In this document: positions 1 to 64,000 of the stretch, one piece after another
Layout of the letters: every line of letters starts with the position of its first letter
Position numbering within the stretch: the stretch's first letter is position 1
NCBI GenBank assembly: GCA_937921735.1
Contig: CAKZTQ010000004.1
Span: forward strand, 2,249 to 66,248
From: an uncultured archaeon
Lineage (GTDB): Archaea > Hadarchaeota > Hadarchaeia > Hadarchaeales > Hadarchaeaceae
Reading direction: 5' to 3'
DNA length: 64,000 nt
Notes under the pieces: model-generated
What the model saw: only the letters and a program-made list of their open reading frames with translations
Told to the model about the DNA's origin: nothing
The model's database searches: none
Program-made: the position numbers and the translations under genes

Positions 1-282
1 CAATCGCTGGAGCTCGAGGAAGGAGGCGAAGTCTCCGGCCTCGACTTCGGGCCTCGAGGGCAGAGGCAGGATTTCGAGCGCCCAGGTGCTCTCGCCCGAG
101 CGGACGTCCGTCGAGAGGATGAGCACTTCTCGCCTGCCGTTCCAGGCGACGATCGCCCTTTGCCCAGGCTCCCAGACCGAGATGCCGGCCGGCGCCAGCA
201 TGCCCCTGTCGGCGAACGCCCTGCTCGAGCTCATGAGCAGCGCGAGGATCGACAGCGCGAGGTATAGCTTGAGCTCGGTCAC
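1..282 (-). CDS. DUF2330-like secreted protein, N-terminal part (continues beyond the left edge)
   Basis: Manual translation from GTG at 282: MTELKLYLALSILALLMSSSRAFADRGMLAPAGISVWEPGQRAIVAWNGRREVLILSTDV. Signal peptide followed by an ADRG...EPGQRAIVAWNG..E.LILSTD pattern that I recall from DUF2330-type proteins. Frame is open to position 1. Not in the ORF track. Confidence 0.6.
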   Translation of the reverse strand, partial: MTELKLYLALSILALLMSSSRAFADRGMLAPAGISVWEPGQRAIVAWNGRREVLILSTDVRSGESTWALEILPLPSRPEVEAGDFASFLELQRL

Positions 283-345
283 GTGTTCTCCCTAGGATAG
301 CTTGGTTTAAATTTTGTCCCCCACCGCGGCCCCCACTGTCGAGGG

Positions 346-557
346 CGGCACACGTATGTCACCGCTTTTCCAGAGGTACGTGGAAAAACTTTCTCTGGTG
401 CCCTGCCGGTCCCGCTTTGACACACGTGTGTCAGCTGCGCGGTTGGCTAGCCAGATGACATACGTATGTCACCAAAGCCAAAAAACGGGTTCGCTGGAAT
501 CGATGACATACGTGTGTCACGGCAAGCGCTTGGCAAATCGATGACATACATATGTCG
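346..557. repeat. Five copies of a 16-bp palindrome, consensus TGACAYACRTRTGTCA
   Basis: 346 CGGCACACGTATGTCA; 418 TGACACACGTGTGTCA (perfect); 456 TGACATACGTATGTCA (perfect); 504 TGACATACGTGTGTCA; 542 TGACATACATATGTCG. Start-to-start spacing 72, 38, 48, 38. Confidence 0.95.
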
Positions 558-744
558 GCAATTGCCGCGATAACCGTTTCTTGAAGACCATCGTCATGCG
601 TCCTCATGTCGACATAGCGCCATCATCGAAAGGACATTCGACGAGCCTTCCATGCGCGTGAAAAATTGTATCCACAAACACTTTTACATACACATAAAAC
701 TCCTCAACCATCGCACCAATTCAAATAATCTGGAAGAACAAATG

Positions 745-780
745 TCGAGGGATTAATAATCCCTCGAATTTGCGCAAATT
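745..780. repeat. Abutting palindromes TCGAGGGATTA-A-TAATCCCTCGA (745-767) and AATTTGCGCAAATT (767-780)
   Basis: Both are perfect inverted repeats read directly from the sequence, at the edge of the AT-rich tract. Confidence 0.9.
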
Positions 781-1006
781 TTATAACAGCTGAGAAAAAA
801 CGAGCTTAAAAACGATTTTAAACCAGAGAAAATTAACCCTTTACAAAAAAATCTTTTAAAAAACGATAAAATTCATACCAGCCTTAAAAACCCGTCTTAA
901 GGCAATTTGCGGCAAATAAACGGCGATTTTGGCTTGACATAGAGGATACTTTCATAAGCCGCTTATAAGGCGCGCGGACGACCTCTCTATCGAAGGAGGA
1001 ATAAAA

Positions 1007-2104
1007 ATGCCGATAAAAGCCCCCGATATCCCAATCTGGGAGCACGAGGGCTTGGATACGAGGACGCGCTGGGAGTTGATGGTGGCTGACATAAAGCGCG
1101 AGGTGACCTCGGGGGAGCGCGAGGGACAAGCGGTGCCCCCAACCAGAGCATGGGCTGTCACCTCGCTCCTTCGCAAGCTCGCCTCCAAGCAGACGAGGTT
1201 CGCCGACCTGCACGTCCACACCAGGATCTCCGACGGCTGGATCTCGCCCGGCGACGCCGTCGAGCGCGCGGCTAGGGTCGGGCTGGCAGCGATCGCGATC
1301 GCCGATCATGACTCGATAAGCGGCATCCAGACGGCGCTCTGGGCCGGTCGACAGTTCGGCGTGGAGGTGATACCCGCGGTCGAGGTGAGCTCGGGCATAG
1401 ACAACCGCGAGCTCCACATCTTGGGCTACTACATCGACTGGCGCGACAAGAAGTTCGCGGAGAAGCTCCTCGAGATCCAGGAGTTCAGGAAGGAGAGGGT
1501 GAAGCTGATAGTGGACAAGCTGAGGGAGCTCAACATCGACATCCCCTACAACGTCGTCATCGCCCTCGACGGGGGCGTCGTCGGGCGTCCCCACATCGCG
1601 CAGGCGATGGTAGATCTTGGCTACGTGCGCACCACCGACGAGGCCTTCGACAAGTACCTCGGCGTGGGCAAGCCGGCTTACGTGTCGAAGTACCCGCTCA
1701 CGCCGCACAAGGCGATCGCCCTCATCAGGAAGGTGGGCGGAATCCCCGTGCTAGCTCATCCTCTGTTCGCACGAGCCGACGACCTGCTTCCGGAGCTCAT
1801 CGAAGCCGGTCTACGCGGCCTCGAGGTCTACCACACCAAGCACGATGCCTCCGTCACCAAGCACTACGAGGAGCTGGCGAGGAAGTACGACTTGCTGATG
1901 GTGGGAGGCTCCGACTCACACGGCGTGGGAGAGGTGCCCATAGGCCATGTACGGGTGCCCTACTCCTTCGTCGAGAAGCTGAGGGAGGAGCTGGCGGCGA
2001 TGGGGGCAGCTCGCGGGGCGACGACGAATTCGATGCTCGCGGCGAGGGTCAAGGCGCACGAGAGGGGGAGGGCGGCGAATTTTAAGGCTGTAAAGACAAG
2101 ATAA
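1007..2104 (+). CDS. PHP-domain phosphoesterase (TrpH/YciV-like)
   Basis: DLHVHTRISDG, AIADHDS, GRPHIA, VLAHP, GGSDSHG motifs. AAGGAGG RBS upstream. ~60-aa N-terminal extension. Confidence 0.9.
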   Translation: MPIKAPDIPIWEHEGLDTRTRWELMVADIKREVTSGEREGQAVPPTRAWAVTSLLRKLASKQTRFADLHVHTRISDGWISPGDAVERAARVGLAAIAIADHDSISGIQTALWAGRQFGVEVIPAVEVSSGIDNRELHILGYYIDWRDKKFAEKLLEIQEFRKERVKLIVDKLRELNIDIPYNVVIALDGGVVGRPHIAQAMVDLGYVRTTDEAFDKYLGVGKPAYVSKYPLTPHKAIALIRKVGGIPVLAHPLFARADDLLPELIEAGLRGLEVYHTKHDASVTKHYEELARKYDLLMVGGSDSHGVGEVPIGHVRVPYSFVEKLREELAAMGAARGATTNSMLAARVKAHERGRAANFKAVKTR

Positions 2105-2116
2105 AAAGGGGGTCGC

Positions 2117-4519
2117 GTGCTATTCCGGAGGGTGAAGAAGCCCAAGCGCGTCCTGAGGGCCGCGGAGGAAGAGATCTACAGGCCCAAGGGACCTGCTCCT
2201 TCTAGGAGAGCCCACAAGCCCCTCGAGCTCGCGGAGGTGAAGGAGGAGCGGCCCCCTGAGGGGGAGCAGCCCCCGAAGTTAGAGGAGGTCGAGGTCCAAA
2301 CACCAGCCGAGGTGCCGGCGGAAAAGGTCGCTCCAGAGCCAGAGGTTTCGAAGCCGGTGGAGGCGCCGCAACCTGCTCAAGGGCGAGTCGGGGAACCCGA
2401 GGCTGAGGTGGTTGCGGAGGAGCTCGAGGTCGCCGAGCCCGAGGTGTCGAAGGGGACGCTCGCCGAGAGATCCATCGCTGAAGCCCTAGCGACCGACTCA
2501 GCCTTGGAGGAACTCAGGCGGAGGTTGGAGGCCAAGCCGGAGCTCGAGCTCCCGGCAGCGCCCAAGCTCGTCAAAAAACCCTCGGCGAGGAGGGCGGTCG
2601 TGAAGCTCGCCAAGAGGGCGAAGGCGGTGAGGGTCAGGAAGCGCCCATTGCCGAGGAAGAGAAAGCCGTCGGCCGAGAAACCGCGGGCAAAAAGGGGGGC
2701 AAGGGTCGTCAAAAAGCCCTCCCCGGTCGAGGGAAAAGTTAGGCCCGTCAAAAAATCCTCGGCAGCGAGGGTTGCGAGGCCAGCCGCGTTAAAGCCGATC
2801 GAGGGTCCTCGGCTGAAGGTGGCCGCCCGCTCGGCGGCACCCAAACCCGTGTCTAGGCCTCGCGCTAAGCTCGTGAAGCCTAGCAAGAAGTTGGCCAGGG
2901 CAGCTGCCCCATCCGTACCCGAGGCGAGGGCCATCGAGGCCGAGAAGCTCCCGCTGCAGGCCATAGCCTCCGACTTCGCCCTCGAGGAGCTCAAGCGAAA
3001 GCTCGAGGCCAAGCAAGAGGTCGAGGCCCTAAGGGAGTTCGAGGAGTACACCACCTTCGAGCCGCCCAAGGGCTACAAGGAGCTCGAGCGCTATTGGGTG
3101 GTGAAGCCCTACGCGTGGGCGGCCATCCTCTTCAACGAGGAGAAGAACGAACGCCTTTATTACTTAGTCGAGCCCACGCTGACGCCCCTCGAGAAGACGA
3201 TCCTCGAAACGCTCCACGAGCACCTCCTCGACCGCCTGACCTACGAGACGGGCAAGGAAAGGGACGCCGTCATCAGGGAGAAGGCCCTAGAGCTCCTAGA
3301 TGAGTACGGCCTGTCGCTCGACGATAAGTCCGTGAACAAGATCATCTACTACCTTAGGAGGAACTACGTCGGCTACGGCAGGATAGACGGCCTCCTGAGG
3401 GACCCGAGGATAGAGGACATCTCTTGCGATGGCGTCGACGTGCCGATCTTCCTCTACCATCGAGACCACCAGAACATCCGCACCAACATTGTGTTCGAGG
3501 ACGCGCAGGAGCTGGACCTCTTCGTCATCAGGCTGGTGGAGCGCGCGGGGAGGCAGATCTCCCTGGGCAGGCCCACGGTCGACGCCGCGCTGCCCGAGGG
3601 CTACAGGCTCCAGGCGACGATAGGCACGGAGATAACCACGCGCGGCAGCTCCTTCTCGATAAGGAAGTACACCGAGGAGCCCTTCACGCCCGTCGACCTC
3701 ATCCTGTATGGCACCTTCTCGCCCGAGATGCTCGCGTACCTCTGGCTGGCGACGGAGAACAAGAGGAACGTCATGATCGTCGGGGGCACTGCATCGGGGA
3801 AGACGTGCACGCTCAACGCCCTCTCGCTGTTCATCCCGCCCGACGCCAAGATCATCTCCATCGAGGACACCCGGGAGCTGACGCTCTACCAGGACAACTG
3901 GCTCGCCAGCGTCACCCGCGACGCCCACGGCGAGAGGGCGATAGACATGTACGACCTGCTGCGGCAGGCGCTGAGGCAGAGGCCGGAGGTGATCATCGTG
4001 GGCGAGGTTCGAGGCAAGGAGGCGCTAACGCTGTTCCAAGCCATGAGCACGGGCCACTCCTGCTACTCCACCATGCACGCGGGCTCCATCCAGGAGATGG
4101 TGCACAGGCTCGAGGGAGAGCCGATAAACGTCCCCCACCACATGCTGACGGCGCTCGACATCGTCTGCCTACAACTCCTCACCTACCACAGGGACAGGAG
4201 GGTCCGCCGCAACCAGAGCATAGTCGAGGTGCTGGGCGTAGATCCCGTGAGCGGGGCCCTGCGCACGAACCGCATCTACGAGAGGAACCCGATAACCGAC
4301 GAGTTCGAGAGGGTGGGCAACTCGCAGGTCCTGCTGGAGATAGCCCACGAGCGGGGCTGGAGCGCCGTGGAGCTCGAGAGGGAGCTGGACAACCGCAAGA
4401 AGGTGCTGGAGTACTTGGCCAGGAAAAACATGAGGCGCATAAGCGAAGTCTCGACGATAATAAGGCAGTACTACTTCGATCCCGCCAAGGTGATGGAGCT
4501 GGTGGAGCGCGGAGGGTGA
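2117..4519 (+). CDS. Type II/IV secretion (VirB11/FlaI/TadA-type) pilus assembly ATPase with long low-complexity N-terminus
   Basis: Walker A GGTASGKT, Asp box IEDTREL, Walker B IIVGEVRG, His box STMHA, EDISCDG motif. GTG start. Confidence 0.93.
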   Translation: MLFRRVKKPKRVLRAAEEEIYRPKGPAPSRRAHKPLELAEVKEERPPEGEQPPKLEEVEVQTPAEVPAEKVAPEPEVSKPVEAPQPAQGRVGEPEAEVVAEELEVAEPEVSKGTLAERSIAEALATDSALEELRRRLEAKPELELPAAPKLVKKPSARRAVVKLAKRAKAVRVRKRPLPRKRKPSAEKPRAKRGARVVKKPSPVEGKVRPVKKSSAARVARPAALKPIEGPRLKVAARSAAPKPVSRPRAKLVKPSKKLARAAAPSVPEARAIEAEKLPLQAIASDFALEELKRKLEAKQEVEALREFEEYTTFEPPKGYKELERYWVVKPYAWAAILFNEEKNERLYYLVEPTLTPLEKTILETLHEHLLDRLTYETGKERDAVIREKALELLDEYGLSLDDKSVNKIIYYLRRNYVGYGRIDGLLRDPRIEDISCDGVDVPIFLYHRDHQNIRTNIVFEDAQELDLFVIRLVERAGRQISLGRPTVDAALPEGYRLQATIGTEITTRGSSFSIRKYTEEPFTPVDLILYGTFSPEMLAYLWLATENKRNVMIVGGTASGKTCTLNALSLFIPPDAKIISIEDTRELTLYQDNWLASVTRDAHGERAIDMYDLLRQALRQRPEVIIVGEVRGKEALTLFQAMSTGHSCYSTMHAGSIQEMVHRLEGEPINVPHHMLTALDIVCLQLLTYHRDRRVRRNQSIVEVLGVDPVSGALRTNRIYERNPITDEFERVGNSQVLLEIAHERGWSAVELERELDNRKKVLEYLARKNMRRISEVSTIIRQYYFDPAKVMELVERGG

Positions 4520-4539
4520 TAAAGGCGCGAGGGTGAAGC

Positions 4540-6345
4540 TTGACTAGGAGGTTGGCGATCCGTTTATTCGGCAGGTGGGCGCGGGGCAAGAAGTACGAGG
4601 CGTTGCGGGAGAAACTAAGCAGGGCCCGCATGATGATCTCCGCCGACGCCTACGCGGCGCAGGCGATCTTCTACTCCTTCCTGGTCTCCCTCGCGGTCGC
4701 TGCGGCGGGGAGCCTAGCCATCTGGCTCTTGTATTCCCTCGATCTGCCCCTCCTGGGCTTGGTCCTGCTTATGGCCGCCATGCTCGGGTATGTGACCTAT
4801 CGCCTGTTCATGTTCTACCCGTCGCTGGCCGCAAATGAAAGGGCGCACGAGATAGACCTAGCGCTCCCGCATGCGGTCAGCTTCATGCACGCGCTGAGCA
4901 GAAGCGGCGCTACCGTGACCGATATCTTCAGGGAGCTGAGCACCCGCCAGGACGTGGGAAAGATCGCCGAGGAGGCGAAGGTGTTCATGCGGGACGTCGA
5001 GCTATTGGGTCAAGACCCGCTGACGGCGCTCCGCAACCTCTCGCGGTCGACGGCGTCGAGGAGGTTTAAGAACTTCCTAGAGACGCTGACCTCGATCGTC
5101 GAGACCGGGGGCGACATCACCGGCTACTTCGCGAGCAAGTGCGCGGAGTACAACGCCGAGCTCAGGGACGAGCAGAGGAAGTTCATAGAGACGCTCGGGC
5201 TGCTGGCGGAGATCTACATCATCATGCTCATCTTCGCCCCGCTCTTGATCCTTCTCCTCCTCGTGACGATGGGCGCGATGGGAGGGGTCTCAACCGCCCT
5301 CCTCTACCTCGTCGCTTATGTGGCGATCCCCGTTGGCTCCATCATATTCATGGTGTTGATCAAGGTCATTTCGGGCGGCAGGCTCAAGGTGAAGTTGGGC
5401 AAGGTCGGGCCCTCGGAAACCTTTAGGGGTGTGGAGGTGCGGGGGGAGGCGATCAAGAAGGAGATGTTGGAGAGCATCGCTAGAGGGGTGACGATGGCTA
5501 GGCTGAAAGCGGCGATCCTCCACCCCTTCAAGACGGTCTCGGAGAACCCCCACTACGTCTTCTTCGCCAGCGTCCCTGCATCTGCCCTCTTCCTGCTTCT
5601 TTACCGCCCGCTCAGCACCTCCTCCGCCTTCTTCGCGATCCTCATCGCCCTCGTTCCCTACGTCGTCGCCTTTGAGTCCAAGTCAAGGAGGGTGGAGAGG
5701 ATGGAGGGCGCGCTGCTCGATTTCCTTAGGTCGCTCGCGAGTGGCGTCAAGTCAGGTTTGACGCTGCCTCGTGCCATGGCGGTGGCATCGACCACTGATT
5801 TGGGCCCGCTCGGCAAGGAGGTCAGGAGGATGGGCACCGACGTCAGGTGGGGGGTGTCAGCGGCCGAAGCTCTGGCTAGGTTCGAAGCCCGCGTAAGGGA
5901 GTCTGGCATGCTCTCGAGGGTGGCGACGCTGATAAGGAAGGCGAACGAGGCGGAGTCGGATATCTCCGACGTGCTCGACGTCCTCATCGACGACGTTGCG
6001 ACGACCCGCTCCCTGCAGCGCGAGCGTAGGGCAGCGATGGCGACGTACAAGGTCATCATCTTCCTCGTTTTCTTCGTGTTCCTCTTCACCGTCTACATGG
6101 TCGTCAAGAACATCATCCTCATGACCGCTCCGGCCGGAGAGATGGAGATCTTCTTGTTCAGCGGCATCAACCCACGCCTTTGCACGATCGTCTTCATGCA
6201 CGCGGCGATGCTGGAGGGCTTCTTCGCCGGGCTGGTGGGCACGCTGATGGGCGAAGGCGACCTCAGGTCTGGCCTTAAGTACTCGCTGCTGATGATGATC
6301 GCGGCTTATGCAGTGTTCGCCGTGCTCATTTTCCCAATCATCTAG
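4540..6345 (+). CDS. TadC/FlaJ-type pilus membrane platform protein (two T2SSF domains)
   Basis: Follows the ATPase. Multi-TM protein with two repeats (LPHAVSFMHALSRSG; LLDFLRSLASGVKSGLTL). C-terminal FAGLVGTLMGEGDLRSGLKY. Confidence 0.9.
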   Translation: MTRRLAIRLFGRWARGKKYEALREKLSRARMMISADAYAAQAIFYSFLVSLAVAAAGSLAIWLLYSLDLPLLGLVLLMAAMLGYVTYRLFMFYPSLAANERAHEIDLALPHAVSFMHALSRSGATVTDIFRELSTRQDVGKIAEEAKVFMRDVELLGQDPLTALRNLSRSTASRRFKNFLETLTSIVETGGDITGYFASKCAEYNAELRDEQRKFIETLGLLAEIYIIMLIFAPLLILLLLVTMGAMGGVSTALLYLVAYVAIPVGSIIFMVLIKVISGGRLKVKLGKVGPSETFRGVEVRGEAIKKEMLESIARGVTMARLKAAILHPFKTVSENPHYVFFASVPASALFLLLYRPLSTSSAFFAILIALVPYVVAFESKSRRVERMEGALLDFLRSLASGVKSGLTLPRAMAVASTTDLGPLGKEVRRMGTDVRWGVSAAEALARFEARVRESGMLSRVATLIRKANEAESDISDVLDVLIDDVATTRSLQRERRAAMATYKVIIFLVFFVFLFTVYMVVKNIILMTAPAGEMEIFLFSGINPRLCTIVFMHAAMLEGFFAGLVGTLMGEGDLRSGLKYSLLMMIAAYAVFAVLIFPII

Positions 6346-6460
6346 ACGTTCGGCGCCTGCCGTAAAATCATTCGTCGATCAGGCGAGTTGGGCAGGGATG
6401 ACGTTATCTTTCACAAACTTTAAGAATACATAAAAGGCACTCTTTACTCGGTGAGAAGAG

Positions 6461-6883
6461 GTGATAAACGATAAGAGAGGGGTATCGCCAGTAGTTGGTA
6501 CCATTCTATTGATCGCAGTGACGGTAGCGCTTGCAGCGGTCATCGCGACCATCGTCGGCAGGATAGGCGTCCCGGCGAAGGCACCGTATGCGATCCTGGG
6601 CGTGACTGCAGAGGACAAGGACAGTGAAAATGTTAAAATCACCATCATTCACAGGGGTGGAGATGTCCTTAGCGTAGGCGAACTCAAAGTGAAGGCTGAA
6701 AATAGCAATAAGGATTTGGTAGATGTTACCATGAACTGGGCCGGCACCCTATTTTCTGCAGGTGAGGAAGCGTCTGGCACTTATACCTATGGATCTAACC
6801 CGGAGGGAAAAATAATCAAAGTAAAAGTTATCCACACACCCTCTGGCCAACTGCTGCTCGATACCACCGTCAGAATAGAATAA
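6461..6883 (+). CDS. Archaeal type IV pilin (probable major pilin, DUF1628-like N-terminus)
   Basis: Class III signal peptide DKRG/VSPVVGTILLIAVTVALAAVI, then I.IIHRGGD motif. Has its own TATA-like element upstream. Confidence 0.92.
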   Translation: MINDKRGVSPVVGTILLIAVTVALAAVIATIVGRIGVPAKAPYAILGVTAEDKDSENVKITIIHRGGDVLSVGELKVKAENSNKDLVDVTMNWAGTLFSAGEEASGTYTYGSNPEGKIIKVKVIHTPSGQLLLDTTVRIE

Positions 6884-6952
6884 AAAGGAGGTGCTGAGCT
6901 CGCGGAGGAGGTGCCGAGAGGCGTCGGGGCTGGCTGATGTCGGGAGTGTAGC

Positions 6953-6982
6953 GACCGCCAAAACGGCGGTCCACAATTTTTT
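6953..6982 (+). terminator. Hairpin plus T-tract downstream of the major pilin
   Basis: GACCGCC-AAAAC-GGCGGTC (6953-6971) followed by CACAATTTTTT. Confidence 0.55.
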
Positions 6983-7079
6983 GTTTGAGGTGTTTTAGTT
7001 TGTCTCGAAGTTCATTTCCTCGAACGAATTTTTGTTGGACGTCGCCCAAAACCGAACATGAGTTTTTGGGGACACTGGG

Positions 7080-7853
7080 GTGAAAAATTTCATGAGGGAC
7101 GATAACGGAGTTTCGGTGGTTACGGGGGCAATATTGGTCGTTGCGGTGGGCTTCATCATCTTTTCGATCTTTATCGGGTTCTGGGTACCCAGGCAAGGAT
7201 ACGAGCGGGAACGCGAGCACATGGAGGAAGTCAGGAGGGGCTTCTCAAAGCTGAAGTCAGCGATCGAGACGATCGAGCTTCTCGGCTCCAGGAGCATAGA
7301 CCTGAAGATGGCCGCCGACCCCCCACCGATCTTTGGCTGGCCGGCGATGGGCGGCACCTTGTGGTTCGATAACTCGAGTGGGACGCTTAGCTTTCAAGCG
7401 AACAACGTTCACTACGCCGACCAAACTTGGGTCTACGAAAATGGGGCGGTGATATTGGTGCAACAAGGCAAGAGCGTAATGGCCTCCATGCCGGCGATGG
7501 TGGCGGCCATAGATGATAACGGTGAGAACATAAGGATCGAGGTCCGCACCGTGCGGTTGAAGGGTAAGGGTTTTTCGATAGGGGGGACTGGTGCTCGCAA
7601 CATCGTTTTGGTTAAGGAAAATGTCATAATTGAAAACCATCACATCTCAAGCCTGACTATAGCGATAAACTCGGCTTATCCCGATGCTTGGCGGGAGTAC
7701 CTCAGCCACCTCGAGTCGACGCTCAACGCCAAGGGCTACGACGCCGAGGTCAGCGATCTCTCCATTATTATTCGTGGAAAGGTCTACGACAGCGATGTGA
7801 ATGACATTTACTACCTCAGGAAAATCATAGAGGTTGGAGTAAGCGTCGGGTGA
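7080..7853 (+). CDS. Minor pilin / class III signal-peptide protein
   Basis: DDNG/VSVVTGAILVVAV signal. Shares REREH.EEV, KMAADP, DQ.W.YE.GAVIL.QG and W.EYLS motifs with the next gene. Confidence 0.85.
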   Translation: MKNFMRDDNGVSVVTGAILVVAVGFIIFSIFIGFWVPRQGYEREREHMEEVRRGFSKLKSAIETIELLGSRSIDLKMAADPPPIFGWPAMGGTLWFDNSSGTLSFQANNVHYADQTWVYENGAVILVQQGKSVMASMPAMVAAIDDNGENIRIEVRTVRLKGKGFSIGGTGARNIVLVKENVIIENHHISSLTIAINSAYPDAWREYLSHLESTLNAKGYDAEVSDLSIIIRGKVYDSDVNDIYYLRKIIEVGVSVG

Positions 7854-7857
7854 GGCA

Positions 7858-9708
7858 ATGGGCTTACGGGGAAGCTCACGCGGGATTATAAAGGAGAAAA
7901 GAGGCGTCTCCGTAGTATTTGGCGCGATCATCGTCCTAGCGATCCTCCTTGTGGCTTCTTTTGCTTACATTGCGGCCTGGGTGCCGAGCGAAGGACATCA
8001 CCTAGAGCGCGAGCATGTGGAGGAGGTGGGGGACGCCTTTCTCGAGCTGAAATCCGCCGTCGACACCCTTGAGTTGCTCGCTTCGAGGAGTGTGGACGTA
8101 AAGATGGCCGCTGATCCCCTACCCATTTTCCAAGGTGCGAGGTCTGGGGGGCGCCTGTCGGTCGAGCCGGCCGGCGCCAAGTTCTTCTACGCCGAGAGCT
8201 TGAAGGTCGACAATACTACCTCAACCGGCTACCGGGACAAGCTCGTCTTGACCCTCACGCCCACCAAGCTCACGGACTACCTCATCATAGCCTCAGCCGA
8301 GGTCAGCAGGAGCGGTACGGCGAGGGCAAACGTTTGCTTGGAGATCAACGGCGTCGTCTATCAAGAGCTCGAGAACGCCGTGAAAAATCCCGGCGATTGG
8401 TACCCCTTCAACGGCTTAAAGAAAGTTAGGCTCTCAGGCCCCGCCACGATAAAAATCCGCTACAGGTCGACGGTCGCTGGTCAAGCGGCGCTCATAAGGA
8501 ACGCCCGCCTCGCGGTCTGGGCGATCGCCTGCGAATACGCTGAAAACGAGGCGGAGGCCTCGACCGTCGGCACAGAGGACAGGGTCACCTTGAGGTTCAC
8601 TCCGCTGCGGAGCGATAACTACCTTCTCATCGCCTCCGCGACGATAGTCAACAGTGGCTTGGTGAAGCTGCGGGTGAACGAGAACCTGTTTGCGGATGCC
8701 CAAAGGACGAGCACCACCAGTTCTACCTACACTTTCGGTGTAATCAAGAGGGTCTCCTTGGCGGGAGGCCAAGAGGCAAGGGTGGTGCTCCAGTACGAAA
8801 AGGGAAAGATCAAGCACGCCCACGTCGCGGCGATACCATTGAGCCAACTGTCGAACCATTATTACGCCGAGGTCGAAGGCGAGCTCTCGCAGGTGGTCAA
8901 CGCCTACTCGAGCCAAGCGGAGGAGCACTTGCTCCTCGGCACCGTGCACCTCAGGCTGCACCCAGTGCAACAGGTGGGCTGTAGGTTCTTGACCGATGGC
9001 GAGAACTCCCAGGACCCAGGTTTCGTGGGAGAGACCTCGTCCGACTGGGAGAGCTTCTTTGTGATGGATGAGAAGGCGCTGGGTGAGGGCGCTCACGTGG
9101 ATAAGCTGCAGTGCTGGGGCAAGGCGTCGTGGTCCGCGAAGTTCGGCAGGCTGATATCGCTGGAGGTCCCCTCCCTCCACCGCCTGCGCCACGGCCTCAT
9201 CCGTTTCGACGCGAACAACGCCTACTACGTCGACCAGAGCTGGATTTACGAGTTGGGCGCCGTCATCTTGGCGCAGGGCAATGCCAGCTTCATGGTCTCG
9301 AGGTTCGAGGACGTGGGCTTGGTCGTCGTCGATGACAAGGACATCTACGGCAATCCTTTGCCCGGCGACAACATCCGCGTAGAGGTCAACTTCATCAGGA
9401 TCAAGCGATTCGACGCTTCCATCAGCTCGACGGGCACCTCGACGATTTTGCTCGCGAGGGAGAACTCGCGCTACGAGGTAGAGAACGGCCCCCGCGAGAA
9501 CGTCGTCGTGAGGGTTAACTCGACGTACAGGAACGCTTGGGCTGAATACCTCTCCTGGCTCGCGCGCGAACTGAACGCCAAGGGCTACCTCGCGGGCTTC
9601 GATAACCGCGCGCTGAGACTCACCATTTTAGGTAAGAAGACATCACCAGGCGAGAACGACATCTACTACTACGAAAGGGTAACGGAGATAGAAGTGAGCT
9701 TGACATGA
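7858..9708 (+). CDS. Large minor pilin/adhesin, paralog of the upstream gene with a ~340-aa insertion
   Basis: EKRG/VSVVFGAIIVLAIL signal. N- and C-terminal parts align by eye with 7080..7853. The insert has three YAE-initiated repeats. Confidence 0.85.
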   Translation: MGLRGSSRGIIKEKRGVSVVFGAIIVLAILLVASFAYIAAWVPSEGHHLEREHVEEVGDAFLELKSAVDTLELLASRSVDVKMAADPLPIFQGARSGGRLSVEPAGAKFFYAESLKVDNTTSTGYRDKLVLTLTPTKLTDYLIIASAEVSRSGTARANVCLEINGVVYQELENAVKNPGDWYPFNGLKKVRLSGPATIKIRYRSTVAGQAALIRNARLAVWAIACEYAENEAEASTVGTEDRVTLRFTPLRSDNYLLIASATIVNSGLVKLRVNENLFADAQRTSTTSSTYTFGVIKRVSLAGGQEARVVLQYEKGKIKHAHVAAIPLSQLSNHYYAEVEGELSQVVNAYSSQAEEHLLLGTVHLRLHPVQQVGCRFLTDGENSQDPGFVGETSSDWESFFVMDEKALGEGAHVDKLQCWGKASWSAKFGRLISLEVPSLHRLRHGLIRFDANNAYYVDQSWIYELGAVILAQGNASFMVSRFEDVGLVVVDDKDIYGNPLPGDNIRVEVNFIRIKRFDASISSTGTSTILLARENSRYEVENGPRENVVVRVNSTYRNAWAEYLSWLARELNAKGYLAGFDNRALRLTILGKKTSPGENDIYYYERVTEIEVSLT

Positions 9709-9890
9709 TTGTGAGGGCCACGGTCGTGGAAATGCTTTTCTCCACTTTGGAGATTACCTGGCTGACGCCGTTGTCCCTAACGCATCCCGGCGCGATGTCT
9801 CTGCATTCGAAGGAGGTGAAATCCGCGCTTTGAGTAAGAGCATCTTTTACTACGAGAGGGTCAAGGGGATCAAGGCAGTCAGAGGTCCCA
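9705..9890 (+). pseudogene. Possible eroded duplicate of the pilin C-terminus
   Basis: One frame reads ...GNAFLHFGDYLA...SIFYYERVKGIKAV, compared with the pilin's RNAWAEYLS...DIYYYERVTEIEVS. An ATGA-coupled start (MIVRAT...) at 9705 is in a different frame. Confidence 0.3.
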
Positions 9891-10854
9891 TCGAGATGCC
9901 CCTTCTGAGGGCCCGCAGGAAATCTTTAAACTTCTCGGCCCTAACTACGCCTCCCGCCGCAGCTGGGTGTCCTCCACCCGAGCCACCTATGCTCGCCGCG
10001 GCATCACCGATGAGCCTCCGCAAGTTTACCTCAGATCCCCTCGCCCTCCGGGCGCTAAGCCGGATGAAATCCCCATCTAGGAAGGTCGCGATCCCCACCT
10101 CGGCGTCCGTCACCTGAACCACGTACGACGCGGCTTTTCCCGTCGCCATGAAGGGCACGTCGCTCACGATGGCGATGTTTTTAGCGATTTTTTTCACGTT
10201 TCTCTTGACGTATGACCTCAACATCATCTCCTGGGTCAAGCCCAGGTAAGCCCTGCCCAACAGGTCTCGGATGTCGGAGGGCCAAAGCCCGCTGGCGAGC
10301 CCGTTGACCACCTCCCTTCTGAAATAGTCGTCGCCCCTGCTAACGTCGAGGGCCTCCTCCAGCAAAAAAGTCTCCAAGTACACAGTCCTCCAATAATGCC
10401 TAGACATCAACCTACGCATGGTGGGCGTGTCCTGTTGATAGTCTCCGATCGCACCCAGGAGGGCGATGTATTCCAACGATTCGGGGGGTTTGAAGTATTT
10501 CAAAGCAAGTTCGGAAGTGCAGATATCCGTTTCATGTACGAATGCGCTACAGCCAAGGCTCTTTCGGTTTATCCCTGGGGGAACGGGGTGATGATCGATG
10601 TAGATGATTTCGCGTGACTTCGCCAGCTCCCGAAAAAGGTTCCTTATCTCCTCCTTCTCCACCGCGTCTATCCCTAAGTCCAAGATGATGATCGTCTTCC
10701 AGTTCGGGGGCAGCGCCCGCAGCCTTGACAGGAGGGTGAAGGGCTCCTCGAATTCCACATCGGCTTTCGGATAAGCGATCTTGGCCAAGGCAGCGGAGCA
10801 AATACCATCGACATCTCTATGCGTGACAATCCCCACACCCATTTTTGCGTTCAC
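9850..10854 (-). CDS. DHH/DHHA1 family phosphoesterase
   Basis: THRDVDG, ILDLG, IDHH, GAIGD and C-terminal GGGHPAAAG motifs. Start taken at GTG 10854 (alternative ATG 10842). Confidence 0.9.
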   Translation of the reverse strand: MNAKMGVGIVTHRDVDGICSAALAKIAYPKADVEFEEPFTLLSRLRALPPNWKTIIILDLGIDAVEKEEIRNLFRELAKSREIIYIDHHPVPPGINRKSLGCSAFVHETDICTSELALKYFKPPESLEYIALLGAIGDYQQDTPTMRRLMSRHYWRTVYLETFLLEEALDVSRGDDYFRREVVNGLASGLWPSDIRDLLGRAYLGLTQEMMLRSYVKRNVKKIAKNIAIVSDVPFMATGKAASYVVQVTDAEVGIATFLDGDFIRLSARRARGSEVNLRRLIGDAAASIGGSGGGHPAAAGGVVRAEKFKDFLRALRRGISMGPLTALIPLTLS

Positions 10855-10965
10855 CCCCCTCACAGCACATAAAACAACGATGTTTAAAAGTTTGTTGATC
10901 ATTTGACATCAAAAGGCGATTTTTGATAAAAAAACGTGCAAAAAAATACAAAATCGCCAACAACA

Positions 10966-12192
10966 TCAGCTGCGGCCGATCAGGCAAATGGTTACCGTCT
11001 GGTTTCGATGGCCCACCGGCCCGCCTTCGGTGAAGCCCTGTTCTCCATACGTGTAAAAGCCGACCATCGGGGCATCCCCTATCACCTTTCGCAGCTCCCT
11101 GAGCTCCTCCCTCGCGCCCTCCGGCCCGAGGAGCTTATAGCGAGCCACGCAGTTGAACACTATCGCGGCTTCGACCTCCCGCGGTTTGCCGCATTTCTCC
11201 ATCGCCTCCGACGCAGCGTCTACAGCAGCCTTTATGAGGTCCTCCCTGCGCCCATCCATCAGCCTGAGCGCCACTCCCTCGGGCACCCTTGAGAAGAAGG
11301 AAATGCTCCCATCCTTCAGTAGGGCTTGGGGATGCCTGAGCCAGATCTCGCCCGATAGGTCTGGCATGCCCAGGGGATTGCTCAGGCCCTTCTCCCACGC
11401 GAGGACCCCCTCCTGCAGGTCCTCAAAGCTGATCTTGAGCATCTCGGCGTACACCTCGGCGGCCGGCCTATGGTTAAGTTTCTCCACCACCCGTCCCGAC
11501 GATTTGGTGACCAAGGCCAGCCTATCGAGGGGACGCCACCCGTGCTTGCTGCTAAAACCCACGGGGTTGTTCGTCGCCACCAAAGCACACGCCACGGAGT
11601 CGGTGAAGGCGCCGTCGGTGCAGAACTGGTAGGTCCGCTTGAGCTTGAGGTCGTCGCCGGCGGAGCCCCCCACGATCGGGAAGAACCCTCCCAGCACATC
11701 CTTCATGCCCTCGATGACCTCCTCTTCCTGCCCTGAGAGCCCATCCGGGAACATCAACACGAAGAAGGGCACGTGGCCGCGTCGCTTGGCCCCGAGGCCC
11801 GGGGAGGTAAGGTAAAGCGCCGGATATCCGAGGTCCCTGATCGCCGAGGAAGCGGCCTCCCTCCCCGCCTCCCTGGGCTTCTTCTTCACGTTCTTGCCTA
11901 ACCCTATGCCAGCCCTCGCGATGTCGGCGGAGATCACCATCACCGCCACCGATCCCTCCAGCGGGCCGGCCGGGGTTATCTCCCCCGCGGTGGTACATCC
12001 TGCGAGGGGCACAGGGCCCAGCACCGCCTTCACGCCCTCTAGGAGTTTTTTGGGGTTGTACCTAGAGGACGAGAAGACCAAGCACAAGCCCACGGGCCGA
12101 CCGGAGGTCGCCTTTATGGCTTTAGACGCGGCTTCCTTTCCCGCCGCGAAGGGATCCCTGAGCTGGCTGACGCCGACCCCAGCCGACCTCAA
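10966..12192 (-). CDS. Stand-alone FIST (FIST_N + FIST_C) sensory protein
   Basis: LAGCTTAGEI, GGSAGDD, HGWRP, FNCVAR and GFYTYGEQ motifs. Confidence 0.92.
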   Translation of the reverse strand: MRSAGVGVSQLRDPFAAGKEAASKAIKATSGRPVGLCLVFSSSRYNPKKLLEGVKAVLGPVPLAGCTTAGEITPAGPLEGSVAVMVISADIARAGIGLGKNVKKKPREAGREAASSAIRDLGYPALYLTSPGLGAKRRGHVPFFVLMFPDGLSGQEEEVIEGMKDVLGGFFPIVGGSAGDDLKLKRTYQFCTDGAFTDSVACALVATNNPVGFSSKHGWRPLDRLALVTKSSGRVVEKLNHRPAAEVYAEMLKISFEDLQEGVLAWEKGLSNPLGMPDLSGEIWLRHPQALLKDGSISFFSRVPEGVALRLMDGRREDLIKAAVDAASEAMEKCGKPREVEAAIVFNCVARYKLLGPEGAREELRELRKVIGDAPMVGFYTYGEQGFTEGGPVGHRNQTVTICLIGRS

Positions 12193-12252
12193 TCGTTCAC
12201 CTCTAGCTCCTTTTTCGATGGCATCGCTTTTTAGTCTTTTGAATCGGTAGCG

Positions 12253-13158
12253 CTACCTGCGTAGCCCCTCGATCGCCTCGGGTCTTACGATGAACAGGCC
12301 CGTCGAGCTGGTGATGTTCACCTCAAACCTTGAGAGCGCATCCGGGCGGGTCGAGAGCAGTCCATAGAACTTCCTAAAGCACAGCGACCTTCTCCTCTGG
12401 ATGGGCCCCGCCCTTTCCCACTCGAACGCCAGCACGCCGTCCGCGCACGAGGCGATCTCCTCCTCCATGCGCTTGTCGAACAGGTTCGTCGTCAGGTCGG
12501 TGTAGATGAGACCTCCCCAAGCCTTAGACGCCCGCTGGAGCCCCCGCAGAAACAGCATGAACTCGTACTGCCTGGCCTCGGTGTCGGAGTAGAGCCTAGC
12601 GAGGTCGGTCAGGCTATGTAGGAAGATCACGTTGCCCTTCGCGTGGGCGGAGAGGAAGTCCGCGAGGGACTTCAGGGCCCCCTTGGGCTTCCCCACCGGC
12701 CCGCCGACCGTCATCTTGAGACCGGCCAGGGCCTCGGCCAGCGAGCTGAGCTTCTCCCTCCTCCTTTCGGCTGCCCACTCCTCCGACACCCACTCGAGGG
12801 GGACGGGGGAGGTCATGAAGTAATCCTTTGAGAGGTCGGCGAACTTCACCCTCTTTTCGAAGGGCTCATAGAGATCGCGGTCGAAGCTCATCATCACCTC
12901 GTTCATGAGGTCCGAAGGCGAGCGGGTCAGCGTGACCCACCAGAGCTCCTTCGGGAGGACGATGTTGGCCCCCCCAGGCGACGGCAGGCGACCAGCCTTT
13001 ATGGCGGCGAGCATTATGAGCGAGCTCATGGCAAACTCCGTGTTGCCCGAGCCTATCTCACCCATCAAAAGTACCAAGGAGCCCGCGGGGAAGCCGCCGC
13101 CCAAAAGCCCGTCGAGCGAGCTTATCCCGCTGGGGATCACTTTCAGCTTGCCGGTCAT
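12253..13158 (-). CDS. KaiC/RAD55-like RecA-fold protein with degenerate Walker motifs
   Basis: IPSGISSLDGLLGGGFPAGSLVLLMGEIGSGNT (Walker A Lys replaced by Asn); VIFLHSL (Walker B Asp replaced by His); ADGVLAFEW...RKFYG C-terminal motif. Confidence 0.85.
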   Translation of the reverse strand: MTGKLKVIPSGISSLDGLLGGGFPAGSLVLLMGEIGSGNTEFAMSSLIMLAAIKAGRLPSPGGANIVLPKELWWVTLTRSPSDLMNEVMMSFDRDLYEPFEKRVKFADLSKDYFMTSPVPLEWVSEEWAAERRREKLSSLAEALAGLKMTVGGPVGKPKGALKSLADFLSAHAKGNVIFLHSLTDLARLYSDTEARQYEFMLFLRGLQRASKAWGGLIYTDLTTNLFDKRMEEEIASCADGVLAFEWERAGPIQRRRSLCFRKFYGLLSTRPDALSRFEVNITSSTGLFIVRPEAIEGLRR

Positions 13159-13206
13159 ATCACCATCATCCTCCACTCCTTACGCGTTGGACCTTAAACC
13201 CGCCCG

Positions 13207-13932
13207 TCAGAGGGTGAGTTTGGCCGCGAGGCCGCGGAGCGCCCTCGAGGCGGGACTCTTCGGCTTGTGTACGACCACGGGCTTCCTCAACCTCACCGCC
13301 TCCCCCACCGCCGGGTCCTCGTCTATCGCGCCAAGCACTTGGACTTTGAGCTTCTCCTCGACGTTCACGTTCCTCGCGGACTTTCCTCCAAACAACCTGT
13401 TCAGCAGCGAGGTCCTCTTCACCCTGTTTACGATGGCCCCGCCCACTTTCGCCTCCATAACTTCGGCGACCGTCCTCAGTTTCGCCGCCGCTTCAACCGC
13501 TGTGGGGTCGGGCGTCACCAACAGCAGGATCTCGTCCGCCGCCCGCAACGGGGCGAGGCTATACTTGTTCAAGCCCGGGGGGGCATCTATGAGGATGTAA
13601 TCGTAGCCCTTAACTAGCCCCTCCACTACGTCCTCGAGCTTGTTGGGGTCCGCGCTCAGGAAGCCACCTATTGAAGGGCCCGAGGGCATGACGTCTATGC
13701 CATGCGCGGAGTAGATGGCCTTCTCGGCGTTCACCTTCCCCCCGAGCACCTCGTGTAGCGTGACGTAGGTCTCGGCCAGCCCCATGACCGTGGCTATGCC
13801 ACCCATAGCGAGGTCGGCGTCGATGACAAGGGTTTTCTTGCCCATTTGCCCTAGGCAAACCCCCAAATTCGCGGTGGCGGTGGTCTTCCCGACACCACCC
13901 TTCCCTGAAGTTATGGTGTAAACTTTGGACAT
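13207..13932 (-). CDS. minD: MinD/ParA family ATPase
   Basis: Deviant Walker A SGKGGVGKTT, VIDADL, YILIDAPPG, VTPD, IVNRV motifs. Confidence 0.9.
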   Translation of the reverse strand: MSKVYTITSGKGGVGKTTATANLGVCLGQMGKKTLVIDADLAMGGIATVMGLAETYVTLHEVLGGKVNAEKAIYSAHGIDVMPSGPSIGGFLSADPNKLEDVVEGLVKGYDYILIDAPPGLNKYSLAPLRAADEILLLVTPDPTAVEAAAKLRTVAEVMEAKVGGAIVNRVKRTSLLNRLFGGKSARNVNVEEKLKVQVLGAIDEDPAVGEAVRLRKPVVVHKPKSPASRALRGLAAKLTL

Positions 13933-13965
13933 GTGAGACAGTTAAATAGTTGAATACATTTGTAT

Positions 13966-15141
13966 TTAAGCCATCCGCGGGCCGCGCGAGCGAAGCTCCT
14001 CCACCGCCTGCCTTATGCGCTCCACGGCTAGCTTGATGTTCTCCTGCGTGTTCGCGTACGAGATGCGGAGGTGTCCCTCGCCGTGGCGGCCGAAGGCCGT
14101 GCCGGGGGAGGTCACCACCTTTGCCCGCTCGAAGAGATAGTTGGCCAGCTCCTCAGAGTTCAGGCCAAGCCCATCCACACTGGGGAAAGCGTAGAAGGCG
14201 CCCTGCGGCGTCGGGCATTCGAAGCCCTCGATGGAGTTCAGGAGCCTTACCACCAGCCTGCGGCGCCTGTCGAACTCCTCCACCATCTCTCGCACGAAGT
14301 CCTGGGGTCCACGAAGCGCCTCCAGCGCGGCCCATTGCGCCGGCGTGTTCGTCGACGAGGTCACGTTTTGGTGCACCTTGAACATGGCCCGCATCAGCTC
14401 CTTGGGCGCGCAGATGTAGCCCACCCTCCAGCCGGTCATGGCGTACGTCTTTGAAAAGCCGTTCACGAGGATGACGCGCTCCGTTGCCCCCAGCGCGGGT
14501 AGGCAGACGTGCTCGAGGCCATCGTACACGAACTTCTCGTAAATCTCGTCGGATATAACGAGTAGGTCATGCTCGCCGGCGATGTCGAGGATCTCGTGCA
14601 GCGGTCGCTCGGGCATCACGGCGCCAGTAGGGTTGCTGGGGAAGTTCAGCATCACCATCTTCGTGCGCTCGGTGATAGCCCGCTCCACCTCCTCCGGCCG
14701 CATCCAGAAGTCGGGCCCGCTCACGGGCACGCTCACCGGTCGTCCGCCGGCTATCCTGACAGCCGGGGCATAGGTTATGTAGCCCGGGTCCGGAACTAGC
14801 ACCTCGTCGCCGGGCTCGAGGAAGGCGGCGAGGGCGCAGAAGATCGCCTCGGTGCAGCCCACCACCACCATTATTTCTTCCTCCGGGTCATAGTCGAGGC
14901 CATACTCGTTCGAGTAGCGCTCGGCTATGGCTTGTCGGAGCTCGAGGATGCCAGCGTTTGGGGAGTAGTGCGTCCTGCCCTCGTCCAGCGCCCGCTTGGC
15001 CGCCTCGCATATATGTGGGGGCGTGGCCATGTCGGGCTCGCCCACGCCCAGGCTTATGACATCGGGGCTGCCCGTGGCGAGGTCGAACAGGCGCCTCACG
15101 AAGGAGGGCTGGATCTCTCGCAGACGTGTAGCCTCCCGCAT
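13966..15141 (-). CDS. PLP-dependent class I/II aminotransferase (aspartate aminotransferase-like)
   Basis: LGVGEPD, NFPSNPTG, SDEIY, SKTYAMTGWRVGY motifs. Confidence 0.93.
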   Translation of the reverse strand: MREATRLREIQPSFVRRLFDLATGSPDVISLGVGEPDMATPPHICEAAKRALDEGRTHYSPNAGILELRQAIAERYSNEYGLDYDPEEEIMVVVGCTEAIFCALAAFLEPGDEVLVPDPGYITYAPAVRIAGGRPVSVPVSGPDFWMRPEEVERAITERTKMVMLNFPSNPTGAVMPERPLHEILDIAGEHDLLVISDEIYEKFVYDGLEHVCLPALGATERVILVNGFSKTYAMTGWRVGYICAPKELMRAMFKVHQNVTSSTNTPAQWAALEALRGPQDFVREMVEEFDRRRRLVVRLLNSIEGFECPTPQGAFYAFPSVDGLGLNSEELANYLFERAKVVTSPGTAFGRHGEGHLRISYANTQENIKLAVERIRQAVEELRSRGPRMA

Positions 15142-15214
15142 TTCAAACCCGCCATCAAAGGGACGCGCAAGCGCTTAAAGTTTTTGCGACCTAGGTTTTT
15201 GGCGCGCGCCATCG

Positions 15215-15296
15215 TCGGGCCTCAGCACCGGCTTATACATCATCACTTTGGGTTTCCTGTCAAGGAATCAGCGAGACATTTTACATATTCATTCAA
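15215..15296 (-). ncRNA. Candidate box C/D guide sRNA
   Basis: Minus strand: TGAATGA (imperfect C) ... CTGA (15268-15271), TTCCT-TGAC-AGGAA hairpin, GTGATGA (15240-15246), 14 nt, CTGA (15222-15225). Intergenic. Confidence 0.35.
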
Positions 15297-15370
15297 TGAC
15301 CGACAAACTCGAGATCCTCGATCCCGCTTGGAGCTTGTCGTCTCCTTGACGAGCTCTATCTAAAAATTTC

Positions 15371-16573
15371 TTACTTTCCAAATTCCTTCGCGATCTGCTC
15401 GACCACCGCGATGAACTTCTCGATCTCCTCCTCAAGGTTGAAATAGTGTACCGAGGCTCGCACGGTGCCGTCCACGCCCAAGTGTCGCATGGTGGGTTCA
15501 GCGCAATGATGGCCCGAGCGGACCGCGATGCCCGCGAGCTCATCCAGCATGGCGGCGACATCGTGGTGCCCGATGCCCTCGATGTTGAAGCTGACCACGC
15601 CTCCTCTCGCCTTTAGGTCCTGTGGCCCGTAGACTTGAACTTGCTCGATTTCCCCGATCTTCAGCATTCTGGCCGTCAGCTCCCGCTCCCGCTCAGCTAT
15701 GCGCTCGATCCCTATCTCGAGCACGTATTCCGCCGCTCGGCCGAGCCCTATGATGCCAGGGATGTTGGGCGTGCCGGCGTCGAAGACCTGAGGGGGCCCG
15801 ACCAACTTGTACGAGCGCTCGTCCACGCTCTCGACGATGCCCCCGCCCAGCAGCAGGGGCTCCAGCTCGCGGAAGCGATCCTTTCGCACGTAGAGGAAGC
15901 CGGTGCCCTGGGGCCCGAGCAAACCCTTGTGGCCGGGCGCAGCTAAGAAATCGCAGCCCATCGCCTTCACATCGACGGGCATGTGGCCGACCGCCTGGGA
16001 GGCGTCGACGAGGAAGAGGACATCGTGCTCCCTCGCCAGCTTGCTGATCTCCTCGACCGGCTGCAGGCTGCCGACGGCGTTGGAGACTTGGGTCATGGCG
16101 ATGAGGCGGGTCCTATCGTCTATGGCCGCGTCGACCTCGCTGGGCTCGATCAAGCAATCCCAGGTGGCGCCAACGACCTCGAGCTCCACCCCCCGCGTGC
16201 GCTCGAGGCGCTGCCATGGGATGAGGTTGCTGTGGTGCTCGAGCACGGTGGCGATGACCTTGTCCCCCTTTCCCAGCCGCAGGCCATGAGCGACGATGTT
16301 TATCGCCTCCGTCGCGTTCTTGGTGTACACGATCTCTTCCGGCTCAGCATTGATCACGCGGGCCAACTTGGAGCGGGTCGCCTCAAACGCCTCGGTCGCC
16401 CTCCTCGCCGCGCGGTGGAGGCCCCTCCCCACGTTAGCGCTGTATTCACGGAAGTACTCGAGCATGGCATCCAGCACGGGCTGCGGCGTGGGCGTGGTCG
16501 CGGCGCTGTCGAGGTAGATGATGCCCGTGCGGAGGAACGGGATCTCCGCCCTGACCTCCTCGACCGTCTTCAT
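15371..16573 (-). CDS. Cysteine desulfurase, SufS-like (class V aminotransferase)
   Basis: YLDSAATT, EHHSN, DASQAVGH, PGHKGLLGPQGTG, RSGHHCA motifs. Confidence 0.93.
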   Translation of the reverse strand: MKTVEEVRAEIPFLRTGIIYLDSAATTPTPQPVLDAMLEYFREYSANVGRGLHRAARRATEAFEATRSKLARVINAEPEEIVYTKNATEAINIVAHGLRLGKGDKVIATVLEHHSNLIPWQRLERTRGVELEVVGATWDCLIEPSEVDAAIDDRTRLIAMTQVSNAVGSLQPVEEISKLAREHDVLFLVDASQAVGHMPVDVKAMGCDFLAAPGHKGLLGPQGTGFLYVRKDRFRELEPLLLGGGIVESVDERSYKLVGPPQVFDAGTPNIPGIIGLGRAAEYVLEIGIERIAERERELTARMLKIGEIEQVQVYGPQDLKARGGVVSFNIEGIGHHDVAAMLDELAGIAVRSGHHCAEPTMRHLGVDGTVRASVHYFNLEEEIEKFIAVVEQIAKEFGK

Positions 16574-17463
16574 GTTTTCCCCTCGAGCTCGTCCCCCTCA
16601 GCCACCTTCGTGGGTTCCAAGTGCACCACCACCGACTCCAGCCCCCTCACCCTCGCCCTTAGCCTTCGCTCGACCTTAGTGGCTATAGCATGCGCGTCAT
16701 CCATGCTCACCTTCGGGTCGACGAGCACGTGTAGGTCCGCGAAGATCTTGGAGCCGACCTTTCTCGCCCGGCACCTGTGGCAGCCCTTCACGCCCGGAAC
16801 GCTTTGGCAGACCTTCCTGATCTCGGAAATCACCACCTCTCCGGGGCTCGCCTCCATGATGATATCCAGCGCGCGGCGACCCAAGCTCACCCCCCACCAC
16901 GCGACGAGCGCGGAGATGCCGAGCGCCACCAACGGGTCAGCGACCGGATACCCCAACCTGACGAAAGCAAGCCCCACCAGGACCGCGATGGTAGAGGCGG
17001 AGTCGGACAACGTGTGATAACCATCCGCCTCCACGGATGGGTGGTCGGTCCGCCTACCGACGCGGATCTTATAGCTCGCTAGCGCGGCGAAGAGGGGAAT
17101 ACTCGCAAAGGCTATGACGAAGAGCTCGAGCGTCGCCTCCATCTCGCCCCCTTTTAAAAGCCTTTCCGCAGCGAGGTAAGCTATGCGCCCGCCCGCCGCC
17201 ACCAGCACCACCGCGAGCAGGAGAAGCGCTATCGTCTCCGCCTGCCTGTGCCCGTAGGGGTGACCCCTGTCGGCCGGGCGCTTGGCTATCAGCAGCCCAC
17301 TGTAGACCGCGGCCGAGGTGGCGGTGTCGGAGAGAGCATCCATGCCGGCCGCGACGAACGCTATGCTGCCGAACAGCGAGCCCGCCACGATCTCCGCGGC
17401 CCCCACGGCTGTGGTAGCCACCATGGAGACGACGGTGGCCCTCTCTGCGGGGTCGTGAAGCAC
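16570..17463 (-). CDS. Cation diffusion facilitator (FieF-like) transporter
   Basis: DALSD, RPAD..HPYGH, DGYHTLSDS motifs and a C-terminal dimerisation domain (VVHLEP). Confidence 0.92.
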   Translation of the reverse strand: MLHDPAERATVVSMVATTAVGAAEIVAGSLFGSIAFVAAGMDALSDTATSAAVYSGLLIAKRPADRGHPYGHRQAETIALLLLAVVLVAAGGRIAYLAAERLLKGGEMEATLELFVIAFASIPLFAALASYKIRVGRRTDHPSVEADGYHTLSDSASTIAVLVGLAFVRLGYPVADPLVALGISALVAWWGVSLGRRALDIIMEASPGEVVISEIRKVCQSVPGVKGCHRCRARKVGSKIFADLHVLVDPKVSMDDAHAIATKVERRLRARVRGLESVVVHLEPTKVAEGDELEGKT

Positions 17464-17516
17464 TCAGCCACCCAAGAAAAAGAAACGATTTGATAGCCTA
17501 AAAGGAGTATCGACTG

Positions 17517-17774
17517 CTAAAGGAGGCGCCTGACGTCCAAGACTTGGACGTTGCCCACGCCCTTTATGCTGGCGAGCTCCCGCTCCAGCGGCTCCGTCCC
17601 ACCCGCGGCATCGGGCACGACGGCCACGACCCGCAGGGCCTCGAGTCCAAAAGCTATGGGCTCGCGCTGGACGGAATGGGCCTTTATGCGCGCCCTCACC
17701 TCCGCCTCGAGTTTCGAGAGGTCGACGTCGACGCTCTCGGGCATCAACCTCACGGTTACCGCGACTTCTCCCAC
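17517..17774 (-). CDS. ef1b: Elongation factor 1-beta
   Basis: MPESVDVDL, EPIAFGL, GGTE.LE motifs; 85 aa. Confidence 0.95.
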   Translation of the reverse strand: MGEVAVTVRLMPESVDVDLSKLEAEVRARIKAHSVQREPIAFGLEALRVVAVVPDAAGGTEPLERELASIKGVGNVQVLDVRRLL

Positions 17775-17783
17775 CTAAACCAC

Positions 17784-17948
17784 CTACGGCCCGACGAACC
17801 CACAGGACGGGCAGCGATAGGGATTGCTCAGCCTCCTACACTTCGCGCAGCGCCATATCTCGAAGTTCCCGCAGCTGGGGCATGGAAACTTCACCGCTCG
17901 ATCGCCCGGCGCGATCTCGCGATTGCAGGAGGTACACGTGGCCATCAT
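17784..17948 (-). CDS. Zinc-ribbon microprotein (DUF1610/HVO_2753 family)
   Basis: Manual translation MMATCTSCNREIAPGDRAVKFPCPSCGNFEIWRCAKCRRLSNPYRCPSCGFVGP. Four CxxC motifs; the usual neighbour of EF-1beta. Below the ORF-track cutoff. Confidence 0.92.
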   Translation of the reverse strand: MMATCTSCNREIAPGDRAVKFPCPSCGNFEIWRCAKCRRLSNPYRCPSCGFVGP

Positions 17949-18049
17949 CGCGACCCCACCCACCTTGGTTGGACCAGCTTTAACGTTTTCGCTTGTTCTG
18001 GCTGCCCGGCATGGACCAAGTTAAAATCCCATGGCACATATTTAATTAT

Positions 18050-18142
18050 GGGCCCGTAGTCTAGCCTGGATAGCTCAAGGCCCAGAGAGGACACAAGCCT
18101 GCGGAGCTTGCGGCCCGGGTTCGAATCCCGGCGGGCCCGCCA
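18050..18142 (+). tRNA. tRNA-Arg(GCG) with 16-nt D-loop intron (18072-18087)
   Basis: Acceptor GGGCCCG/CGGGCCC-GCCA, anticodon arm CAAGC-CTGCGGA-GCTTG, T arm CCGGG-TTCGAAT-CCCGG. Removing 18072-18087 restores a normal D arm. A BHB motif folds across the intron. Confidence 0.92.
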
Positions 18143-18146
18143 CTTT

Positions 18147-18902
18147 TTATCTGGTTAACAACTTCTCGAGCTGGGCGGCGTTCGAGTACATCTCGGTGTT
18201 GTTGAACATGATGTAGACCTCGCGGTACCTTCGCGAGAGCGCCCTCACCTTAGCTGCGAGGGTTTTGAGCTCGGCGAGCGAGTACTTGTACCTATAGTCG
18301 TACTCTCGTGGGTTAAGGCCGTGTAGCCTGAAGTACGCGATCTCGTGCCTCGAAACCGACTCCCGCCTCATCGGGTCCACGACGTGGATCAACTGGAGCT
18401 CTTCACACAGCCGCGAGATCTCGTCTGGGTGCTCCTTCCAATCGCCCCGCGGCTCCCAAGCGATGGTCAAGTTTCCCCTATCGATCTCGCTCAGGAACTT
18501 CCGCATGTTTTCGATGTTCTCCTGCGTGCAGTTGAAGTTCGGCGGGCACTGGATCACGCAAATTTTGGCCTCCAACGCCTCCGCGACTTGCCTCGTTCGC
18601 CCCCACGCCTCGAAGTTCTCGCGCGTCGGGCGGAGCCAGCCGTAGCGCCTTTTTTGCGCCTCGGTGAGCTTCAGGCCAGCTCGCCGCCAAGTGGGGCTAG
18701 TCGGCGGATGCGTGATGACTTGCCATGCCTTGAGGGTGAACTCGAAATCGCTCGGCACCTCAGCCCGCCATCGCTGCGCGGTCTTCAGCATGGGTAGCTT
18801 GTAGAAGGTCTGCTGGACCTCGACGATCGAGAACTTTCCGGCGTAAGCCTTGAGGCCACCCGGGAAGAAACCCCAGCCGCAACAGCCCACCTTGATCGCC
18901 AT
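18147..18902 (-). CDS. DUF72 domain protein
   Basis: KVGCCGW, VEVQQTFY, FEFTLKA, YFRLHG, MFNN motifs. Confidence 0.92.
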   Translation of the reverse strand: MAIKVGCCGWGFFPGGLKAYAGKFSIVEVQQTFYKLPMLKTAQRWRAEVPSDFEFTLKAWQVITHPPTSPTWRRAGLKLTEAQKRRYGWLRPTRENFEAWGRTRQVAEALEAKICVIQCPPNFNCTQENIENMRKFLSEIDRGNLTIAWEPRGDWKEHPDEISRLCEELQLIHVVDPMRRESVSRHEIAYFRLHGLNPREYDYRYKYSLAELKTLAAKVRALSRRYREVYIMFNNTEMYSNAAQLEKLLTR

Positions 18903-18906
18903 ACAC

Positions 18907-19884
18907 CTATCGCCTTGGCTTGGACTGGGCCAACCGTTCCCTGACGGCTGCCACCATCAGGGGAAATATTATGCTCGCGTCGCCTATTACCTGCACCGCC
19001 CTCGCTCGGCCGCTCACCTTGCCCCAGGACTTCGCCTCCTCCAAGGTGGCGCCGCTGAGCCCGCCTGGCTCTGGCCTGTCCATGGTTATCTGCACCGCGT
19101 AGTCGTAGCCCCCACGCTTGACCACGATCATCGCCTGTAGGATGAAGTTTTTCGGCACCCCTCCGCCCAGCATGATGGCACCGTTGCGCTTGGCCTTGCG
19201 CACTATCTCCATGAAGTCGTCGAGATCGGCGAAGGCTTCGACGAAGAAGGTTGGGCCGTGTTTGAGTTTAAACCTCCACACGTCTAGACCTATCGCCGAG
19301 TCTGAGATGGCAGGACAGAACACCGGCACTCCTTCGTCCGCCGCTGCGCGGAGGATCGAGTTTGGGTCGTCGATGCGCTTGCCAACCTCGTAGAGGAACT
19401 CGCGGATGGACATCTGTCTAGACGGGAGATCGTCGAGCAATTCTATGAAGCGCTCGTCGTACATGCTGAAGTTCTTCTCGTAAAGGAAGACGTCGTAGAT
19501 CCTATCTATCTGCAGCCTATATAGCTCGGCGTCGTCCACGATTGCGCTGCCCCTGTAGTGGGAGGCGCCGAACGCCTCGATCATGTCGTGAACCATGTTC
19601 GCGCCCGTCGTGACGAGCACATCGATGAGGTGGTCGCGAATTAAATCCGTGATCACCCGTCGCATCCCCCCCGGCACCAAAGCGCCGGCTAAGCCCAAGT
19701 AGGTCGTCGTGTCCTCTCGCGAGACCATCTCGTAGAAAATGTCTACGGCTTCCGCCACCCTGCCGGCACCGAACACACCGCACTTTCCGAACTCCCGAAT
19801 GAGCTCATCGACGGTCATGTCGCTATGGACCTTGATGTGCTCGATCCGCTTTTGGTACTCCTTCATCGCCCCTTTCATCGTCAC
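18907..19884 (-). CDS. dys: Deoxyhypusine synthase
   Basis: VLVTTGANMVHD, PAISDSAIG, GGGVPKN, GGLSGATLEEAKSWGK motifs. Confidence 0.95.
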   Translation of the reverse strand: MTMKGAMKEYQKRIEHIKVHSDMTVDELIREFGKCGVFGAGRVAEAVDIFYEMVSREDTTTYLGLAGALVPGGMRRVITDLIRDHLIDVLVTTGANMVHDMIEAFGASHYRGSAIVDDAELYRLQIDRIYDVFLYEKNFSMYDERFIELLDDLPSRQMSIREFLYEVGKRIDDPNSILRAAADEGVPVFCPAISDSAIGLDVWRFKLKHGPTFFVEAFADLDDFMEIVRKAKRNGAIMLGGGVPKNFILQAMIVVKRGGYDYAVQITMDRPEPGGLSGATLEEAKSWGKVSGRARAVQVIGDASIIFPLMVAAVRERLAQSKPRR

Positions 19885-20023
19885 ACCCAGCCATCTTCAA
19901 GCTCGCATGTAATAAAATTTTTGATAGTCGCTCGCGTGCTGAATATGGCAACATATGGCATTAGTTAGGCCATGATATAAGAGAAGAAAATTTTAAGACG
20001 GGAGGTTAAGATGTAAAAATGGT

Positions 20024-20149
20024 GCGGAGGTAACTCAGCCTGGGAGAGTGTCGGTCGGCTAGGTAATACCTAGTCGGGCAAAACTGAAGTTCCCAGGGAT
20101 GGATACGGATATCCGAATGTCGTGGGTTCAAATCCCACCCTCCGCACCA
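20024..20149 (+). tRNA. tRNA-Phe(GAA) with two introns (20055-20082 at position 30/31; 20090-20110 at 37/38)
   Basis: Removing both introns gives GCGGAGG TA ACTC AGCCTGGGA GAGT G TCGGA CTGAAGA TCCGA ATGTC GTGGG TTCAAAT CCCAC CCTCCGC ACCA (77 nt). TATA-like TTTTAAG ~30 nt upstream. Confidence 0.9.
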
Positions 20150-20513
20150 CAGGAGTCCGAAATACTAAAAGAAAGCCCGAATTTGATCCCTCGGTCATCA
20201 GTTAGTCGCTTTTGACATTCGGGGAAGGGATGAGGTGTATAGAATTCCTTTACCTAGCAAAATCAACAATAAAAATAGCCGCGAAAGAAATGGGGGATAA
20301 AGATAATCGAAGGGAGAATTCAAACTTAAAGAAGACGATACCTTTTCGTCATCTCGGAGGAAGGGTCCAGTGGTTCGTCAGATAGTTTACCTCGGCTTGA
20401 ATTTATACCAACCGACTATCCACATACTGAGGTCATTTGAATAGGCGCAACATCCCCAGCGATACATAATTTTGTATAAATAGGGGCCAAGCCAACCTCC
20501 TTCGGGTGCGGCT

Positions 20514-21074
20514 ATGGCTAAGGAGGTCGACGTTCGAGCCATCATAATTCAAGGACTATCGATTTTGTTGATTTGCGCCTCCATCGAGCTCGCTGCCGGC
20601 TTCACGCTGAAGGGCATGGAGAATCGCCTCGCTCTTCTTCCCGGCCTGCTCGTGATGGTCCCTCCGCTCCTCGACTTGAGGGGCAATATAAACGGCGCTT
20701 TGGCTTCGAGGCTAGGGACAGCGCTGCACACGGGTATTTTAGAGCCCCGCCTCGCTTTGACGGCCGAGGTTAAGACGAACATAATCTCGTCGCTGGTCCT
20801 CAGCCTACTCGCATCCGCGACGATCGGCGCGCTTTCGTTCATGGCATGCGTTCTGACAGGCGTCGAGACGATTGGCATCCTCAAATTGATGGCTATAGCT
20901 GTCGTGGCCGGTTTCACGTCCGGCGTTATCTTAGCTGTGATGACGTTTGCGGTAGCGGTCGTCGCGTACGTAAAGGGCTTGGATCCCGATAACGTTACAA
21001 GCCCCGCGATGGCGACGATCGGCGATTTCGTGACCGTCGCGTGCATTTTCTTGGCCGTACTTTTAGTGGGGTGA
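20514..21074 (+). CDS. MgtE/SLC41 integral membrane domain protein
   Basis: PPLLDLRGNINGALASRLGTALHTG and GLDPDNVTSP motifs. Confidence 0.9.
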   Translation: MAKEVDVRAIIIQGLSILLICASIELAAGFTLKGMENRLALLPGLLVMVPPLLDLRGNINGALASRLGTALHTGILEPRLALTAEVKTNIISSLVLSLLASATIGALSFMACVLTGVETIGILKLMAIAVVAGFTSGVILAVMTFAVAVVAYVKGLDPDNVTSPAMATIGDFVTVACIFLAVLLVG

Positions 21075-21078
21075 AGGC

Positions 21079-21639
21079 TTGGCGATCTACAACTTGCGCA
21101 GAATAGTACTCGAGAGCTATCCCATCCTGTTAGCGTGCGCGATAATAGGACTTTTCGCTGGCTACCTACTCAACTCTCAACTTGAAAAAATAAAGGAAGC
21201 ACCGTTAATCCTGTTGATGATCCCTCCGATAAACGGGATAGGCGGAAACATCGGCAGCATATTGGGGGCGAGACTAGCATCCGCGCTACATCTCGGCACG
21301 ATCGAACCCAAGTTTAAAAGGCAAAGGATATTGAGCAGCAATGTTCGGGCATCGGTGCTCATGAGCGTTGGGGTCTTCTCGTTTGTCAGCCTGTTGATAC
21401 TTGCTATCGCGTACATGCTTGGGGCAGTGTTTATGAGCTCGATCAGGTTCATGCTAACATTTTTCATCGCTAGCATGATGTTGGTACCGGCAATAATCTT
21501 CACAACCGTTGCGTCCGCATTTATATCATTCGCTAAGGGCTTCGATCCTGATAATGTAGTCATCCCCATCGAAACGTCCATCGTCGACGTACTAGGCGTA
21601 ACGTGCTTACTTATAGCAGTCAAAATAATAGGTGTGTGA
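21079..21639 (+). CDS. MgtE/SLC41 integral membrane domain protein (second half-transporter)
   Basis: PPINGIGGNIGSILGARLASALHLG and GFDPDNVVIP motifs. TTG start. Confidence 0.88.
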   Translation: MAIYNLRRIVLESYPILLACAIIGLFAGYLLNSQLEKIKEAPLILLMIPPINGIGGNIGSILGARLASALHLGTIEPKFKRQRILSSNVRASVLMSVGVFSFVSLLILAIAYMLGAVFMSSIRFMLTFFIASMMLVPAIIFTTVASAFISFAKGFDPDNVVIPIETSIVDVLGVTCLLIAVKIIGV

Positions 21640-21643
21640 GAAA

Positions 21644-22828
21644 GTGGAGGAAGTCGAATACAAACCGAAAAGCGTACGAGAGCTGTTGACGGAGATGAAG
21701 GACGTTTCGGATTCGATGGTGGATCTTGCCTACGCCTCGCTGCTTTTTGAAGACGATGAGATAGCGGAGCGAGTGCATGAGCTGGAGGCCCGCATGGATG
21801 AGCTCATGTATCGCATCAGGGTGATCGCCGCTGTGGCCGCGCGCAACGTCGAAGAAGCTAAAAAGATAACCGGCATTCTCCAGGTGGCGAGTGCGGCGGA
21901 GGCGATATCCAACGCAACCGGGGACATGGCAGATCTAGTCTTGAGGGGTATCAAAGTTCATCCGGTGGTTCGAGAGGCGATAGCAAAAGCTGACGAAAAA
22001 GTGGCAAAGATAGAGGTCAAAGAGGGCTCCATACTTGCTGGCAAGAGACTTTTCGAGCTTAGGCTACCATCCAGCATAGGCGTTTGGATCTTGACGATAA
22101 AGCGTGGTAAATCTTGGGTCGTCCCCACCAAAGGTACCGAGGCCCTAGCGGGCGATGTGTTGCTCGTGCGAGGACCAAAAGACGGTATAAATACGTTGAG
22201 CAAAATGGCCGGCATAGTGGGCACGATCAAAGTCGAAGGAGGGGGGCTGTCCTCCATTAGGGATGCGTTGGCGGAGATGCGAGACCTGAGTAGCGTGATG
22301 GTGGACATGGCATATTCCGCCATCCTGCTCGGATCGCGAGAGGCGGCTGAGTGGGTAAGGGAGTTAGAGGAAGAGTTCGATAAGCTTAACTACAGATTGT
22401 GGTTGGCCACGCTTAAAGCTGCGAGGCGGGAGCGCGACGTAGCCAAGCTCAATAGCGTGCTGCAAGTGGTGAAGTGTATGGAGAAGATATCAGACGCGGC
22501 GGATTCCATTGCCGACGTGGTCCTCCGGGGGGTTGAACTTCACCCGGTATTCGCCCATGCCCTCGCACAGGCTGATGAGCAGATAGCTAAAGTAGACGTC
22601 CTCGAAAGCTCGCCGTTGGTGAACAAGACCTTGGGCAAGCTAAATCTCTGGTCGACGGTGGGCGCTTATGTGCTCATGATCAAAAGGGGTAAAATCTACA
22701 TATTTAACCCTGGTATGAGAATTAGGCTCAAAGCTGGGGATTCCCTAATCGTTAGGGGATCCTCCCTCGGCGTCGAGAGGTTGAAGGGAATGGCTTCCGG
22801 GAGCGAAATTCCGCCGAGTGGGGTTTGA
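21644..22828 (+). CDS. PhoU-like/TrkA-C tandem-repeat regulatory protein
   Basis: Two repeats of EMKD.S..MVDLAY.A...E.ISDAA..IA followed by a TrkA_C domain. Start taken at GTG 21644. Confidence 0.88.
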   Translation: MEEVEYKPKSVRELLTEMKDVSDSMVDLAYASLLFEDDEIAERVHELEARMDELMYRIRVIAAVAARNVEEAKKITGILQVASAAEAISNATGDMADLVLRGIKVHPVVREAIAKADEKVAKIEVKEGSILAGKRLFELRLPSSIGVWILTIKRGKSWVVPTKGTEALAGDVLLVRGPKDGINTLSKMAGIVGTIKVEGGGLSSIRDALAEMRDLSSVMVDMAYSAILLGSREAAEWVRELEEEFDKLNYRLWLATLKAARRERDVAKLNSVLQVVKCMEKISDAADSIADVVLRGVELHPVFAHALAQADEQIAKVDVLESSPLVNKTLGKLNLWSTVGAYVLMIKRGKIYIFNPGMRIRLKAGDSLIVRGSSLGVERLKGMASGSEIPPSGV

Positions 22829-22844
22829 GGGTTGGGGGGATGAG

Positions 22845-23138
22845 GTGAAGATCAGCTGGTGTAAGGACATCGCAGACGTGGTGAACATCGCGAGGGGACA
22901 GGGCTGGATCTTCTACTACAATTACAAGGGGAAGCATTACTACTACGTTTACGCGGGAATTGAGGCCGAGCTGGTTTGCATTGCCACCGAACTGAACGAG
23001 CCGCTTAAGGCAAAGTACGTTTCCATCGATGAGGACGGCAAGCTGGTTTCATCTGATAAACCGATAATGCCCACGTGTGCTCGCGTTACGGAGGTACTCA
23101 AGGACAGCTCTTTCGAGGAGCTGCTTGGGCAAAGGTAG
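22845..23138 (+). CDS. Hypothetical protein
   Basis: Operon position after TrkA-C gene, GAGG RBS before GTG, globular composition. No family recognised. Confidence 0.7.
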   Translation: MKISWCKDIADVVNIARGQGWIFYYNYKGKHYYYVYAGIEAELVCIATELNEPLKAKYVSIDEDGKLVSSDKPIMPTCARVTEVLKDSSFEELLGQR

Positions 23139-23181
23139 GATTTTTAGCTCGACGCTAGCCTACCACCATAATGTCGCAATT

Positions 23182-23478
23182 TTAAACTTCGTGATGCCCG
23201 GAGACCTCCGCCTCCGCGCACAGGAGCTCTTGATACAACACCTGTAGCGCCCGCCCGATCCTTGACCTAGCGTTTATGCGGAATCTCCTATCCTCTTCAA
23301 CCAAGATGCCATATGCCTTCAGCTTCCGCAGACAGGATTCTAGAGTTCTCGGGGAGACCCCTGCGACCGACATCAGGTCGGCCTTGCCGTAGCTTCCGCC
23401 GGTCTTAAGCATAAAGCTGAGTATGCGTCCCTTAGCGGAATCCCCGAATATATAATCAAGCAACTCCTCGTTACTCAT
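23182..23478 (-). CDS. Winged helix-turn-helix protein
   Basis: IFGDSAKGRILSFML...ADLMSVAGVSPRTLESCLRKLKAYGIL HTH pattern. Confidence 0.75.
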   Translation of the reverse strand: MSNEELLDYIFGDSAKGRILSFMLKTGGSYGKADLMSVAGVSPRTLESCLRKLKAYGILVEEDRRFRINARSRIGRALQVLYQELLCAEAEVSGHHEV

Positions 23479-23530
23479 GGGTTACCAAAGAATTTTTCAC
23501 CGTTTACTTAAAAGTGTTTTACTTGATACT

Positions 23531-24076
23531 CTATCTCTCCAAGCTGAGCAGTGCCACGCGCTCGAGTAAGAGCTTTTGAACATCAGGACCTTCAGCCAAA
23601 TTTTTGGGTAGAGAGAAAACCTCGCGTAACCGCCGAGCCTTCTCAGGCGAAAGCTCTATGACGTTGTCATTTCGCTCGATGCGAAGTTCGCGGATGAGGT
23701 CCGATTGCGCTTTTTCAACTTGCTCTTGGTTATCACCGATCGTCAAGATCGCCAACTCTTTAGTGCCTCTCCGGATGCCAACTCTCTCGAGCGCCTTGTC
23801 TATTTGCCGTAGGCCAGCCGTCCAACACACTAGCTCCACCGCCAAGGAGCTGGCAAATCCCTCACCAGCGGTATGGGCCATCAACGCTAGGCGAGCGGCA
23901 TGCACCAAGTGCCCTTTGCCAGCGATGCGTGAAGCGTCGAATACTTGGCTCACCGTGTTATGTCTTCTATCGACGCTCGACAGTTTTTGGAGCATCCAAT
24001 CGACGTCCTCTACAACGGCCCTGCCGCCGATTATCCCGACCACGCGTTTCCCAAAGGGTCCGACGAGCTCGAACAT
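23531..24076 (-). CDS. cgi121: KEOPS complex subunit Cgi121
   Basis: QVFDA..IAG..HL..AA, ELVCWTAGLRQI..AL...GI motifs; C-terminal LERVALL. Confidence 0.9.
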   Translation of the reverse strand: MFELVGPFGKRVVGIIGGRAVVEDVDWMLQKLSSVDRRHNTVSQVFDASRIAGKGHLVHAARLALMAHTAGEGFASSLAVELVCWTAGLRQIDKALERVGIRRGTKELAILTIGDNQEQVEKAQSDLIRELRIERNDNVIELSPEKARRLREVFSLPKNLAEGPDVQKLLLERVALLSLER

Positions 24077-24169
24077 AAAACCACATCGTAAATTATCGGT
24101 AGGTTATTTGACGTTTGCGCGATGGGTTACAAAGTTTTAAGGAGGTAACTCGAGGTATCTCTTGGTATC

Positions 24170-24898
24170 ATGCGATCGACGGCCTACAAGGTCAAGATCT
24201 GGGAGCTCATTAACGGCAAGTACGTTCGCCCGGCCGAGGGTGCAGAGCCGAGCTACTTGCTCACGCCTTGGGGTCAGCGTATTTCGCGTGCGCGCGTGAT
24301 GGCCACGGTTATCGACCGGTACATATCAAACGATCAAACCTACGCAGCTTTATGGTTAGACGACGGTAGCGAGACGATCAGGCTAAAGGCCTGGCGGGAG
24401 GACGTAAAAACCGTGGCGGATCTGAAGATCGGCGAACTCGTGGATGTCATAGGTCGGGTGCGCGAGTACGAAGGTGAGATATATTTGGTGCCGGAGATGA
24501 TCTTGCGCGTCGAAGACCCTAACTGGGAGCTCGTGAGGGAGCTTGAGATACTGCGTGCTAGGAGACAAGCGCTGACGGAAGGGAAATTACCTCAGCTCAC
24601 CCCAAAGCCGCGACTCGAGGTGAGGCAGTTGGGGATAGAAATCCCTTCCCCCACGCCTGAATTGGCGGTGGAGGACTTAGGAGAGGCTGAAGAGCCGTTG
24701 CCGGAGGTACCGGAAGAAGTCAAGAAAAAAACCTTGCTGGCGTTCGATAGGCTCGATAAGGGCCCGGGCGTTACGCCGATAGAGCTCGCGGCGGAGTTGG
24801 ACATGCGTCAAGATGAAGTGGAAGACGTGCTGCGGGTTTTGATCGCCGATGGCGAGGTATATGAGCCAAAGGTGGGCAAGTTTAAGCGTCTGAGGTGA
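24170..24898 (+). CDS. RPA32-like OB-fold ssDNA-binding protein with C-terminal winged helix
   Basis: RARVMATV, LDDGSETIRLKAW, VDVIGRVREY motifs; C-terminal GEVYEPKVG. Confidence 0.85.
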   Translation: MRSTAYKVKIWELINGKYVRPAEGAEPSYLLTPWGQRISRARVMATVIDRYISNDQTYAALWLDDGSETIRLKAWREDVKTVADLKIGELVDVIGRVREYEGEIYLVPEMILRVEDPNWELVRELEILRARRQALTEGKLPQLTPKPRLEVRQLGIEIPSPTPELAVEDLGEAEEPLPEVPEEVKKKTLLAFDRLDKGPGVTPIELAAELDMRQDEVEDVLRVLIADGEVYEPKVGKFKRLR

Positions 24899-24902
24899 TG
24901 GG

Positions 24903-25313
24903 TTGGAGCAGGACTACGAAAGGCTGCTGAGCCGTGCGATCGGGCAAATTCCCAAAGCCGCGTTCGAGAGTTCGCGCTTTCAGATCCCGGAAGCGGACGT
25001 GGTCGTAGCCGGGAACCGTACATCCGTGCGGAACTTCAGGAGCATCGCCAGCGCCTTGAACCGTGAACCAGAACATCTATTGAAGTACCTCTTGCGGGAG
25101 CTGGGGGCCGCGGGGAACTTGGAAGGGGCACAAGCCATCTTCCAAGGCAGGTTCGTGAAATCGGTTATCGACGAGCGGATAAAGCGTTATGTGGAGGAAT
25201 TCGTGATATGCCGGGAGTGCAAGAGGCCCGATACGAGGTTGATCAAGCAAGAGCGGATTTATATGTTGAAGTGCGAGGCGTGTGGGGCTCGCGCCTCCGT
25301 CAGGAGCGTTTGA
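24903..25313 (+). CDS. eif2b: Translation initiation factor 2 subunit beta
   Basis: RFQIP, T...NF..IA..LNR, ELGAAG motifs; CRECKRPDT...CEACGA zinc ribbon. Confidence 0.95.
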   Translation: MEQDYERLLSRAIGQIPKAAFESSRFQIPEADVVVAGNRTSVRNFRSIASALNREPEHLLKYLLRELGAAGNLEGAQAIFQGRFVKSVIDERIKRYVEEFVICRECKRPDTRLIKQERIYMLKCEACGARASVRSV

Positions 25314-25317
25314 TCAT

Positions 25318-25608
25318 TTGCCTCTGCTCAGGATAGTGCACACGGCTAACGAGGTGCTGGTGATCGTCTGCGATTCGGAGCTATTGGGCAAGGAATTCAA
25401 AGAGGGTGAATTTAGGCTCAAAGTTCATAGGTCATTTTACAATGGCAGGGAAGCAAGCATTAAGGAATGCCTCGCGGCCTTGCGCCAAGCGACAATAGCG
25501 AACATGGTCGGTTCAATCGTCGAACATGCCATAAAGGAAGGCCTTATCGATCGCAAGAACGTGATCAGAATTCAAAACGTGCCCCATGCGCAGATGGTTA
25601 GAGTCTAA
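25318..25608 (+). CDS. DUF424 family protein
   Basis: VLVIVCDSELLGKEF, FYNG, ATIANMVG, VPHAQ motifs; conserved neighbour of aIF2-beta. Confidence 0.88.
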   Translation: MPLLRIVHTANEVLVIVCDSELLGKEFKEGEFRLKVHRSFYNGREASIKECLAALRQATIANMVGSIVEHAIKEGLIDRKNVIRIQNVPHAQMVRV

Positions 25609-25696
25609 ATGCTCTTGCGTATGTTAGTCGTCTCCCAATTTAAAAGACACTTGTTTTGCGCCGCCTTTTTATTTTGGGCAAGTTATAAACTGAAAC

Positions 25697-26464
25697 GTGC
25701 GGAGATTTTGTTATCAATGCGGCGCGCTTGAGGTGGATAAGGGCCCGCTCATTCGAGGTCTATGCCAAGAGTGTTTTAGGCAACGGTATCGGTTGTTACA
25801 GGTACCATCCGAGCTTCAATTGACCATTTGCAGGAAGTGCAACGCTTATTCGGCGGATGGCCGGTGGTTTCCAGCAGTCAGTGGTTCACTCGAGTCAGCT
25901 ATCCGTGCGGTCGTGCTATCTAACGTTCGAGCAGTTAAACTCACACCCTCCGGCATTCAGCTCTTAGCTACGGAGAAGGCGAAAGGGCTGGAATTATCGA
26001 TGAAGACGGAGATTTCTCAACGCGAGGCGATTGTCGACATTTTCGCACGAGGTAAGGTCCACGAGCTACAGGTCGAACCCAAGGAGGAACGCATTAGGGT
26101 CATGATAAAATTGAAGTGGACGACTTGTGATGTCTGCAAGCTCAAGGGCGCCGGTCATCACGAGGCCATATTGCAGGTTCGAGGCAAAGGGAAGTTATCC
26201 GCCGAGGTTTTGAGGGACATCAGGAAGAAACTCGAGAGATGCGCGATTGAGGCGGGTAGGAAAAATCGAGCGGCATTTATAGCCAAGATAGAAGATGTGC
26301 GAGGAGGCTTGGACCTTTACATCAATCCCATCAGTCTGGCTAGGCGGATGGCTGACTTGCTAAAGGCCGAGTTCGGTGCCGAGGTTAGCGAGACCAGAAA
26401 GCTCATCGGTAGGACCCCCAATGGGCAGCGTAAATTTAAAGTTTCTCTGCTCGCTAGGCTCTAG
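25697..26464 (+). CDS. NMD3-like ribosome export adaptor
   Basis: FCYQCG, LCQECF, CRKCN, CDVC...G.HEAILQVR motifs. Confidence 0.88.
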   Translation: MRRFCYQCGALEVDKGPLIRGLCQECFRQRYRLLQVPSELQLTICRKCNAYSADGRWFPAVSGSLESAIRAVVLSNVRAVKLTPSGIQLLATEKAKGLELSMKTEISQREAIVDIFARGKVHELQVEPKEERIRVMIKLKWTTCDVCKLKGAGHHEAILQVRGKGKLSAEVLRDIRKKLERCAIEAGRKNRAAFIAKIEDVRGGLDLYINPISLARRMADLLKAEFGAEVSETRKLIGRTPNGQRKFKVSLLARL

Positions 26465-26531
26465 TGGCCGGAGGGATTTGCTGTCACCTTTATAAATAAC
26501 GCGAAAATAATGAGGTCGGGGCGATTAATAA

Positions 26532-28211
26532 ATGGTTGTGATGACTGGAGCTAAAGCCATCGTCGAGGCCCTCAAGGCCGAAGGCGTGAAGCACATCTTC
26601 GGACTTCCGGGAGGCGCCATCATCCCGGTTTACGATGTGCTTTACGACGAACAAGAGATCAAGCACATCTTGGTACGGCACGAGCAAGGAGCTGCCCATG
26701 CGGCAGATGGCTATGCCAGAGTGCTCGGCAAGCCCGGCGTGTGCATGACTACCTCGGGCCCAGGCGCATCTAACCTCACCACGGGGATCCTCAACGCATA
26801 CATGGATAGCTCGCCGGTCATCGCAATCAGCGGACAGGTGTCAACCTCCTTGCTCGGGAGGGACGCGTTTCAAGAGGCAGACATGCTCAGCGTGATGTTG
26901 CCGATAACCAAGCACAACTTCATCGTCCGCAAGCCGGAGGAGATCCCAAAGGTGGTCAAGCTGGCGTTCGAGATCGCGACCTCAGATAGGCCGGGTCCGG
27001 TACACATAGATCTGCCTAGGGATGTTCAGGTCGGCGAGGCAGACGTGCAGATACCAGCTAACGTGACCTACAGAAAGATACCCAAGCTGGAGCCCGACGT
27101 CGAAGAGGTCAGGAGGGCAGTCAAGCTACTGGTCCAAGCGGAGAGGCCGTTGATCTTTGCGGGTGGAGGCGCCATTTGGTCAGGTGCGTCGGCGGAAGTG
27201 GTGGAGTTAGCGGAGATGCTAGGTGCACCGGTCGTGACTTCGTTATTGGGCAAGGGCATCATCCCCGAGGACCATCCGCTATCGCTGGGCATGCTTGGTA
27301 TGCACGGTCGGATGGCGGCGAACATCGCGGTCACGGAGTGCGACTTGCTGTTAGGGGTTGGCGTGCGGTTCGACGACCGCGCGACGGGTGACGTGCGGTA
27401 TTTCGCACCAAAGGCCAAGATCATCCACATAGACATAGACCCCGTCGAGATCGGAAAGAACGTCCGCGTGGACGTGCCGATAGTGGGCGATGCGAAGCGC
27501 GCGCTTCGCGCGATAATCGACGGCCTGCGCATGCAGGCGGTGCGTCAAAGGCCGAGCAAGTGGCTCGAGCGAATAGAAAAGATGCGCAAGGAGTTAGCGC
27601 CGCGCATGGACTACGACGAAGTGCCCATCAAACCCCAACGGGTCATCAAGGAGATAATGGGGGTGCTGAACGACGACGCGATAGTGGTCACCGAGGTCGG
27701 CCAATGCCAAATGTGGGCGGCCCACTATTACATCGTGCGCAAGCCGAGGCGGTTCATCTCGTCCGGTGGATTAGGTACGATGGGCTTCGGTTTCCCAGCC
27801 TCCATCGGTGCGAAGGTCGCATGCCCCAGCTGCGATGTCATCGACATAGCTGGTGACGGGAGCTTTTTGATGAATTCCCAGGAATTGGCGACGGCGGTCG
27901 AGAACGACATCAATGTTGTCGTGTGCATCCTAAACAACCGCTATCTCGGTATGGTAAAGCAGTGGCAAGATCTGTTTTACAGGGGTCGTCGCTCCGCCGT
28001 CTACCTGGGCGAGACGCCGGATTTCGTCAAGCTAGCTGAGGCCTATGGCGCTTGGGGCGATCGCGTCACGAGGCCGAGCGAGATAGCGCCGAAGTTGAGG
28101 GAAGCGCTAAAGTGCGGCAAGCCGGCAGTACTGGATATAATCATAGATCCCGAGGAGCATGTCCTACCCATGGTGCCAGCTGGTGGACGGTTGGACCAGA
28201 TGTTGACGTAA
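26532..28211 (+). CDS. ilvB: Acetolactate synthase large subunit
   Basis: FGLPGGA, RHEQGAAHAADGYAR, TSGPGASN, GDGSFLMN, LGMVKQWQ motifs. Confidence 0.97.
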   Translation: MVVMTGAKAIVEALKAEGVKHIFGLPGGAIIPVYDVLYDEQEIKHILVRHEQGAAHAADGYARVLGKPGVCMTTSGPGASNLTTGILNAYMDSSPVIAISGQVSTSLLGRDAFQEADMLSVMLPITKHNFIVRKPEEIPKVVKLAFEIATSDRPGPVHIDLPRDVQVGEADVQIPANVTYRKIPKLEPDVEEVRRAVKLLVQAERPLIFAGGGAIWSGASAEVVELAEMLGAPVVTSLLGKGIIPEDHPLSLGMLGMHGRMAANIAVTECDLLLGVGVRFDDRATGDVRYFAPKAKIIHIDIDPVEIGKNVRVDVPIVGDAKRALRAIIDGLRMQAVRQRPSKWLERIEKMRKELAPRMDYDEVPIKPQRVIKEIMGVLNDDAIVVTEVGQCQMWAAHYYIVRKPRRFISSGGLGTMGFGFPASIGAKVACPSCDVIDIAGDGSFLMNSQELATAVENDINVVVCILNNRYLGMVKQWQDLFYRGRRSAVYLGETPDFVKLAEAYGAWGDRVTRPSEIAPKLREALKCGKPAVLDIIIDPEEHVLPMVPAGGRLDQMLT

Positions 28212-28220
28212 GGTGATGGG

Positions 28221-28703
28221 ATGAAGACCAGGATATTCTCGATATTATGCGAAAACGTGCCAGGTGTCATGATGAGGGTATCGCGGTGCTTTACGCGCAG
28301 GCAGATAAACATAGACTCCATTACCGTCGGCATCGAGCCGAGCGGTCTAGCTCGCATAATCCTCCTGTTTCAGGCGGATGACCACATGGCCGAACTCCTG
28401 CGGAGGCTGATCTCTCGCCTTACGCCGGTGATCGACGTGCAGGTGATAGACCCCGGTACGAGTATCGTCAGGGAGGTGGTGCTGCTCAAGACCAGGCGCC
28501 TAAACAACGACGAGATGTGGAAGGTGATGCATCACGTGGAAAAAGCAGGCGGGCGGATCTTGGAATCTAAGGGCAACGCTCTTATAGCTGAGCTCAGCGG
28601 CAGTCACGAGGATATAGAAAAAGTGATAGAAGAGATAGGAGCAGATGTCTTCCGGGAGGTGGCCCGTTCGGGGCAGGTGATAATCTCCCGTGAGCTAGAA
28701 TGA
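28221..28703 (+). CDS. ilvN: Acetolactate synthase small (regulatory) subunit
   Basis: ACT domain [20 protein letters not shown]; C-terminal EVARSG. Confidence 0.93.
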
Positions 28704-28717
28704 GGGGAGGTGAGGAT

Positions 28718-29707
28718 TTGGCGAAAATATATTACGACAAGGATGCGGATTTGGAGGTGCTGAAGGACAAAACCATAGCCATAATCGGCTATGGCAATCA
28801 AGGCCACGCTCAAGCGAACAACCTCCGCGACTCAGGCTGCAAGGTGATAGTGGGCAATGTTCGTGGTGACCGCTACTGGCAGCAGGCGGTGGCAGATGGC
28901 TTCGAGGTCCTCGATATAAGTGAAGCGGCGAGGCGAGGCGATATCGTCCACATGTTGATACCAGACGAGTATCAGGCGCAGGTCTATCGCGAGCAAATAG
29001 CACCTGGGCTCTCGCGTGGTAAGGTGCTTTGCTTCAGCCATGGCTTTAACATCCACTTCAAGCAAATAGTGCCGCCGAGCGACGTCGACGTCATAATGAT
29101 CGCCCCAAAGGCACCGGGCGCGATATTGCGGCGGATGTACCTACAGGGCTCGGGGGTACCCGGACTGCTGGCGGTGGAGCAGGATTACAGCGGTCAAGCG
29201 AAGCGGATAGCGCTAGCTTTGGCAAAGGGCGTGGGACTCACGCGCATAGGGGTGGTCGAGACCACTTTCAAGGAAGAAGTTGAGACCGATTTGTTCGGCG
29301 AGCAAGTGGTACTGGTGGGCGGGGTCTCAGAGCTGATAAAGGCGGCCTTCGAAACGTTGGTGGACGCGGGTTACCAGCCGGAGGTCGCTTACTTCGAGTG
29401 TCTCAACGAGCTCAAGCTCATCGTGGATTTAATATACGAGAGAGGAATCGAGGGCATGATGGCGGCGGTGAGCAATACCGCGGAATACGGCGGGCGGACG
29501 CGAGGAAAATGGGTGATCGATGACCGCGTTAGGAAAGTTATGCTGAGGATATTGGCGGACATCCAAAGCGGCGCATTCGCGGAGGAGTGGGTTGAGGAGA
29601 GCAGGCGTGGCATCCCCAACTTAAAGCAGATGCGAGAGGCCGCCAAGGATCACCTCATCGAAAGGGTCGGGCGAGAGTTGCGAAGGTGGGCTGGCATCGA
29701 AAAATAA
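28718..29707 (+). CDS. ilvC: Ketol-acid reductoisomerase
   Basis: [42 protein letters not shown] motifs. Start at TTG 28718 (alternative ATG 28700). Confidence 0.97.
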
Positions 29708-29740
29708 TCCCCATCACTCGCAGATCCAAGAGGCGATGTC

Positions 29741-29929
29741 ATGGTCGCCTTGAGGTCGGCGGCGAGCGTCGTGCTCGTCACCATCGCCATGCTTGGCATC
29801 TATCGCGATGAGAGGACGAAAGTTTCTCAGGTAGGCATACCGGTTTTCGGTTCCCCCATTGACGGCGGGCGAGCAACGCTCGTGCTCGAACGCACGGATG
29901 AGGGGGTTAAGGTCGGTGGCGAGCTCTGA
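29741..29929 (+). CDS. Small hypothetical protein with N-terminal hydrophobic segment
   Basis: 62 aa; overlaps the start of the downstream surface-protein gene. May be a truncated pilin-locus gene. Confidence 0.4.
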   Translation: MVALRSAASVVLVTIAMLGIYRDERTKVSQVGIPVFGSPIDGGRATLVLERTDEGVKVGGEL

Positions 29930-32420
29930 GGGTTTGCCCTTCTATATCCTCTTCAGCGTCGTAATGGCTTTGCTCCTCTGCGGTATATTCGCGATACAAG
30001 TACGCGAGCAGAGGAAAGTGGCCATCGACGAACAAGCGCAAAGTATCGTCGACGATATCGCCCGAGCTTGCTTTGCGGTCTTGACTCGACAGCAACTGAG
30101 CTATCCCATGCCTGCCAGCATTGGTGGTTGCAGCTATGAGTTGGAAGTCGATAACCAAACGATTGCGCTCAGGATGCTCGACGGTTTGCGAAGGGGACAA
30201 AGCTACTGCTCGATCGTAAATGTGGCAATCGAGGTTCGCTCGCTAGCATCTCCCGGTGGGGTGCTTTACCTCATGCGGCAAGGCGACAGGGTAATAATTT
30301 CAGCGGACCCCATCGAAGCGGAGATATCGAGGATCGAACAACCAACGGCGGATATTCCTCCCGAGTTCTACGCTTGGGCGAAGGAGAACCAAATTGAAGC
30401 CGCCGCGATGGTCGCCGCTTACTGCTACGCTCAGAATCGTTATGCCCCGATGCGAGAGGGCAAGTTATTGGATGTCATCGGATACGCACGTGATGGAGAG
30501 GATATCCTCGCCCGCGTGGTGTATCGCAACCCTGAATATTCGAGGCCCCGAGCCGGGAGTTGGACGCAGAGCCTGCTGGAGGACTTCGAGGCGTGCGAAA
30601 TCGAGAACTTGGACGTGACGAGTAGCCCAGGCGATGTCAGGCTTCAAACCACCTTCAAAGGCTCGAGGATCTACCTCCGCCCAACCGACGACGCAAGCGT
30701 TTACGAAAAATACCCAGGCGCCAACTACGGTAGCTATACCAGCATTTGGGTCACCCTGCGCGACAAACAAGGGTATAGAAATTGGGGCTTTTTGAGGTTC
30801 GAGCTGGGAGGGGTCCCATCGGCCGTCCTCGAGGCTAAGCTTCATTTGCACTGTTGGAAGCTCGAATTGGAGGAGTTCATCGCGGCTTGCCACGAGGTAG
30901 TTTGTGACGACTGGTCAGAACGAACGATCACTTGGTACAACAAGCCAGCCCCCGGCAACAGGTTGGACGCGCTCCCCATAACCAGCGCCGGTTGGTATGC
31001 ATGGGATGTTACGGATTTCGTTGCGAGGGAGCTCGAGGGCGATAGGGTCGTGAGCTTTTGTCTGAAGGGCGCGCCGGAGGCGGGGTATAGGGGACGTGCC
31101 CTTTTCGACTCAAAGGAGTGGCAGTTTAGCGATAAGCACCCTTACCTAGAGATAGTTTGTGCACCCAGATACGCAAGCACGGGCAGGTTGACCTCGCAAA
31201 TTTTCGACGCAGGCGATTTAGTCGAATGGGGGGCGATATCTTGGTCATCGGAAGAGCCCAGCGGGACCTCCATCGAGATAGAAGTTTCCGCCTCCCAGGA
31301 TAACGTGAGCTGGTCCACTTGGCAGAAATGTCGGAACGGCGCGAAAGCGCCGCTCGCCCCTGCGAGATTCATCAGGTATCGTGCCACCCTGCGCACGGAC
31401 AACATTTACATCACACCAACGTTGCACGATGTCGTCGTTCACTACAAGACCCTACCGACGGAGGAGGAACTCGCTATTCTGCGCGTGATCTTTGAGCGGG
31501 ATGGCGCACGGGTGGGCGAGGTAAACGACGCATGGTTGGTTTGCGGAGTTTCATTCGACGATTATCGCGGGGAGTTCGAGTACAACCCATCGGTGCTCGA
31601 GGCCCTTTCGGCCGGCTGGCTATATTTGCCTTCCCAAGTTCTAGAGCACCTGCGGGCGCGAACTTGGGTCAGCTGGGTAGAGGCGGAGACCAAAATCTAC
31701 CCAAGCGACGACGCGTTCGTCAACTCTGGTTCTTCTAATGCGAATTACGGTTCAAGCGCCGAGTTGCACATCAGGGACACCGGCGCTGATAACATACTTC
31801 GCCGGTCCATCCTAAAGTTCGACCTTTCGACCCTTCCGACGACGCTTAGGGGTGGAACTATACGATCCGCGACCCTCCACCTTTATTGCTTGGACTGGAG
31901 CGTCTCAAATCTATGGTTTTATGTCCGTGAAGTGACGGATGACTCCTGGAGCGAGGTGCAGGTAACTTGGAGCAATAGACCTTCGTTCGGAAACGTTTTG
32001 GCGAAGGAGTTTCAGGGGACTTGGGAAAGGTTTAAAGAAACATGGCGAACGTATGATGTCACCTCATACGTTGGGGATGAACACGCTCGGGATGGTATGG
32101 TTTCCTTTGGCCTCGATATGGATGATATCTCCGGAGGCATCTGGCCGGAGCCCGGGCAGGGCATGACGTTTTCCTCTAAGGAAGGAAGCTGTCCGCCGTA
32201 CCTCAAAGTCTTGCATCTAAAACCTTTGGACATCGTGCTCATACCTGAGGACGCCTTAGTTAGGGCAGGTGCGGCGATGACCAGGTCTGGTGCTTACCCG
32301 ATTTGGCGGGTCCAATGGGAAAACTACATCATTTACTACCAGATGATGCCTTGGTTTTCACAGGAGGAGACGCGCGGTTTCGTTTTTCAAAGCGAGCCAT
32401 ATCTAGAACCCCTGCTTTGA
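29916..32420 (+). CDS. Pilin-like surface protein with two DNRLRE (CBM96-like) domains
   Basis: From GTG 29916: SSEG/LPFYILFSVVMALLL hydrophobic helix. Two LRPTDDA/PSDDAF...NYGS...LKF.L...A.L.L...EV..D.WSE..ITW.N.P...W.VT..V...P.L modules. Confidence 0.8.
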   Translation: MASSEGLPFYILFSVVMALLLCGIFAIQVREQRKVAIDEQAQSIVDDIARACFAVLTRQQLSYPMPASIGGCSYELEVDNQTIALRMLDGLRRGQSYCSIVNVAIEVRSLASPGGVLYLMRQGDRVIISADPIEAEISRIEQPTADIPPEFYAWAKENQIEAAAMVAAYCYAQNRYAPMREGKLLDVIGYARDGEDILARVVYRNPEYSRPRAGSWTQSLLEDFEACEIENLDVTSSPGDVRLQTTFKGSRIYLRPTDDASVYEKYPGANYGSYTSIWVTLRDKQGYRNWGFLRFELGGVPSAVLEAKLHLHCWKLELEEFIAACHEVVCDDWSERTITWYNKPAPGNRLDALPITSAGWYAWDVTDFVARELEGDRVVSFCLKGAPEAGYRGRALFDSKEWQFSDKHPYLEIVCAPRYASTGRLTSQIFDAGDLVEWGAISWSSEEPSGTSIEIEVSASQDNVSWSTWQKCRNGAKAPLAPARFIRYRATLRTDNIYITPTLHDVVVHYKTLPTEEELAILRVIFERDGARVGEVNDAWLVCGVSFDDYRGEFEYNPSVLEALSAGWLYLPSQVLEHLRARTWVSWVEAETKIYPSDDAFVNSGSSNANYGSSAELHIRDTGADNILRRSILKFDLSTLPTTLRGGTIRSATLHLYCLDWSVSNLWFYVREVTDDSWSEVQVTWSNRPSFGNVLAKEFQGTWERFKETWRTYDVTSYVGDEHARDGMVSFGLDMDDISGGIWPEPGQGMTFSSKEGSCPPYLKVLHLKPLDIVLIPEDALVRAGAAMTRSGAYPIWRVQWENYIIYYQMMPWFSQEETRGFVFQSEPYLEPLL

Positions 32421-32513
32421 ATTCCGCCATCGACGGTCAAAAGCTGGGCAACACGGGCCCGAACGTAATTCTTATAGCAGAGGATTCAATACGTGACCGC
32501 TTGAGGTGACGCG

Positions 32514-33041
32514 ATGTCCTCGGTGTTGCTTGGTGCGATACTCATCTTCCTCGCCCGAATGACGGACATTTCCATGGGCACTTTGCGGCAGATTATGATC
32601 ATAAGAGGATACAAAAAGAAGGGAGCGATGATCGGCTTTTTCGAGATTTTAATATGGGCAATTGCGGTGAGCAGGGTGATCACGCAATTAGGCAACGTTT
32701 ACAACCTCTTGGCCTTTGCTGCCGGCTTTGCCGCAGGTAACTTCCTTGGAAGCTTGATCGAGGAGAAGATCGCTCTCGGTTACGTGTTCGCTTGTGTGGT
32801 GCCGAAAAGCCGTTCGAAGGACTTGGCCGAAAAGTTTAGAGAGGCTGGCTTCGGTGTCACTTCCATAAAGGGCACCGGCTTGGAGGGGCCAAGGACCCTT
32901 TACAACATAGTATTCCAAAGGAAGGACATGCAGCGGTTCATTGACATACTCAAAAAACATGACAAGGAGGCTTTTTACACGATAATGGACGTTAGATCCG
33001 AAAGTGGGGGATTCATTAGGAGCGTCGCGAAAAAGAAGTAA
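32514..33041 (+). CDS. DUF2179/DUF5698 membrane protein
   Basis: IFLARMTDISMGTLR, GFFEILIW, FAAGNFLG, EAGFGVT motifs. Confidence 0.9.
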   Translation: MSSVLLGAILIFLARMTDISMGTLRQIMIIRGYKKKGAMIGFFEILIWAIAVSRVITQLGNVYNLLAFAAGFAAGNFLGSLIEEKIALGYVFACVVPKSRSKDLAEKFREAGFGVTSIKGTGLEGPRTLYNIVFQRKDMQRFIDILKKHDKEAFYTIMDVRSESGGFIRSVAKKK

Positions 33042-33045
33042 CATT

Positions 33046-33996
33046 TTAAGCAGAATAGGTATTTAACCATGCACGTAGACCAAGTAAAATTCCTACCATC
33101 GTGTCCTCTCCTGAGGTTTCGCCCATCGTCAAAACCCTACCGGCTGCTTTTTTCACTTCGTCAGATCCAGCTGCTAGTATTACTTCTAGAAAGCCCTCAA
33201 TTATTTCGTTCGTCTCGCCGATAGCCGCGTGTTTTAGCATCTGTTGGCTCAAGAGCGTTGTCCTTCCCAAAGCCGAAGTCAATATGGTTTGGTTTACCAT
33301 GTGGAGGTAATCAGTATCCTTGCCGAACGAGTTAGCCATCCAACATAAGCTAGACATGAATCCCACTAGCAGGTCATCGGCTGAGGGGGATAAACCAGGT
33401 CCAAGCCCGACAAGTTTCTTTGTGCAGCTCCCCAGGAGGTCGAGGTCTTTGGACCTGATTGCAGCCACCAAAGATCTAACGTGCGGCAAGGCCAATTTGG
33501 CAACTCGGTTTAGGCTAGACTCATCTATAGCCACGCCAGCAACGATCTCGTCCACGTAAGGCAATAACTGTCCCAAACCTCCCTCGTAGCGTCCATCGCT
33601 TACCAACCTTTTCACCGTCAGCAAATTGTTTCGGATCGCTTCGATGTCGAGCGGTTTTGTCATCCCTCTTTTCGGGAGCCATATTTCGGCGCCTTCTAGC
33701 GATATTTTGAGCCGGCCCCCGATTTCGAGCAGCGTTCCAGTCCTCGAAACTCGATCATTTTTCCCGACGAGCGACGACATCCTCGTACTTGGTAGGATAT
33801 CGGTGATCAAGCTCGCTGGACTTCTTGCCACATCGCTCCTCCCTATGCCAATGAGTTCATCGTTTACCAAAACATTGAACGCGCGTTCGAAAACGCTATG
33901 TACAATTCCTAGGGTACTCTCCATCAACGCCCTTTGCGCCGTGGGACCGATAAAGACGGCCCTTGCGTATCGCATCCGATCTTCCAAGTAAAGCAA
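33046..33996 (-). CDS. DUF2877 (AllH-like) protein
   Basis: VHSVFERAFN, LVGLGPGLSPSADDLLVG, TT.LS...L..A..G, GETSGEDTMVG motifs. Confidence 0.88.
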   Translation of the reverse strand: MLYLEDRMRYARAVFIGPTAQRALMESTLGIVHSVFERAFNVLVNDELIGIGRSDVARSPASLITDILPSTRMSSLVGKNDRVSRTGTLLEIGGRLKISLEGAEIWLPKRGMTKPLDIEAIRNNLLTVKRLVSDGRYEGGLGQLLPYVDEIVAGVAIDESSLNRVAKLALPHVRSLVAAIRSKDLDLLGSCTKKLVGLGPGLSPSADDLLVGFMSSLCWMANSFGKDTDYLHMVNQTILTSALGRTTLLSQQMLKHAAIGETNEIIEGFLEVILAAGSDEVKKAAGRVLTMGETSGEDTMVGILLGLRAWLNTYSA

Positions 33997-34037
33997 GCGC
34001 GCAAAAAGTTAAATGGTTGTTGAACGTTGAGCAGTTT

Positions 34038-34238
34038 TCATCGTTTTTCATGTAAAATTGCCGTGGTCGTGGATTCTACCCTTACCCTCCCATCCGTATA
34101 GACCCTAAAAAACCAGACCTTGCTACATTTTGGGCAGAGCCTCGAATAAAACCTCTTGGTTTTCTCGTAATATTCCGCGTCGTGTGCTTCGAAATCCCCT
34201 AGAGGAGTGCCATCTTCAGGGCATTTCACCACGACCAT
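34038..34238 (-). CDS. Zinc-ribbon-like microprotein
   Basis: CPED...CPKC knuckles, GGTGAT RBS, 1-nt gap after the AOR stop. Confidence 0.7.
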   Translation of the reverse strand: MVVVKCPEDGTPLGDFEAHDAEYYEKTKRFYSRLCPKCSKVWFFRVYTDGRVRVESTTTAILHEKR

Positions 34239-34239
34239 A

Positions 34240-36165
34240 TCACCACCTATTTTTCCTTCTAGATGGCGCTATTTTATCTAACTCATCCGCCGCGTCCTTC
34301 AGCCCGAGCTCCTCCAATTTGGCCCTAGTCGGCCAACCGGTTTCCTTATCCCACTGCCTCAGCTCGTAGTATTCATCGAGCATGGGGCCTAACAGCGGGC
34401 CAGCGGTGTATCCAGTGGCCCTGCCCGTCCCGCTCTCGACCATTATTCGCTTAGGCTGGATGTCATCTTTTCGCCCGATGCCTTCTCGAGCATTAAAGCA
34501 CCTCTGCAGGTTGTAGATCCTCTCGCCGATCTTCTTCAACTCGGCGGCATCCAACTGCATGCCGGTGGCCAAGCTTATCCCCCTCGCTAGCTCCGGCCAG
34601 TAGTAAGCCGGTGGAAAGTGCGTCCCGAACTTGCAGACTATCGCGCTGTCGGTTACCGCCCCCAGCTCCTCTCCGTCCTTTACCACCATGGGCTTGTACT
34701 TGGTAGAGAGACCGTCTACTATCTCCGGCAAATATTGCTCCCCATATCTCTTAACCGCAGCATCCACGTATCCAGTTTCATCGATGCACGGGAAACCCTT
34801 AAGGTGGTCGGCCCCTCGAGTGCTCGTGACGTGGGCCAAGATGTAGGATTGCTGACTGCGCGGGTCCTGAGCTGACATCTCCATGCCCTTGATATGCATG
34901 GCATAGTATTCAGCCCCTTTGCCAAATTTCTTGGCTGCCCTAGCTACGCCCTCGGCTAGCACGTCTCCTATACCCTCTCTCCTCGCGATCTTCTCGATGA
35001 GCTCTAGCACGACCTGAGGGTCTCCCCATTCGAGCTTCATGCCACCGGTGTCCTTCTCTGAGATGATTCCCCTTTCGAAGCACTCCATGGCGAAGGCGAT
35101 GACCCCGCCGGTTGAGATCGAATCGAGACCATAGTCGTCGCAAAGCAGGTCGCCCTTGATGATGGACGCCATGTCCCTGTTCCAAGTCCTGGCACCCAGC
35201 GCATTGATGGTCTCGTACTCTATCCCTTCCGTATAGGTGCCCTTGAATGGCCCCTCCCTAACTATAGCCGCTCGGCCACAGTTGATGGGACAGGCGTAGC
35301 AGCCCGTGCGTCTGACGAGGAATTTTTTCTCCAAGACTTCACCGGAGATCTCGTTCGCGTACGGAAAGTCACCGCGCTGGAAGTTCCTGGTCGGGAAGCG
35401 GCTGATCTCGTTCATGGGATTGACCAAGCCCGGCGTGCCGTATCGAGATGTCGAGGGCGTGTATTCATCGCTCAAGATTTGTTGTTGGACCTCGCATGCA
35501 TAATCGAAAAATTCATCGTCAGCAACCTCGACATCGAGTTCACCTCTCGCAGCCACGCACTTCAGGTTTTTACTTCCCATGACGGCGCCCAAGCCAGACC
35601 TAGCAGCAGCTCTACCGCTCGTTATAATACCAGCAAAGCGAACCAAATTTTCACCCGCTGGCCCTATGCCCGCCACCTTTATCCGTTCGTCGCCATGTTC
35701 CTGTCGTACGATCCTCTCGGTCTCCCAAGTGCCCCTGCCCCAGAGATGCGACGCATCTCGTAGCTCCGCGCGACCGTCCTCCACCCAAAGGTAAACCGGT
35801 CTCTTGCTCTTACCCTGAAAGATGATCATGTCATAACCGGCGAACTTGAGCTCGGGCGCGAAGTGACCGCCAGAGTTGGCATCTCCATAAATGCCGGTAA
35901 GGGGACTCTTGCCGATCACTTCCAGTCGACCGGCAGTTGGCCAGATCGTACCCGTTAAGGGGCCAGTACTAAGGATTAATCGATTTTCGGGGCTAAAGGG
36001 ATCTACGCCTTTTGGCACCTCGTCCCACAAAACCTTCGTGCCAAAGCCGTTGCCACCTAGGTATAGTCGAGCGCGCCACTCTTCGGTCTCCACTTCTTTG
36101 ATCTCGCCCTTAGTGAGGTCCACGCGGAGATACCTGCCGGTGTATGCGGAATACTTAAAAGCCAT
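34240..36165 (-). CDS. aor: Tungsten aldehyde:ferredoxin oxidoreductase family enzyme
   Basis: KSPLTG...ANSGG, GIGPAGENLV, AAARSGLGAVMGSKNLK, CYACPINC, DDYGLDSI, TRGADHL motifs. Confidence 0.95.
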   Translation of the reverse strand: MAFKYSAYTGRYLRVDLTKGEIKEVETEEWRARLYLGGNGFGTKVLWDEVPKGVDPFSPENRLILSTGPLTGTIWPTAGRLEVIGKSPLTGIYGDANSGGHFAPELKFAGYDMIIFQGKSKRPVYLWVEDGRAELRDASHLWGRGTWETERIVRQEHGDERIKVAGIGPAGENLVRFAGIITSGRAAARSGLGAVMGSKNLKCVAARGELDVEVADDEFFDYACEVQQQILSDEYTPSTSRYGTPGLVNPMNEISRFPTRNFQRGDFPYANEISGEVLEKKFLVRRTGCYACPINCGRAAIVREGPFKGTYTEGIEYETINALGARTWNRDMASIIKGDLLCDDYGLDSISTGGVIAFAMECFERGIISEKDTGGMKLEWGDPQVVLELIEKIARREGIGDVLAEGVARAAKKFGKGAEYYAMHIKGMEMSAQDPRSQQSYILAHVTSTRGADHLKGFPCIDETGYVDAAVKRYGEQYLPEIVDGLSTKYKPMVVKDGEELGAVTDSAIVCKFGTHFPPAYYWPELARGISLATGMQLDAAELKKIGERIYNLQRCFNAREGIGRKDDIQPKRIMVESGTGRATGYTAGPLLGPMLDEYYELRQWDKETGWPTRAKLEELGLKDAADELDKIAPSRRKNRW

Positions 36166-36169
36166 TTTT

Positions 36170-36637
36170 TCAGCCTCTAAATTTCACCCAAGCCGCGCGA
36201 GTTCTCTGGGCAACGATGTTTACGTCCGCTAGGGCGAGAACTCGTTCTGGGCAGGATTTAACACAGCCCGGGTCACCATCACAAAGGTCGCACTTGATCG
36301 CCACTTTTTTATCGGCGTGTAGCGTGATGGCGCCGAACGGACATTTCTCGATGCAAAGTCCACAGCCTATACATAAGCTTTCATCGATGTACACCAAACC
36401 ACTTTCCGGGTTTTTAGTTATCGCGCGCACAGGGCAGGCCTCTACGCACGGCGGCCTCGAGCATTGGTGGCACACGACGGGGTAGCTGATGCCATACTCC
36501 GTTCGGATGACACGAATGCGCGATTTTTCCGGGTTAAAAGCCCTTTCATGTCGAAAAGAACAAGCCAACTCACAGCTGCGACAGCCGGTGCAAGTATTGA
36601 TGGGTGGGCGCTCCATTAGGACTATCCTTTTCGCCAA
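36170..36637 (-). CDS. 4Fe-4S dicluster electron-transfer subunit
   Basis: Four Cys clusters: CTGCRSCELAC, CHQCSRPPCVEACP, CIGCGLCIEKCP, KCDLCDGDPGCVKSCP. Confidence 0.95.
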   Translation of the reverse strand: MAKRIVLMERPPINTCTGCRSCELACSFRHERAFNPEKSRIRVIRTEYGISYPVVCHQCSRPPCVEACPVRAITKNPESGLVYIDESLCIGCGLCIEKCPFGAITLHADKKVAIKCDLCDGDPGCVKSCPERVLALADVNIVAQRTRAAWVKFRG

Positions 36638-36671
36638 ACTTTATCCTCCGGTTCGGGCATGATCGCAGGTC

Positions 36672-37310
36672 TTAGATCCTTTCACCCGCGAGCTTGCCGG
36701 CCTTTATCCTGTTCCACTGTTCTTTCGTCAAGCACTCGAGGGGGGTGTAGAACCCCGGATGCTTCATCTCTGGGTAAGGCTGAGGCACGAACCCAAATGC
36801 GGCGAAGAGCTTTCGCTTGCCGATGGCGCTCTCTGGAGGTGCGTATACCCTTTCGCACCCAAGCACGTCGAACCAATGCTCCAGCTTTGCCGGCCAGAGG
36901 TAGGCGCCTATCTGCAACCCACGTTTGTCGTGTCTGACCACCGTGTGCAAGCTCATCCCGGTCTTTGGGTCTACCAGCCCGCCGTTGGTGACGCCGACTA
37001 TTTCATCGCCGACCCTGCCAACGATGATGAAGTGGCTGTCCGGGTGCATGCCCGCTATGGGCCTGTTCTCCCTCCACCACAACAGCTCCGTGCAGATCTC
37101 CGCCGATACTAAATCGAACAGGTCCTTGTGGTATGATAGGTTTGGGGTCAAGGCCTCGATGATCTCGTCTATGTCGTCCTTGGTGCCGCTGCTCATTATC
37201 ATTTCCTCGCCGTTGGGTAGTATCACCCTCCTCGGTGGATAGGGCTTCATTATTTTCTTCCAATCGTACTCCGCGCCGACAGCTCCCTTCGCAAGCGGTG
37301 CTTCCTCCAT
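36672..37310 (-). CDS. GNAT-fold (N-acetyltransferase-like) protein of unknown function
   Basis: IIVGRVGDEIVG strand, KRGLQIGAYL (acetyl-CoA motif A-like), LFAAFGF (motif B-like). Confidence 0.6.
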   Translation of the reverse strand: MEEAPLAKGAVGAEYDWKKIMKPYPPRRVILPNGEEMIMSSGTKDDIDEIIEALTPNLSYHKDLFDLVSAEICTELLWWRENRPIAGMHPDSHFIIVGRVGDEIVGVTNGGLVDPKTGMSLHTVVRHDKRGLQIGAYLWPAKLEHWFDVLGCERVYAPPESAIGKRKLFAAFGFVPQPYPEMKHPGFYTPLECLTKEQWNRIKAGKLAGERI

Positions 37311-37344
37311 TCGATCCCTCCGTTTTTGATTACCTTTACAATAT

Positions 37345-37689
37345 TTAACCGCTTTCTACAGGTTCGAACCTAAATCCGTATATGTCCTTATCTCCCAGCC
37401 TACGGAGCTTTCCCCACACCGGGCGCAACTTCATGCCTATCTTCGGTTCGTCCGTCGCGATTTGCCCGAAGGCTCGCACGCCGCCGAAATCTACTATGCC
37501 CAAGGTAAGTGGAGGCATCTCGATGCCCTCGGGCAAGGTGTAAAGTTTGGTGTAGGTAACTAACGTGCACTGATTGCCCAACTCAACCTCTTCCATGTTC
37601 ATACCCTTGCAGCTCACGCATCGCTCATGTTTGGGGTACATGATTCGACCACAGCTCTTACACCTAAAGCCCATCAACTTTTGATCCAT
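37345..37689 (-). CDS. DUF35 Zn-ribbon/OB-fold acyl-CoA-binding protein
   Basis: RCKSCG..MYPKHERC..C followed by an OB fold; abuts the thiolase-fold gene. Confidence 0.93.
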   Translation of the reverse strand: MDQKLMGFRCKSCGRIMYPKHERCVSCKGMNMEEVELGNQCTLVTYTKLYTLPEGIEMPPLTLGIVDFGGVRAFGQIATDEPKIGMKLRPVWGKLRRLGDKDIYGFRFEPVESG

Positions 37690-38853
37690 CTAATCCATCC
37701 TCTCCAAGATATGTATGACGGTATTGTTCCCGAAGCCCCCGAAGTTGCAGGCGAGGGCCCGCCGAGCACCCTTGACTTGGCGTTCTCCCGCCTCCCCGCG
37801 CAGCTGCCATACCAGTTCGACGATCTGGGCGACACCGGTGGCGCCTACGGGATGACCCCTTGCCTTTAGTCCGCCTGAGGGGTTAATGGGCAATTCGCCA
37901 TCTAGTGCCGTGACCCCCTCTTCAACAGCGATGTGCCCCTTACCCTTCTCGAAGAACCCGCAGTCCTCGCTCTGCACTATCTCTAAGATCTCGAAAGCAT
38001 CGTGCAGCTCAACCACATCTATATCCTTTGGCTCCAACTTTGCCATTTCAAAAGCCTTCCTCGCGGCCAGTCGAACCGACTTTAAAACGGCTGGATCTTC
38101 CCGCTCGTGCACGGATTGCACATCGGTGGCCTGCCCCACCCCAGCTATCCTAACGGGTGTATCGCAATACTTCTTCGCCTCATCCGCGGAACATAGCACC
38201 AGCGCGGCGGCGCCATCGCTTATAGGGCAGGTATAATAGAGCCGAATAGGGTCCGCGATCAATTGTGAACCCATAGCACCTTCGATCGTGATCGCCCTTT
38301 GGATGTGGGCGTAGGGGTTCTTCAGACCATTCGCGTGATTTTTCACGGCCACCATCGCGAGGTGTCGCTCCGTGAGGCCATACCGCTCCATGTAAAGCCG
38401 CGTCAACATCGCGGCGAGCGCGGGCAAGGTTACCCCGTGCAAGTATTCGGCAGTTGGATGGGTCATCGTTGACACTAAGTCGGTGATGACATCGGTGTCG
38501 GCGCTGGTCATCTTTTCTCCACCCGCGACGAGCACGAGGTCCGCTAAACCCGATGCGACGGCCAAAAATCCATTTTTGACCGCCGAAGCGCCTGATGCCG
38601 GGCCGTTCTCCACCCTATCCGCCGCCGCAGGGAACAAGGCGATCCTATCCACAAGGGCACTAGCGATCGCGGTCTGATGTACGAGCTCTCCAGCCATCAT
38701 ATTTCCAACGTAAACCGCGTCAAACTCTTTATCGCGAACCCCAGCGTCCTCTATCGCCTTCAGAGAGGCTTCCACCAAAATATCCATCAAGTCCTTTCCT
38801 TCAAGCCTGCCGAACTTCGTCATCCCGCATCCTATTATCGCAACATCCCTCAA
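37690..38853 (-). CDS. Thiolase-fold protein (SCP2-type) lacking the nucleophilic cysteine
   Basis: VAVKNH.NG..NP.AH, PISDGAAA, HDAF, NPSGGLKARGHPVGATG motifs; the usual ExACASG reads ENGPASG. Confidence 0.9.
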   Translation of the reverse strand: MRDVAIIGCGMTKFGRLEGKDLMDILVEASLKAIEDAGVRDKEFDAVYVGNMMAGELVHQTAIASALVDRIALFPAAADRVENGPASGASAVKNGFLAVASGLADLVLVAGGEKMTSADTDVITDLVSTMTHPTAEYLHGVTLPALAAMLTRLYMERYGLTERHLAMVAVKNHANGLKNPYAHIQRAITIEGAMGSQLIADPIRLYYTCPISDGAAALVLCSADEAKKYCDTPVRIAGVGQATDVQSVHEREDPAVLKSVRLAARKAFEMAKLEPKDIDVVELHDAFEILEIVQSEDCGFFEKGKGHIAVEEGVTALDGELPINPSGGLKARGHPVGATGVAQIVELVWQLRGEAGERQVKGARRALACNFGGFGNNTVIHILERMD

Positions 38854-38859
38854 CTTCGT

Positions 38860-39285
38860 TCACCGGCTTTTAGCCGTTCGTCCCTTTTCTTTAAAAACTT
38901 TTCGCAGCTTCCCCCTTAGGTCCCGCATGTTTTTGTACTCGATTAAAATAGCGTTCGGCAGGCCTCGGATCATCCAGGACAACTTCGTCCCGGTTTTATA
39001 AACGCAGATAATTTCCTTCCCGAGCAGGTGCGCCAGCATGAGCTCCATGCCGACACCGTGACTCGGCGTCGATACTTCGGCGACGATGGTATCGCACTCC
39101 CTCACGCCACTTGTGTCCCTTTTGAATACTTCCGCTTCGCTAAGTCCACCATTTGGATCCCTTTTCAGGACCCAGCCGGAGATTATTTCGTGACCGGTGG
39201 TTTTTATTATCTGCGCGATCTCCCTGGCAATTTCGATGTCCCTGTTCGCGACCAGAGGAACGGATAGGTAGATCCTCTTACGCAC
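38860..39285 (-). CDS. Nucleoside 2-deoxyribosyltransferase / DNPH1(RCL)-like N-glycosidase
   Basis: IYLSVPL, RD....ECD.IVAEVSTPSHGVGMEL motifs. Start taken at GTG 39285. Confidence 0.85.
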   Translation of the reverse strand: MRKRIYLSVPLVANRDIEIAREIAQIIKTTGHEIISGWVLKRDPNGGLSEAEVFKRDTSGVRECDTIVAEVSTPSHGVGMELMLAHLLGKEIICVYKTGTKLSWMIRGLPNAILIEYKNMRDLRGKLRKVFKEKGRTAKSR

Positions 39286-39372
39286 TAACCCCACCTCTAG
39301 CAACCACGCCGCTCGATAAATCCGACCGGTGGGTTTAAAAAACGATATGTAAACCAGAGCTGAGGGTCGAGC

Positions 39373-40347
39373 ATGAGGTTGGGCAGGGATTACACGAATT
39401 GCCTGGCGTTCGATTACCTCACCGAGGAGGAGAAACTGGACGTCATATATGGTCGGATCGATCTATCATCGCTAAGCGTCATCTCGCTCGCTAAGGCCAA
39501 GATGGATGTAGAGCGGCAGATCGAGGTGACCAAAGAGCTAGGCTTTCACCACGTAGAGCTCGACGCGGACCCGCCGAACCCTTACTTGAACTTCGACGGT
39601 CCTCGCAGGAAGGGTATCCTCGAAACCGCAGAGTCCTATGATGTAACGCTCTCCCTACACCTGCCATACAGTTACGTGGGCGGAAGCGCATGTTGTCCGC
39701 AGGAGGATGATCGCGCCATCGCGGTGGAACTTCACAAGAGGTGCATCGAATTCGCCTCCGATATCGGCGCTGAGTACGTCACCATGCACCCCGGAAGTAC
39801 GCCCACCTACCACAGGTTCGGGAGGTATCGCGATCTGGCGCGGGAGGCTTTGATTCGTAGCCTCGTTGAGACGGGCCGATTCGCTCAAAACTTAGGCTTG
39901 ATATTATGCCTCGAGAACAACACCGCATTCGATGATATCTTCAGCGAGCCGAACGAATGCTTGGCGGTGATCGAGGAGGTCCGAGAGCTAGGCGTAGACA
40001 TCTACTTCAACTTCGACATAGGGCACTGGTTCACTAGGCTTGACGTGGGTAAACCCATCCCGGAATCTCCAGAAAGTGTGATGGATTCGTTGCCGCCCGA
40101 TGTGCTGAAAGTGTTGCACCTCAACGACTACGTGCCCGGTGAGAGGATGTTTCACCCTCCACTACACTTGGAATGGGGACTTTTGAAGCGCGGTAACCTC
40201 GAGCGTTACGCGAAAATCGTAAAGCGTAAGGGCGTCGAGGTCGTCGTGCTAGAGACCGCGTTGAAATCCATCGGACAGGTGCTGGAGCGCTACGAGCTGC
40301 TCAGGGCCGAAAGCCACTACATCCTAGACATCTTCGAGGAAGCGTAA
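39373..40347 (+). CDS. Xylose isomerase-like TIM barrel (sugar-phosphate isomerase/epimerase family)
   Basis: VELDAD, SLHLPY, VTMHPG, LCLENN, FDIGHW, VLHLND metal-binding pattern. Confidence 0.85.
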   Translation: MRLGRDYTNCLAFDYLTEEEKLDVIYGRIDLSSLSVISLAKAKMDVERQIEVTKELGFHHVELDADPPNPYLNFDGPRRKGILETAESYDVTLSLHLPYSYVGGSACCPQEDDRAIAVELHKRCIEFASDIGAEYVTMHPGSTPTYHRFGRYRDLAREALIRSLVETGRFAQNLGLILCLENNTAFDDIFSEPNECLAVIEEVRELGVDIYFNFDIGHWFTRLDVGKPIPESPESVMDSLPPDVLKVLHLNDYVPGERMFHPPLHLEWGLLKRGNLERYAKIVKRKGVEVVVLETALKSIGQVLERYELLRAESHYILDIFEEA

Positions 40348-40386
40348 GCAAAAATAAAAGGACAGCTCGTTAGATTTTATGGCTGC

Positions 40387-41502
40387 TCACTTGCGCTTTG
40401 CCATGAAGATTGCCGCGACGATCGCTATTACGACGATCACCGCTATCGCCACATAGAGCCATGGAATTTCGGTCTTGGGCGGCGGTGCCTCGACCTCCGC
40501 GATCGCCTTGCAGATCGCGGTGTTCTCCACTCCCGTGCCCGTCGCCCTAACCGTGATGGTCGTGGAATCGCGGTTCTCAGCATTTGCCGGTATCGTTATC
40601 CGTAGGGTTGCCGTTCCATCCTCGCCGGCCGTCAGCGTGAGGGTCGTCGGTGAGATAGTTGGCCCCCAACCCAGAGTATCCGTTACGCTGAGCGTGTAGT
40701 TGTCGCCGACGGTACCCGTGTTCCTAACCGTGACGGTATAGGTGAGGATATCTTCCGGCTTTCCAGTTTGGGTCGTCGGCGAGATCGTCACCTGCACTCC
40801 TCGTTGTTCCGTGGGCGGTGGGGGCGAGGGAGGTGCGCCGATGGAGTAGGTGATCTTCAGGTAAGGACGAGGTTGATCCTCGGCCGCGTCTTTGGAATAG
40901 AACCAAACCACAGCGTCGTCTGTCCCCTCGTTCTTCGACATCAGACCAAGGCTGACGATCTTGTCCCCCGCGAACTGGCTAACGACAAAGGAGGTCACGT
41001 CCCACTCGACGTACACGCCGGAGCCCTCTATTGTTTTGGTATCGAGGATGGCGCCCATAGGTGGCGCTGTGTTCCAGGTCAGCGTTGTCTCGCTCCAGGT
41101 GTCGCTCTCCACCTCCTTTGCGTCGACCGTTATGACTTTTGAAGTGTACGGCGGTTCACCTATGGATGGCGTGTATTTATTGTACAGCCCAAGCACGGCT
41201 TTCTCGATCACCGCTTCAGCAGGGAGATTGCGTAGGTCGAACTTTAGATAAATCCTCTCCGATAGGTATCTTTGCTCGTCCCAGCCAACGTACATGTTGT
41301 ATCTCTTACCACCATCTGAGACAGTATCCGGTTGACCTTCCATGACATGCGAATCCTCGATCGGTAGCAGTTGGACTGTTGCTGGCGACGCGGTTACTGA
41401 GCCTGCGGCGACGTAGCTAAGCTGCGCGTAAAAAATCGCTGATGTAATCGTTAGGGCCAAAATTAACGTCAACGGCGAAATCTCCTTAGATCCGCTCCTC
41501 AT
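40387..41502 (-). CDS. Membrane-anchored surface protein: DNRLRE domain + Pro linker + Ig-like domain + C-terminal TM
   Basis: Signal peptide; IEDSHV...YLKFDL...WSETTLTWNTAP...WDVT...RPYL; PPSPPPP linker; TVTVRNTG...DNYTL; TM helix and KRK tail. Confidence 0.85.
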   Translation of the reverse strand: MRSGSKEISPLTLILALTITSAIFYAQLSYVAAGSVTASPATVQLLPIEDSHVMEGQPDTVSDGGKRYNMYVGWDEQRYLSERIYLKFDLRNLPAEAVIEKAVLGLYNKYTPSIGEPPYTSKVITVDAKEVESDTWSETTLTWNTAPPMGAILDTKTIEGSGVYVEWDVTSFVVSQFAGDKIVSLGLMSKNEGTDDAVVWFYSKDAAEDQPRPYLKITYSIGAPPSPPPPTEQRGVQVTISPTTQTGKPEDILTYTVTVRNTGTVGDNYTLSVTDTLGWGPTISPTTLTLTAGEDGTATLRITIPANAENRDSTTITVRATGTGVENTAICKAIAEVEAPPPKTEIPWLYVAIAVIVVIAIVAAIFMAKRK

Positions 41503-41584
41503 CCCAAGCCTCCTTTTAATGGGTAACTAGATGAATTTCAAAAACTTCCATATATAAAGGTTGCTGGACGATGAAGCGCGTCGC

Positions 41585-42946
41585 TCAAAGACGCGATTCG
41601 CCGACCAACGTTCGAAGCACCGGCGGCGTCGGGAACACGTCCGGTCTCGACGTGGGCGAGATCTCTCCGGAGATGTTCGTCCGCATCAGGCTAGAGATCT
41701 CCTCTTGGCTGAGGTCGTGACCTAGGAGCCACATGAGTTTGACGTAAGCCGTCTCAGGAAGCATGTCCTCGCCGGGTATGACGCCCAGGCTCAAAAGTTC
41801 CCTGCCGGTGGAGTAGACCTTCATGTCCACCCTCCCCCATATGCACTGCGACGTCATCACCACGGGTACCCCGAGCTTTACCGCCCTCCTTATGCTTTTA
41901 TATAGCATCCTCGGCGCATGACCTAGACCGGTGCCCTCGAGCACGATGCCCTTGTAGCCCTCATCGAGTAGCGAATCTATGATGTCACCCTTTATGTTCG
42001 GGAAGACTTTGACGAGAGCCACCTTGGGCTCGAACTTGGCATCGAGCTCGACCTTCCCTTCCGGCCTCGCGCGGTTATAATCCTGCCTGAACGTCGTCAC
42101 CTCGCCATTTCTTACCATGCCTATGGGGATATCGTTGATCGTCTGAAAGGTGTCACGGCGGCTGGTGTGACACTTCCTGACCTTGGTGCCGCGGTGGATG
42201 AGACAGAAATCGTCGTCGGTAGAGCCATGCATCACCACGCAAACCTCGGCGATATCCGACTTGCCCGCTACCGCGACGGCGCTTATGAGGTTCAGCGCGG
42301 CGTCGCTGCTCGGGCGATCGGAGGAGCGTTGCGACCCCACCAGCACGACTGGTCTAAATAAGCCCTTTAACATGAAGCTTAACGCGGCGGCAGTATAACC
42401 CATGGTATCCGTGCCATGTGCCACGACCACGCCGTCCGCGCCAGCGTTCAGCTTCTTGGCCACAGCCCTGCCTATCCTCGCCCAAAGCTGCGAGGTCATG
42501 TTTTCGCTGAGGACATTGCATACCTCCATGACTTCAATGTTCGCCAAGCCCGCGAGCTCCGGCACCGCGCTGTAGATCTCCTGAGGGGTAAAGGCCGGGT
42601 AGACGGCCCCCGTTCTATAATCGATGCGGCACGCAACGGTGCCCCCCGTACCAAGGATGGTGACGTCCGGCTTTGCGGGGTCGCGTTTAACTTCGAGCGG
42701 TGGTAAACCCAGCTTTGGAAGTTTCCCCTTTTCGATCTTGGTGATTTTCGTTTCCTTGGTTATCTTAACCCCTAAGTTGTACCCGTTTGGTAGTTTTATC
42801 ACAACGTGGTTTGGGTCACCGAGCTCGCTCCTCGGCATCAGGATTCCCTCGTAAGTTCGGTCACCTTTCTCCACCCTTATCCTGTCGCCAACTTCTATCT
42901 CCAATGATTTTAGTAGCCTCAGGGCCTTGCCGCGATAGCCGAACAT
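41585..42946 (-). CDS. gatD: Glutamyl-tRNA(Gln) amidotransferase subunit D
   Basis: N-terminal KLPNGYNLG domain; TGGT, HGTDT, SQRSSDRPSSDA, HTSRRDTF motifs. Confidence 0.97.
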   Translation of the reverse strand: MFGYRGKALRLLKSLEIEVGDRIRVEKGDRTYEGILMPRSELGDPNHVVIKLPNGYNLGVKITKETKITKIEKGKLPKLGLPPLEVKRDPAKPDVTILGTGGTVACRIDYRTGAVYPAFTPQEIYSAVPELAGLANIEVMEVCNVLSENMTSQLWARIGRAVAKKLNAGADGVVVAHGTDTMGYTAAALSFMLKGLFRPVVLVGSQRSSDRPSSDAALNLISAVAVAGKSDIAEVCVVMHGSTDDDFCLIHRGTKVRKCHTSRRDTFQTINDIPIGMVRNGEVTTFRQDYNRARPEGKVELDAKFEPKVALVKVFPNIKGDIIDSLLDEGYKGIVLEGTGLGHAPRMLYKSIRRAVKLGVPVVMTSQCIWGRVDMKVYSTGRELLSLGVIPGEDMLPETAYVKLMWLLGHDLSQEEISSLMRTNISGEISPTSRPDVFPTPPVLRTLVGESRL

Positions 42947-43019
42947 CCAAATACCAGCTAAAACCTACTTGCGGCAGGAATATAAATTAAGTTACAGATT
43001 TTTAATTGCGGGAGGTTGA

Positions 43020-43490
43020 ATGGCTAAAATCCTCATCCAAGGTCTGGGTGATGTGCCCATACCGATCGAATTGGCGCTCGAGAGGGAAAAACCTGATGTT
43101 ACATACATCCTATGCTCAGAATATCAGATGAAGAATGTCGCTAGGTCTGCGGGCTATAAAAAAACGTCCCAGGCGGTCATTGAGAAGGTGGCTAAGAAAA
43201 CCGGCACGAAAGTCGTGTTTCAATTGTGTGATATCTTCAGCCCTCAATCCGTCAGCGAGGCCATCGGGCAAGTGATAAAGCAAATTAAGCCGGACGACGA
43301 GGTGATAATAAATTATACGGGTGGCGCGGCCATCGTAAAATTGCTCTTGGGCGCGACCGCTGTGGTGTTATCGAGATTTCTACCCATTAGGATAATCTAT
43401 GCGCTGAGGCTCAGCGATGGAAAAGAAATATTCCGCGATCAAACGGAGGAATTAGGAGAGATCTTTAGACAACTTTACGAGTTCTTCTAA
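43020..43490 (+). CDS. Stand-alone CARF-domain (CRISPR-associated Rossmann fold)-like protein
   Basis: beta1 ILIQGLGDVP, KPDVTYILCS and VIINYTGG motifs; 156 aa with no effector domain. Confidence 0.7.
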   Translation: MAKILIQGLGDVPIPIELALEREKPDVTYILCSEYQMKNVARSAGYKKTSQAVIEKVAKKTGTKVVFQLCDIFSPQSVSEAIGQVIKQIKPDDEVIINYTGGAAIVKLLLGATAVVLSRFLPIRIIYALRLSDGKEIFRDQTEELGEIFRQLYEFF

Positions 43491-43517
43491 TATCGGTTTC
43501 TGCAAACCCAATCCCAT

Positions 43518-45401
43518 CTATTCCTCCGGGAAATTTTCTGGCGGGATGTGGTTACCGAACTTCTCTCTTGCTTTTATTAGGCGTTCTTCCTGTTCATTGA
43601 GGACTTCGAAAAGCTCAGGTGGCGCATCTGGGATGCCCCTCCAAAATTCTCTTACTCTTTTGATTTTTCGCAAATTTTCATTGACCCTGATCGTGAATTG
43701 GCGGATATAGTCCTCTTTTTTATAAACTCTGTTGAGGACTTTTTTGAACAATTCGGCTAAATCCTCGTATTTCGGGAGAAGCCCGGTTGGGGACCTTATG
43801 GCGCCCACGTCGTTGTGTACGCGTAGCTCCATCCATTTAACCCAAACATGTTTGTCGCAGCGATCGTTAAGGAACTCCCCGGTTTTTAGGTCGCGCAAAA
43901 AGTAGTTGACACCAAAGACGAGGGGGATTTTCTTTAACTTCTCACCAAACTCCAGATAATTTTTGATATATTGACCCAAAGGGATTGAGATAAAATCTTG
44001 AATGCTCATTATGTTTATCTCATACTTGCCGATTTCTTCGACCAAGGCAAAGGTGGTTTCTGTTTCCAGCGAAGCGCCGTAGGCGATAATGCCGTGTTTC
44101 CAATCGAAACCTTGCTGGACGGGTACATATGCTCTATAGTCGCGGCCCCCAAACATTATCCCGCCGAGTTGCACCCCTTGGGGATTATCTAGTTCTGGAT
44201 CGCAGTTTGGCACCGTTTTGAGGGATACGGTGTACCGAGCATTTTCGCTGGCCGCGGGGATCTCTTTCCCATTGGGACCCATTTTCCCTTTGTACCACTT
44301 TCCGGAGAAATTTATCCCACTTTCCGGAAGTTCGCAACCCATGCCCAGCCACCACGGCTTAGCGTCCTTGACCAAGACGTTGGAGAAAATGATTTCGTTT
44401 GGTGTGGTCAGCACCTGATAGATCAGAGGATCGTCTTTAGAATTGACGTTTTGGAGTATACCAAAGATCCCGGCCTCGACGTTTACCGCGCGGCAAATTC
44501 CGTCTATGTTCCGAACGTAGACGATATCATCGGCAAGTATGGTTTCTCCCGGGAGCATTGCGGTGGAAGTCTTACCGCAAGCGCTCGGAAAGGCGCCGGC
44601 TAAATAAGTTTTGCGCCCATTTGGGCCGTGGACCCCCATTATCATAAAGTGCTCGGCAAGCCAACCTTCCCGGTGAGCCTTACGAATCGCTAGGCGGAGC
44701 GCGAGCTTTTTGAAACCTATCGAGTTACCAGCATACTGAGTATTGACGCTGTAGACAGTGTTCGTCAGATAATCGATGTAAATGCGTTTTTTCTCCGGCT
44801 CAGCACTTATCATTCTTTCGTCCACCTTTCCAGAGGAGTGTAAAGTCTTGAAGAAATCGGTTCCTCGGGACATGCGGAGAAACGTTTCGTAGCCCCTTCG
44901 ATAAAGGAGGCTTACGGAATGGGCCACATACCAAGAATCAGTACATTCCATACATGGAATGGTGAACGGAGAATTAGCGGGCCCCAACGTGAGGAATCGG
45001 ACGATCATTGTACGGCCTTTCATGGCATCTCTGAGCAGTTCAAATATTTCCTTTAACCCCTCATCGCGGTCGATTTGCTTCAGTGCCGGGCTCAAGAAAT
45101 CCCCCTTTGGTACGAGGAACTTTGTGACCTCGCGGTCCCTCCCTTGATCGTAGTAGCCATCAAAATGAAAAGTGTGGCCAGGGATGGCCAGCGCCGCACT
45201 TTCTTCGCCGCTGGCGATAGCCATGTGCTTAATGTATGCGATGTCATCCGGGGAATCGTCGCAGATAAAGATCTCTTTCGGGTTACAAAGCTCGACCGCT
45301 TCTAAGATGAACTGGTAGACCTCTGGATGGGGTATTGCGCTGAGTTTCTCGTAATTAACCTTGCTCATCCTCGATCTCAATTTTTCGAGATTTTCGTCCA
45401 T
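43518..45401 (-). CDS. pckG: Phosphoenolpyruvate carboxykinase (GTP)
   Basis: YAGNSIGFKK, WLAEH, AFPSACGKTSTAM, ADDI, NARY, FGGRD motifs. Confidence 0.96.
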   Translation of the reverse strand: MDENLEKLRSRMSKVNYEKLSAIPHPEVYQFILEAVELCNPKEIFICDDSPDDIAYIKHMAIASGEESAALAIPGHTFHFDGYYDQGRDREVTKFLVPKGDFLSPALKQIDRDEGLKEIFELLRDAMKGRTMIVRFLTLGPANSPFTIPCMECTDSWYVAHSVSLLYRRGYETFLRMSRGTDFFKTLHSSGKVDERMISAEPEKKRIYIDYLTNTVYSVNTQYAGNSIGFKKLALRLAIRKAHREGWLAEHFMIMGVHGPNGRKTYLAGAFPSACGKTSTAMLPGETILADDIVYVRNIDGICRAVNVEAGIFGILQNVNSKDDPLIYQVLTTPNEIIFSNVLVKDAKPWWLGMGCELPESGINFSGKWYKGKMGPNGKEIPAASENARYTVSLKTVPNCDPELDNPQGVQLGGIMFGGRDYRAYVPVQQGFDWKHGIIAYGASLETETTFALVEEIGKYEINIMSIQDFISIPLGQYIKNYLEFGEKLKKIPLVFGVNYFLRDLKTGEFLNDRCDKHVWVKWMELRVHNDVGAIRSPTGLLPKYEDLAELFKKVLNRVYKKEDYIRQFTIRVNENLRKIKRVREFWRGIPDAPPELFEVLNEQEERLIKAREKFGNHIPPENFPEE

Positions 45402-45440
45402 TTTTTTACCTCTTTTTCATCTTAGTCGCGATAGGATTTC

Positions 45441-45478
45441 ATAAACGTAAAGGTTTATAAGGATTTTGTTAACAAAAT
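45441..45478. promoter_or_regulatory. Operator-like palindromes in the pckG/Lrp divergent promoter
   Basis: Perfect ATTTTGTTAACAAAAT (45463-45478) just after TTTATAA (45454-45460), and ATAAAC-N6-GTTTAT (45441-45458). Confidence 0.6.
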
Positions 45479-45486
45479 GTTAAATA

Positions 45487-45963
45487 ATGCTGAGCGAGAA
45501 ACATAAGAAAATCCTGATCCAGTTGCTCAAGGATTGCCGCCAGCCAATTTCGAAAATAGCGAAGGACCTAGGGATAACGAGGCAGACGGTCGGTAAGAAG
45601 ATCGAAGAGCTTAGGGAATGGGGGATAATAGATTCCTTTTCAGCGAAGTTGAATCCCGAGAAATTCGGCCTCACGACCAAGGCATATATCCTCATCCGCG
45701 AGGACCCGAGGGCGGAGATAAGGAGAAAAAACGAGGAGATAATCAGGCAATTTCATCAGGTATCGGAGTTCTATCGCCTGTTCGGGCGATATGATGCTGT
45801 CCTGGAGGTCCGGGTAAGGGACAGCAAAGAGCTGACCGACCTCATCAAGAAGATCCACGCACTCGAGGGGGTTAAGGAAACCGAGACTCTGATCGTCCAC
45901 AGCACCATTAAGGATAATCCGGAGGAACCATTTCTTCAGGTCTTGGAGGCCGAAGCTACGTGA
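45487..45963 (+). CDS. Lrp/AsnC family transcriptional regulator
   Basis: L.KDCRQPISKIAKDLG...TV HTH; RLFGRYD RAM domain. Confidence 0.93.
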   Translation: MLSEKHKKILIQLLKDCRQPISKIAKDLGITRQTVGKKIEELREWGIIDSFSAKLNPEKFGLTTKAYILIREDPRAEIRRKNEEIIRQFHQVSEFYRLFGRYDAVLEVRVRDSKELTDLIKKIHALEGVKETETLIVHSTIKDNPEEPFLQVLEAEAT

Positions 45964-46717
45964 GGTCTCCGCAAGCGCAGAAGACTTCGTGCAAGATGTC
46001 ATAAAGCTCGATCATCCCCTCACCAGTTTTCGCGCTCACCTTCGCGATCCTCGCGGCTGGCAGTAACTCGGGCAACACCTTGGATATCCCCAGCGCCAAG
46101 TCAATCATTACCCCTCGACTTTCATCGATGATTTTCTTTCTCGAGAACTCCGCATCCGTTAACATTTGCTCGATATTCGCCAACTCGTCCTTCACCAAGT
46201 CGATTTTGTTCAAGACATTTATCGTCGGAACCCCAAGCCCTAGGTTTATCGACAGCCCTAGCAGTTGCGCGAAGGTCAGACCAGTGGCCTTGACCGCGAT
46301 TTGAGCATCGATGAGGAAAAGCGAGAGCGTCGTGCCGGACATCAATCCCGCTATTTCCCGTCCCCCATGGAATAGAAAGATCTCCATCTGCCCCGGGGTG
46401 TCTATCATCTTGACGTCGGCCTCGATCTCGTTTATCCTCCTCGATAGCTGCGTCACGTTTTCCTTTAGCCGCTCAGAGGCCCGGATCATCGCCCCATTCG
46501 GCCCAAGCTTTTCCTCCCTCATGATCCGCTCGATGGTGAAGTACTCTCTGATGTCGAAGTCAGGTTCGAACGGCACGTAATCGCAACCGGGATCCAAATT
46601 GATGTAGGCGACGCTTTGTCCGGTATTTTCTTGGATCCATTTACCAAAGCTCGAGCTAAGTGAACTCTTCCCGGCTCCAGCCGTCCCTAGCACGATGAGG
46701 TTTAATGGTCTAGGCAC
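45956..46717 (-). CDS. GPN-loop GTPase
   Basis: GTAGAGKS, NLDPG, LGPNG, IDTPGQME, NKIDL motifs. GTG start overlaps the elp3 stop. Confidence 0.93.
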   Translation of the reverse strand: MPRPLNLIVLGTAGAGKSSLSSSFGKWIQENTGQSVAYINLDPGCDYVPFEPDFDIREYFTIERIMREEKLGPNGAMIRASERLKENVTQLSRRINEIEADVKMIDTPGQMEIFLFHGGREIAGLMSGTTLSLFLIDAQIAVKATGLTFAQLLGLSINLGLGVPTINVLNKIDLVKDELANIEQMLTDAEFSRKKIIDESRGVMIDLALGISKVLPELLPAARIAKVSAKTGEGMIELYDILHEVFCACGDLT

Positions 46718-48320
46718 GCCCTTCCCCCGCAAGCCTCTTTACCATATATGGACCCTCTCGTTCATAACCGAACCGCCGATAGTATTCCCTGACGCCGATT
46801 CCGGAAAGTACCGCGATCTTATGCATGCCAAGCTCGCGGGCAAGCCGTTCTGCCTCGGCCAGCAATCTTTCCCCTAATCGCAAGTGCTGCCATTCGCCGG
46901 CTTGGGCCTCCTCGCCGACCGGCACCAACGGTCCGTAGACGTGTAGCTCTCGGACGATCGCGGTGTGTCCTCTTATCTCCGGGCGGTGCGCGCGCGGCGA
47001 GGGTAAACGCAAGCGCAGAAGCGCGACCAACAGGTCTAGCTTGGTGTCCTCAAACGACAGGAAATATTCTATCCCCTCGTTTGCCTCATAGCTCTCGACC
47101 AATAGCTCGATGTTTTCCATCCGGGGCTCGACGCCAGCTTTAAGTGCCGCCAGCCCAACCTCGCGGCAACGGATGCAGCGGCAGCGACCGCCCAAACGCT
47201 TGAGCTCGTCTTCCACCAACTGCGCGAGGTTGCCGTGCTTCACGCCAGCCTCGATAAGCTTAGCCGGGATATCCCGCTGGATGCGATGTACCCTTACCCA
47301 ACGTGGCATGATGAGTTTGGCTTGGGCTATGAGTTTTGCCGCTTCCTCCGACCCCATCGCTTTGAACTCACCTCGGAGCCAGCGTTCGTGTAGTTCGGTC
47401 CCCCGTAGCACTAGGCAAGGATAGATCTTAAGCCCGTCCGGCCTGAAGCGCGGGTCCTCGAACAGCTGCCGGAACATTTGCAGGTCGCGTTCGAAGTCGG
47501 ACCCCGGTAAGCCCGGCATCATGTGGTATATCACCACAAAGCCAGCATCCTTCAGCGTGCGCGTTGCCTCGATCACGTCCTCTACCGTATGACCTCGCTT
47601 GATCAACTCGTAAACGTCGTCGTAAAGCGTTTGAACCCCTAGCTCGACGCGCGTAGCCCCCAGCCTCAGCAGGAGGTCCACATGCTCCGCTCGAGCCCAA
47701 TCCGGGCGGGTCTCGAAGGTGATGCCTGAGTTCCTTATGCGTGCCCGCTCGGCCATGGCTTGGGCTTCCTCGATGGTTTCGGCTTTGGCACCGCTCAACG
47801 CGTTCAGGCACTGAATGGTGAACCACTCTAGGTACTCGGGGGGTTGAGCTAGCTGGGTGCCTCCGAGCACGATGAACTCGACCTTGTCCACGCGATGGCC
47901 TATCGCCTCGAGCTGCCTGAGCCTCGAGAGCACCTGTCTTTGAGGGTCGTAGTTCGCTTCTTTAGCCCGCAATCCTGCTGGCTCCTCCCCCGTGTAGCTC
48001 TGGGGGGTGCCGAATTTCGGGCCGCCGGGACAGTAAATGCAAGGAGGAGATTGTGGACAAGTATAGGGCTTGGTCATGACCGTGATTATGGACACGCCGG
48101 AAGCTGTTCGGACGGGCTTTCGCTTCAATACCGTGAGCAACTTCGGTTTTTCCTCGTCGGCGGCATAAGCTAATATTTCGGCGTTACTCGGTACCTTCGA
48201 CAGGCGAAATTCTCTAGCGGCCCATATCTTTGCCGAGTTCAAGGCTCGCATATCGCCAGCCCAGCCGGCTAAGATTTTTTGGATTATCGCGCGGCAGGCT
48301 TGGGCCATAGGGTCTCGCAT
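46710..48320 (-). CDS. elp3: tRNA uridine(34) acetyltransferase Elp3 (radical SAM + KAT)
   Basis: RTASGV, CP...CIYCPGG, ETRPD, VELGVQT, HMMPGLPG, WQHLRLG..L, IGVREYY motifs. Start at ATG 48320 or 48308. Confidence 0.95.
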   Translation of the reverse strand: MRDPMAQACRAIIQKILAGWAGDMRALNSAKIWAAREFRLSKVPSNAEILAYAADEEKPKLLTVLKRKPVRTASGVSIITVMTKPYTCPQSPPCIYCPGGPKFGTPQSYTGEEPAGLRAKEANYDPQRQVLSRLRQLEAIGHRVDKVEFIVLGGTQLAQPPEYLEWFTIQCLNALSGAKAETIEEAQAMAERARIRNSGITFETRPDWARAEHVDLLLRLGATRVELGVQTLYDDVYELIKRGHTVEDVIEATRTLKDAGFVVIYHMMPGLPGSDFERDLQMFRQLFEDPRFRPDGLKIYPCLVLRGTELHERWLRGEFKAMGSEEAAKLIAQAKLIMPRWVRVHRIQRDIPAKLIEAGVKHGNLAQLVEDELKRLGGRCRCIRCREVGLAALKAGVEPRMENIELLVESYEANEGIEYFLSFEDTKLDLLVALLRLRLPSPRAHRPEIRGHTAIVRELHVYGPLVPVGEEAQAGEWQHLRLGERLLAEAERLARELGMHKIAVLSGIGVREYYRRFGYEREGPYMVKRLAGEGRA

Positions 48321-48393
48321 GCGATCCCAAATAACATTCAACGTGCGATAAGATAATTGGTTAGGCTTGATATCCGCGTAGTTATTAGTTAGT

Positions 48394-50601
48394 ATGGTGC
48401 CTTCCGTGAAGCTCGACGATTTAGTCGAAAGATACGGCATGCCTAGACAGGTAATCGAGGCAATAAAAAAAGCAGGCATAACGGAGCTCTATCCCCCGCA
48501 GGAGGAGGCCTTGAAAAAGGGCCTGCTGGAGGGAAAAAACTTAGTTTTAGCCATCCCAACCGCCGCCGGGAAGACGCTTGTCGCGGAGCTCTGCATGTTG
48601 AAATCCATATTCAGGGTCAGCGGCAGGTGTCTCTACGTCGTGCCCCTACGTGCCCTCGCGCGCGAGAAGTACGAAGAATTCAAGCAGAGGTATGAGCCCC
48701 TGGGCATCAGCATCGGCATAGCTACAGGGGATTACGATGTCGTCGACCCGAGATTGGCTAGGTATCAAATACTGATCGCTACCAGCGAAAAAGTCGATTC
48801 CCTACTTCGGCACCGGGCCAAGTGGTTGGGCGATGCGTTGACCGTGGCGGTGCTCGACGAGGTGCACCTCATCAATGACCCGGCTAGGGGCCCCACGCTG
48901 GAAATGCTCACTGCGCGCCTACGACAGGTCAACCCAGACCTCCAATTACTCGCGCTCAGCGCTACTATCATGAACTCAAACGAGATCGCCGACTGGCTGG
49001 ACGCGGAGTTGGTGACGAGCAATTGGCGCCCGGTCCCGCTTAAGGAGGGCGTTTACTATGAGGGAAGGATAAGGTTCGCCGACGCGTCAACGCGTGAGGT
49101 TGGCGTTGGCGCCACGGAGGAACTCGCGACGCTCGCCCTCGATACGGTGCGCGAAGGAGGGCAAGCGCTGATATTTGTGAGCACGAGGCGATCGGCCCAA
49201 GCTGTCGCAAGCGCGATTGCTAAGCACATCCGCGATTTGCTAACCCCTGAGGAACGATCGTCCTTGGGCGAAGTGGCTAGATCCGTCGAGGGGGCACTGG
49301 GGGAGCCCACGCGAACTTGTAAACGCCTCGCCGACTGCGTTCGGCACGGCACCGCCTTCCACCACGCCGGTCTCCACGCCGCGCAGAGGAGGGCCATCGA
49401 GGACGCGTTCCGCCAGAACTTGATAAAGGCGATGGCCGCCACGCCGACCCTTGCGGCGGGCGTCAACTTGCCCGCTAGGCGAGTGGTGATCCGTGACTAT
49501 CGCCGGTACGAGCCAACCTTTGGGTCCCAGTTCATCCCGGTCCTAGAATACAAGCAGATGGCGGGGCGGGCCGGGCGACCGAAATATGACAGGTACGGTG
49601 AAGCGGTGCTTGTAGCGAGGAGCGAGGACGAGAGCGAGGCGCTGTTCGAGGAGTTCATCAAAGCCAAGCCTGAGCGCATCACTTCAAAGCTCGCCTCCGA
49701 GCCCGCCCTCCGTTCGCACGTGCTGGCCTCGATCGCGGCCGGCTACGTAACGAGCCTGAGGGGCATGCTGGATTTCATCGGTCACACCTTTTTCGCTTAC
49801 CAATACGGCGCGGATCAAGTCGCCCACGTGATCGAGCGGGTGCTTGATTTCCTGAAGCAGGAGGATATGGTGAGGCAGCACGGCGAACGCCTCGTAGCTA
49901 CGCCCTTCGGCGAACGAATATCCTGGCTTTACATAGACCCGATGTCGGGCGTCGTGCTGCGGGATGGTTTGAAGAGGGCTCAAAAAATTCAACCTACCAC
50001 GTTCAGCTTCCTGCACTTGATCTGCAGCACCCCAGATATGGAACTGCTTTACCCCAAGAGGCGAGATTACTCGGAGCTGGACCTCTTCGTGACCGAGCAT
50101 ATGAACGAGTTTCTCACCCATATGCCGGATGAGTACTCGGAACCTGAAGCCTATGAATATTTTTTGGCTGAGGTGAAGACTGCCCTCATGTTACAGATGT
50201 GGATAGACGAAGCGCCGGAGGACAGCATCCACGAACGATTTGGCATAGGTGCAGGTGACATCAGGCGCGCGGTTGACACCGCCGACTGGTTGCTCTACTC
50301 CGCACAGGAGTTGGCAAAGCTCTTCAAGATCAAGGGGGTGGCACCCGCGCTGCGCGATCTGCGCAAACGCGTGCGTTACGGCGTCAGGGAGGAGTTGTTA
50401 GAACTCGTCGAGTTGAGGGGTATAGGGCGCGTGCGTGGTCGCAGTTTGTACAAGGCGGGATATAGGGGGCTCGCTGATATAAGGAAAGCGGACGTTAAAG
50501 AGCTTGCCCAAGTCCCCCACATCGGCCTGGAGATAGCAAAAAGCATCAAACAGCAGCTAGAGCATGGCCTTGAGGGGACACTCGAGTGGGTTGAAGTCTA
50601 A
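48394..50601 (+). CDS. hel308: Ski2-like DNA helicase Hel308/Hjm
   Basis: IPTAAGKT, DEVH, LSAT, FHHAGL, TPTLAAGVNLPA, QMAGRAGRP motifs; C-terminal HhH. Confidence 0.96.
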   Translation: MVPSVKLDDLVERYGMPRQVIEAIKKAGITELYPPQEEALKKGLLEGKNLVLAIPTAAGKTLVAELCMLKSIFRVSGRCLYVVPLRALAREKYEEFKQRYEPLGISIGIATGDYDVVDPRLARYQILIATSEKVDSLLRHRAKWLGDALTVAVLDEVHLINDPARGPTLEMLTARLRQVNPDLQLLALSATIMNSNEIADWLDAELVTSNWRPVPLKEGVYYEGRIRFADASTREVGVGATEELATLALDTVREGGQALIFVSTRRSAQAVASAIAKHIRDLLTPEERSSLGEVARSVEGALGEPTRTCKRLADCVRHGTAFHHAGLHAAQRRAIEDAFRQNLIKAMAATPTLAAGVNLPARRVVIRDYRRYEPTFGSQFIPVLEYKQMAGRAGRPKYDRYGEAVLVARSEDESEALFEEFIKAKPERITSKLASEPALRSHVLASIAAGYVTSLRGMLDFIGHTFFAYQYGADQVAHVIERVLDFLKQEDMVRQHGERLVATPFGERISWLYIDPMSGVVLRDGLKRAQKIQPTTFSFLHLICSTPDMELLYPKRRDYSELDLFVTEHMNEFLTHMPDEYSEPEAYEYFLAEVKTALMLQMWIDEAPEDSIHERFGIGAGDIRRAVDTADWLLYSAQELAKLFKIKGVAPALRDLRKRVRYGVREELLELVELRGIGRVRGRSLYKAGYRGLADIRKADVKELAQVPHIGLEIAKSIKQQLEHGLEGTLEWVEV

Positions 50602-50649
50602 GACCATAAGGTTTATTGCCGCGGTAAAAATTGTCGACTGGGGACAAAT

Positions 50650-51999
50650 TTGCCGATTCACCCGATCGAGGAAAGGTATGGTAGCTCCGAGATGCGCGCG
50701 ATCTTCAGCGCTGAGAGCCGTTATCAACGAATGCTTGACGTCGAAGCAGCGCTTGCGAGGGCTCTCGCGAAACGGGGCTTGATCCCAGCGGTCGCTGCTA
50801 AGAAGATCACCCAAATGGCCTCCACCAAGTTCGTGAAGATCGAGCGTATTCGTGAGATAGAGCGCGAGGTAGCGCACGAGACCATGGCGCTGGTGCTCGC
50901 CCTTGCCGAGGCCTGCGGCGAGGAGGGGAGATACGTGCATTTTGGTGCGACCAGCAACGATATCCTCGATACCGCGATGGGGCTACAAATCCGCGATGCC
51001 CTCTCCGTCGTGGAGCGAGACCTGCGCAAGTTGCTAGGAATTGTGCTGGACAAGGCATCCAGATACAAGGACACGGTGATGGTCGGTCGGACGCATGGAC
51101 AGCATGCCGTACCGATTACACTGGGCTTTAAGTTCGCGATCTGGGCATGTGAGTTGGCGAGACATGTTGAAAGGCTTGAGCAGCTTAAGCCTAGGGTGAT
51201 CGTCGGGAAGATGAGTGGGGCGGTTGGCACCGGGGCAGCATGGGGGGAGAAGGGACCGAGGATCCAAGAGGCGGTGATGGCGGATCTTGGGTTACAGGGC
51301 GCATTGGCGACGAATCAAATACTCCAGCGGGACCGTCTCGCCGAACTGGTGGCGTTCTTCGGATTACTTGCGAGTTCGCTGGACAAGTTCGCCAGGGAGA
51401 TAAGGAATCTTCAACGCACCGAGATCGCGGAGGTCGAGGAACCATTTCTAGAGCGCCAGATCGGCAGTAGCACGATGCCCCACAAGCGCAACCCGATAAG
51501 ATGCGAGAAGATCTGCGGTTTGGCTAGGATATTGCGCGCGAACGTGCAAGCCGCTCTGGAAAACGTGGTGCTGGAACATGAGAGGGATCTAAGCAACTCC
51601 TCGTGCGAGAGGATACTATTGCCCGAGTGCTTTTTGCTGATGGACGAAATCCTCAAGACCGCCTGTGGAATATTGGATGAGCTGGTTGTACATCCGGAGC
51701 AAATGGAGCGCAATCTTCGGTTGACTCAAGGCTTGAACATGGCGGAGGCGGTGATGATCGAGTTAACAAAGCGTGGCATGAGCCGGCAAGATGCGCACGC
51801 GATACTGAGGGAGTGCAGCTTCGAAGCTCTTCGAAAGAAGGCCTCTTTTGCGGAGGTGTTGCGCCAGGACGCTCGTGTGACCAAATACATCCCAGCAGAT
51901 GAGATCGAGGATCTGCTTGACCCGCGGAGATATTTGGGTAGCGCGGTAACAATCGTCGAAGAAGTCGTAAAGAAGTTACGCAGGTATCAAATAAAATAA
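50650..51999 (+). CDS. purB: Adenylosuccinate lyase
   Basis: HFGATSND, GRTHGQHA, GSSTMPHKRNP, HERDLSNS motifs. TTG start. Confidence 0.96.
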   Translation: MPIHPIEERYGSSEMRAIFSAESRYQRMLDVEAALARALAKRGLIPAVAAKKITQMASTKFVKIERIREIEREVAHETMALVLALAEACGEEGRYVHFGATSNDILDTAMGLQIRDALSVVERDLRKLLGIVLDKASRYKDTVMVGRTHGQHAVPITLGFKFAIWACELARHVERLEQLKPRVIVGKMSGAVGTGAAWGEKGPRIQEAVMADLGLQGALATNQILQRDRLAELVAFFGLLASSLDKFAREIRNLQRTEIAEVEEPFLERQIGSSTMPHKRNPIRCEKICGLARILRANVQAALENVVLEHERDLSNSSCERILLPECFLLMDEILKTACGILDELVVHPEQMERNLRLTQGLNMAEAVMIELTKRGMSRQDAHAILRECSFEALRKKASFAEVLRQDARVTKYIPADEIEDLLDPRRYLGSAVTIVEEVVKKLRRYQIK

Positions 52000-52583
52000 C
52001 GTGCACAGCTCATCGCGAACCCTGTGGCTATGGGAATGGTTAAGTTATCGTTTAGGGGCAGAAGTTCGATGCAGGCGGCCGCGGTAGCTCCTGCTAAGGA
52101 CAGCATCGCTGATGTATGAAAAGGCAACCTAAACCCCGCGACGAATATGGAAGCATTGGTAACGATTGCAACCGAAAACAGGGTTAACGTGCCCTCCAAC
52201 GTTTTTTTGCCGACTAGCCTATGGCGACCCCATCTCCTGCCTATAACTGCGGCCGCGCCGTCTGCTATAACCGCTACGAACATCGCGGCTATCGCTATGT
52301 CTTGGGGATATGCCAGCACCGCGACAAAGGCCCCAGCCGCGAAAAATACGTGCGCGCCAATCCCACGCCTCTCTTGAGGTCTTATCAGAGGTCTAATGTA
52401 TACATCGGCCTCTTTGGGTATACCAAATTTGATGCGGTAGAGCTCGGAAATTAAAAATATGAACAGAAAACTGCCCAACAAGAAGAGGATCACCTGTTTG
52501 TTGGTGGCCCAATAAATCAGTGGCACCACAAGCCCGATTAGATGGATGCATTTTCGATAGATTTCTGAAATTAAAGCGGCCAT
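51987..52583 (-). CDS. Dolichol/phytol kinase-like membrane protein
   Basis: RKCIHL, ADGAAAVIG..WG, KKTLEG, DNLTIP motifs. Confidence 0.88.
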   Translation of the reverse strand: MAALISEIYRKCIHLIGLVVPLIYWATNKQVILFLLGSFLFIFLISELYRIKFGIPKEADVYIRPLIRPQERRGIGAHVFFAAGAFVAVLAYPQDIAIAAMFVAVIADGAAAVIGRRWGRHRLVGKKTLEGTLTLFSVAIVTNASIFVAGFRLPFHTSAMLSLAGATAAACIELLPLNDNLTIPIATGFAMSCARYFI

Positions 52584-52654
52584 ATCGACTCAGAGCTAAC
52601 TATCGCTGTATGATTTAAAATCGCTAATCACCAAGGTGGAGAAGCAACAAATAT

Positions 52655-53458
52655 TCACAACGCACGTTTAATAGCACTCCAAAAGCTCGGAGGGTTCGCC
52701 ATCTCCACCACGATGTACTCACCCTCTTTCAGATTGGCGAGCTCCGCCGCCTTTCGAAGGGCACTGTTGTAATTACCGATTTCGTCGATCAAGTTATACC
52801 TCAAAGCTTCCGAGCCGTAAACCGTGGAACCATCCATCAAGTCCTCAAGCTTCACCCTCGGCCTGTTCCTCTTGATCCTATCGACTAATTCCCTCATCAG
52901 GTTATCAACTAACTGCTGTATCCGCTCGTTTTCCTCTGGCGTGGGGGCGCGCCAGGGCGCGAACTCGTCCTTGGCTTCGCCCGAGCGCCAGACGAAATAT
53001 TCGATGCCCTCCTTTTGGAACTTGTTTTCGTAGCTTATCCAAACTGCTATTATCCCAAGGCCAGCGGTTATCGTTTGGTTGCGGGCGAAGATATAGTCGG
53101 ACGCAGAGGCGATGAGATATCCCCCAGATGCCGCATATTGTCCCATCGTCACTACCACAGGTTTCTCGGCCCTGAGTTTGGAGAGCCTTTCCTCGGTTTC
53201 AAAACATGCTTGCACCGTCCCGCCGGGGCTATCTATCACAACGACAACCGCACGAATGCGAGGGTCCTTAAGTGCGTTCTCGATTTGATCCGCATAGCTA
53301 AAGTCGATCACCTCGTCCATGATCCTGATAACGCCGATGCGAGTTGAGTAAGTCGAATATACGTTATAAGAGTAAAAGAGTGAGGCGATAGCAATCAGAG
53401 CCGCGATCAACCAAATATAACGCTTCCGCAGTGTTTTGGATCTTCGTCCTTTGACCAT
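52655..53458 (-). CDS. sppA: Signal peptide peptidase SppA (S49)
   Basis: N-terminal TM; IDSPGG, AASGGYLIA, RSGEAKD, LIDEIG motifs. Start taken at ATG 53458. Confidence 0.88.
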   Translation of the reverse strand: MVKGRRSKTLRKRYIWLIAALIAIASLFYSYNVYSTYSTRIGVIRIMDEVIDFSYADQIENALKDPRIRAVVVVIDSPGGTVQACFETEERLSKLRAEKPVVVTMGQYAASGGYLIASASDYIFARNQTITAGLGIIAVWISYENKFQKEGIEYFVWRSGEAKDEFAPWRAPTPEENERIQQLVDNLMRELVDRIKRNRPRVKLEDLMDGSTVYGSEALRYNLIDEIGNYNSALRKAAELANLKEGEYIVVEMANPPSFWSAIKRAL

Positions 53459-53511
53459 TTGATGCCCAGTAAAAATAATTCGTCCCCAACGTATAAGGGA
53501 TATCCTCGATG

Positions 53512-54792
53512 CTAACCTCCTGATGCCTCGTCCCTTTTCATTCGAACGTAAGCGTCGCACATCTCTTCTCCAAGAGCTTTTTTCACGACATCATCACTTT
53601 CGAGGGCATCCAATGCCTCGTCCAGCGTAGATGGAAGCATCTTTATACCCCTTCGCTTCCTCTCGTCCTCACCCATCCGATACACGTTTTCCAGCACGGG
53701 AGGCCCAGGGTCAAGCCTTCTATCGATGCCGTCGAGCCCAGCCGCCAGCAGGCCAGCGAAGAGCAGGTAAGGGTTGCAGAGGGGGTCCGGCACCCTAAAT
53801 TCCAGCCTCACGCCCTTGCCGCGCCTTAGCTCAAAGCCAGGCACCCTTATCATGACCGATCGATTGGGGCCGCCCCAACAGATGTAAACGGGTGCCTCAA
53901 ACCCGGGCACTAACCTCTTGTAGGATTGAGGCGTGGACGCGGCCAAGGCGGTGAGCGCGGATGCATGATCGAGTATGCCGGCCATGAAGTACCTGGCCAC
54001 TTCAGACATGTGATATTCGCCTTTTGGGTCGTAGAAGAGGTTTTCTCCAGTTGTGGGATTAGACAGGCTCAAGTGGCAGTGGAGCCCGTTCCCCATGCCC
54101 TTCGGCACCGGTTTTGGCCCATAGTCGACCTTCAAGCCCCATTCCTCCGCGACCGCCTCGAGCACCTGCCTACAGGTCACAATGTTGTCGGCGGTAGTGA
54201 GCGCATCCGCGAACTTAAAGTCTACCTCGTTTTGTCCTGGGTTCACTTCGTGGTGTATCTTCTCCACGATAAATCCAAGTTCCATCAGCGCGATCGTTAG
54301 GTCCATCCTCAGCTTCTCGCCCTTATCGCGGGGCGGGTAGTCGAAGTACCTGCCATCGTCGAATAGCTCCAGCTTGTCGTCGTTCCTTCTGAAGAGGTAA
54401 AACTCGAACTCGGAACCGACCATGAATTCGTAGCCCTGCCTTCTCGCGGCGGCGGTTTCCCTGTCGAGCACGAAACGAGGGTCGCAAGGATGGGGGGCGC
54501 CGTCCGGGTAGCAAACGTTGCAAAACATCTTGGCCACGGCTTTCCCCTTGTGTTTCCACGGCAGCACCTTGAAGGTCCTGAAGTCGGGCAGGAGCACGAA
54601 ATCACTCCTCTCTATCTTGGCGTAGTTAGGCACGCTTGAGCCATCGAAACCGATTCCCTCCTCCAACACTTCGCCGAGCAGGCTTGCGTGGACGGTCACC
54701 CTCTTGGGCTCGCCTCGCATGTCCACGAACTCAAGCCAAACGAACTCGACCTTTTTAGCCTCCGAAATTATTTGTTCTGAGACTTTTCGCAT
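53512..54792 (-). CDS. glnA: Glutamine synthetase type I
   Basis: FDGSS, GSEFEFYLF, HHEV..GQNE, GNGLHCHLS, RLVPGFEAP, NRS.MIRVP, RLEFR.PD...NPYL motifs. Confidence 0.93.
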   Translation of the reverse strand: MRKVSEQIISEAKKVEFVWLEFVDMRGEPKRVTVHASLLGEVLEEGIGFDGSSVPNYAKIERSDFVLLPDFRTFKVLPWKHKGKAVAKMFCNVCYPDGAPHPCDPRFVLDRETAAARRQGYEFMVGSEFEFYLFRRNDDKLELFDDGRYFDYPPRDKGEKLRMDLTIALMELGFIVEKIHHEVNPGQNEVDFKFADALTTADNIVTCRQVLEAVAEEWGLKVDYGPKPVPKGMGNGLHCHLSLSNPTTGENLFYDPKGEYHMSEVARYFMAGILDHASALTALAASTPQSYKRLVPGFEAPVYICWGGPNRSVMIRVPGFELRRGKGVRLEFRVPDPLCNPYLLFAGLLAAGLDGIDRRLDPGPPVLENVYRMGEDERKRRGIKMLPSTLDEALDALESDDVVKKALGEEMCDAYVRMKRDEASGG

Positions 54793-54894
54793 ATGTTCAC
54801 GCTATTACCCCTGTAGATAAGTATTTATATATAAAACTTCCTATTTTTTGTTGAAATGTTTAGGAACATAGGGGGGAAAGTGAGGTGATTTGCG

Positions 54895-55356
54895 ATGGGA
54901 TCGGGGACTTCAAATGTCGACGAGATGGACTTGAAGATAATAGAGATGCTAGAGGCCGATGCTAGGGTCTCCTTCCGGGAGATCTCCAAAAGGCTCGGAA
55001 TATCGGAGGGCACCGTCTACAATCGGGTGAAGCGCTTGCAGGACGAAGGGATCATAAAGGGATATTCGGCCAAGGTGGACCCGACGAAGCTGGGTATGGA
55101 CCTTACCGCAGTGATTGGGCTGAGGGTTGCCGGCGGACATCTTGTCGAGGTTGAGGAGGAGGTCTCAAAGATGAAGGGGGTCTGCTGCGTTTATGATGTC
55201 ACCGGAGGCTATGATGCCATAGTAATCGCTAGGTTCAGGAGCAGAGCGGACCTCAATAGTTTCATAAAGGGCATCCTATCAAATCCCCACGTCGAACGGA
55301 GCGTCACGCACGTGGTTCTAAATACAATAAAAGAGGATTTCACCGTTCTTAGATAG
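54895..55356 (+). CDS. Lrp/AsnC family transcriptional regulator
   Basis: DARVSFREISKRLGISEGTVYNRVKRL HTH; YDVTGGYD RAM domain. Confidence 0.95.
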   Translation: MGSGTSNVDEMDLKIIEMLEADARVSFREISKRLGISEGTVYNRVKRLQDEGIIKGYSAKVDPTKLGMDLTAVIGLRVAGGHLVEVEEEVSKMKGVCCVYDVTGGYDAIVIARFRSRADLNSFIKGILSNPHVERSVTHVVLNTIKEDFTVLR

Positions 55357-55428
55357 CTTAAGATACCGCAGTTAAAAACATCTAAAAAACTTTAAAAATC
55401 TGATGCTCAATTTAAGCGGTGTAATTGC

Positions 55429-56670
55429 ATGGAGAAATTGAATCCTTTCGATACTATACTGAAGCAAATCGATATGGCCGCAGAAAAACTGAAGCTAGAT
55501 CCGTCCATCGTAGAGAGGCTTAAACACCCAAGAAAGATAATCATAGTTTCAATCCCGATCAGGATGGATGATGGTAGAGTCAAGGTCTTCACCGGTTATC
55601 GGGTACAGTACGATATGACGAGGGGGCCTTGCAAAGGTGGGATAAGATATCATCCCGACGTAAATTTGGACGAAATAAAAGCGCTCGCGGCGTGGATGTC
55701 TTGGAAGTGCGCGGTGATGGACATTCCGTACGGCGGCGCGAAAGGAGGAGTCGCCTGCAATCCGAAGGAGATGTCCAGGGGCGAGCTTGAGCGTCTGACG
55801 AGAGCATATACTGCAATGATTATTGACGAAATCGGGCCCTACAAAGATATCCCAGCGCCAGACGTTTACACGGATTCCCAGGCGATGGCTTGGATAATGG
55901 ATACGTACAGCCAATTTAAGGGTTACCCCGTTCCGGAGGTGGTTACCGGTAAACCCATCGAGCTCGGCGGTTCTGAGGGCAGGGAGGAGGCAACGGGCAG
56001 GGGTGTCGCCATTTGCGCGAGGGAGGCAGCTAAGCACGTTGGGATAGAGCTGAGGGGGGCAAGGGTAGTCGTACAGGGTTTTGGCAACGTAGGTAAATTT
56101 GCGGCAAAGCTATTACAGGGGATGGGATGCAGGATCATTGCCCTCAGTGATTCAAGGGGAGGTATTTACAAAGAGAGCGGTTTAGACACGCTTGCGGCCA
56201 TTGAATACAAGAACAGGACCGGCCGGCTGTCCGGTTTTCAGGGATGTGAAGAAATCACGAATGAGGAGCTGCTGGAACTTGAATGTGAGATTTTGGTGCC
56301 CGCCGCGCTTGAGAATCAGATAACAGAGACCAATGCTGACAAAATAAAAGCGAAAATTGTTGTGGAGGGAGCAAATGGTCCAGTATCGTTCGGCGCCCGT
56401 AAAATTCTACATCAGCGTGGAATTTTCGTAGTGCCGGACATCCTAGCAAACGCAGGCGGCGTCACCGTTAGCTATTTCGAATGGATTCAAAACTTACGCC
56501 GGGAGCATTGGACCGAGAAAGAAGTGAACCAAAGGCTTGAGGAAAAAATGGTTAAAGCTTTTAACGATGTGCTGGCGCTAGCAAAACAATACAATGTGAG
56601 CATGGCGGATGCCGCCTGCTTGCTTGCCATACGTCGAATAGCCGACGCCATGAAAAAATTGAGTTTATAA
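55429..56670 (+). CDS. gdhA: Glutamate dehydrogenase
   Basis: GPCKGGIRYHP, GGAKGG, DIPAPD, VTGKP, VQGFGNVG, EGANGP, NAGGVTVSYFEW motifs. Confidence 0.97.
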   Translation: MEKLNPFDTILKQIDMAAEKLKLDPSIVERLKHPRKIIIVSIPIRMDDGRVKVFTGYRVQYDMTRGPCKGGIRYHPDVNLDEIKALAAWMSWKCAVMDIPYGGAKGGVACNPKEMSRGELERLTRAYTAMIIDEIGPYKDIPAPDVYTDSQAMAWIMDTYSQFKGYPVPEVVTGKPIELGGSEGREEATGRGVAICAREAAKHVGIELRGARVVVQGFGNVGKFAAKLLQGMGCRIIALSDSRGGIYKESGLDTLAAIEYKNRTGRLSGFQGCEEITNEELLELECEILVPAALENQITETNADKIKAKIVVEGANGPVSFGARKILHQRGIFVVPDILANAGGVTVSYFEWIQNLRREHWTEKEVNQRLEEKMVKAFNDVLALAKQYNVSMADAACLLAIRRIADAMKKLSL

Positions 56671-56686
56671 CTACACCGTCAAGCAA

Positions 56687-57295
56687 CTAGCGCTTGCACA
56701 TTCGCAAGAAGTACTCATGTGCCCTTGTATCCTGGGTTAGCTCGGGATGGAAGGCCAAAGCGAGCATATTGCGTTGTTTCACGGCTACGATTTTTCCCGC
56801 ATATTTTGCCATCACTTCCGCGTCACCCCAGATCCTTTCAACGATCGGCGCGCGGATGAACACGCAGTGAAATGGGGCCTCGCCGAACCCCGGAATTTCC
56901 AAGTCGACTTCGAAGGATTCCCGTTGTCGCCCAAATGCATTGCGGATTATCTTCATGTCCATCAGGCCAAGTAGGGGCTGCCCCACACGCATCGTACGTT
57001 CGTCGCCTTCCTTGGCTAGTAGGATCATTCCCGCACAAGTACCGAGAATCGGCAATCCGTCTGTTGCCCTCGTTCTGATTTCCTCGAACAACCCCGATGT
57101 CACTAAAAGCTTACCTATCGTTGTGCTCTCGCCGCCCGGGATGATGATGCCATCGAGTTCTTCGATTCCTTTGGGTCTGTTGACCCAGCGGACCTCTCCC
57201 TGTATACCTAATTTCCTCATCGCCTGCTGGGTGGCCCCTATGTGCTCCTCAACTGCTCCTTGGAGCCCAATCACACCTATTTTCACTCGTACCAC
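56687..57295 (-). CDS. pdxT: PLP synthase glutaminase subunit
   Basis: GLQGAV.EH, PGGEST, GTCAG, RNAFGRQ.ESF, FHPEL motifs. Confidence 0.97.
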   Translation of the reverse strand: MVRVKIGVIGLQGAVEEHIGATQQAMRKLGIQGEVRWVNRPKGIEELDGIIIPGGESTTIGKLLVTSGLFEEIRTRATDGLPILGTCAGMILLAKEGDERTMRVGQPLLGLMDMKIIRNAFGRQRESFEVDLEIPGFGEAPFHCVFIRAPIVERIWGDAEVMAKYAGKIVAVKQRNMLALAFHPELTQDTRAHEYFLRMCKR

Positions 57296-57318
57296 GCCCC
57301 ACCAAGAAGGATGTAGGG

Positions 57319-58206
57319 CTAGACGCCCCTCTCCTGTAGCTTTTCCTCCGCCCTGAGCGTCCTTATGTCGATCCCGCGCATGGGTTCAGGCAAATCTCTG
57401 CTGACCTCAAGCAAAACTTGCGGATCGTCGTAGTGGCGGGTTGCCTCTACTATCGCCCTCGCCATCCTCGCCGGATCGCTGGACTTGAATATTCCAGAGC
57501 CAACGAAGATGCCATCGACTCCTAACTGCATCACCAGCGCCGCATCCGCAGGAGTGGCAATGCCGCCGGCGCAGAACCAGACGACAGGCAGGCGCTGAAG
57601 TCTCGCGACCTCCTCGACAAGCTCGAGGGGTACACGATACTCTCGCGCCTTCTCCTCGAGCTTTTCGGGCGAGGCTTCGGCTAGCTCAGCGATCTGCCTC
57701 TTTGTCAGCCTTATATGCCGAACTGCCTCTACGACGTTTCCAGTACCGGCTTCGCCCTTCGTTCGGATCATCGCTGCCCCCTCGTTTATCCTCCGCAGGG
57801 CTTCGCCTAGGTCGCGGGAGCCGCAGACGAATGGCACCTTGAACTTGCGTTTGTCGATGTGGAACTCCTCGTCCGCAGGCGTTAGGACCTCGCTTTCGTC
57901 TATCATGTCAACGCCAAGCGCCTCGAGGATTTGGGCCTCTGCGAAATGTCCAATTCGGCACTTAGCCATCACCGGGATGGTAACGGCATTCATGATCGCC
58001 TCGATTATCGCGGGATCGGCCATCCTAGCTACTCCCCCGGCCGCGCGTATGTCCGCTGGCACCGCTTGCAGCGCCATGACAGCTACGGCACCCGCCTCTT
58101 CCGCTATTATCGCTTGCTCCGGCGTGGTCACGTCCATGATCACGCCGCCCTTCTGCATCTTGGCAAACCCGCGCTTCAGCCGCTCCGAGCCGAAGATTAT
58201 CTCCAT
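57319..58206 (-). CDS. pdxS: PLP synthase lyase subunit
   Basis: [40 protein letters not shown] motifs. Confidence 0.98.
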
Positions 58207-58264
58207 GCCATCGCCCCTAAGTCAACAATAATAGTATTTTCTTAAAGATTAAAAGATAATTGGT

Positions 58265-59407
58265 GTGCGCTTGTTAAGCTTTACCAAGGCTAAAGCTGTT
58301 GGATGCGAGGTCTGCGGCAGAGTGGGGACCGATGTTTCGGCTGTACTACGGGTATGTGCGGATTGCATACGAGAGAGGTTCGATGAAGCCAAGCCATACA
58401 TCGAGTCAGCCCACTCGAAGGTGAGAAGCCGCTACGGCCTGCCAGCGAGGGCCCCTAAGGATCCCGATGGCGTCAGGTGCGGCGATTGCGGCAACGACTG
58501 TAGGATCCCGGAGGGAGGGAAAGGTTTTTGTGGCATCGTCGAGAACGTGGGCGGCAAGTTGGTCCGCAAGTTTGGTACCCCCGAGCGAGGCCTGCTGAGT
58601 TGGTACTATGACCCCTTACCGACGAACTGCGTTCCGGCCGAGTTCTGCGCGGGCTCCGGGGGCGCGGGTTACCCCAAGTGGTGTCGCACGCCGAGGGGAG
58701 ATTTGGGGTACTATAATCTTTCCGTGTTCTTGGGGAGCTGTACGTACAGTTGCCTCTTCTGCCAAAACTACAGCTTTCGGGAGCTGACGTTGAGCGGAAA
58801 GCCGGTGATAAGTGCCCCCGAAGTGGCCGAAAAAGTGGACGAGAGCGTCAGTTGCATCTGTTACTTTGGAGGAGATCCATCAAGCCAAATGCCATTTGTG
58901 ATCGAATCCGCAAGGCTCGCCAGAAGGGCAGCAGTAAGGGATGGTCGCATCCTGAGGGTTTGCCTCGAGACGAACCTGAGCATGAAGTTGGAAAGTCTTA
59001 GGGAATTCGCGGAGCTCTCTTTGGAAAGCGGGGGAGGTATAAAAGCCGACCTTAAGTGTTGGTCATCCGAGATACTCTACGCGCTCTCCGGCGTGGAGCA
59101 TCGCACGGCCTTCGAGAACTTTAAGTGGTTGGCCAAACAGCACCGCAGGAGGCCAGAGGTGCCGTTCGCGAGGGCGAGCACCCTGCTCGTGCCGGGTTAC
59201 GTCGATGATGAGGAGATCAGGGGCATCGCATCGTTCATCGCCGACCTCGATCCTTCGATACCCTATTCGCTTCTGGCGTTTCATCCACTGTACTTTATGG
59301 ATGACATGCCCTATACTAAGCGTGAGGACGCGGAAAGGTTTTTGCGCATCTGTAAGGAAGAGGGCTTAGAAAAAGTCAGAATAGGTAATCCTTGGCTTCT
59401 CAGTTAA
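58265..59407 (+). CDS. Radical SAM protein (PflA/COG1180-like, with N-terminal Cys-rich domain)
   Basis: CTYSCLFCQN CxxxCxxC motif, YFGGDP, TLLVPGY motifs; extra CxxC motifs at the N-terminus. Confidence 0.9.
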   Translation: MRLLSFTKAKAVGCEVCGRVGTDVSAVLRVCADCIRERFDEAKPYIESAHSKVRSRYGLPARAPKDPDGVRCGDCGNDCRIPEGGKGFCGIVENVGGKLVRKFGTPERGLLSWYYDPLPTNCVPAEFCAGSGGAGYPKWCRTPRGDLGYYNLSVFLGSCTYSCLFCQNYSFRELTLSGKPVISAPEVAEKVDESVSCICYFGGDPSSQMPFVIESARLARRAAVRDGRILRVCLETNLSMKLESLREFAELSLESGGGIKADLKCWSSEILYALSGVEHRTAFENFKWLAKQHRRRPEVPFARASTLLVPGYVDDEEIRGIASFIADLDPSIPYSLLAFHPLYFMDDMPYTKREDAERFLRICKEEGLEKVRIGNPWLLS

Positions 59408-59447
59408 GGGTCTTATAAAAGTTTGACTAAGTTAGGTTGGTGTCGGC

Positions 59448-60596
59448 ATGGTAATATACATCGCTGAGTGCGTTCTGGGCGTCTTCGCATATGATGAAGA
59501 GGGCAAGCTAGTGGGCTCAAGGCAGTTTCCGAGGGACATCGCGAAAATCGCCGGTAGGTTGGCCGGCGTTCAGATGGGTATGCCAACCGAGGAACATAGG
59601 GAACTGATCTCGGAGCTAATAGATGGAGGTCATCGTGAGTTTTGTGTGGAATCATCGGAGCTGGCCGCACAGCTACGCAAGGAGTTCAAGCGCGTCGAGT
59701 TCGAGGTACAGATGCCAAACAAGGCCGGCGCCACACTGCGAACCTCCCTACGTAAATTGGCGAGAAAATTTGGGGTTGAGGATGTCGAGAAACTTATCCG
59801 GGATGTGAACCTTTTGTTGACGCGCGATCGTCTGCGTAAAGAGGCGGCCGAGCGTGACAAATTGATAATCCAAGCTATAGACATGCTGGATGAGCTAGAT
59901 AAAACGGCAAATATCATCTGCGGGCGGATTCGCGAGTGGTATTCCCTCCACTTCCCAGAGCTTAATAAACTCGTGCCCGAACACAGGACCTACCTCGAAC
60001 TCATCCTGAAGCTCGGCGCGAGGGAGAACTTCACGGCCCAAGCGATAAGGGAGGCGAGCGAGATTCCCGATGATGAGGCGGAGCGGATCGCGCAAGCGGC
60101 TATGAACTCGTTGGGCGCTCCCTTCGATGAGCTCGACATGCAAGCGATACGTGACTGCGCAAAGGAAGTTTTCTCGATATATGAGATTCGAGAACGCATC
60201 GCCGAGTATATAGACGGACTGATGGCTCAAGTGGCGCCGAATATCAGGGCCGTCGTTGGAAGTTCGATAGGGGCCCGCCTCATTTCTCTGGCCGGTGGGC
60301 TCAACGAGCTGGCTCGGATGCCGTCTAGCACTTTGCAGGTGTTGGGCGCCGAGAAAGCCCTGTTCAGGGCGCTTCGAACGAAGGGGAAGCCACCTAAGCA
60401 CGGTGTTATCTATCAATACCCCGACGTCCGCGGGGTGCCCAGGTGGCAGAGGGGTAAGATCGCTCGTGCGCTTGCCGGAAAGCTCGCCATAGCCGCCCGC
60501 GTGGATGCCATGTCGGGCGAGTTCATCGGCGATAAACTCTCGGCCGATCTGAGGGCTCGCATCGCCGACATAAAGGCCAAATACGAAAGGCCATGA
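59448..60596 (+). CDS. nop5: Box C/D RNP protein Nop5 (aNop56/58)
   Basis: REWYSLHFPEL, QVLGAEKALF, PPKHGVI, GKIARALAGK motifs. Confidence 0.97.
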   Translation: MVIYIAECVLGVFAYDEEGKLVGSRQFPRDIAKIAGRLAGVQMGMPTEEHRELISELIDGGHREFCVESSELAAQLRKEFKRVEFEVQMPNKAGATLRTSLRKLARKFGVEDVEKLIRDVNLLLTRDRLRKEAAERDKLIIQAIDMLDELDKTANIICGRIREWYSLHFPELNKLVPEHRTYLELILKLGARENFTAQAIREASEIPDDEAERIAQAAMNSLGAPFDELDMQAIRDCAKEVFSIYEIRERIAEYIDGLMAQVAPNIRAVVGSSIGARLISLAGGLNELARMPSSTLQVLGAEKALFRALRTKGKPPKHGVIYQYPDVRGVPRWQRGKIARALAGKLAIAARVDAMSGEFIGDKLSADLRARIADIKAKYERP

Positions 60597-60606
60597 GGTG
60601 CTTGAA

Positions 60607-61287
60607 ATGAGGGTAATCCCACATGAAAAGTTCCCAAGCGTTTATTGGATTGAGCTCGATGACGAAACGCGCAAGCTAGCCACGAAGAACTTGGTTCCAG
60701 GAACTCAAGTTTACGGAGAAAAGCTCGTCAGGTTCAAAGATGTAGAGTATCGAACCTGGGACCCTTACAGGAGCAAGTTGGCCGCGGCGATTCTAAAGGA
60801 CATCAAGGATTTGCCGATAGTTGAAGGTGCCAAGGTGCTGTATCTGGGGGCTGCCAGTGGCACGACGGCTAGTCATGTTTCGGATCTGGTGGGAGCCGGA
60901 GGATCAGTTTACTGCGTTGAGATCTCCTCCAGGCCGCTACGCGATCTTCTCCTCGTGTGCAACAAGCGGGCAAATATGATACCCTTGCTGACGGATGCTG
61001 CCAGAGTAGAAAGTTACTGCTCGTTAGTTGAGCAGGTAGATGTAATTTATCAAGACATCGCACAACCCGAGCAGACGGATATCCTACTGGCGAACGTGAG
61101 AGCATTTTTGCGGGACGGGGGTCATGCTATACTTGCACTGAAGGCGAGGAGCATAGACGTCACCAAAAAGCCTATCGATATTTTCCGCGACGAGATGGAA
61201 AAACTCGAACAGGAACTTAAGGTGGTCGACGTTAAGATCCTTGAGCCATACGATAAAGACCATGCGATGTTTCTCCTACGCTTATAA
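60607..61287 (+). CDS. flpA: Fibrillarin-like rRNA/tRNA 2'-O-methyltransferase
   Basis: VYGE, WDPYRSKLAA, VLYLGAASGTTASHVSD, YQDIAQP, EPYDKDH motifs. Confidence 0.97.
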   Translation: MRVIPHEKFPSVYWIELDDETRKLATKNLVPGTQVYGEKLVRFKDVEYRTWDPYRSKLAAAILKDIKDLPIVEGAKVLYLGAASGTTASHVSDLVGAGGSVYCVEISSRPLRDLLLVCNKRANMIPLLTDAARVESYCSLVEQVDVIYQDIAQPEQTDILLANVRAFLRDGGHAILALKARSIDVTKKPIDIFRDEMEKLEQELKVVDVKILEPYDKDHAMFLLRL

Positions 61288-61303
61288 TCTCGGGCCTGTT
61301 TAA

Positions 61304-62197
61304 TTAACGGGTGATGACCTCACATCCCTGTTCGGTTACTATCACAGTGTGTTCGGCCTGTGCCACTTTCCCTCCTGCGCGCTCCTTTAACACATGATAT
61401 GGATAAAGGGCACCAGCGTTGATGAGCTCACGCAGGGTCAACTCCAACCTTAGCTTGGACATGCCCTTTGCAAGCCATCTTTCCGCGAATGGTAAGCTAT
61501 CGTAATTACGTTTGATATCGAACAGCATCTTCCTCGCCATCCGCGTGCGAACCGGCCGATCCCCGACGTATCTAAAGATAAATGCCTGTGGAGCATCTTC
61601 AACGTAACCAGCACCGTTCGTTATGAAGGGTTCGAGCGCTAGGATATCGCCGACCTCTAGCCTTTCCCCCGTTGCGCCCCTTACGTTGGGTATCGTCAAC
61701 CCGGCGTGCAGCGTCCAACGCGAGAGGGCATGTCCGGTTAAATTCCTGATCGGCTTGAAGCCAGCCGCTAGAGCCGTGGCTTCGACGGCTTCGCCGATAT
61801 CGCCGACATCGATGCCGGGCTTGATCACCTTAATGGCCTCCTCCAGCGCGCGTTCCACCGCCTGCACCATCTCGAGGTCATCGCCCGTAGCGACCGTTAC
61901 GGCCGTGTCCGCGATGTATCCATCGATCTGAGCACCTATGTCGACCTTCACCAAGTCCCCTTCCTTCACGCGCGATTCGTCTGTAGCGGGTGGGCTATAA
62001 TGGGCCGCAACCTCATTAACTGACACGTTGCACGGAAATGCTGGCCTAGCCCCCTTCTGCCTTATCAGGTCCTCGACGGTCTCGGCAATCGTGATCAACA
62101 TCTCTCCCGGCTTCACGATTTTGCGCACTTCCTCACGAACCTCCGCGACGAGTTTGCCCGCACGGCGATAAATCTCCAGTTCAACGTCGGAAAGCAT
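61304..62197 (-). CDS. map: Methionine aminopeptidase type II
   Basis: AFPCN..VNEVAAHY, DIGAQIDGYIADTA, LTGH, ALEPF, AQAEHT motifs. Confidence 0.97.
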   Translation of the reverse strand: MLSDVELEIYRRAGKLVAEVREEVRKIVKPGEMLITIAETVEDLIRQKGARPAFPCNVSVNEVAAHYSPPATDESRVKEGDLVKVDIGAQIDGYIADTAVTVATGDDLEMVQAVERALEEAIKVIKPGIDVGDIGEAVEATALAAGFKPIRNLTGHALSRWTLHAGLTIPNVRGATGERLEVGDILALEPFITNGAGYVEDAPQAFIFRYVGDRPVRTRMARKMLFDIKRNYDSLPFAERWLAKGMSKLRLELTLRELINAGALYPYHVLKERAGGKVAQAEHTVIVTEQGCEVITR

Positions 62198-62239
62198 TAT
62201 ATTCCCGGTGAAAGTTGTTTCATCGATTTGGATTTAAGT

Positions 62240-64000
62240 CTACCCACTATCTCGTCGGTTCACGAACTCTGTTAGGCTTACCTGTTTTTCACGTTCGTAG
62301 CGGAGGTCCTCTTCCTTGTAGCCGAGCACCTCCATAATTCGCATGACTGCTGGTAGCACCTGATGTTTAACGTAGTAGTCCGCGTCGTATTCCATGTTTT
62401 TGAAATCCTCCACCGGGATGGCCCGATCGCTTATGCTCCCGCCCCCCTTCACCTCGATGTAAGCTATTATCATACCGGGCTCAATCTCCCGGCCTTTTTT
62501 CTGCAGCTTCCTTGCCGCGGCTACATGTGGGCCTATCGCGCGATAGCTGCTCAATGGCATGGTGAGCTGGGTGTAAATGATGAGGTCATCCAAGCTTATG
62601 CGCCCCTCGTAGATGTCTCGGGTCACCTTTCGCACGATCTCCGCCGCTTTCTCGGGTGAGCCATCCCGTAACACGGCCTCGAGCACCGCCTCCTGCGTTT
62701 TCTTTGCGATTGCCGCCCAATCGCGCCTAACGAATTCCAATCCCTTTACTACTATCCTACCCTCCTCATCTATCATGGCGTATCGCTTTTTCGTCACGAA
62801 CACGCCACGCTTGTAAAAGCCCTCGAGCTCAAGCTCCATTATGCCGGGCATGCTCTTGTTGACTTGTTCCAAAAACAGCTTCACGTCATCTCGGCTTTTG
62901 TCGTTCAGCTTACAAAATAGACTATCTGTGTCACCATATACCACTTCGAAACCAAAGTCCCTCGCCATCTTTATTGTATTCCGGATGTAGTGGCGACCGA
63001 AACTGGTGACGCTCTCAGCCAACTGCTTAAAGTACCAGCGCGCCCGAGGATAGCCGAGCATGCCATAAAATGAATTCGCGATGATTTTCAATGCCCATTG
63101 CTGCGCGTCTAGAGCGGCATATTCCTTGCTTCCCCTCCTGTGTTTTTTCATCTCCTGCTTGAGCCTGGCTCGTTCGAGGATAAGCCTCTCGAGCGTCGTG
63201 GGTATAAAACCCCGTCGTTTAGCGCAGAAGCGATAGCCAAGCTCTGGGACCGCTACCGCTTCTTCTGTCTCACAACATTTACAATTCAACGTTGCCGGAT
63301 CGATGTTGTGGGAGACTATTATCGAGGGATACAGGGAACGGAAGTCAAAGACGACCAAGTTTTCATGCAATCCCTTAACGGGCTCCATCACGTATGCTCC
63401 GACATAGGTTTCCTCCAACCGCTCTTGGTATTCTTCACCCACGGGTCTAGCCGGTACAAGTTCGCCGCGCTTGTGCGCTTCAGCGATGAGGAGCCATTCG
63501 ACGAGCTGACCAGGAGTCATGCGGCTTACATCAAACAACGACTGGCCAACTATCTTCGCGAGGTTGGTGAATAAGGGGAGAAGCTGTAACCCTATCTCCA
63601 ACGTCGCCTCAGCATCCGACATGGAATACTCGAGCAGCTTGCGCGCTTTCTCGCCCCCGCTATCCCATGCTTCGCTTATCTCGGTAAACTCGATTTCCGG
63701 CTTCTCCTTACCAATTAGATGTTTGTAGACGTTTTCGAGGGTATAGTGGATGAGCCTGATCGCCCCAATCGTCGCCAGGAAGTTGATCATCGCGTAAACA
63801 TCTAGGTGGACTCGGCCTCTGATGCGCGTGGCTGTAGCGAAGCGCCTCCGCCGCGCCACGATTTCGGAGCCGTCATATCCCAGCTTCAGCTTGACTTTGA
63901 GCTGCTTGGCACGGTCTCGAAGGTATGGAAAATCGAAAAGGTCCGTGTTATAGCCCAACAGGATGTCGACATCTCGTTCCCTAACGATTTCGACGAAGCG
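62240..64000 (-). CDS. polB: Family B DNA polymerase (PolB3-type), 5' part outside the window
   Basis: Frame open to 64000 (RFVEIVRERDVDILLGYN = ExoII). DFRSLYPSII, KIIANSFYG and YGDTDS motifs. No intein in the visible part. Confidence 0.97.
   Translation of the reverse strand, partial: RFVEIVRERDVDILLGYNTDLFDFPYLRDRAKQLKVKLKLGYDGSEIVARRRRFATATRIRGRVHLDVYAMINFLATIGAIRLIHYTLENVYKHLIGKEKPEIEFTEISEAWDSGGEKARKLLEYSMSDAEATLEIGLQLLPLFTNLAKIVGQSLFDVSRMTPGQLVEWLLIAEAHKRGELVPARPVGEEYQERLEETYVGAYVMEPVKGLHENLVVFDFRSLYPSIIVSHNIDPATLNCKCCETEEAVAVPELGYRFCAKRRGFIPTTLERLILERARLKQEMKKHRRGSKEYAALDAQQWALKIIANSFYGMLGYPRARWYFKQLAESVTSFGRHYIRNTIKMARDFGFEVVYGDTDSLFCKLNDKSRDDVKLFLEQVNKSMPGIMELELEGFYKRGVFVTKKRYAMIDEEGRIVVKGLEFVRRDWAAIAKKTQEAVLEAVLRDGSPEKAAEIVRKVTRDIYEGRISLDDLIIYTQLTMPLSSYRAIGPHVAAARKLQKKGREIEPGMIIAYIEVKGGGSISDRAIPVEDFKNMEYDADYYVKHQVLPAVMRIMEVLGYKEEDLRYEREKQVSLTEFVNRRDSG

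Follow-up and report, generated by a model that had tools for sequence, protein, structure and literature searches.

What metabolism could unite an N-glycosidase, a thiolase-fold protein lacking its nucleophilic cysteine and a tungsten aldehyde oxidoreductase (AOR) in one archaeal gene cluster? The question is raised by eight adjoining genes in a 64,000-nucleotide stretch of a Hadarchaeota MAG (the window). The original prediction proposed an undescribed pathway in which C–C cleavage releases an aldehyde that is oxidised by the AOR. Our analysis keeps the undescribed functional unit and abandons the proposed chemistry. Judged from gene content and neighbourhoods, there is an even chance that the cluster represents the Hadarchaeota version, locally modified, of a widespread, biochemically uncharacterised anaerobic cassette for the catabolism of nucleobases, probably pyrimidines. 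Two of its genes, for the AOR and the DNPH1-like glycosidase, are best read as local additions.

Organization of the locus

Open reading frames and domain matches agree with the earlier description of an eight-gene minus-strand cluster with gaps of 0–41 nt (Table 1). The genes probably form a single operon, and Shine-Dalgarno sequences 5' of internal genes fit a polycistron: GGAGGG lies 6 nt 5' of the GNATl ATG and GGAGGA precedes the TTG start of the 4Fe-4S gene, while the DUF35 start abuts the thiolase* stop. The first open reading frame begins at TTG 39303. GTG 39285, the start implied by the earlier coordinates, is more likely to be used, since the Shine-Dalgarno sequence GAGGTGGGG directly precedes it.

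The divergent gene, predicted to encode a TIM-barrel sugar isomerase, is indeed xylose-isomerase-like; 5 further Hadarchaeota loci have it in the same divergent place. Within the 69–87-nt divergent intergenic region sits an A/T box, a candidate archaeal TATA element shared by the operon and the TIM-barrel gene. A TATA-like sequence and a T5 run were seen at about 34005–34015, 5' of AllH, which may have its own promoter there.

Table 1. Features of the cluster and its divergent neighbour
Feature	Coordinates	Strand	Basis
DNPH1/Rcl-like (deoxy)nucleotide N-glycosidase	38860..39303	-	Nuc_deoxyrib_tr PF05014, 32.4 bits (cut-off 28.8)
Thiolase-fold paralogue, thiolase*	37690..38853	-	Pfam and NCBIfam matches
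DUF35 (Zn-ribbon and OB fold), thiolase* partner	37345..37689	-	zf-ChsH2, 28 bits; OB_ChsH2_C, 25.9 bits
GNAT-fold protein GNATl, distinct conserved family	36672..37310	-	PF00583, weak, 21.3 bits (cut-off 20.7)
Electron-transfer subunit with four [4Fe-4S] motifs, AorA/WOR5-S type	36170..36637	-	Fer4 families; four Cys motifs
Tungsten-type aldehyde:ferredoxin oxidoreductase, AOR sensu stricto type	34240..36165	-	AFOR_N and AFOR_C, E 1e-130
66-aa Cys/His-ribbon ORF (Zn-ribbon)	34038..34238	-	Sequence; conserved only in L012 and L013
AllH/DUF2877 homologue	33046..33996	-	PF11392, 82 bits
Xylose-isomerase-like TIM barrel, divergently transcribed	39373..40347	+	PF01261, 86 bits
A/T box	39334..39342		TTTTTTAAA, or TTTAAAAAA on the opposite strand; read from sequence

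Thiolase* has a rewired active site

Thiolase* is 48% identical to the canonical thiolase of the same genome. Its nucleophilic Cys85 is replaced by Pro (VENGPASG versus VEGACASG), HDCF reads HDAF and the canonical H369 is a Cys; H284, H334 (GHP) and N370 are retained, and C209, C369 and Y154 are new invariant residues. The label 'Cys-less' given to the protein earlier holds for the nucleophile and fails for C209 and C369, both invariant in the clade. Pro filled the Cys site in 120/120 of the closest database homologues, as part of G-P in 119, and N-G-P was found in all 85 thiolase* homologues compared, which come from archaeal and bacterial phyla. A286, C209, C369, H284, H334 and N370 were likewise invariant in 85/85. 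Of 16 canonical Hadarchaeota thiolases, 15 had C85, 13 had C286 and none lacked H369.

N83-G84-P85-A86, H284-D-A-F, G333-H-P and C369-N-F-G-G-F-G-N-N were (near-)invariant across these 85 sequences from many phyla, whose overall identity is only 57–85%. Conservation is highest in the loops of the active site, the pattern usually seen where such a site still works, and the alignment indicates a site that is conserved and rewired, with no decay. This conservation makes it very improbable that thiolase* is a non-catalytic scaffold (pseudoenzyme) that with DUF35 organises the GNAT or AllFGH enzymes, a role that would agree with the loss of both canonical catalytic cysteines and with the scaffolding function of DUF35 in thiolase complexes, known for the archaeal thiolase/HMGCS complex.

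That complex of acetoacetyl-CoA thiolase, HMG-CoA synthase and DUF35 (6ESQ/6ET9; PDB match E 5e-89) shares with the window the fold, the DUF35 pairing and a translationally coupled third partner gene. Thiolase* departs from it by the three substitutions at positions 85, 286 and 369, and its third partner is a GNAT instead of HMGCS. Furthermore, the cassette is not universal: thiolase* is patchily distributed, being carried by 28 of 66 Hadarchaeota genomes, and tracks AllFGH/XDH. The cluster lacks an HMG-CoA synthase, as first noted; the assembly has a single copy, which belongs with the canonical thiolase to an HMGCS-thiolase-DUF35 operon of the canonical kind on contig C32.

Conserved partners DUF35 and GNATl

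DUF35, with the Cys pattern C10-x2-C13...C24-x2-C27, adjoins thiolase* in 61 loci. An alignment of 26 GNATl sequences showed an intact CoA-binding motif (R-G-L-Q-I-G-A) and an invariant S120-x-H122-T123. When the AF2 model of GNATl (pLDDT 89.2) was used as query, Foldseek confirmed the fold (probability 1.0 to PA3270, RimJ and SpeG); this search returned only generic N-acetyltransferases and none of the malonyl-CoA decarboxylase-type GNATs. In 39 clustered loci GNATl lay within 10 kb of thiolase* on either side, and it directly adjoined the thiolase*/DUF35 pair in about 45/84 loci.

A sub-operon split at the 37310/37345 boundary, between DUF35 and GNAT, had been set as a test of the cluster's unity. 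The two genes are adjacent in the same order in 20 other loci; together with the position of GNAT beside the pair in about half of all loci, this shows that the boundary is not a functional seam. This conservation, and a literature search that found no paper on the cluster, uphold the claim of a functional, undescribed unit.

The core cassette tracks genes of probable nucleobase catabolism

By its neighbourhoods, the cluster is composite, with thiolase*(Cys85Pro)-DUF35-GNAT-AllH as the core. Flanking DNA and the 66 Hadarchaeota genomes link this core to AllF/AllG, to an XDH-family molybdoenzyme and a cyclase-family hydrolase, and also to carbamate kinase and to phosphorylases of uridine or AMP; nucleoside transporters accompany it as well. 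Besides DUF35 (61 loci) and GNATl (39), the families counted near thiolase* were AllH (17), AllG (15), cyclase (12), AllF (11), XDH-Mo (9), Amidohydro_1 (9), MCM (8), MobA (6), ACS (6), PNP_UDP (5) and DeoC (5). Three bacterial loci (L069, L070, L075) have XDH(3 subunits)-AllH-AllF-AllG-cyclase divergent from GNATl-thiolase*-DUF35. Among the 66 genomes, 23 carry both thiolase* and AllG, 5 only thiolase*, 6 only AllG and 32 neither (p 7e-8); the corresponding values were p 9e-8 for thiolase* and AllH, 1e-6 for thiolase* and XDH, 5e-5 for thiolase* and carbamate kinase and 7e-8 for AllG and carbamate kinase, all from Fisher tests that count each genome as independent of kinship.

The window's AllH, the only copy in the genome, is by sequence a homologue of the third subunit of AllFGH-type carbamoyltransferases, such as the E. 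coli oxamate carbamoyltransferase AllFGH, which acts with the carbamate kinase AllK (PMC11326118). AllF/FdrA homologues linked to the cassette in relatives match model NF004760 (466 bits, cut-off 433), AllG is cassette-linked as well, and carbamate kinase co-occurs phyletically. Unlike in E. coli, the window's AllH is attached to thiolase*/DUF35/GNAT and not to AllF/AllG, and the cassette adds XDH and the cyclase; oxalurate from allantoin is an unlikely substrate. AllF, AllG, the cyclase and XDH were not found in this assembly, which is 83% complete. The sister genome G009 has XDH, and its cyclase, AllG and AllF genes share a contig for which this assembly has no counterpart; we propose that all four are encoded elsewhere in the genome and missing from the assembly. 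Collectively, AllF/AllG/AllH, cyclase, XDH, carbamate kinase, phosphorylases and MCM suggest a role in breaking down nucleobases and in carboxy-acyl-CoA chemistry.

Three non-homologous enzymes that cleave glycosidic bonds were found just 5' of thiolase*. The window has the DNPH1-like gene, with an orthologue on the same side in L013. Its best PDB matches are the 2'-deoxynucleoside 5'-phosphate N-hydrolase DNPH1/Rcl (E 3.5e-8) and the CMP N-glycosidase MilB, and the catalytic Glu is kept (GVGMEL versus GVGYEL), although only the C-terminal half aligns well. In other lineages the same operon position holds a uridine phosphorylase (L016, L021/L092) or, in Methanoperedens, an AMP phosphorylase (TIGR03327); the L019 uridine phosphorylase (301.8 against a TIGR01718 cut-off of 280.3) lies about 6.5 kb upstream.

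The AOR block is a lineage-specific insertion

The FeS-AOR-Zn-ribbon block, about 2.7 kb long, is inserted between the GNAT and AllH genes and is found in two genera only. AllH directly follows GNATl in relatives (8 loci: L008, L016–L021, L041), and the block, headed by the 4Fe-4S gene, separates them in the window, L012 and L013, at the same position in both genera and with 85–97% protein identity. The AOR has the CxxCxxxC cluster motif and matches Pyrococcus furiosus AOR best (1AOR, E 8e-145). An FeS gene directly 5' of AOR recalls the two-subunit AorAB/WOR5 type with its 4x[4Fe-4S] subunit; in contrast to that type, the window's pair lies inside a nucleobase-type cassette, lacks an FAD subunit and is followed by a small Cys/His-ribbon ORF. 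This ORF, directly 3' of AOR, had no Pfam or NCBIfam match and is conserved only in L012 (91%) and L013 (84%).

AOR-paired paralogues of the 4Fe-4S subunit lie on contigs C16 and C18, and the AOR is a lineage-specific duplicate: in the AOR tree its sister group consists of the genome's own C18/C16 AOR paralogues (92/96), not of the AORs of L048, L044 and L052. AOR genes adjoin the cassette in L048 (DUF35-MoaD-FeS-AOR-Amidohydro_2-AllG) and L044 (upstream) and are near it in L052; the L048 and L044 insertions are independent of the window's, and most cassette loci have no AOR. Since the genome holds 8 AOR paralogues (8 per Mb), such adjacency is near chance level.

These data bear on whether the AOR gives the cluster its purpose. 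The steroid side-chain aldolases Ltp2-ChsH2(DUF35) and Sal-Shy(DUF35) (6OK1; PMC12329534) also combine a thiolase fold lacking the nucleophilic Cys with a DUF35 domain, a precedent for such proteins being enzymes and not relics. The pair could by analogy be a retro-aldolase that splits 3-hydroxyacyl-CoA into acyl-CoA and an aldehyde for the AOR: the AOR stands in the operon with short gaps and Shine-Dalgarno sequences, AOR genes recur beside the cassette elsewhere, and an enolate-stabilising site with C369 as possible acid/base could in principle support aldol chemistry. However, the Tyr-Asp-[His/Cys] motif was not found in thiolase*, which has H-D-A-F where known thiolase-fold aldolases need Y-D-[H/C]-[F/Y] (PMC12329534), with His at the catalytic Tyr and Ala at the H/C position. 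Thiolase* also resembles Ltp2 only remotely (E 6.5e-30), and true acetoacetyl-CoA thiolases much more closely (E 1e-89); the cluster has no MaoC hydratase partner. Linked AORs are not orthologous, and no aldehyde-oxidising enzyme is among the conserved partners (AllFGH, cyclase, XDH, MCM). An aldolase feeding the AOR, as originally predicted, is therefore improbable, and a widely conserved cassette that tracks nucleobase genes and received an AOR in one lineage is the better reading.

The block might instead be a functionally unrelated passenger on the cassette promoter, with only thiolase*-DUF35-GNAT-AllH, perhaps with the glycosidase, cooperating. Its restriction to two genera, its recent paralogy to the genome's other FeS-AOR pairs and the broad-specificity 1AOR type would agree with this, and XDH persists elsewhere in sister genomes with the insertion, which means that the AOR has not taken over a core step. 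We nevertheless hold it rather unlikely, because the block has stayed intact and in place in both genera, AORs entered or joined the cassette independently in L048 and L044, and the pathway plausibly makes aldehydes: DeoC is encoded in the genome and DNPH1 frees deoxyribose-5-P.

A putative route from nucleotides to acyl-CoA

In the cassette reading that we prefer, the first step would be cleavage of a nucleotide or nucleoside, for which the window has the DNPH1-like N-glycosidase. XDH, hydrolases and AllFGH would then oxidise the base (most likely uracil or thymine), open its ring and remove the carbamoyl group, and the carbamoyl phosphate would yield ATP via carbamate kinase; purines or other N-heterocycles would also be compatible with XDH-family enzymes and TRZ/ATZ-type amidohydrolases. 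GNAT would load or transfer the acyl group of the leftover C3 unit, handled as a (methyl)malonyl-type CoA ester. Thiolase*, which keeps both oxyanion-hole histidines and is predicted to be incapable of acyl-enzyme formation, would with DUF35 stabilise the enolate; the most likely outcome would be decarboxylation of the ester, giving acetyl- or propionyl-CoA. The FeS-AOR-Zn-ribbon block is a duplicated AOR module that entered the operon recently. Its AOR, by our guess, probably oxidises an aldehyde by-product, with ferredoxin taking up the electrons; the aldehyde could be acetaldehyde, formed from deoxyribose-5-P via DeoC, or malonate semialdehyde. A Cys→Pro thiolase acting as decarboxylase is without precedent, the only comparable case being TbSLP, which decarboxylates malonyl-CoA with a kcat of 0.005 s-1.

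In 6 loci (Methanoperedens, Asgard, Anaerolineales) thiolase*-DUF35 is followed by methylmalonyl-CoA-mutase-type genes; in two further loci, both of Methanoperedens, the mutase is encoded on the other strand at a distance of about 2 kb. The thiolase*-DUF35-MCM-B12 operons lack GNATl and All genes, no GNAT homologue was found in the Methanoperedens and Asgard loci with the mutase 3' of the pair, and the Asgard context includes acyl-CoA dehydrogenase and ETF. The pair could thus serve succinate/propionate-type acyl-CoA metabolism, for example as methylmalonyl-CoA decarboxylase or epimerase with the mutase, the nucleobase link being secondary. We think this quite improbable, as the pair in Hadarchaeota, Bathyarchaeia and many bacteria goes with GNATl, AllFGH, XDH and cyclase by both position and phyletic profile, and MCM had no match in the window's own genome. 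The two contexts would be compatible if thymine yields methylmalonyl units.

In the E. coli sbm-ygfG operon, methylmalonyl-CoA mutase is followed by the methylmalonyl-CoA decarboxylase YgfG, a crotonase-fold enzyme; a mutase of this type directly adjoins thiolase*-DUF35 in Methanoperedens and Asgard loci. If the putative activity is true, the thiolase fold would represent a new solution to a reaction that YgfG performs with a crotonase fold.

Organization of the cluster and identity of its genes

The window comes from contig C4 of a Hadarchaeota MAG (1.06 Mb, 83% complete). Its eight co-directional ORFs, separated by gaps of 0-41 nt, were all recovered with the families listed in the original prediction (see the table). 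The lack of an HMG-CoA synthase (HMGCS) noted for the cluster was also borne out, as the genome's sole HMGCS gene is found on contig C32, where it forms an operon with canonical thiolase and DUF35 genes (HMGCS-thiolase-DUF35). We refer below to the thiolase-fold protein of the cluster, in which Cys85 is replaced by Pro, as the Pro85 thiolase, to its GNAT-fold partner as GNATl, and to the DUF2877 protein as AllH; homologous loci carry L-numbers, G000 is the window's own assembly, and G009 and G040 are related Hadarchaeota genomes.

Features of the cluster and of related loci (positions in the window unless a locus or contig is named)
Feature	Position	Strand	Observation
Eight-gene cluster	33046-39303	-	
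Head gene (DNPH1-like)	likely start GTG 39285	-	Nuc_deoxyrib_tr domain
Pro85 thiolase		-	Thiolase_N and Thiolase_C_1 matches
DUF35		-	zf-ChsH2 and OB; gene abuts Pro85 thiolase gene
GNATl		-	GNAT, marginal Pfam score
FeS protein		-	four [4Fe-4S] motifs
AOR		-	AFOR_N E 2.7e-82, AFOR_C E 1e-130
Cys/His-ribbon ORF (Zn-ribbon)		-	66 aa
AllH/DUF2877	start TTG 33996 or ATG 33975	-	PF11392, 82.2 bits vs cut-off 25, full profile coverage
T5 run and ATTTAAC	34000-34040		between Cys/His-ribbon ORF and AllH
A/T box	39334-39342		TTTTTTAAA/TTTAAAAAA
TIM barrel, xylose-isomerase-like	39373-40347		divergent from cluster; start ATG 39373
Second GNATl paralogue, Bathyarchaeia	L060, ~17000-19000		181 aa
L110, own genome outside the window	G000:C18:28001-47815		candidate second nucleobase-catabolism region
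L093, same-genus genome	G009:C88:1-12511		cyclase, AllG, AllF

The closest solved structures to the head gene product are DNPH1/Rcl (E 3.5e-8), and its PF05014 match is above the cut-off. The Glu of its GVGMEL sequence aligns with the Glu of the Rcl/DNPH1 GVGYEL motif, which we take to be the catalytic Glu and hence to be kept in the head gene. The AOR carries TGCYACPINCG, a CxxCxxxC [4Fe-4S] motif, and is predicted to be of the tungsten type; its nearest structure is P. furiosus AOR (1AOR, E 8e-145). The AlphaFold2 model of GNATl (pLDDT 89.2) matched GNATs such as PA3270, RimJ and SpeG in Foldseek with probability 1.0 and TM 0.55-0.67, and in the family alignment R130, G131 and G135 of the CoA-pyrophosphate motif R130-G-L-Q-I-G-A are invariant. 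The top 50 hits of this fold search were all generic N-acetyltransferases, with no malonyl-CoA-decarboxylase-type GNAT among them.

The A/T box between the head gene and the TIM barrel is single and lies ~30-50 nt from both divergent starts; possibly the two genes share it as a bidirectional archaeal promoter element. At the other end of the cluster, AllH may start at the ATG instead of the TTG and could be under a putative promoter of its own.

A thiolase-fold clade with a rewired active site

The window protein reads VENGPASG where the canonical paralogue of the same genome, to which it is 48% identical, reads VEGACASG. A search of a 5.8-billion-protein collection showed that Pro replaces this Cys in all of the 120 closest proteins (70-98% identical; G-P in 119), whose named sources are Hadarchaeota, Bathyarchaeia, 'Thaumarchaeota' and Methanoperedens. 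N-G-P was likewise present in all eighty genome loci retrieved with the protein; among their sources are Asgard archaea as well as bacteria with the labels Thermotogae, Bipolaricaulota, Eisenbacteria, Zixiibacteriota, Gemmatimonadota and Anaerolineales.

We then compared 85 members of this clade with 16 canonical Hadarchaeota thiolases. The nucleophilic Cys (C85 in archaeal enzymes) was found in 15 of the 16 canonical proteins, whereas Pro85 was found in the window and in 85/85 clade members. The acid/base Cys is lost as well, with A286 invariant across the clade and HDAF instead of HDCF, although HDAF alone is not decisive because the same four residues occur in a PDB entry deposited as a thiolase (7YVY). 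C369 is invariant in the clade, where canonical thiolases have His, and so are C209, Y154, F374 and N376-N377. The thiolase fold and oxyanion hole are kept, with H284 (HDxF) and H334 (GHP) invariant, and N370 is retained. Conservation is highest in the active-site loops, while whole proteins are only 57-85% identical, a pattern that speaks for a functional active site with altered residues and against a pseudoenzyme.

In the thiolase-fold aldolases Ltp2 and Sal, the catalytic residues are the Tyr and the His/Cys of a Y-D-[H/C]-[F/Y] motif (PMC12329534). These aldolases combine the lack of a nucleophilic Cys with a bound DUF35 domain, and the Pro85 thiolase, whose gene abuts that of its putative DUF35 partner, is similar in this, but it reads H-D-A-F at the motif. 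Its match to true thiolases (E 1e-89) is also much closer than that to Ltp2 (E 6.5e-30). Having lost both thiolase cysteines and lacking the aldolase motif, it thus belongs with neither true thiolases nor known aldolases. The archaeal thiolase/HMGCS/DUF35 metabolon is alike in fold and DUF35 partner but differs in active site and third subunit, and no HMGCS match was found in any of 84 Pro85 thiolase loci.

Conserved gene neighborhoods

To count neighbors, ORFs were called in all loci and the proteins clustered and labelled. Within ±10 kb of the Pro85 thiolase we found DUF35 in 61 loci, GNATl in 39, AllH in 17, AllG in 15, a cyclase-family hydrolase in 12 and AllF (FdrA) in 11. An XDH-family Mo subunit, accompanied by its FAD and 2Fe-2S partners, and a TRZ/ATZ-type amidohydrolase were each present in 9, a methylmalonyl-CoA-mutase-type protein in 8, MobA, acetyl-CoA synthetase (ACS), AOR, the FeS protein and the divergent TIM barrel in 6 each, and PNP_UDP_1 and DeoC in 5 each. 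Nucleoside-type (Bmp) ABC transporters were also recurrent. AllFGH is the oxamate carbamoyltransferase of E. coli, and releases carbamoyl phosphate from N-acyl-urea, acting with carbamate kinase (PMC11326118); AllFGH-AllK, two-subunit W-AORs and DNPH1 are the further closest known systems.

The boundary between DUF35 and GNATl had been named as a point at which the cluster might split. This junction is instead among the best conserved, as GNATl directly adjoins the thiolase/DUF35 pair in ~45/84 loci, either after DUF35 (Hadarchaeota) or before the thiolase (bacteria, Bathyarchaeia), and often the stop codon of one gene overlaps the start codon of the next. The true seams are GNATl/FeS and Zn-ribbon/AllH. 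In compact bacterial loci (L069, L070, L075), XDH(FAD, 2Fe-2S, Mo)-AllH-AllF-AllG-cyclase is divergent from GNATl-thiolase-DUF35. The closest Hadarchaeum loci (L016, L021/L092) have the TIM barrel on the opposite strand, followed by uridine phosphorylase, thiolase, DUF35, GNATl and AllH, with ACS or CoA-transferase genes, AllG, AllF and cyclase downstream; L019 resembles these loci, except that an ABC-transporter block separates the phosphorylase from the thiolase.

Two side observations concern individual loci. L060 has the usual GNATl copy upstream of the thiolase and the second, shorter paralogue directly after AllF-AllG-AllH. The record titles of L013 and L014 give 'Candidatus Hodarchaeaceae', a name that belongs to Asgard archaea; L013 is G040, from the same Hadarchaeota family as the window, and its public record is probably mislabelled.

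The AOR block is a local insertion

In L008, L016-L021 and L041, AllH is the direct neighbor of GNATl; in the window, L012 and L013, which represent two genera, a ~2.7-kb FeS-AOR-Zn-ribbon block separates the two genes. The window's genome encodes eight AOR paralogues in 1.06 Mb (contigs C4, C16, C18, C21 and C39); three of the eight have an adjacent 4x[4Fe-4S] subunit gene, and two share the FeS-partner type of the window AOR. In a maximum-likelihood tree, the AORs of the window, L012 and L013 were sister to these two FeS-paired paralogues (92/96), and the cassette-side AORs of L048, L044 and L052 grouped apart, ruling out a cassette-specific AOR subfamily. Since about eight in every thousand genes encode an AOR, finding one beside the cassette now and then is not far from chance. 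An AOR standing in for XDH, to which its place before AllH, like that of bacterial XDH, would correspond, is likewise rejected, since G009 and G040 carry both the insertion and XDH.

The original prediction saw the cluster as a retro-aldolase releasing an aldehyde for the AOR. With H-D-A-F at the motif, an inserted AOR block and linked AORs that do not form one subfamily, this logic is not supported. A supporting role of the AOR is plausible, since both genera keep the block in-frame within the operon, the GNATl and FeS genes each have a Shine-Dalgarno sequence in front of them, and in L048 an in-operon insertion has arisen independently (DUF35-MoaD-FeS-AOR-Amidohydro_2-AllG).

The closest paralogue of the window's FeS-AOR pair lies in L110, together with a PreA-like DHO_dh+2xFer4 protein, an SsnA-like amidohydrolase (413 bits, cut-off 444), another amidohydrolase, an ADP-forming acyl-CoA synthetase (alpha/beta) and a carbamate kinase (462 bits, above cut-off).

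Co-occurrence with AllFGH-type genes

Among 66 Hadarchaeota species genomes, in which the canonical thiolase is near-universal, the Pro85 thiolase (at least 55% identity) is present in 28, AllH in 25, AllG in 29, XDH-Mo in 31 and carbamate kinase in 28. The Pro85 thiolase and AllG occur together in 23 genomes, alone in 5 and 6, respectively, and are both absent from 32 (Fisher p 7e-8, kinship ignored). With kinship again ignored, Fisher p values for co-occurrence of the Pro85 thiolase were 9e-8 with AllH, 1e-6 with XDH and 5e-5 with carbamate kinase, and 7e-8 for AllG with carbamate kinase.

AllF, AllG, cyclase and XDH were not found in the window's 83%-complete assembly, which does encode carbamate kinase, DeoC and a nucleoside phosphorylase. 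AllH might then be an orphan; this is disfavored, and incompleteness is likelier, because G009, from the same genus, has XDH fragments and, on a 12.5-kb contig that this assembly lacks, cyclase-AllG-AllF. That contig (L093) also encodes an Lhr-type helicase, a TIM barrel, a PALP enzyme and an MFS transporter, and AllF is cut at its end. It gave no blastn counterpart in the window's assembly; either the assembly has a gap here or the strains truly differ.

Clues to the substrate

Directly upstream of the Pro85 thiolase, different loci encode three non-homologous enzymes for cleavage of the base-sugar bond: the DNPH1-like protein (window, L013), uridine phosphorylase (L016, L021/L092) and, in Methanoperedens, AMP phosphorylase (TIGR03327, 768 bits). 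In L019, uridine phosphorylase (301.8 vs the TIGR01718 equivalog cut-off of 280.3) lies ~6.5 kb upstream.

A split mutase directly follows thiolase-DUF35 in 6 loci (Methanoperedens, Asgard, Anaerolineales); two further Methanoperedens loci encode it on the other strand, ~2 kb downstream. The scanned mutases (L035, L057, L038) scored 652-675 bits against methylmalonyl-CoA mutase NF006944 vs 338-360 against IcmF; among eight mutases, six have an RQYAGF/Y motif and one RQYSGF, and no such motif was found in the other. The proximity of methylmalonyl-CoA mutase to thiolase-DUF35 suggests that the substrates belong to the carboxylated acyl-CoAs. The thiolase-DUF35-mutase operons of L007, L035 and L039 (Methanoperedens), L038 (Anaerolineales) and L057, L078 and L089 (Asgard) have no GNATl homologue. 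In the Methanoperedens and Anaerolineales loci, but not in the Asgard ones, the mutase gene is followed by a separate gene for the B12-binding subunit, and in L089 2-oxoacid:ferredoxin oxidoreductase genes precede the operon.

Proposed pathway and its significance

From the protein families, conserved residues, gene linkage and phyletic linkage we infer a substrate, a direction for the GNAT, a decarboxylase activity and an AOR substrate, as follows. A nucleotide or nucleoside would be split; the XDH-family enzyme would then hydroxylate the base, most likely uracil or thymine, and a hydrolase would open its ring. AllFGH would take off the ureido group as carbamoyl phosphate, from which carbamate kinase would make ATP. 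The GNAT would transfer the C3 remainder to CoA, or hold it on CoA, as a malonyl or methylmalonyl unit, which thiolase/DUF35 would decarboxylate to acetyl- or propionyl-CoA without an acyl-enzyme, possibly using the retained enolate-stabilizing histidines and the new Cys next to N370; the mutase-linked variant would fit methylmalonyl-CoA. The AOR could oxidize an aldehyde side-product, either acetaldehyde, if the DNPH1-like enzyme releases deoxyribose-5-P and DeoC splits it, or malonate semialdehyde.

We also raise, with little confidence, the idea that GNATl, the Pro85 thiolase and DUF35 form a channelling complex, modelled on the archaeal thiolase/HMGCS/DUF35 metabolon, within an O2-free pyrimidine pathway. 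The GNAT would work in reverse, moving malonyl/methylmalonyl from an amide or acyl-urea nitrogen to CoA without ATP, and the cysteine-free thiolase-fold partner would pull this unfavorable step by decarboxylation to acetyl-/propionyl-CoA; the tungsten AOR added in Hadarchaeota would harvest electrons from the aldehyde side-product. If true, many uncultured archaea and bacteria would share a way to degrade pyrimidines that conserves energy and needs no oxygen, completed by this complex together with XDH, the cyclase-fold hydrolase, AllFGH and carbamate kinase.

The claim that the pathway is undescribed stands: no published description of the cassette was found in literature on FdrA/YlbE/DUF2877 with XDH, cyclase or thiolase, on Hadarchaeota AOR/nucleoside metabolism or on thiolase-like decarboxylases. 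The known chemistries of thiolase/DUF35 pairs are Claisen condensation, thiolysis, C-acetyl transfer and retro-aldol cleavage. With both catalytic Cys replaced, two new invariant Cys and a GNAT partner, the Pro85 thiolase clade, which is large, deeply conserved and found in archaea and bacteria, implies a fifth chemistry for the fold. Archaea add an operon-head uridine phosphorylase, AMP phosphorylase or DNPH1-like gene, and methylmalonyl-CoA mutase as an alternative partner; with these two clues, fewer substrates come into question and the hypothesis can be tested directly in vitro. Given its steady tie to carbamate kinase, XDH-family enzymes and carbamoyltransferases of the AllFGH type, the clade probably belongs to an unrecognized anaerobic route in which nucleic-acid bases would serve subsurface and hot-spring microbes as a source of carbon, nitrogen and ATP.

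Follow-up and report, generated by a model that had tools for sequence, protein, structure and literature searches.

Thiolase-fold proteins paired with DUF35 proteins form the core of several described enzyme systems. The closest in sequence and fold to the protein reported here is the archaeal acetoacetyl-CoA thiolase of the HMG-CoA synthase (HMGS)/ACAT/DUF35 complex, represented by structures from M. thermolithotrophicus (6ESQ, 6ET9) and P. furiosus (7YVY). In the archaeal thiolase, the histidine of an HDxF motif is essential (PMC12960953). The Friedel-Crafts acyltransferases PhlABC and MucABC (5M3K, 9VBO; PMC12960953) likewise build on a thiolase/DUF35 core that derives from the archaeal complex and has been given a new role; a third subunit docks via DUF35, and key motifs are rewired. 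In Ltp2-ChsH2(DUF35) and Sal-Shy(DUF35) (PDB 6OK1; PMC12329534), a thiolase fold without the nucleophilic cysteine is combined with a DUF35 domain. There, cysteine-independent C-C cleavage yields an acyl-CoA enolate, with a Tyr base in a YD[H/C][F/Y] motif and Tyr344 or Cys304 as the acid (PMC12329534). Another Cys-less SCP2-type thiolase fold is TbSLP, the SCP2-thiolase-like protein of Trypanosoma brucei (PDB 5AB4-5AB7), which binds malonyl-CoA and is a weak malonyl-CoA decarboxylase (kcat 0.005 per s, cited in PMC12329534). The "thiolase-like protein" ST0096 of Sulfolobus tokodaii (PDB 4YZO) also lacks the Cys. Our literature search gave no published function for ST0096. In the ketosynthase branch of the thiolase superfamily, KSQ loading domains and polyketide synthase chain-length factors no longer have the active Cys and work as malonyl decarboxylases via the remaining His and Asn; they carry Gln at the Cys position and use ACP rather than CoA substrates.

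We analyzed a 64,000-nucleotide stretch of DNA (the window) from an uncultured archaeon of the Hadarchaeales. It encodes a member of a widespread clade in which the thiolase nucleophile has been replaced by proline while the other catalytic residues are kept.

Proline at the nucleophile position

The thiolase-fold gene (37690..38853, minus strand, TTG start) encodes 387 aa containing AADRVENGPASGASA and is identified by Pfam, NCBIfam, the phylogenetic tree, and the structural model. Its catalytic loop is encoded by gag aac ggc CCG gca tca ggc, in which the CCG codon (38601-38599) specifies Pro85, the position of the nucleophile Cys85 in the M. thermolithotrophicus enzyme. The original prediction had read RVENGPASG at this site, with Pro in place of the nucleophilic Cys, and the translation and codon bear this out. 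It had also listed HDAF and GHPVGATG as retained. Both are present, at residues 284-287 and 333-340, and the former is best understood as the HDxF motif of archaeal thiolases, contributing His284. The protein matches the Pfam families Thiolase_N, Thiolase_C, and Thiolase_C_1. Among NCBIfam models it scores above the cut-off for NF004720 (PRK06064, "thiolase domain-containing protein"; 474.7 versus 420 bits) and below that for the ACAT equivalog NF053570 (430.9 versus 600 bits). The name of NF004720 implies no function.

The replacement of Cys by Pro is a property of an entire lineage. Of 121 close homologs, which are 57-98% identical, 120 have Pro at position 85 and the remaining one has Thr. 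NGPASG occurs in 80/80 GTDB loci, while HDAF was found in 78 of the 80 scanned. Given this consistency, Pro85 is neither a chance change nor a sequencing error. In our tree, the NGPASG clade (25/25 rows with Pro) has a support of 97, and the window protein, carrying NGPASG, HDAF, and (C)NFGGF, is placed within it. The other catalytic residues are as invariant as in true thiolases: His284, Asp285, Asn324, and His334 are present in 121/121 close homologs and, together with G372, are invariants common to the clade and 85 Cys-containing relatives. Positions specific to the clade (G84, P85, S90, H132, C369, F371, and F374) group around the active-site motifs. We dropped HDAF as the mark of a lost second catalytic Cys. 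The third residue of HDxF is Cys in the canonical paralog of the same genome (HDCF) and in SCP2-type thiolases, but HDAF alone is not diagnostic because true Cys-containing archaeal thiolases have it as well (7YVY and 25 of the 85 Cys-containing representatives).

A scan of GTDB species representatives returned 435 confirmed matches across several archaeal and many bacterial phyla, with hosts of the NGPASG clade including Hadarchaeota, Bathyarchaeia, Methanoperedens, Asgard archaea, and many bacterial phyla. The original prediction had mentioned paralogs of the ENGPASG type in other archaea that are not known to be characterized; they are indeed widespread, and literature searches gave no publication about the clade. 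In JGI records many members bear the name "acetyl-CoA C-acetyltransferase." Among proteins of 679-2000 aa we found no fusion within the clade, which weighs little as evidence, and three distant GntR/FCD-thiolase fusions (43-45% identical) that lie outside it.

Comparison with the described systems places the window protein nearest to the archaeal acetoacetyl-CoA thiolase, with 40-42% identity and a TM of 0.87-0.91. The two share the HDxF histidine (His284) and the GHP histidine, and beside each gene lies a separate DUF35 gene whose product has a four-Cys zinc ribbon. They differ in that Cys85 has become Pro, HMGS is not a neighbor, and a GNAT-fold protein is the third partner. ST0096 is about 40% identical (TM 0.84) and groups with a Ser-type Cys-less sister group, but it has Ser rather than Pro at the nucleophile position (DNTSGSG), HDMA rather than HDAF, and no CNFGGF. 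TbSLP is eukaryotic, only 26-27% identical, lacks a DUF35 partner, and has a YDCF motif. PhlABC and MucABC represent the opposite modification, since they keep Cys and lose HDxF, whereas the NGPASG clade has lost Cys and kept HDxF; in addition, their third subunit is HMGS-like where that of the NGPASG module is GNAT-like. With KSQ domains and chain-length factors, the window protein shares a resemblance in mode of action, not membership.

The genome also contains the canonical system. We found an operon of HMGS, thiolase (ACASG, HDCF), and DUF35 on another contig (C32), a locus whose presence elsewhere in the genome the original prediction had proposed to check, and the window gene is thus an extra paralog. 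Among 31 Hadarchaeales genomes, nearly all have the canonical paralog and 11 have the Cys-less one. Because the essential Cys is replaced by Pro across the clade, and because the gene belongs to a conserved module with zinc-ribbon and GNAT partners, the window protein is, judged by its sequence, mechanistically no thiolase, and the name "acetyl-CoA C-acetyltransferase" is wrong, as had been anticipated.

A conserved trio and its surroundings

The partner encoded immediately downstream (37345..37689, minus strand) is a 114-aa DUF35 protein with a four-Cys zinc ribbon (C10, C13, C24, and C27) and an OB fold. It matches zf-ChsH2 and OB_ChsH2_C in Pfam, the OB match being below the cut-off. The two genes abut exactly as originally described: ...atg gat TAG is followed by ATG gat caa with a gap of zero bases. 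Neighbors were tallied by profile searches on six-frame ORFs, and a DUF35 gene was adjacent in 24/24 Hadarchaeal, 12/12 TACK, 18/18 bacterial, and 8/8 Methanoperedens loci, that is, in all 62 assessable non-Asgard loci.

The third member of the module (36672..37310, minus strand) is a 212-aa protein assigned by its predicted fold, its linkage, and weak support from complex prediction. Its model (pLDDT 88.7) has GNAT structures as best Foldseek matches, and since these are the generic N-acetyltransferases PA3270, RimJ, and SpeG (TM about 0.5-0.6), they indicate no specific reaction. On the same grounds we rejected the GNAT protein as a malonyl-CoA decarboxylase. A GNAT-like gene is nearby in 22/22 Hadarchaeal, 10/11 TACK, and 18/18 bacterial loci (50 of the 51 assessable loci outside Asgard archaea and Methanoperedens). 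In the survey of 31 Hadarchaeales genomes, all 11 with the Cys-less paralog also have the GNAT-like gene. Only two further matches occurred without the paralog, both no more than about 600 bp from the end of a contig. The thiolase-like, DUF35, and GNAT genes thus form a conserved trio, linked by position and by phyletic pattern. No HMGS was found in the neighborhoods of this module. GNAT is a type of partner not previously seen with a thiolase/DUF35 core; the three-gene module had been overlooked in the original prediction.

In other lineages the position next to the core is taken by a methylmalonyl-CoA mutase (5/8 Methanoperedens and 3/20 Asgard loci), never alongside GNAT. By score these neighboring mutases are of the methylmalonyl-CoA type, and RQY and the Arg are retained in them. 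Complex prediction for the module gave a score of 0.43, compared with 0.00 for the best control. Of 80 solved complexes, 58 attain the mark used, as do 2 of 110 mismatches, and scores that passed yet did not exceed 0.60 came from 7 of the 80 solved complexes and from both passing mismatches, so the prediction lends weak support to assembly of the module.

Farther along the same strand, the cluster continues with a 4Fe-4S ferredoxin-like protein of 155 aa directly downstream (36170..36637), a 641-aa protein of the aldehyde:ferredoxin oxidoreductase (AOR) family (34240..36165), and, as its last gene, a 316-aa AllH-like (DUF2877) protein (33046..33996). AOR was found in the neighborhood of six loci from two phyla, the window operon included, and the ferredoxin-like family (cluster 17) recurs together with AOR in L009, L010, and L044. 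In many Hadarchaeal and Bathyarchaeial loci the GNAT gene has an AllH-like gene as its neighbor. Upstream lies a nucleoside 2-deoxyribosyltransferase-like gene (147 aa, 38860..39303, minus strand), whose stop codon is 6 nt before the thiolase-like start and which is conserved in L010 only. More broadly, NGPASG paralogs in one set of lineages neighbor GNAT together with ureide or N-heterocycle catabolic genes, and in Asgard loci the Cys-less paralog occurs with acyl-CoA dehydrogenase, ETF, and a classical thiolase. AllG, the cyclase, the Mo-hydroxylase, and the mutase were not found in the window's genome, which, being 83% complete, does not imply their absence; the ureide context is thus only partly present there.

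Possible chemistry of the module

We propose that the window protein is the non-thiolase core subunit of a thiolase-fold/DUF35/GNAT module that is separate from and accessory to the HMGS/thiolase/DUF35 complex, and that it carries out cysteine-independent enolate chemistry. To this reading we assign a probability of roughly 0.5. An acyl-CoA would still be bound, with its thioester polarized in an oxyanion hole formed by His334 and Asn324 and with His284 as the putative acid/base, while formation of an acyl-enzyme should be impossible in a protein without the Cys. Judging from thiolase structures, Pro in place of the Cys further deprives the second oxyanion hole of its backbone NH. With neither an acyl-enzyme nor this NH, a CoA-ester enolate would be made or consumed without a covalent intermediate.

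Which reaction this serves is a matter for more tentative suggestion. We lean toward decarboxylation of a malonyl- or methylmalonyl-CoA-type substrate, itself a guess, because this one substrate class fits both kinds of neighbors, that is, the ureide or N-heterocycle genes with GNAT on the one hand and the mutase on the other. The weak decarboxylase activity of Cys-less TbSLP, as reported in PMC12329534, is a precedent. The window's cluster contains no CoA ligase, CoA transferase, or obvious source of malonyl-CoA. Decarboxylating Cys-less ketosynthases have Gln, not Pro, at the Cys position, which counts against decarboxylation. The main alternative reaction is retro-aldol cleavage, and the adjacent AOR gene would fit a retro-aldol reaction that releases an aldehyde better than it would a decarboxylation. 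By analogy with other thiolase/DUF35 cores, whose partners are HMGS, PhlA, or reductase/dehydratase proteins, the GNAT protein would be docked by DUF35, and the CoA ester would pass between the two active sites. A long shot is that the trio is a new CoA-dependent machine that cleaves both C-N and C-C bonds. The GNAT protein would run "backwards," moving an acyl group onto CoA from an activated amide (an N-acylurea like the ureidomalonate that arises when a pyrimidine ring is opened), and the Cys-less fold would decarboxylate the malonyl-CoA so formed to acetyl-CoA. If true, the energy of the ring bond would be conserved as a thioester without biotin or ATP, and the core in mutase-linked lineages would be a soluble, biotin-free methylmalonyl-CoA decarboxylase.

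An argument can be made that the protein is not a catalyst. It may instead be a scaffold or CoA-binding subunit that holds the real enzyme, GNAT or mutase, perhaps sharing its CoA-binding site. The nucleophile is gone, and Pro further costs one oxyanion-hole NH; DUF35 cores play such a role in the HMGS, PhlABC/MucABC, and Sulfolobus fatty-acid-synthase complexes; the same gene position is taken by two unrelated partners; and sequence conservation of 57-98% could reflect several protein interfaces. Yet an enzyme that had lost its activity should not keep His284, Asp285, Asn324, and His334, which are as invariant as in active thiolases in archaea and bacteria alike, and the clade-specific changes are grouped in active-site motifs rather than scattered. 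We therefore regard the scaffold as rather doubtful. It is far harder to believe that the protein is still a thiolase with a relocated nucleophile, for which the sequence offers Cys369, beside the classical CxG position, or Cys209. Cys369 is specific to the clade, being present in 120/121 members, whereas His or Gln stands there in true thiolases. The Ser-type Cys-less sister group again shows a Cys at this position, and Cys209 is invariant (121/121). Nevertheless, some members have Val or Ile in place of Cys369 (P0125, P0123), and this residue probably points away, since it lies one residue before the classical active-site-facing position, inside a predicted strand. Canonical Cys85 enzymes also have a Cys next to position 209, and Pro85 removes the oxyanion-hole NH that acyl-enzyme chemistry requires.

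The original prediction had favored an Ltp2/Sal-type retro-aldolase, which here would split a 3-hydroxyacyl-CoA into acetyl-CoA and an aldehyde to be oxidized by the neighboring AOR. The combination of a Cys-less SCP2-type thiolase fold with DUF35 is that of Ltp2 and Sal, AOR and ferredoxin accompany the gene in the window operon and five other loci, and the Asgard paralogs sit beside acyl-CoA dehydrogenase, ETF, and classical thiolase. We nonetheless consider this reading improbable. It fails on catalytic residues, because there is no Tyr base: the Tyr of YD[H/C][F/Y] corresponds to His284 in 121/121 members, the motif being HDAF instead of YDHF or YDCY. The acid Cys304 of Sal corresponds to Ala286, while the position of Ltp2 Tyr344 would fall near His334, as judged from spacing. 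Furthermore, the window DUF35 is free-standing and not part of a MaoC-type hydratase, the cluster lacks a hydratase, and mutase-linked members have no obvious aldol substrate. The structural comparison that had been suggested also went against it, as the model is nearer to the archaeal thiolases than to Ltp2 (TM 0.78, 26% identity).

Implications

It is becoming apparent that the thiolase/DUF35 core is a platform used repeatedly, one that underlies the mevalonate entry complex, archaeal fatty-acid synthesis, steroid aldolases, and Friedel-Crafts acylases. Our analysis points to a widespread and unusually conserved clade in which the residue that defines thiolases is gone and the remainder has been kept. 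The reaction of the NGPASG proteins, once found, would extend the thiolase superfamily by a new activity. Knowing it would also put right many "acetyl-CoA acetyltransferase" annotations, through which the capacity of uncultured archaea for mevalonate, beta-oxidation, or butyrate is overpredicted. It would probably fill a missing step as well, whether in the anaerobic breakdown of nucleobases and ureides or in the metabolism of propionate and succinate.

Active site and DUF35 partner

The 387-aa product of the thiolase-like gene (37690-38853, minus strand) contains full-length thiolase domains. The TTG start of the gene is credible because the protein's N terminus aligns with the MRDVAIIG start of its homologs, in which R2 and G8 are invariant. 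As the original prediction had described, the nucleophile loop reads DRVENGPASG, with the CCG codon of Pro85 at 38601-38599, while HDAF (residues 284-287) and GHPVGATG (333-340) are retained. The TAG stop directly abuts the ATG of the DUF35 gene (37345-37689, minus strand), as also predicted, and the four-Cys zinc ribbon is intact in the 114-aa product of that gene, which also contains an OB fold.

In thiolases, the nucleophilic Cys contributes its backbone NH as half of the second oxyanion hole, and the first, made up of the His of GHP and an Asn-bound water, stabilizes the CoA-ester enolate. Proline at position 85 removes both the thiol and the oxyanion NH, which, judged from sequence, excludes acyl-enzyme chemistry; the first oxyanion hole is predicted to be intact. 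Of 121 close homologs, 120 carry Pro at position 85 and one carries Thr; Cys369 is present in 120, and His284, Asp285, Ala286, Phe287, Asn324, and His334 are present in all. When the homologs with Pro85 (the NGPASG clade) were compared with 85 Cys-containing relatives, H284, D285, N324, H334, and G372 were invariant in both sets, and G84, P85, S90, K93, H132, A135, A147, L290, S295, C369, F371, F374, N376, and N377 were specific to the clade. In the archaeal enzyme, His284 of HDxF is essential, and H284A abolishes product formation (PMC12960953). Retention of the His284/Asn324/His334 set across two domains of life argues for an active site that is working rather than dead.

An accessory paralog in a widespread clade

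A canonical thiolase-HMG-CoA synthase (HMGS) locus, proposed as something to look for elsewhere in the source genome (a Hadarchaeales MAG of 1.06 Mb, 83% complete), is present on contig C32 as a textbook archaeal operon. It encodes an HMGS scoring 588.9 bits against TIGR00748, a 387-aa thiolase (RVEGACASG, HDCF, GHPVGATG; 48% identity to the window protein), and a 130-aa DUF35 protein. Across 31 Hadarchaeales genomes, the canonical paralog occurs in nearly all and the Cys-less one (at least 64% identity) in 11, so that the latter is an accessory paralog and no replacement for the canonical thiolase.

The best 120 database matches (70-100% identity) come from Hadarchaeota, Bathyarchaeia (some labeled Thaumarchaeota), and Methanoperedens. 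Scanning the GTDB species representatives yielded 435 confirmed relatives. The 80 best of these (57-98% identity) further include archaea from Asgard lineages, Aigarchaeota, and Korarchaeota-like Thermoproteota, along with bacteria from Thermotogae, Bipolaricaulota, Eisenbacteria, Zixibacteria, Gemmatimonadota, Neomarinimicrobiota, and Fibrobacteraceae; a motif scan found NGPASG in all of these 80 and HDAF in 78. A tree of 133 representatives, taken from the nearest 50%-identity clusters, places the NGPASG sequences together in a single group (Pro in 25/25; SH-like support 97), nested in a larger Pro/Ser Cys-less group beside Cys-containing HDAF-type thiolases. The nucleophilic Cys is missing in 48 of the 133 (P0125-P0274), replaced by Pro, Ser, Asp, Gly, Asn, Glu, Ala, or Gln, and its losses require at least eight changes. 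Cys-less archaeal-type thiolase paralogs seem far commoner than the literature implies.

Several relatives deserve separate mention. One Cys-less group is otherwise fully canonical (e.g., EGADASG, HDCF, THNVGGT). A contig labeled Anaerolineales bacterium (L035, JAIWAT010000053.1) carries a thiolase-like protein with 75% identity and a CCNFGGF variant; its Methanoperedens-like order of ACS, Cys-less thiolase-like, and methylmalonyl-CoA mutase genes points to mis-binning or recent transfer. PDB 4YZO is the crystal structure of ST0096 of Sulfolobus tokodaii, a Ser-type Cys-less relative (~40% identity; DNTSGSG, HDMA) for which no function was found in the published literature.

A GNAT-like partner and its genomic setting

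The minus-strand run opens with a nucleoside-deoxyribosyltransferase-like gene (38860-39303), whose stop lies 6 nt before the thiolase-like start. Downstream of DUF35 follow genes for a 212-aa protein that matches GNAT weakly (36672-37310), a 4Fe-4S protein (36170-36637), an oxidoreductase of the aldehyde:ferredoxin oxidoreductase (AOR) family (34240-36165), and, last, an AllH-like protein (DUF2877; 33046-33996). The remaining annotated part of the window holds mainly housekeeping genes.

The GNAT-like AlphaFold model (pLDDT 88.7) matches GNAT structures, and a language-model search returned GNAT clusters only. In the family alignment, an RG-x-x-x-GA motif sits at the GNAT CoA-binding loop, and S120, H122, and T123 are invariant. 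Profile searches of six-frame ORFs at 84 loci placed DUF35 directly downstream in 24/24 Hadarchaeota, 12/12 Bathyarchaeia/TACK, 18/18 bacterial, 8/8 Methanoperedens, and 7/20 Asgard loci. The GNAT-like gene, on the same strand after DUF35 or just upstream, lay within one gene in 22/22, 10/11, 18/18, 0/7, and 0/20, respectively, and methylmalonyl-CoA mutase was adjacent in 0/24, 0/12, 0/18, 5/8, and 3/20; the two were never seen at one locus. The neighboring mutases score as methylmalonyl-CoA mutase and retain RQY and Arg, which bind the substrate carboxylate. Furthermore, among the 31 Hadarchaeales genomes, the GNAT-like gene is present in 11/11 with the Cys-less paralog, and only two matches occur without it, both within ~600 bp of a contig end. 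Three-chain complex prediction lends weak support, scoring GNAT at 0.43 against 0.00 for the best control, where the mark is reached by 58/80 solved complexes and 2/110 mismatches and the range up to 0.60 holds only 7 of the 80 solved complexes but both passing mismatches; the partner had a pLDDT of 79 or more, and the runs shared 80% or more of their contacts. The thiolase-like/DUF35 gene pair is part of a trio with the GNAT-like gene.

In other genomes, the module neighbors AllF/AllG/AllH-like genes, amidohydrolases, a cyclase-family hydrolase, three-subunit Mo-hydroxylases, Bmp-type ABC transporters, and ACS-like ligases, a setting of N-heterocycle or ureide catabolism. AllF/AllG/AllH belong to the oxamate carbamoyltransferase family (PMC11326118). 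In the source genome (83% complete), AllG, cyclase, Mo-hydroxylase, and mutase were not found, and AllH-like is the only gene of this set. The window cluster is a reduced, AOR-linked version of this setting, and AOR linkage recurs at six loci in two phyla. The AllH-like gene has no detectable AllF or AllG in this genome, and in many loci from Hadarchaeota and Bathyarchaeia it comes immediately after the GNAT gene; its product may be a partner of the module instead of an oxamate carbamoyltransferase component.

Divergent from the cluster lies a gene for a 324-aa xylose-isomerase-like TIM-barrel protein with faint CbiR similarity (39373-40347, plus strand); four other Hadarchaeal loci, among them L012, L018, and L024, have a member of the same family (cluster 18) two genes upstream of the module. 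The flanking CBM96-domain proteins (29859-32420, plus strand, 853 aa; 40387-41502, minus strand, 371 aa with Ig-like repeats) are probably surface or secreted and unrelated to the cluster. In five Asgard loci (L071:3394-6065, L072:7113-9724, L075:6615-9224, L078:6483-9224, and L086:6383-8993), none with an adjacent DUF35, the gene immediately upstream of the 407-aa Cys-less paralog encodes a classical bacterial-type thiolase of 447-448 aa that has both catalytic Cys (NRQCASG and, at the C terminus, CVGLGMG), an arrangement that recalls KS/CLF pairing; acyl-CoA dehydrogenase and ETF genes occur in the same or related loci.

Proposed reaction and implications

It is established that the thiolase-like protein is not a thiolytic or Claisen enzyme, that it keeps the enolate-stabilizing half of the site, and that it is tied to DUF35 and a CoA-type partner enzyme. 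By analogy with HMGS, PhlA/MucA, and the Sulfolobus reductase and dehydratase, the thiolase-like/DUF35 core would be the docking platform for the partner, with a CoA ester moving between their active sites; the thiolase-like site would form or protonate the enolate of this ester with no covalent intermediate. Cys-less ketosynthases decarboxylate malonyl-type substrates. Our first choice, at a probability of roughly 0.25, is decarboxylation of malonyl- or methylmalonyl-CoA, because it offers the only substrate class that we could fit to a pyrimidine-derived C3 unit as well as to the mutase context and because those ketosynthases and TbSLP, the Trypanosoma brucei SCP2-thiolase-like protein, provide precedents. 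TbSLP is a weak malonyl-CoA decarboxylase (PMC12329534).

That the protein acts as a pure scaffold is a less probable alternative to decarboxylation. Retro-aldol cleavage, our second choice of reaction, is more doubtful again: it suits the AOR neighbor, yet the known catalytic Tyr base is missing. The original prediction of an aldolase like Ltp2 stands insofar as Ltp2, Sal, and the window protein all lack the Cys and have a DUF35 partner; it fails on the catalytic Tyr base and hydratase-borne DUF35 of Ltp2 and Sal, neither of which the window protein has. A nucleophile relocated to Cys369 or Cys209 is unlikely. By sequence and by fold (TM 0.87-0.91), the closest known systems are archaeal acetoacetyl-CoA thiolases, yet the window protein lacks their defining Cys and HMGS linkage and falls under the equivalog cutoff. 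PhlC and MucB retain Cys without HDxF, and the window protein is their mirror image.

A literature search found no paper on the NGPASG clade, in agreement with the earlier view that such paralogs are uncharacterized. New here are the AOR-linked form of Hadarchaeota, in a genome where the remaining ureide-type pathway genes were not found, the finding that the Cys-less paralog and the GNAT gene co-occur at genome level, the tree with repeated Cys loss, and the link of the clade to 4YZO, which could be a template for active-site geometry. NCBI names clade members among the best 120 matches "thiolase domain-containing protein"; JGI/IMG names P0007, P0013, P0016, and many others "acetyl-CoA C-acetyltransferase." The original prediction had called an acetyl-CoA acetyltransferase label wrong, and for the Cys-less clade the JGI/IMG naming is a systematic misannotation, one that can inflate predictions of thiolase-dependent pathways in MAG studies.
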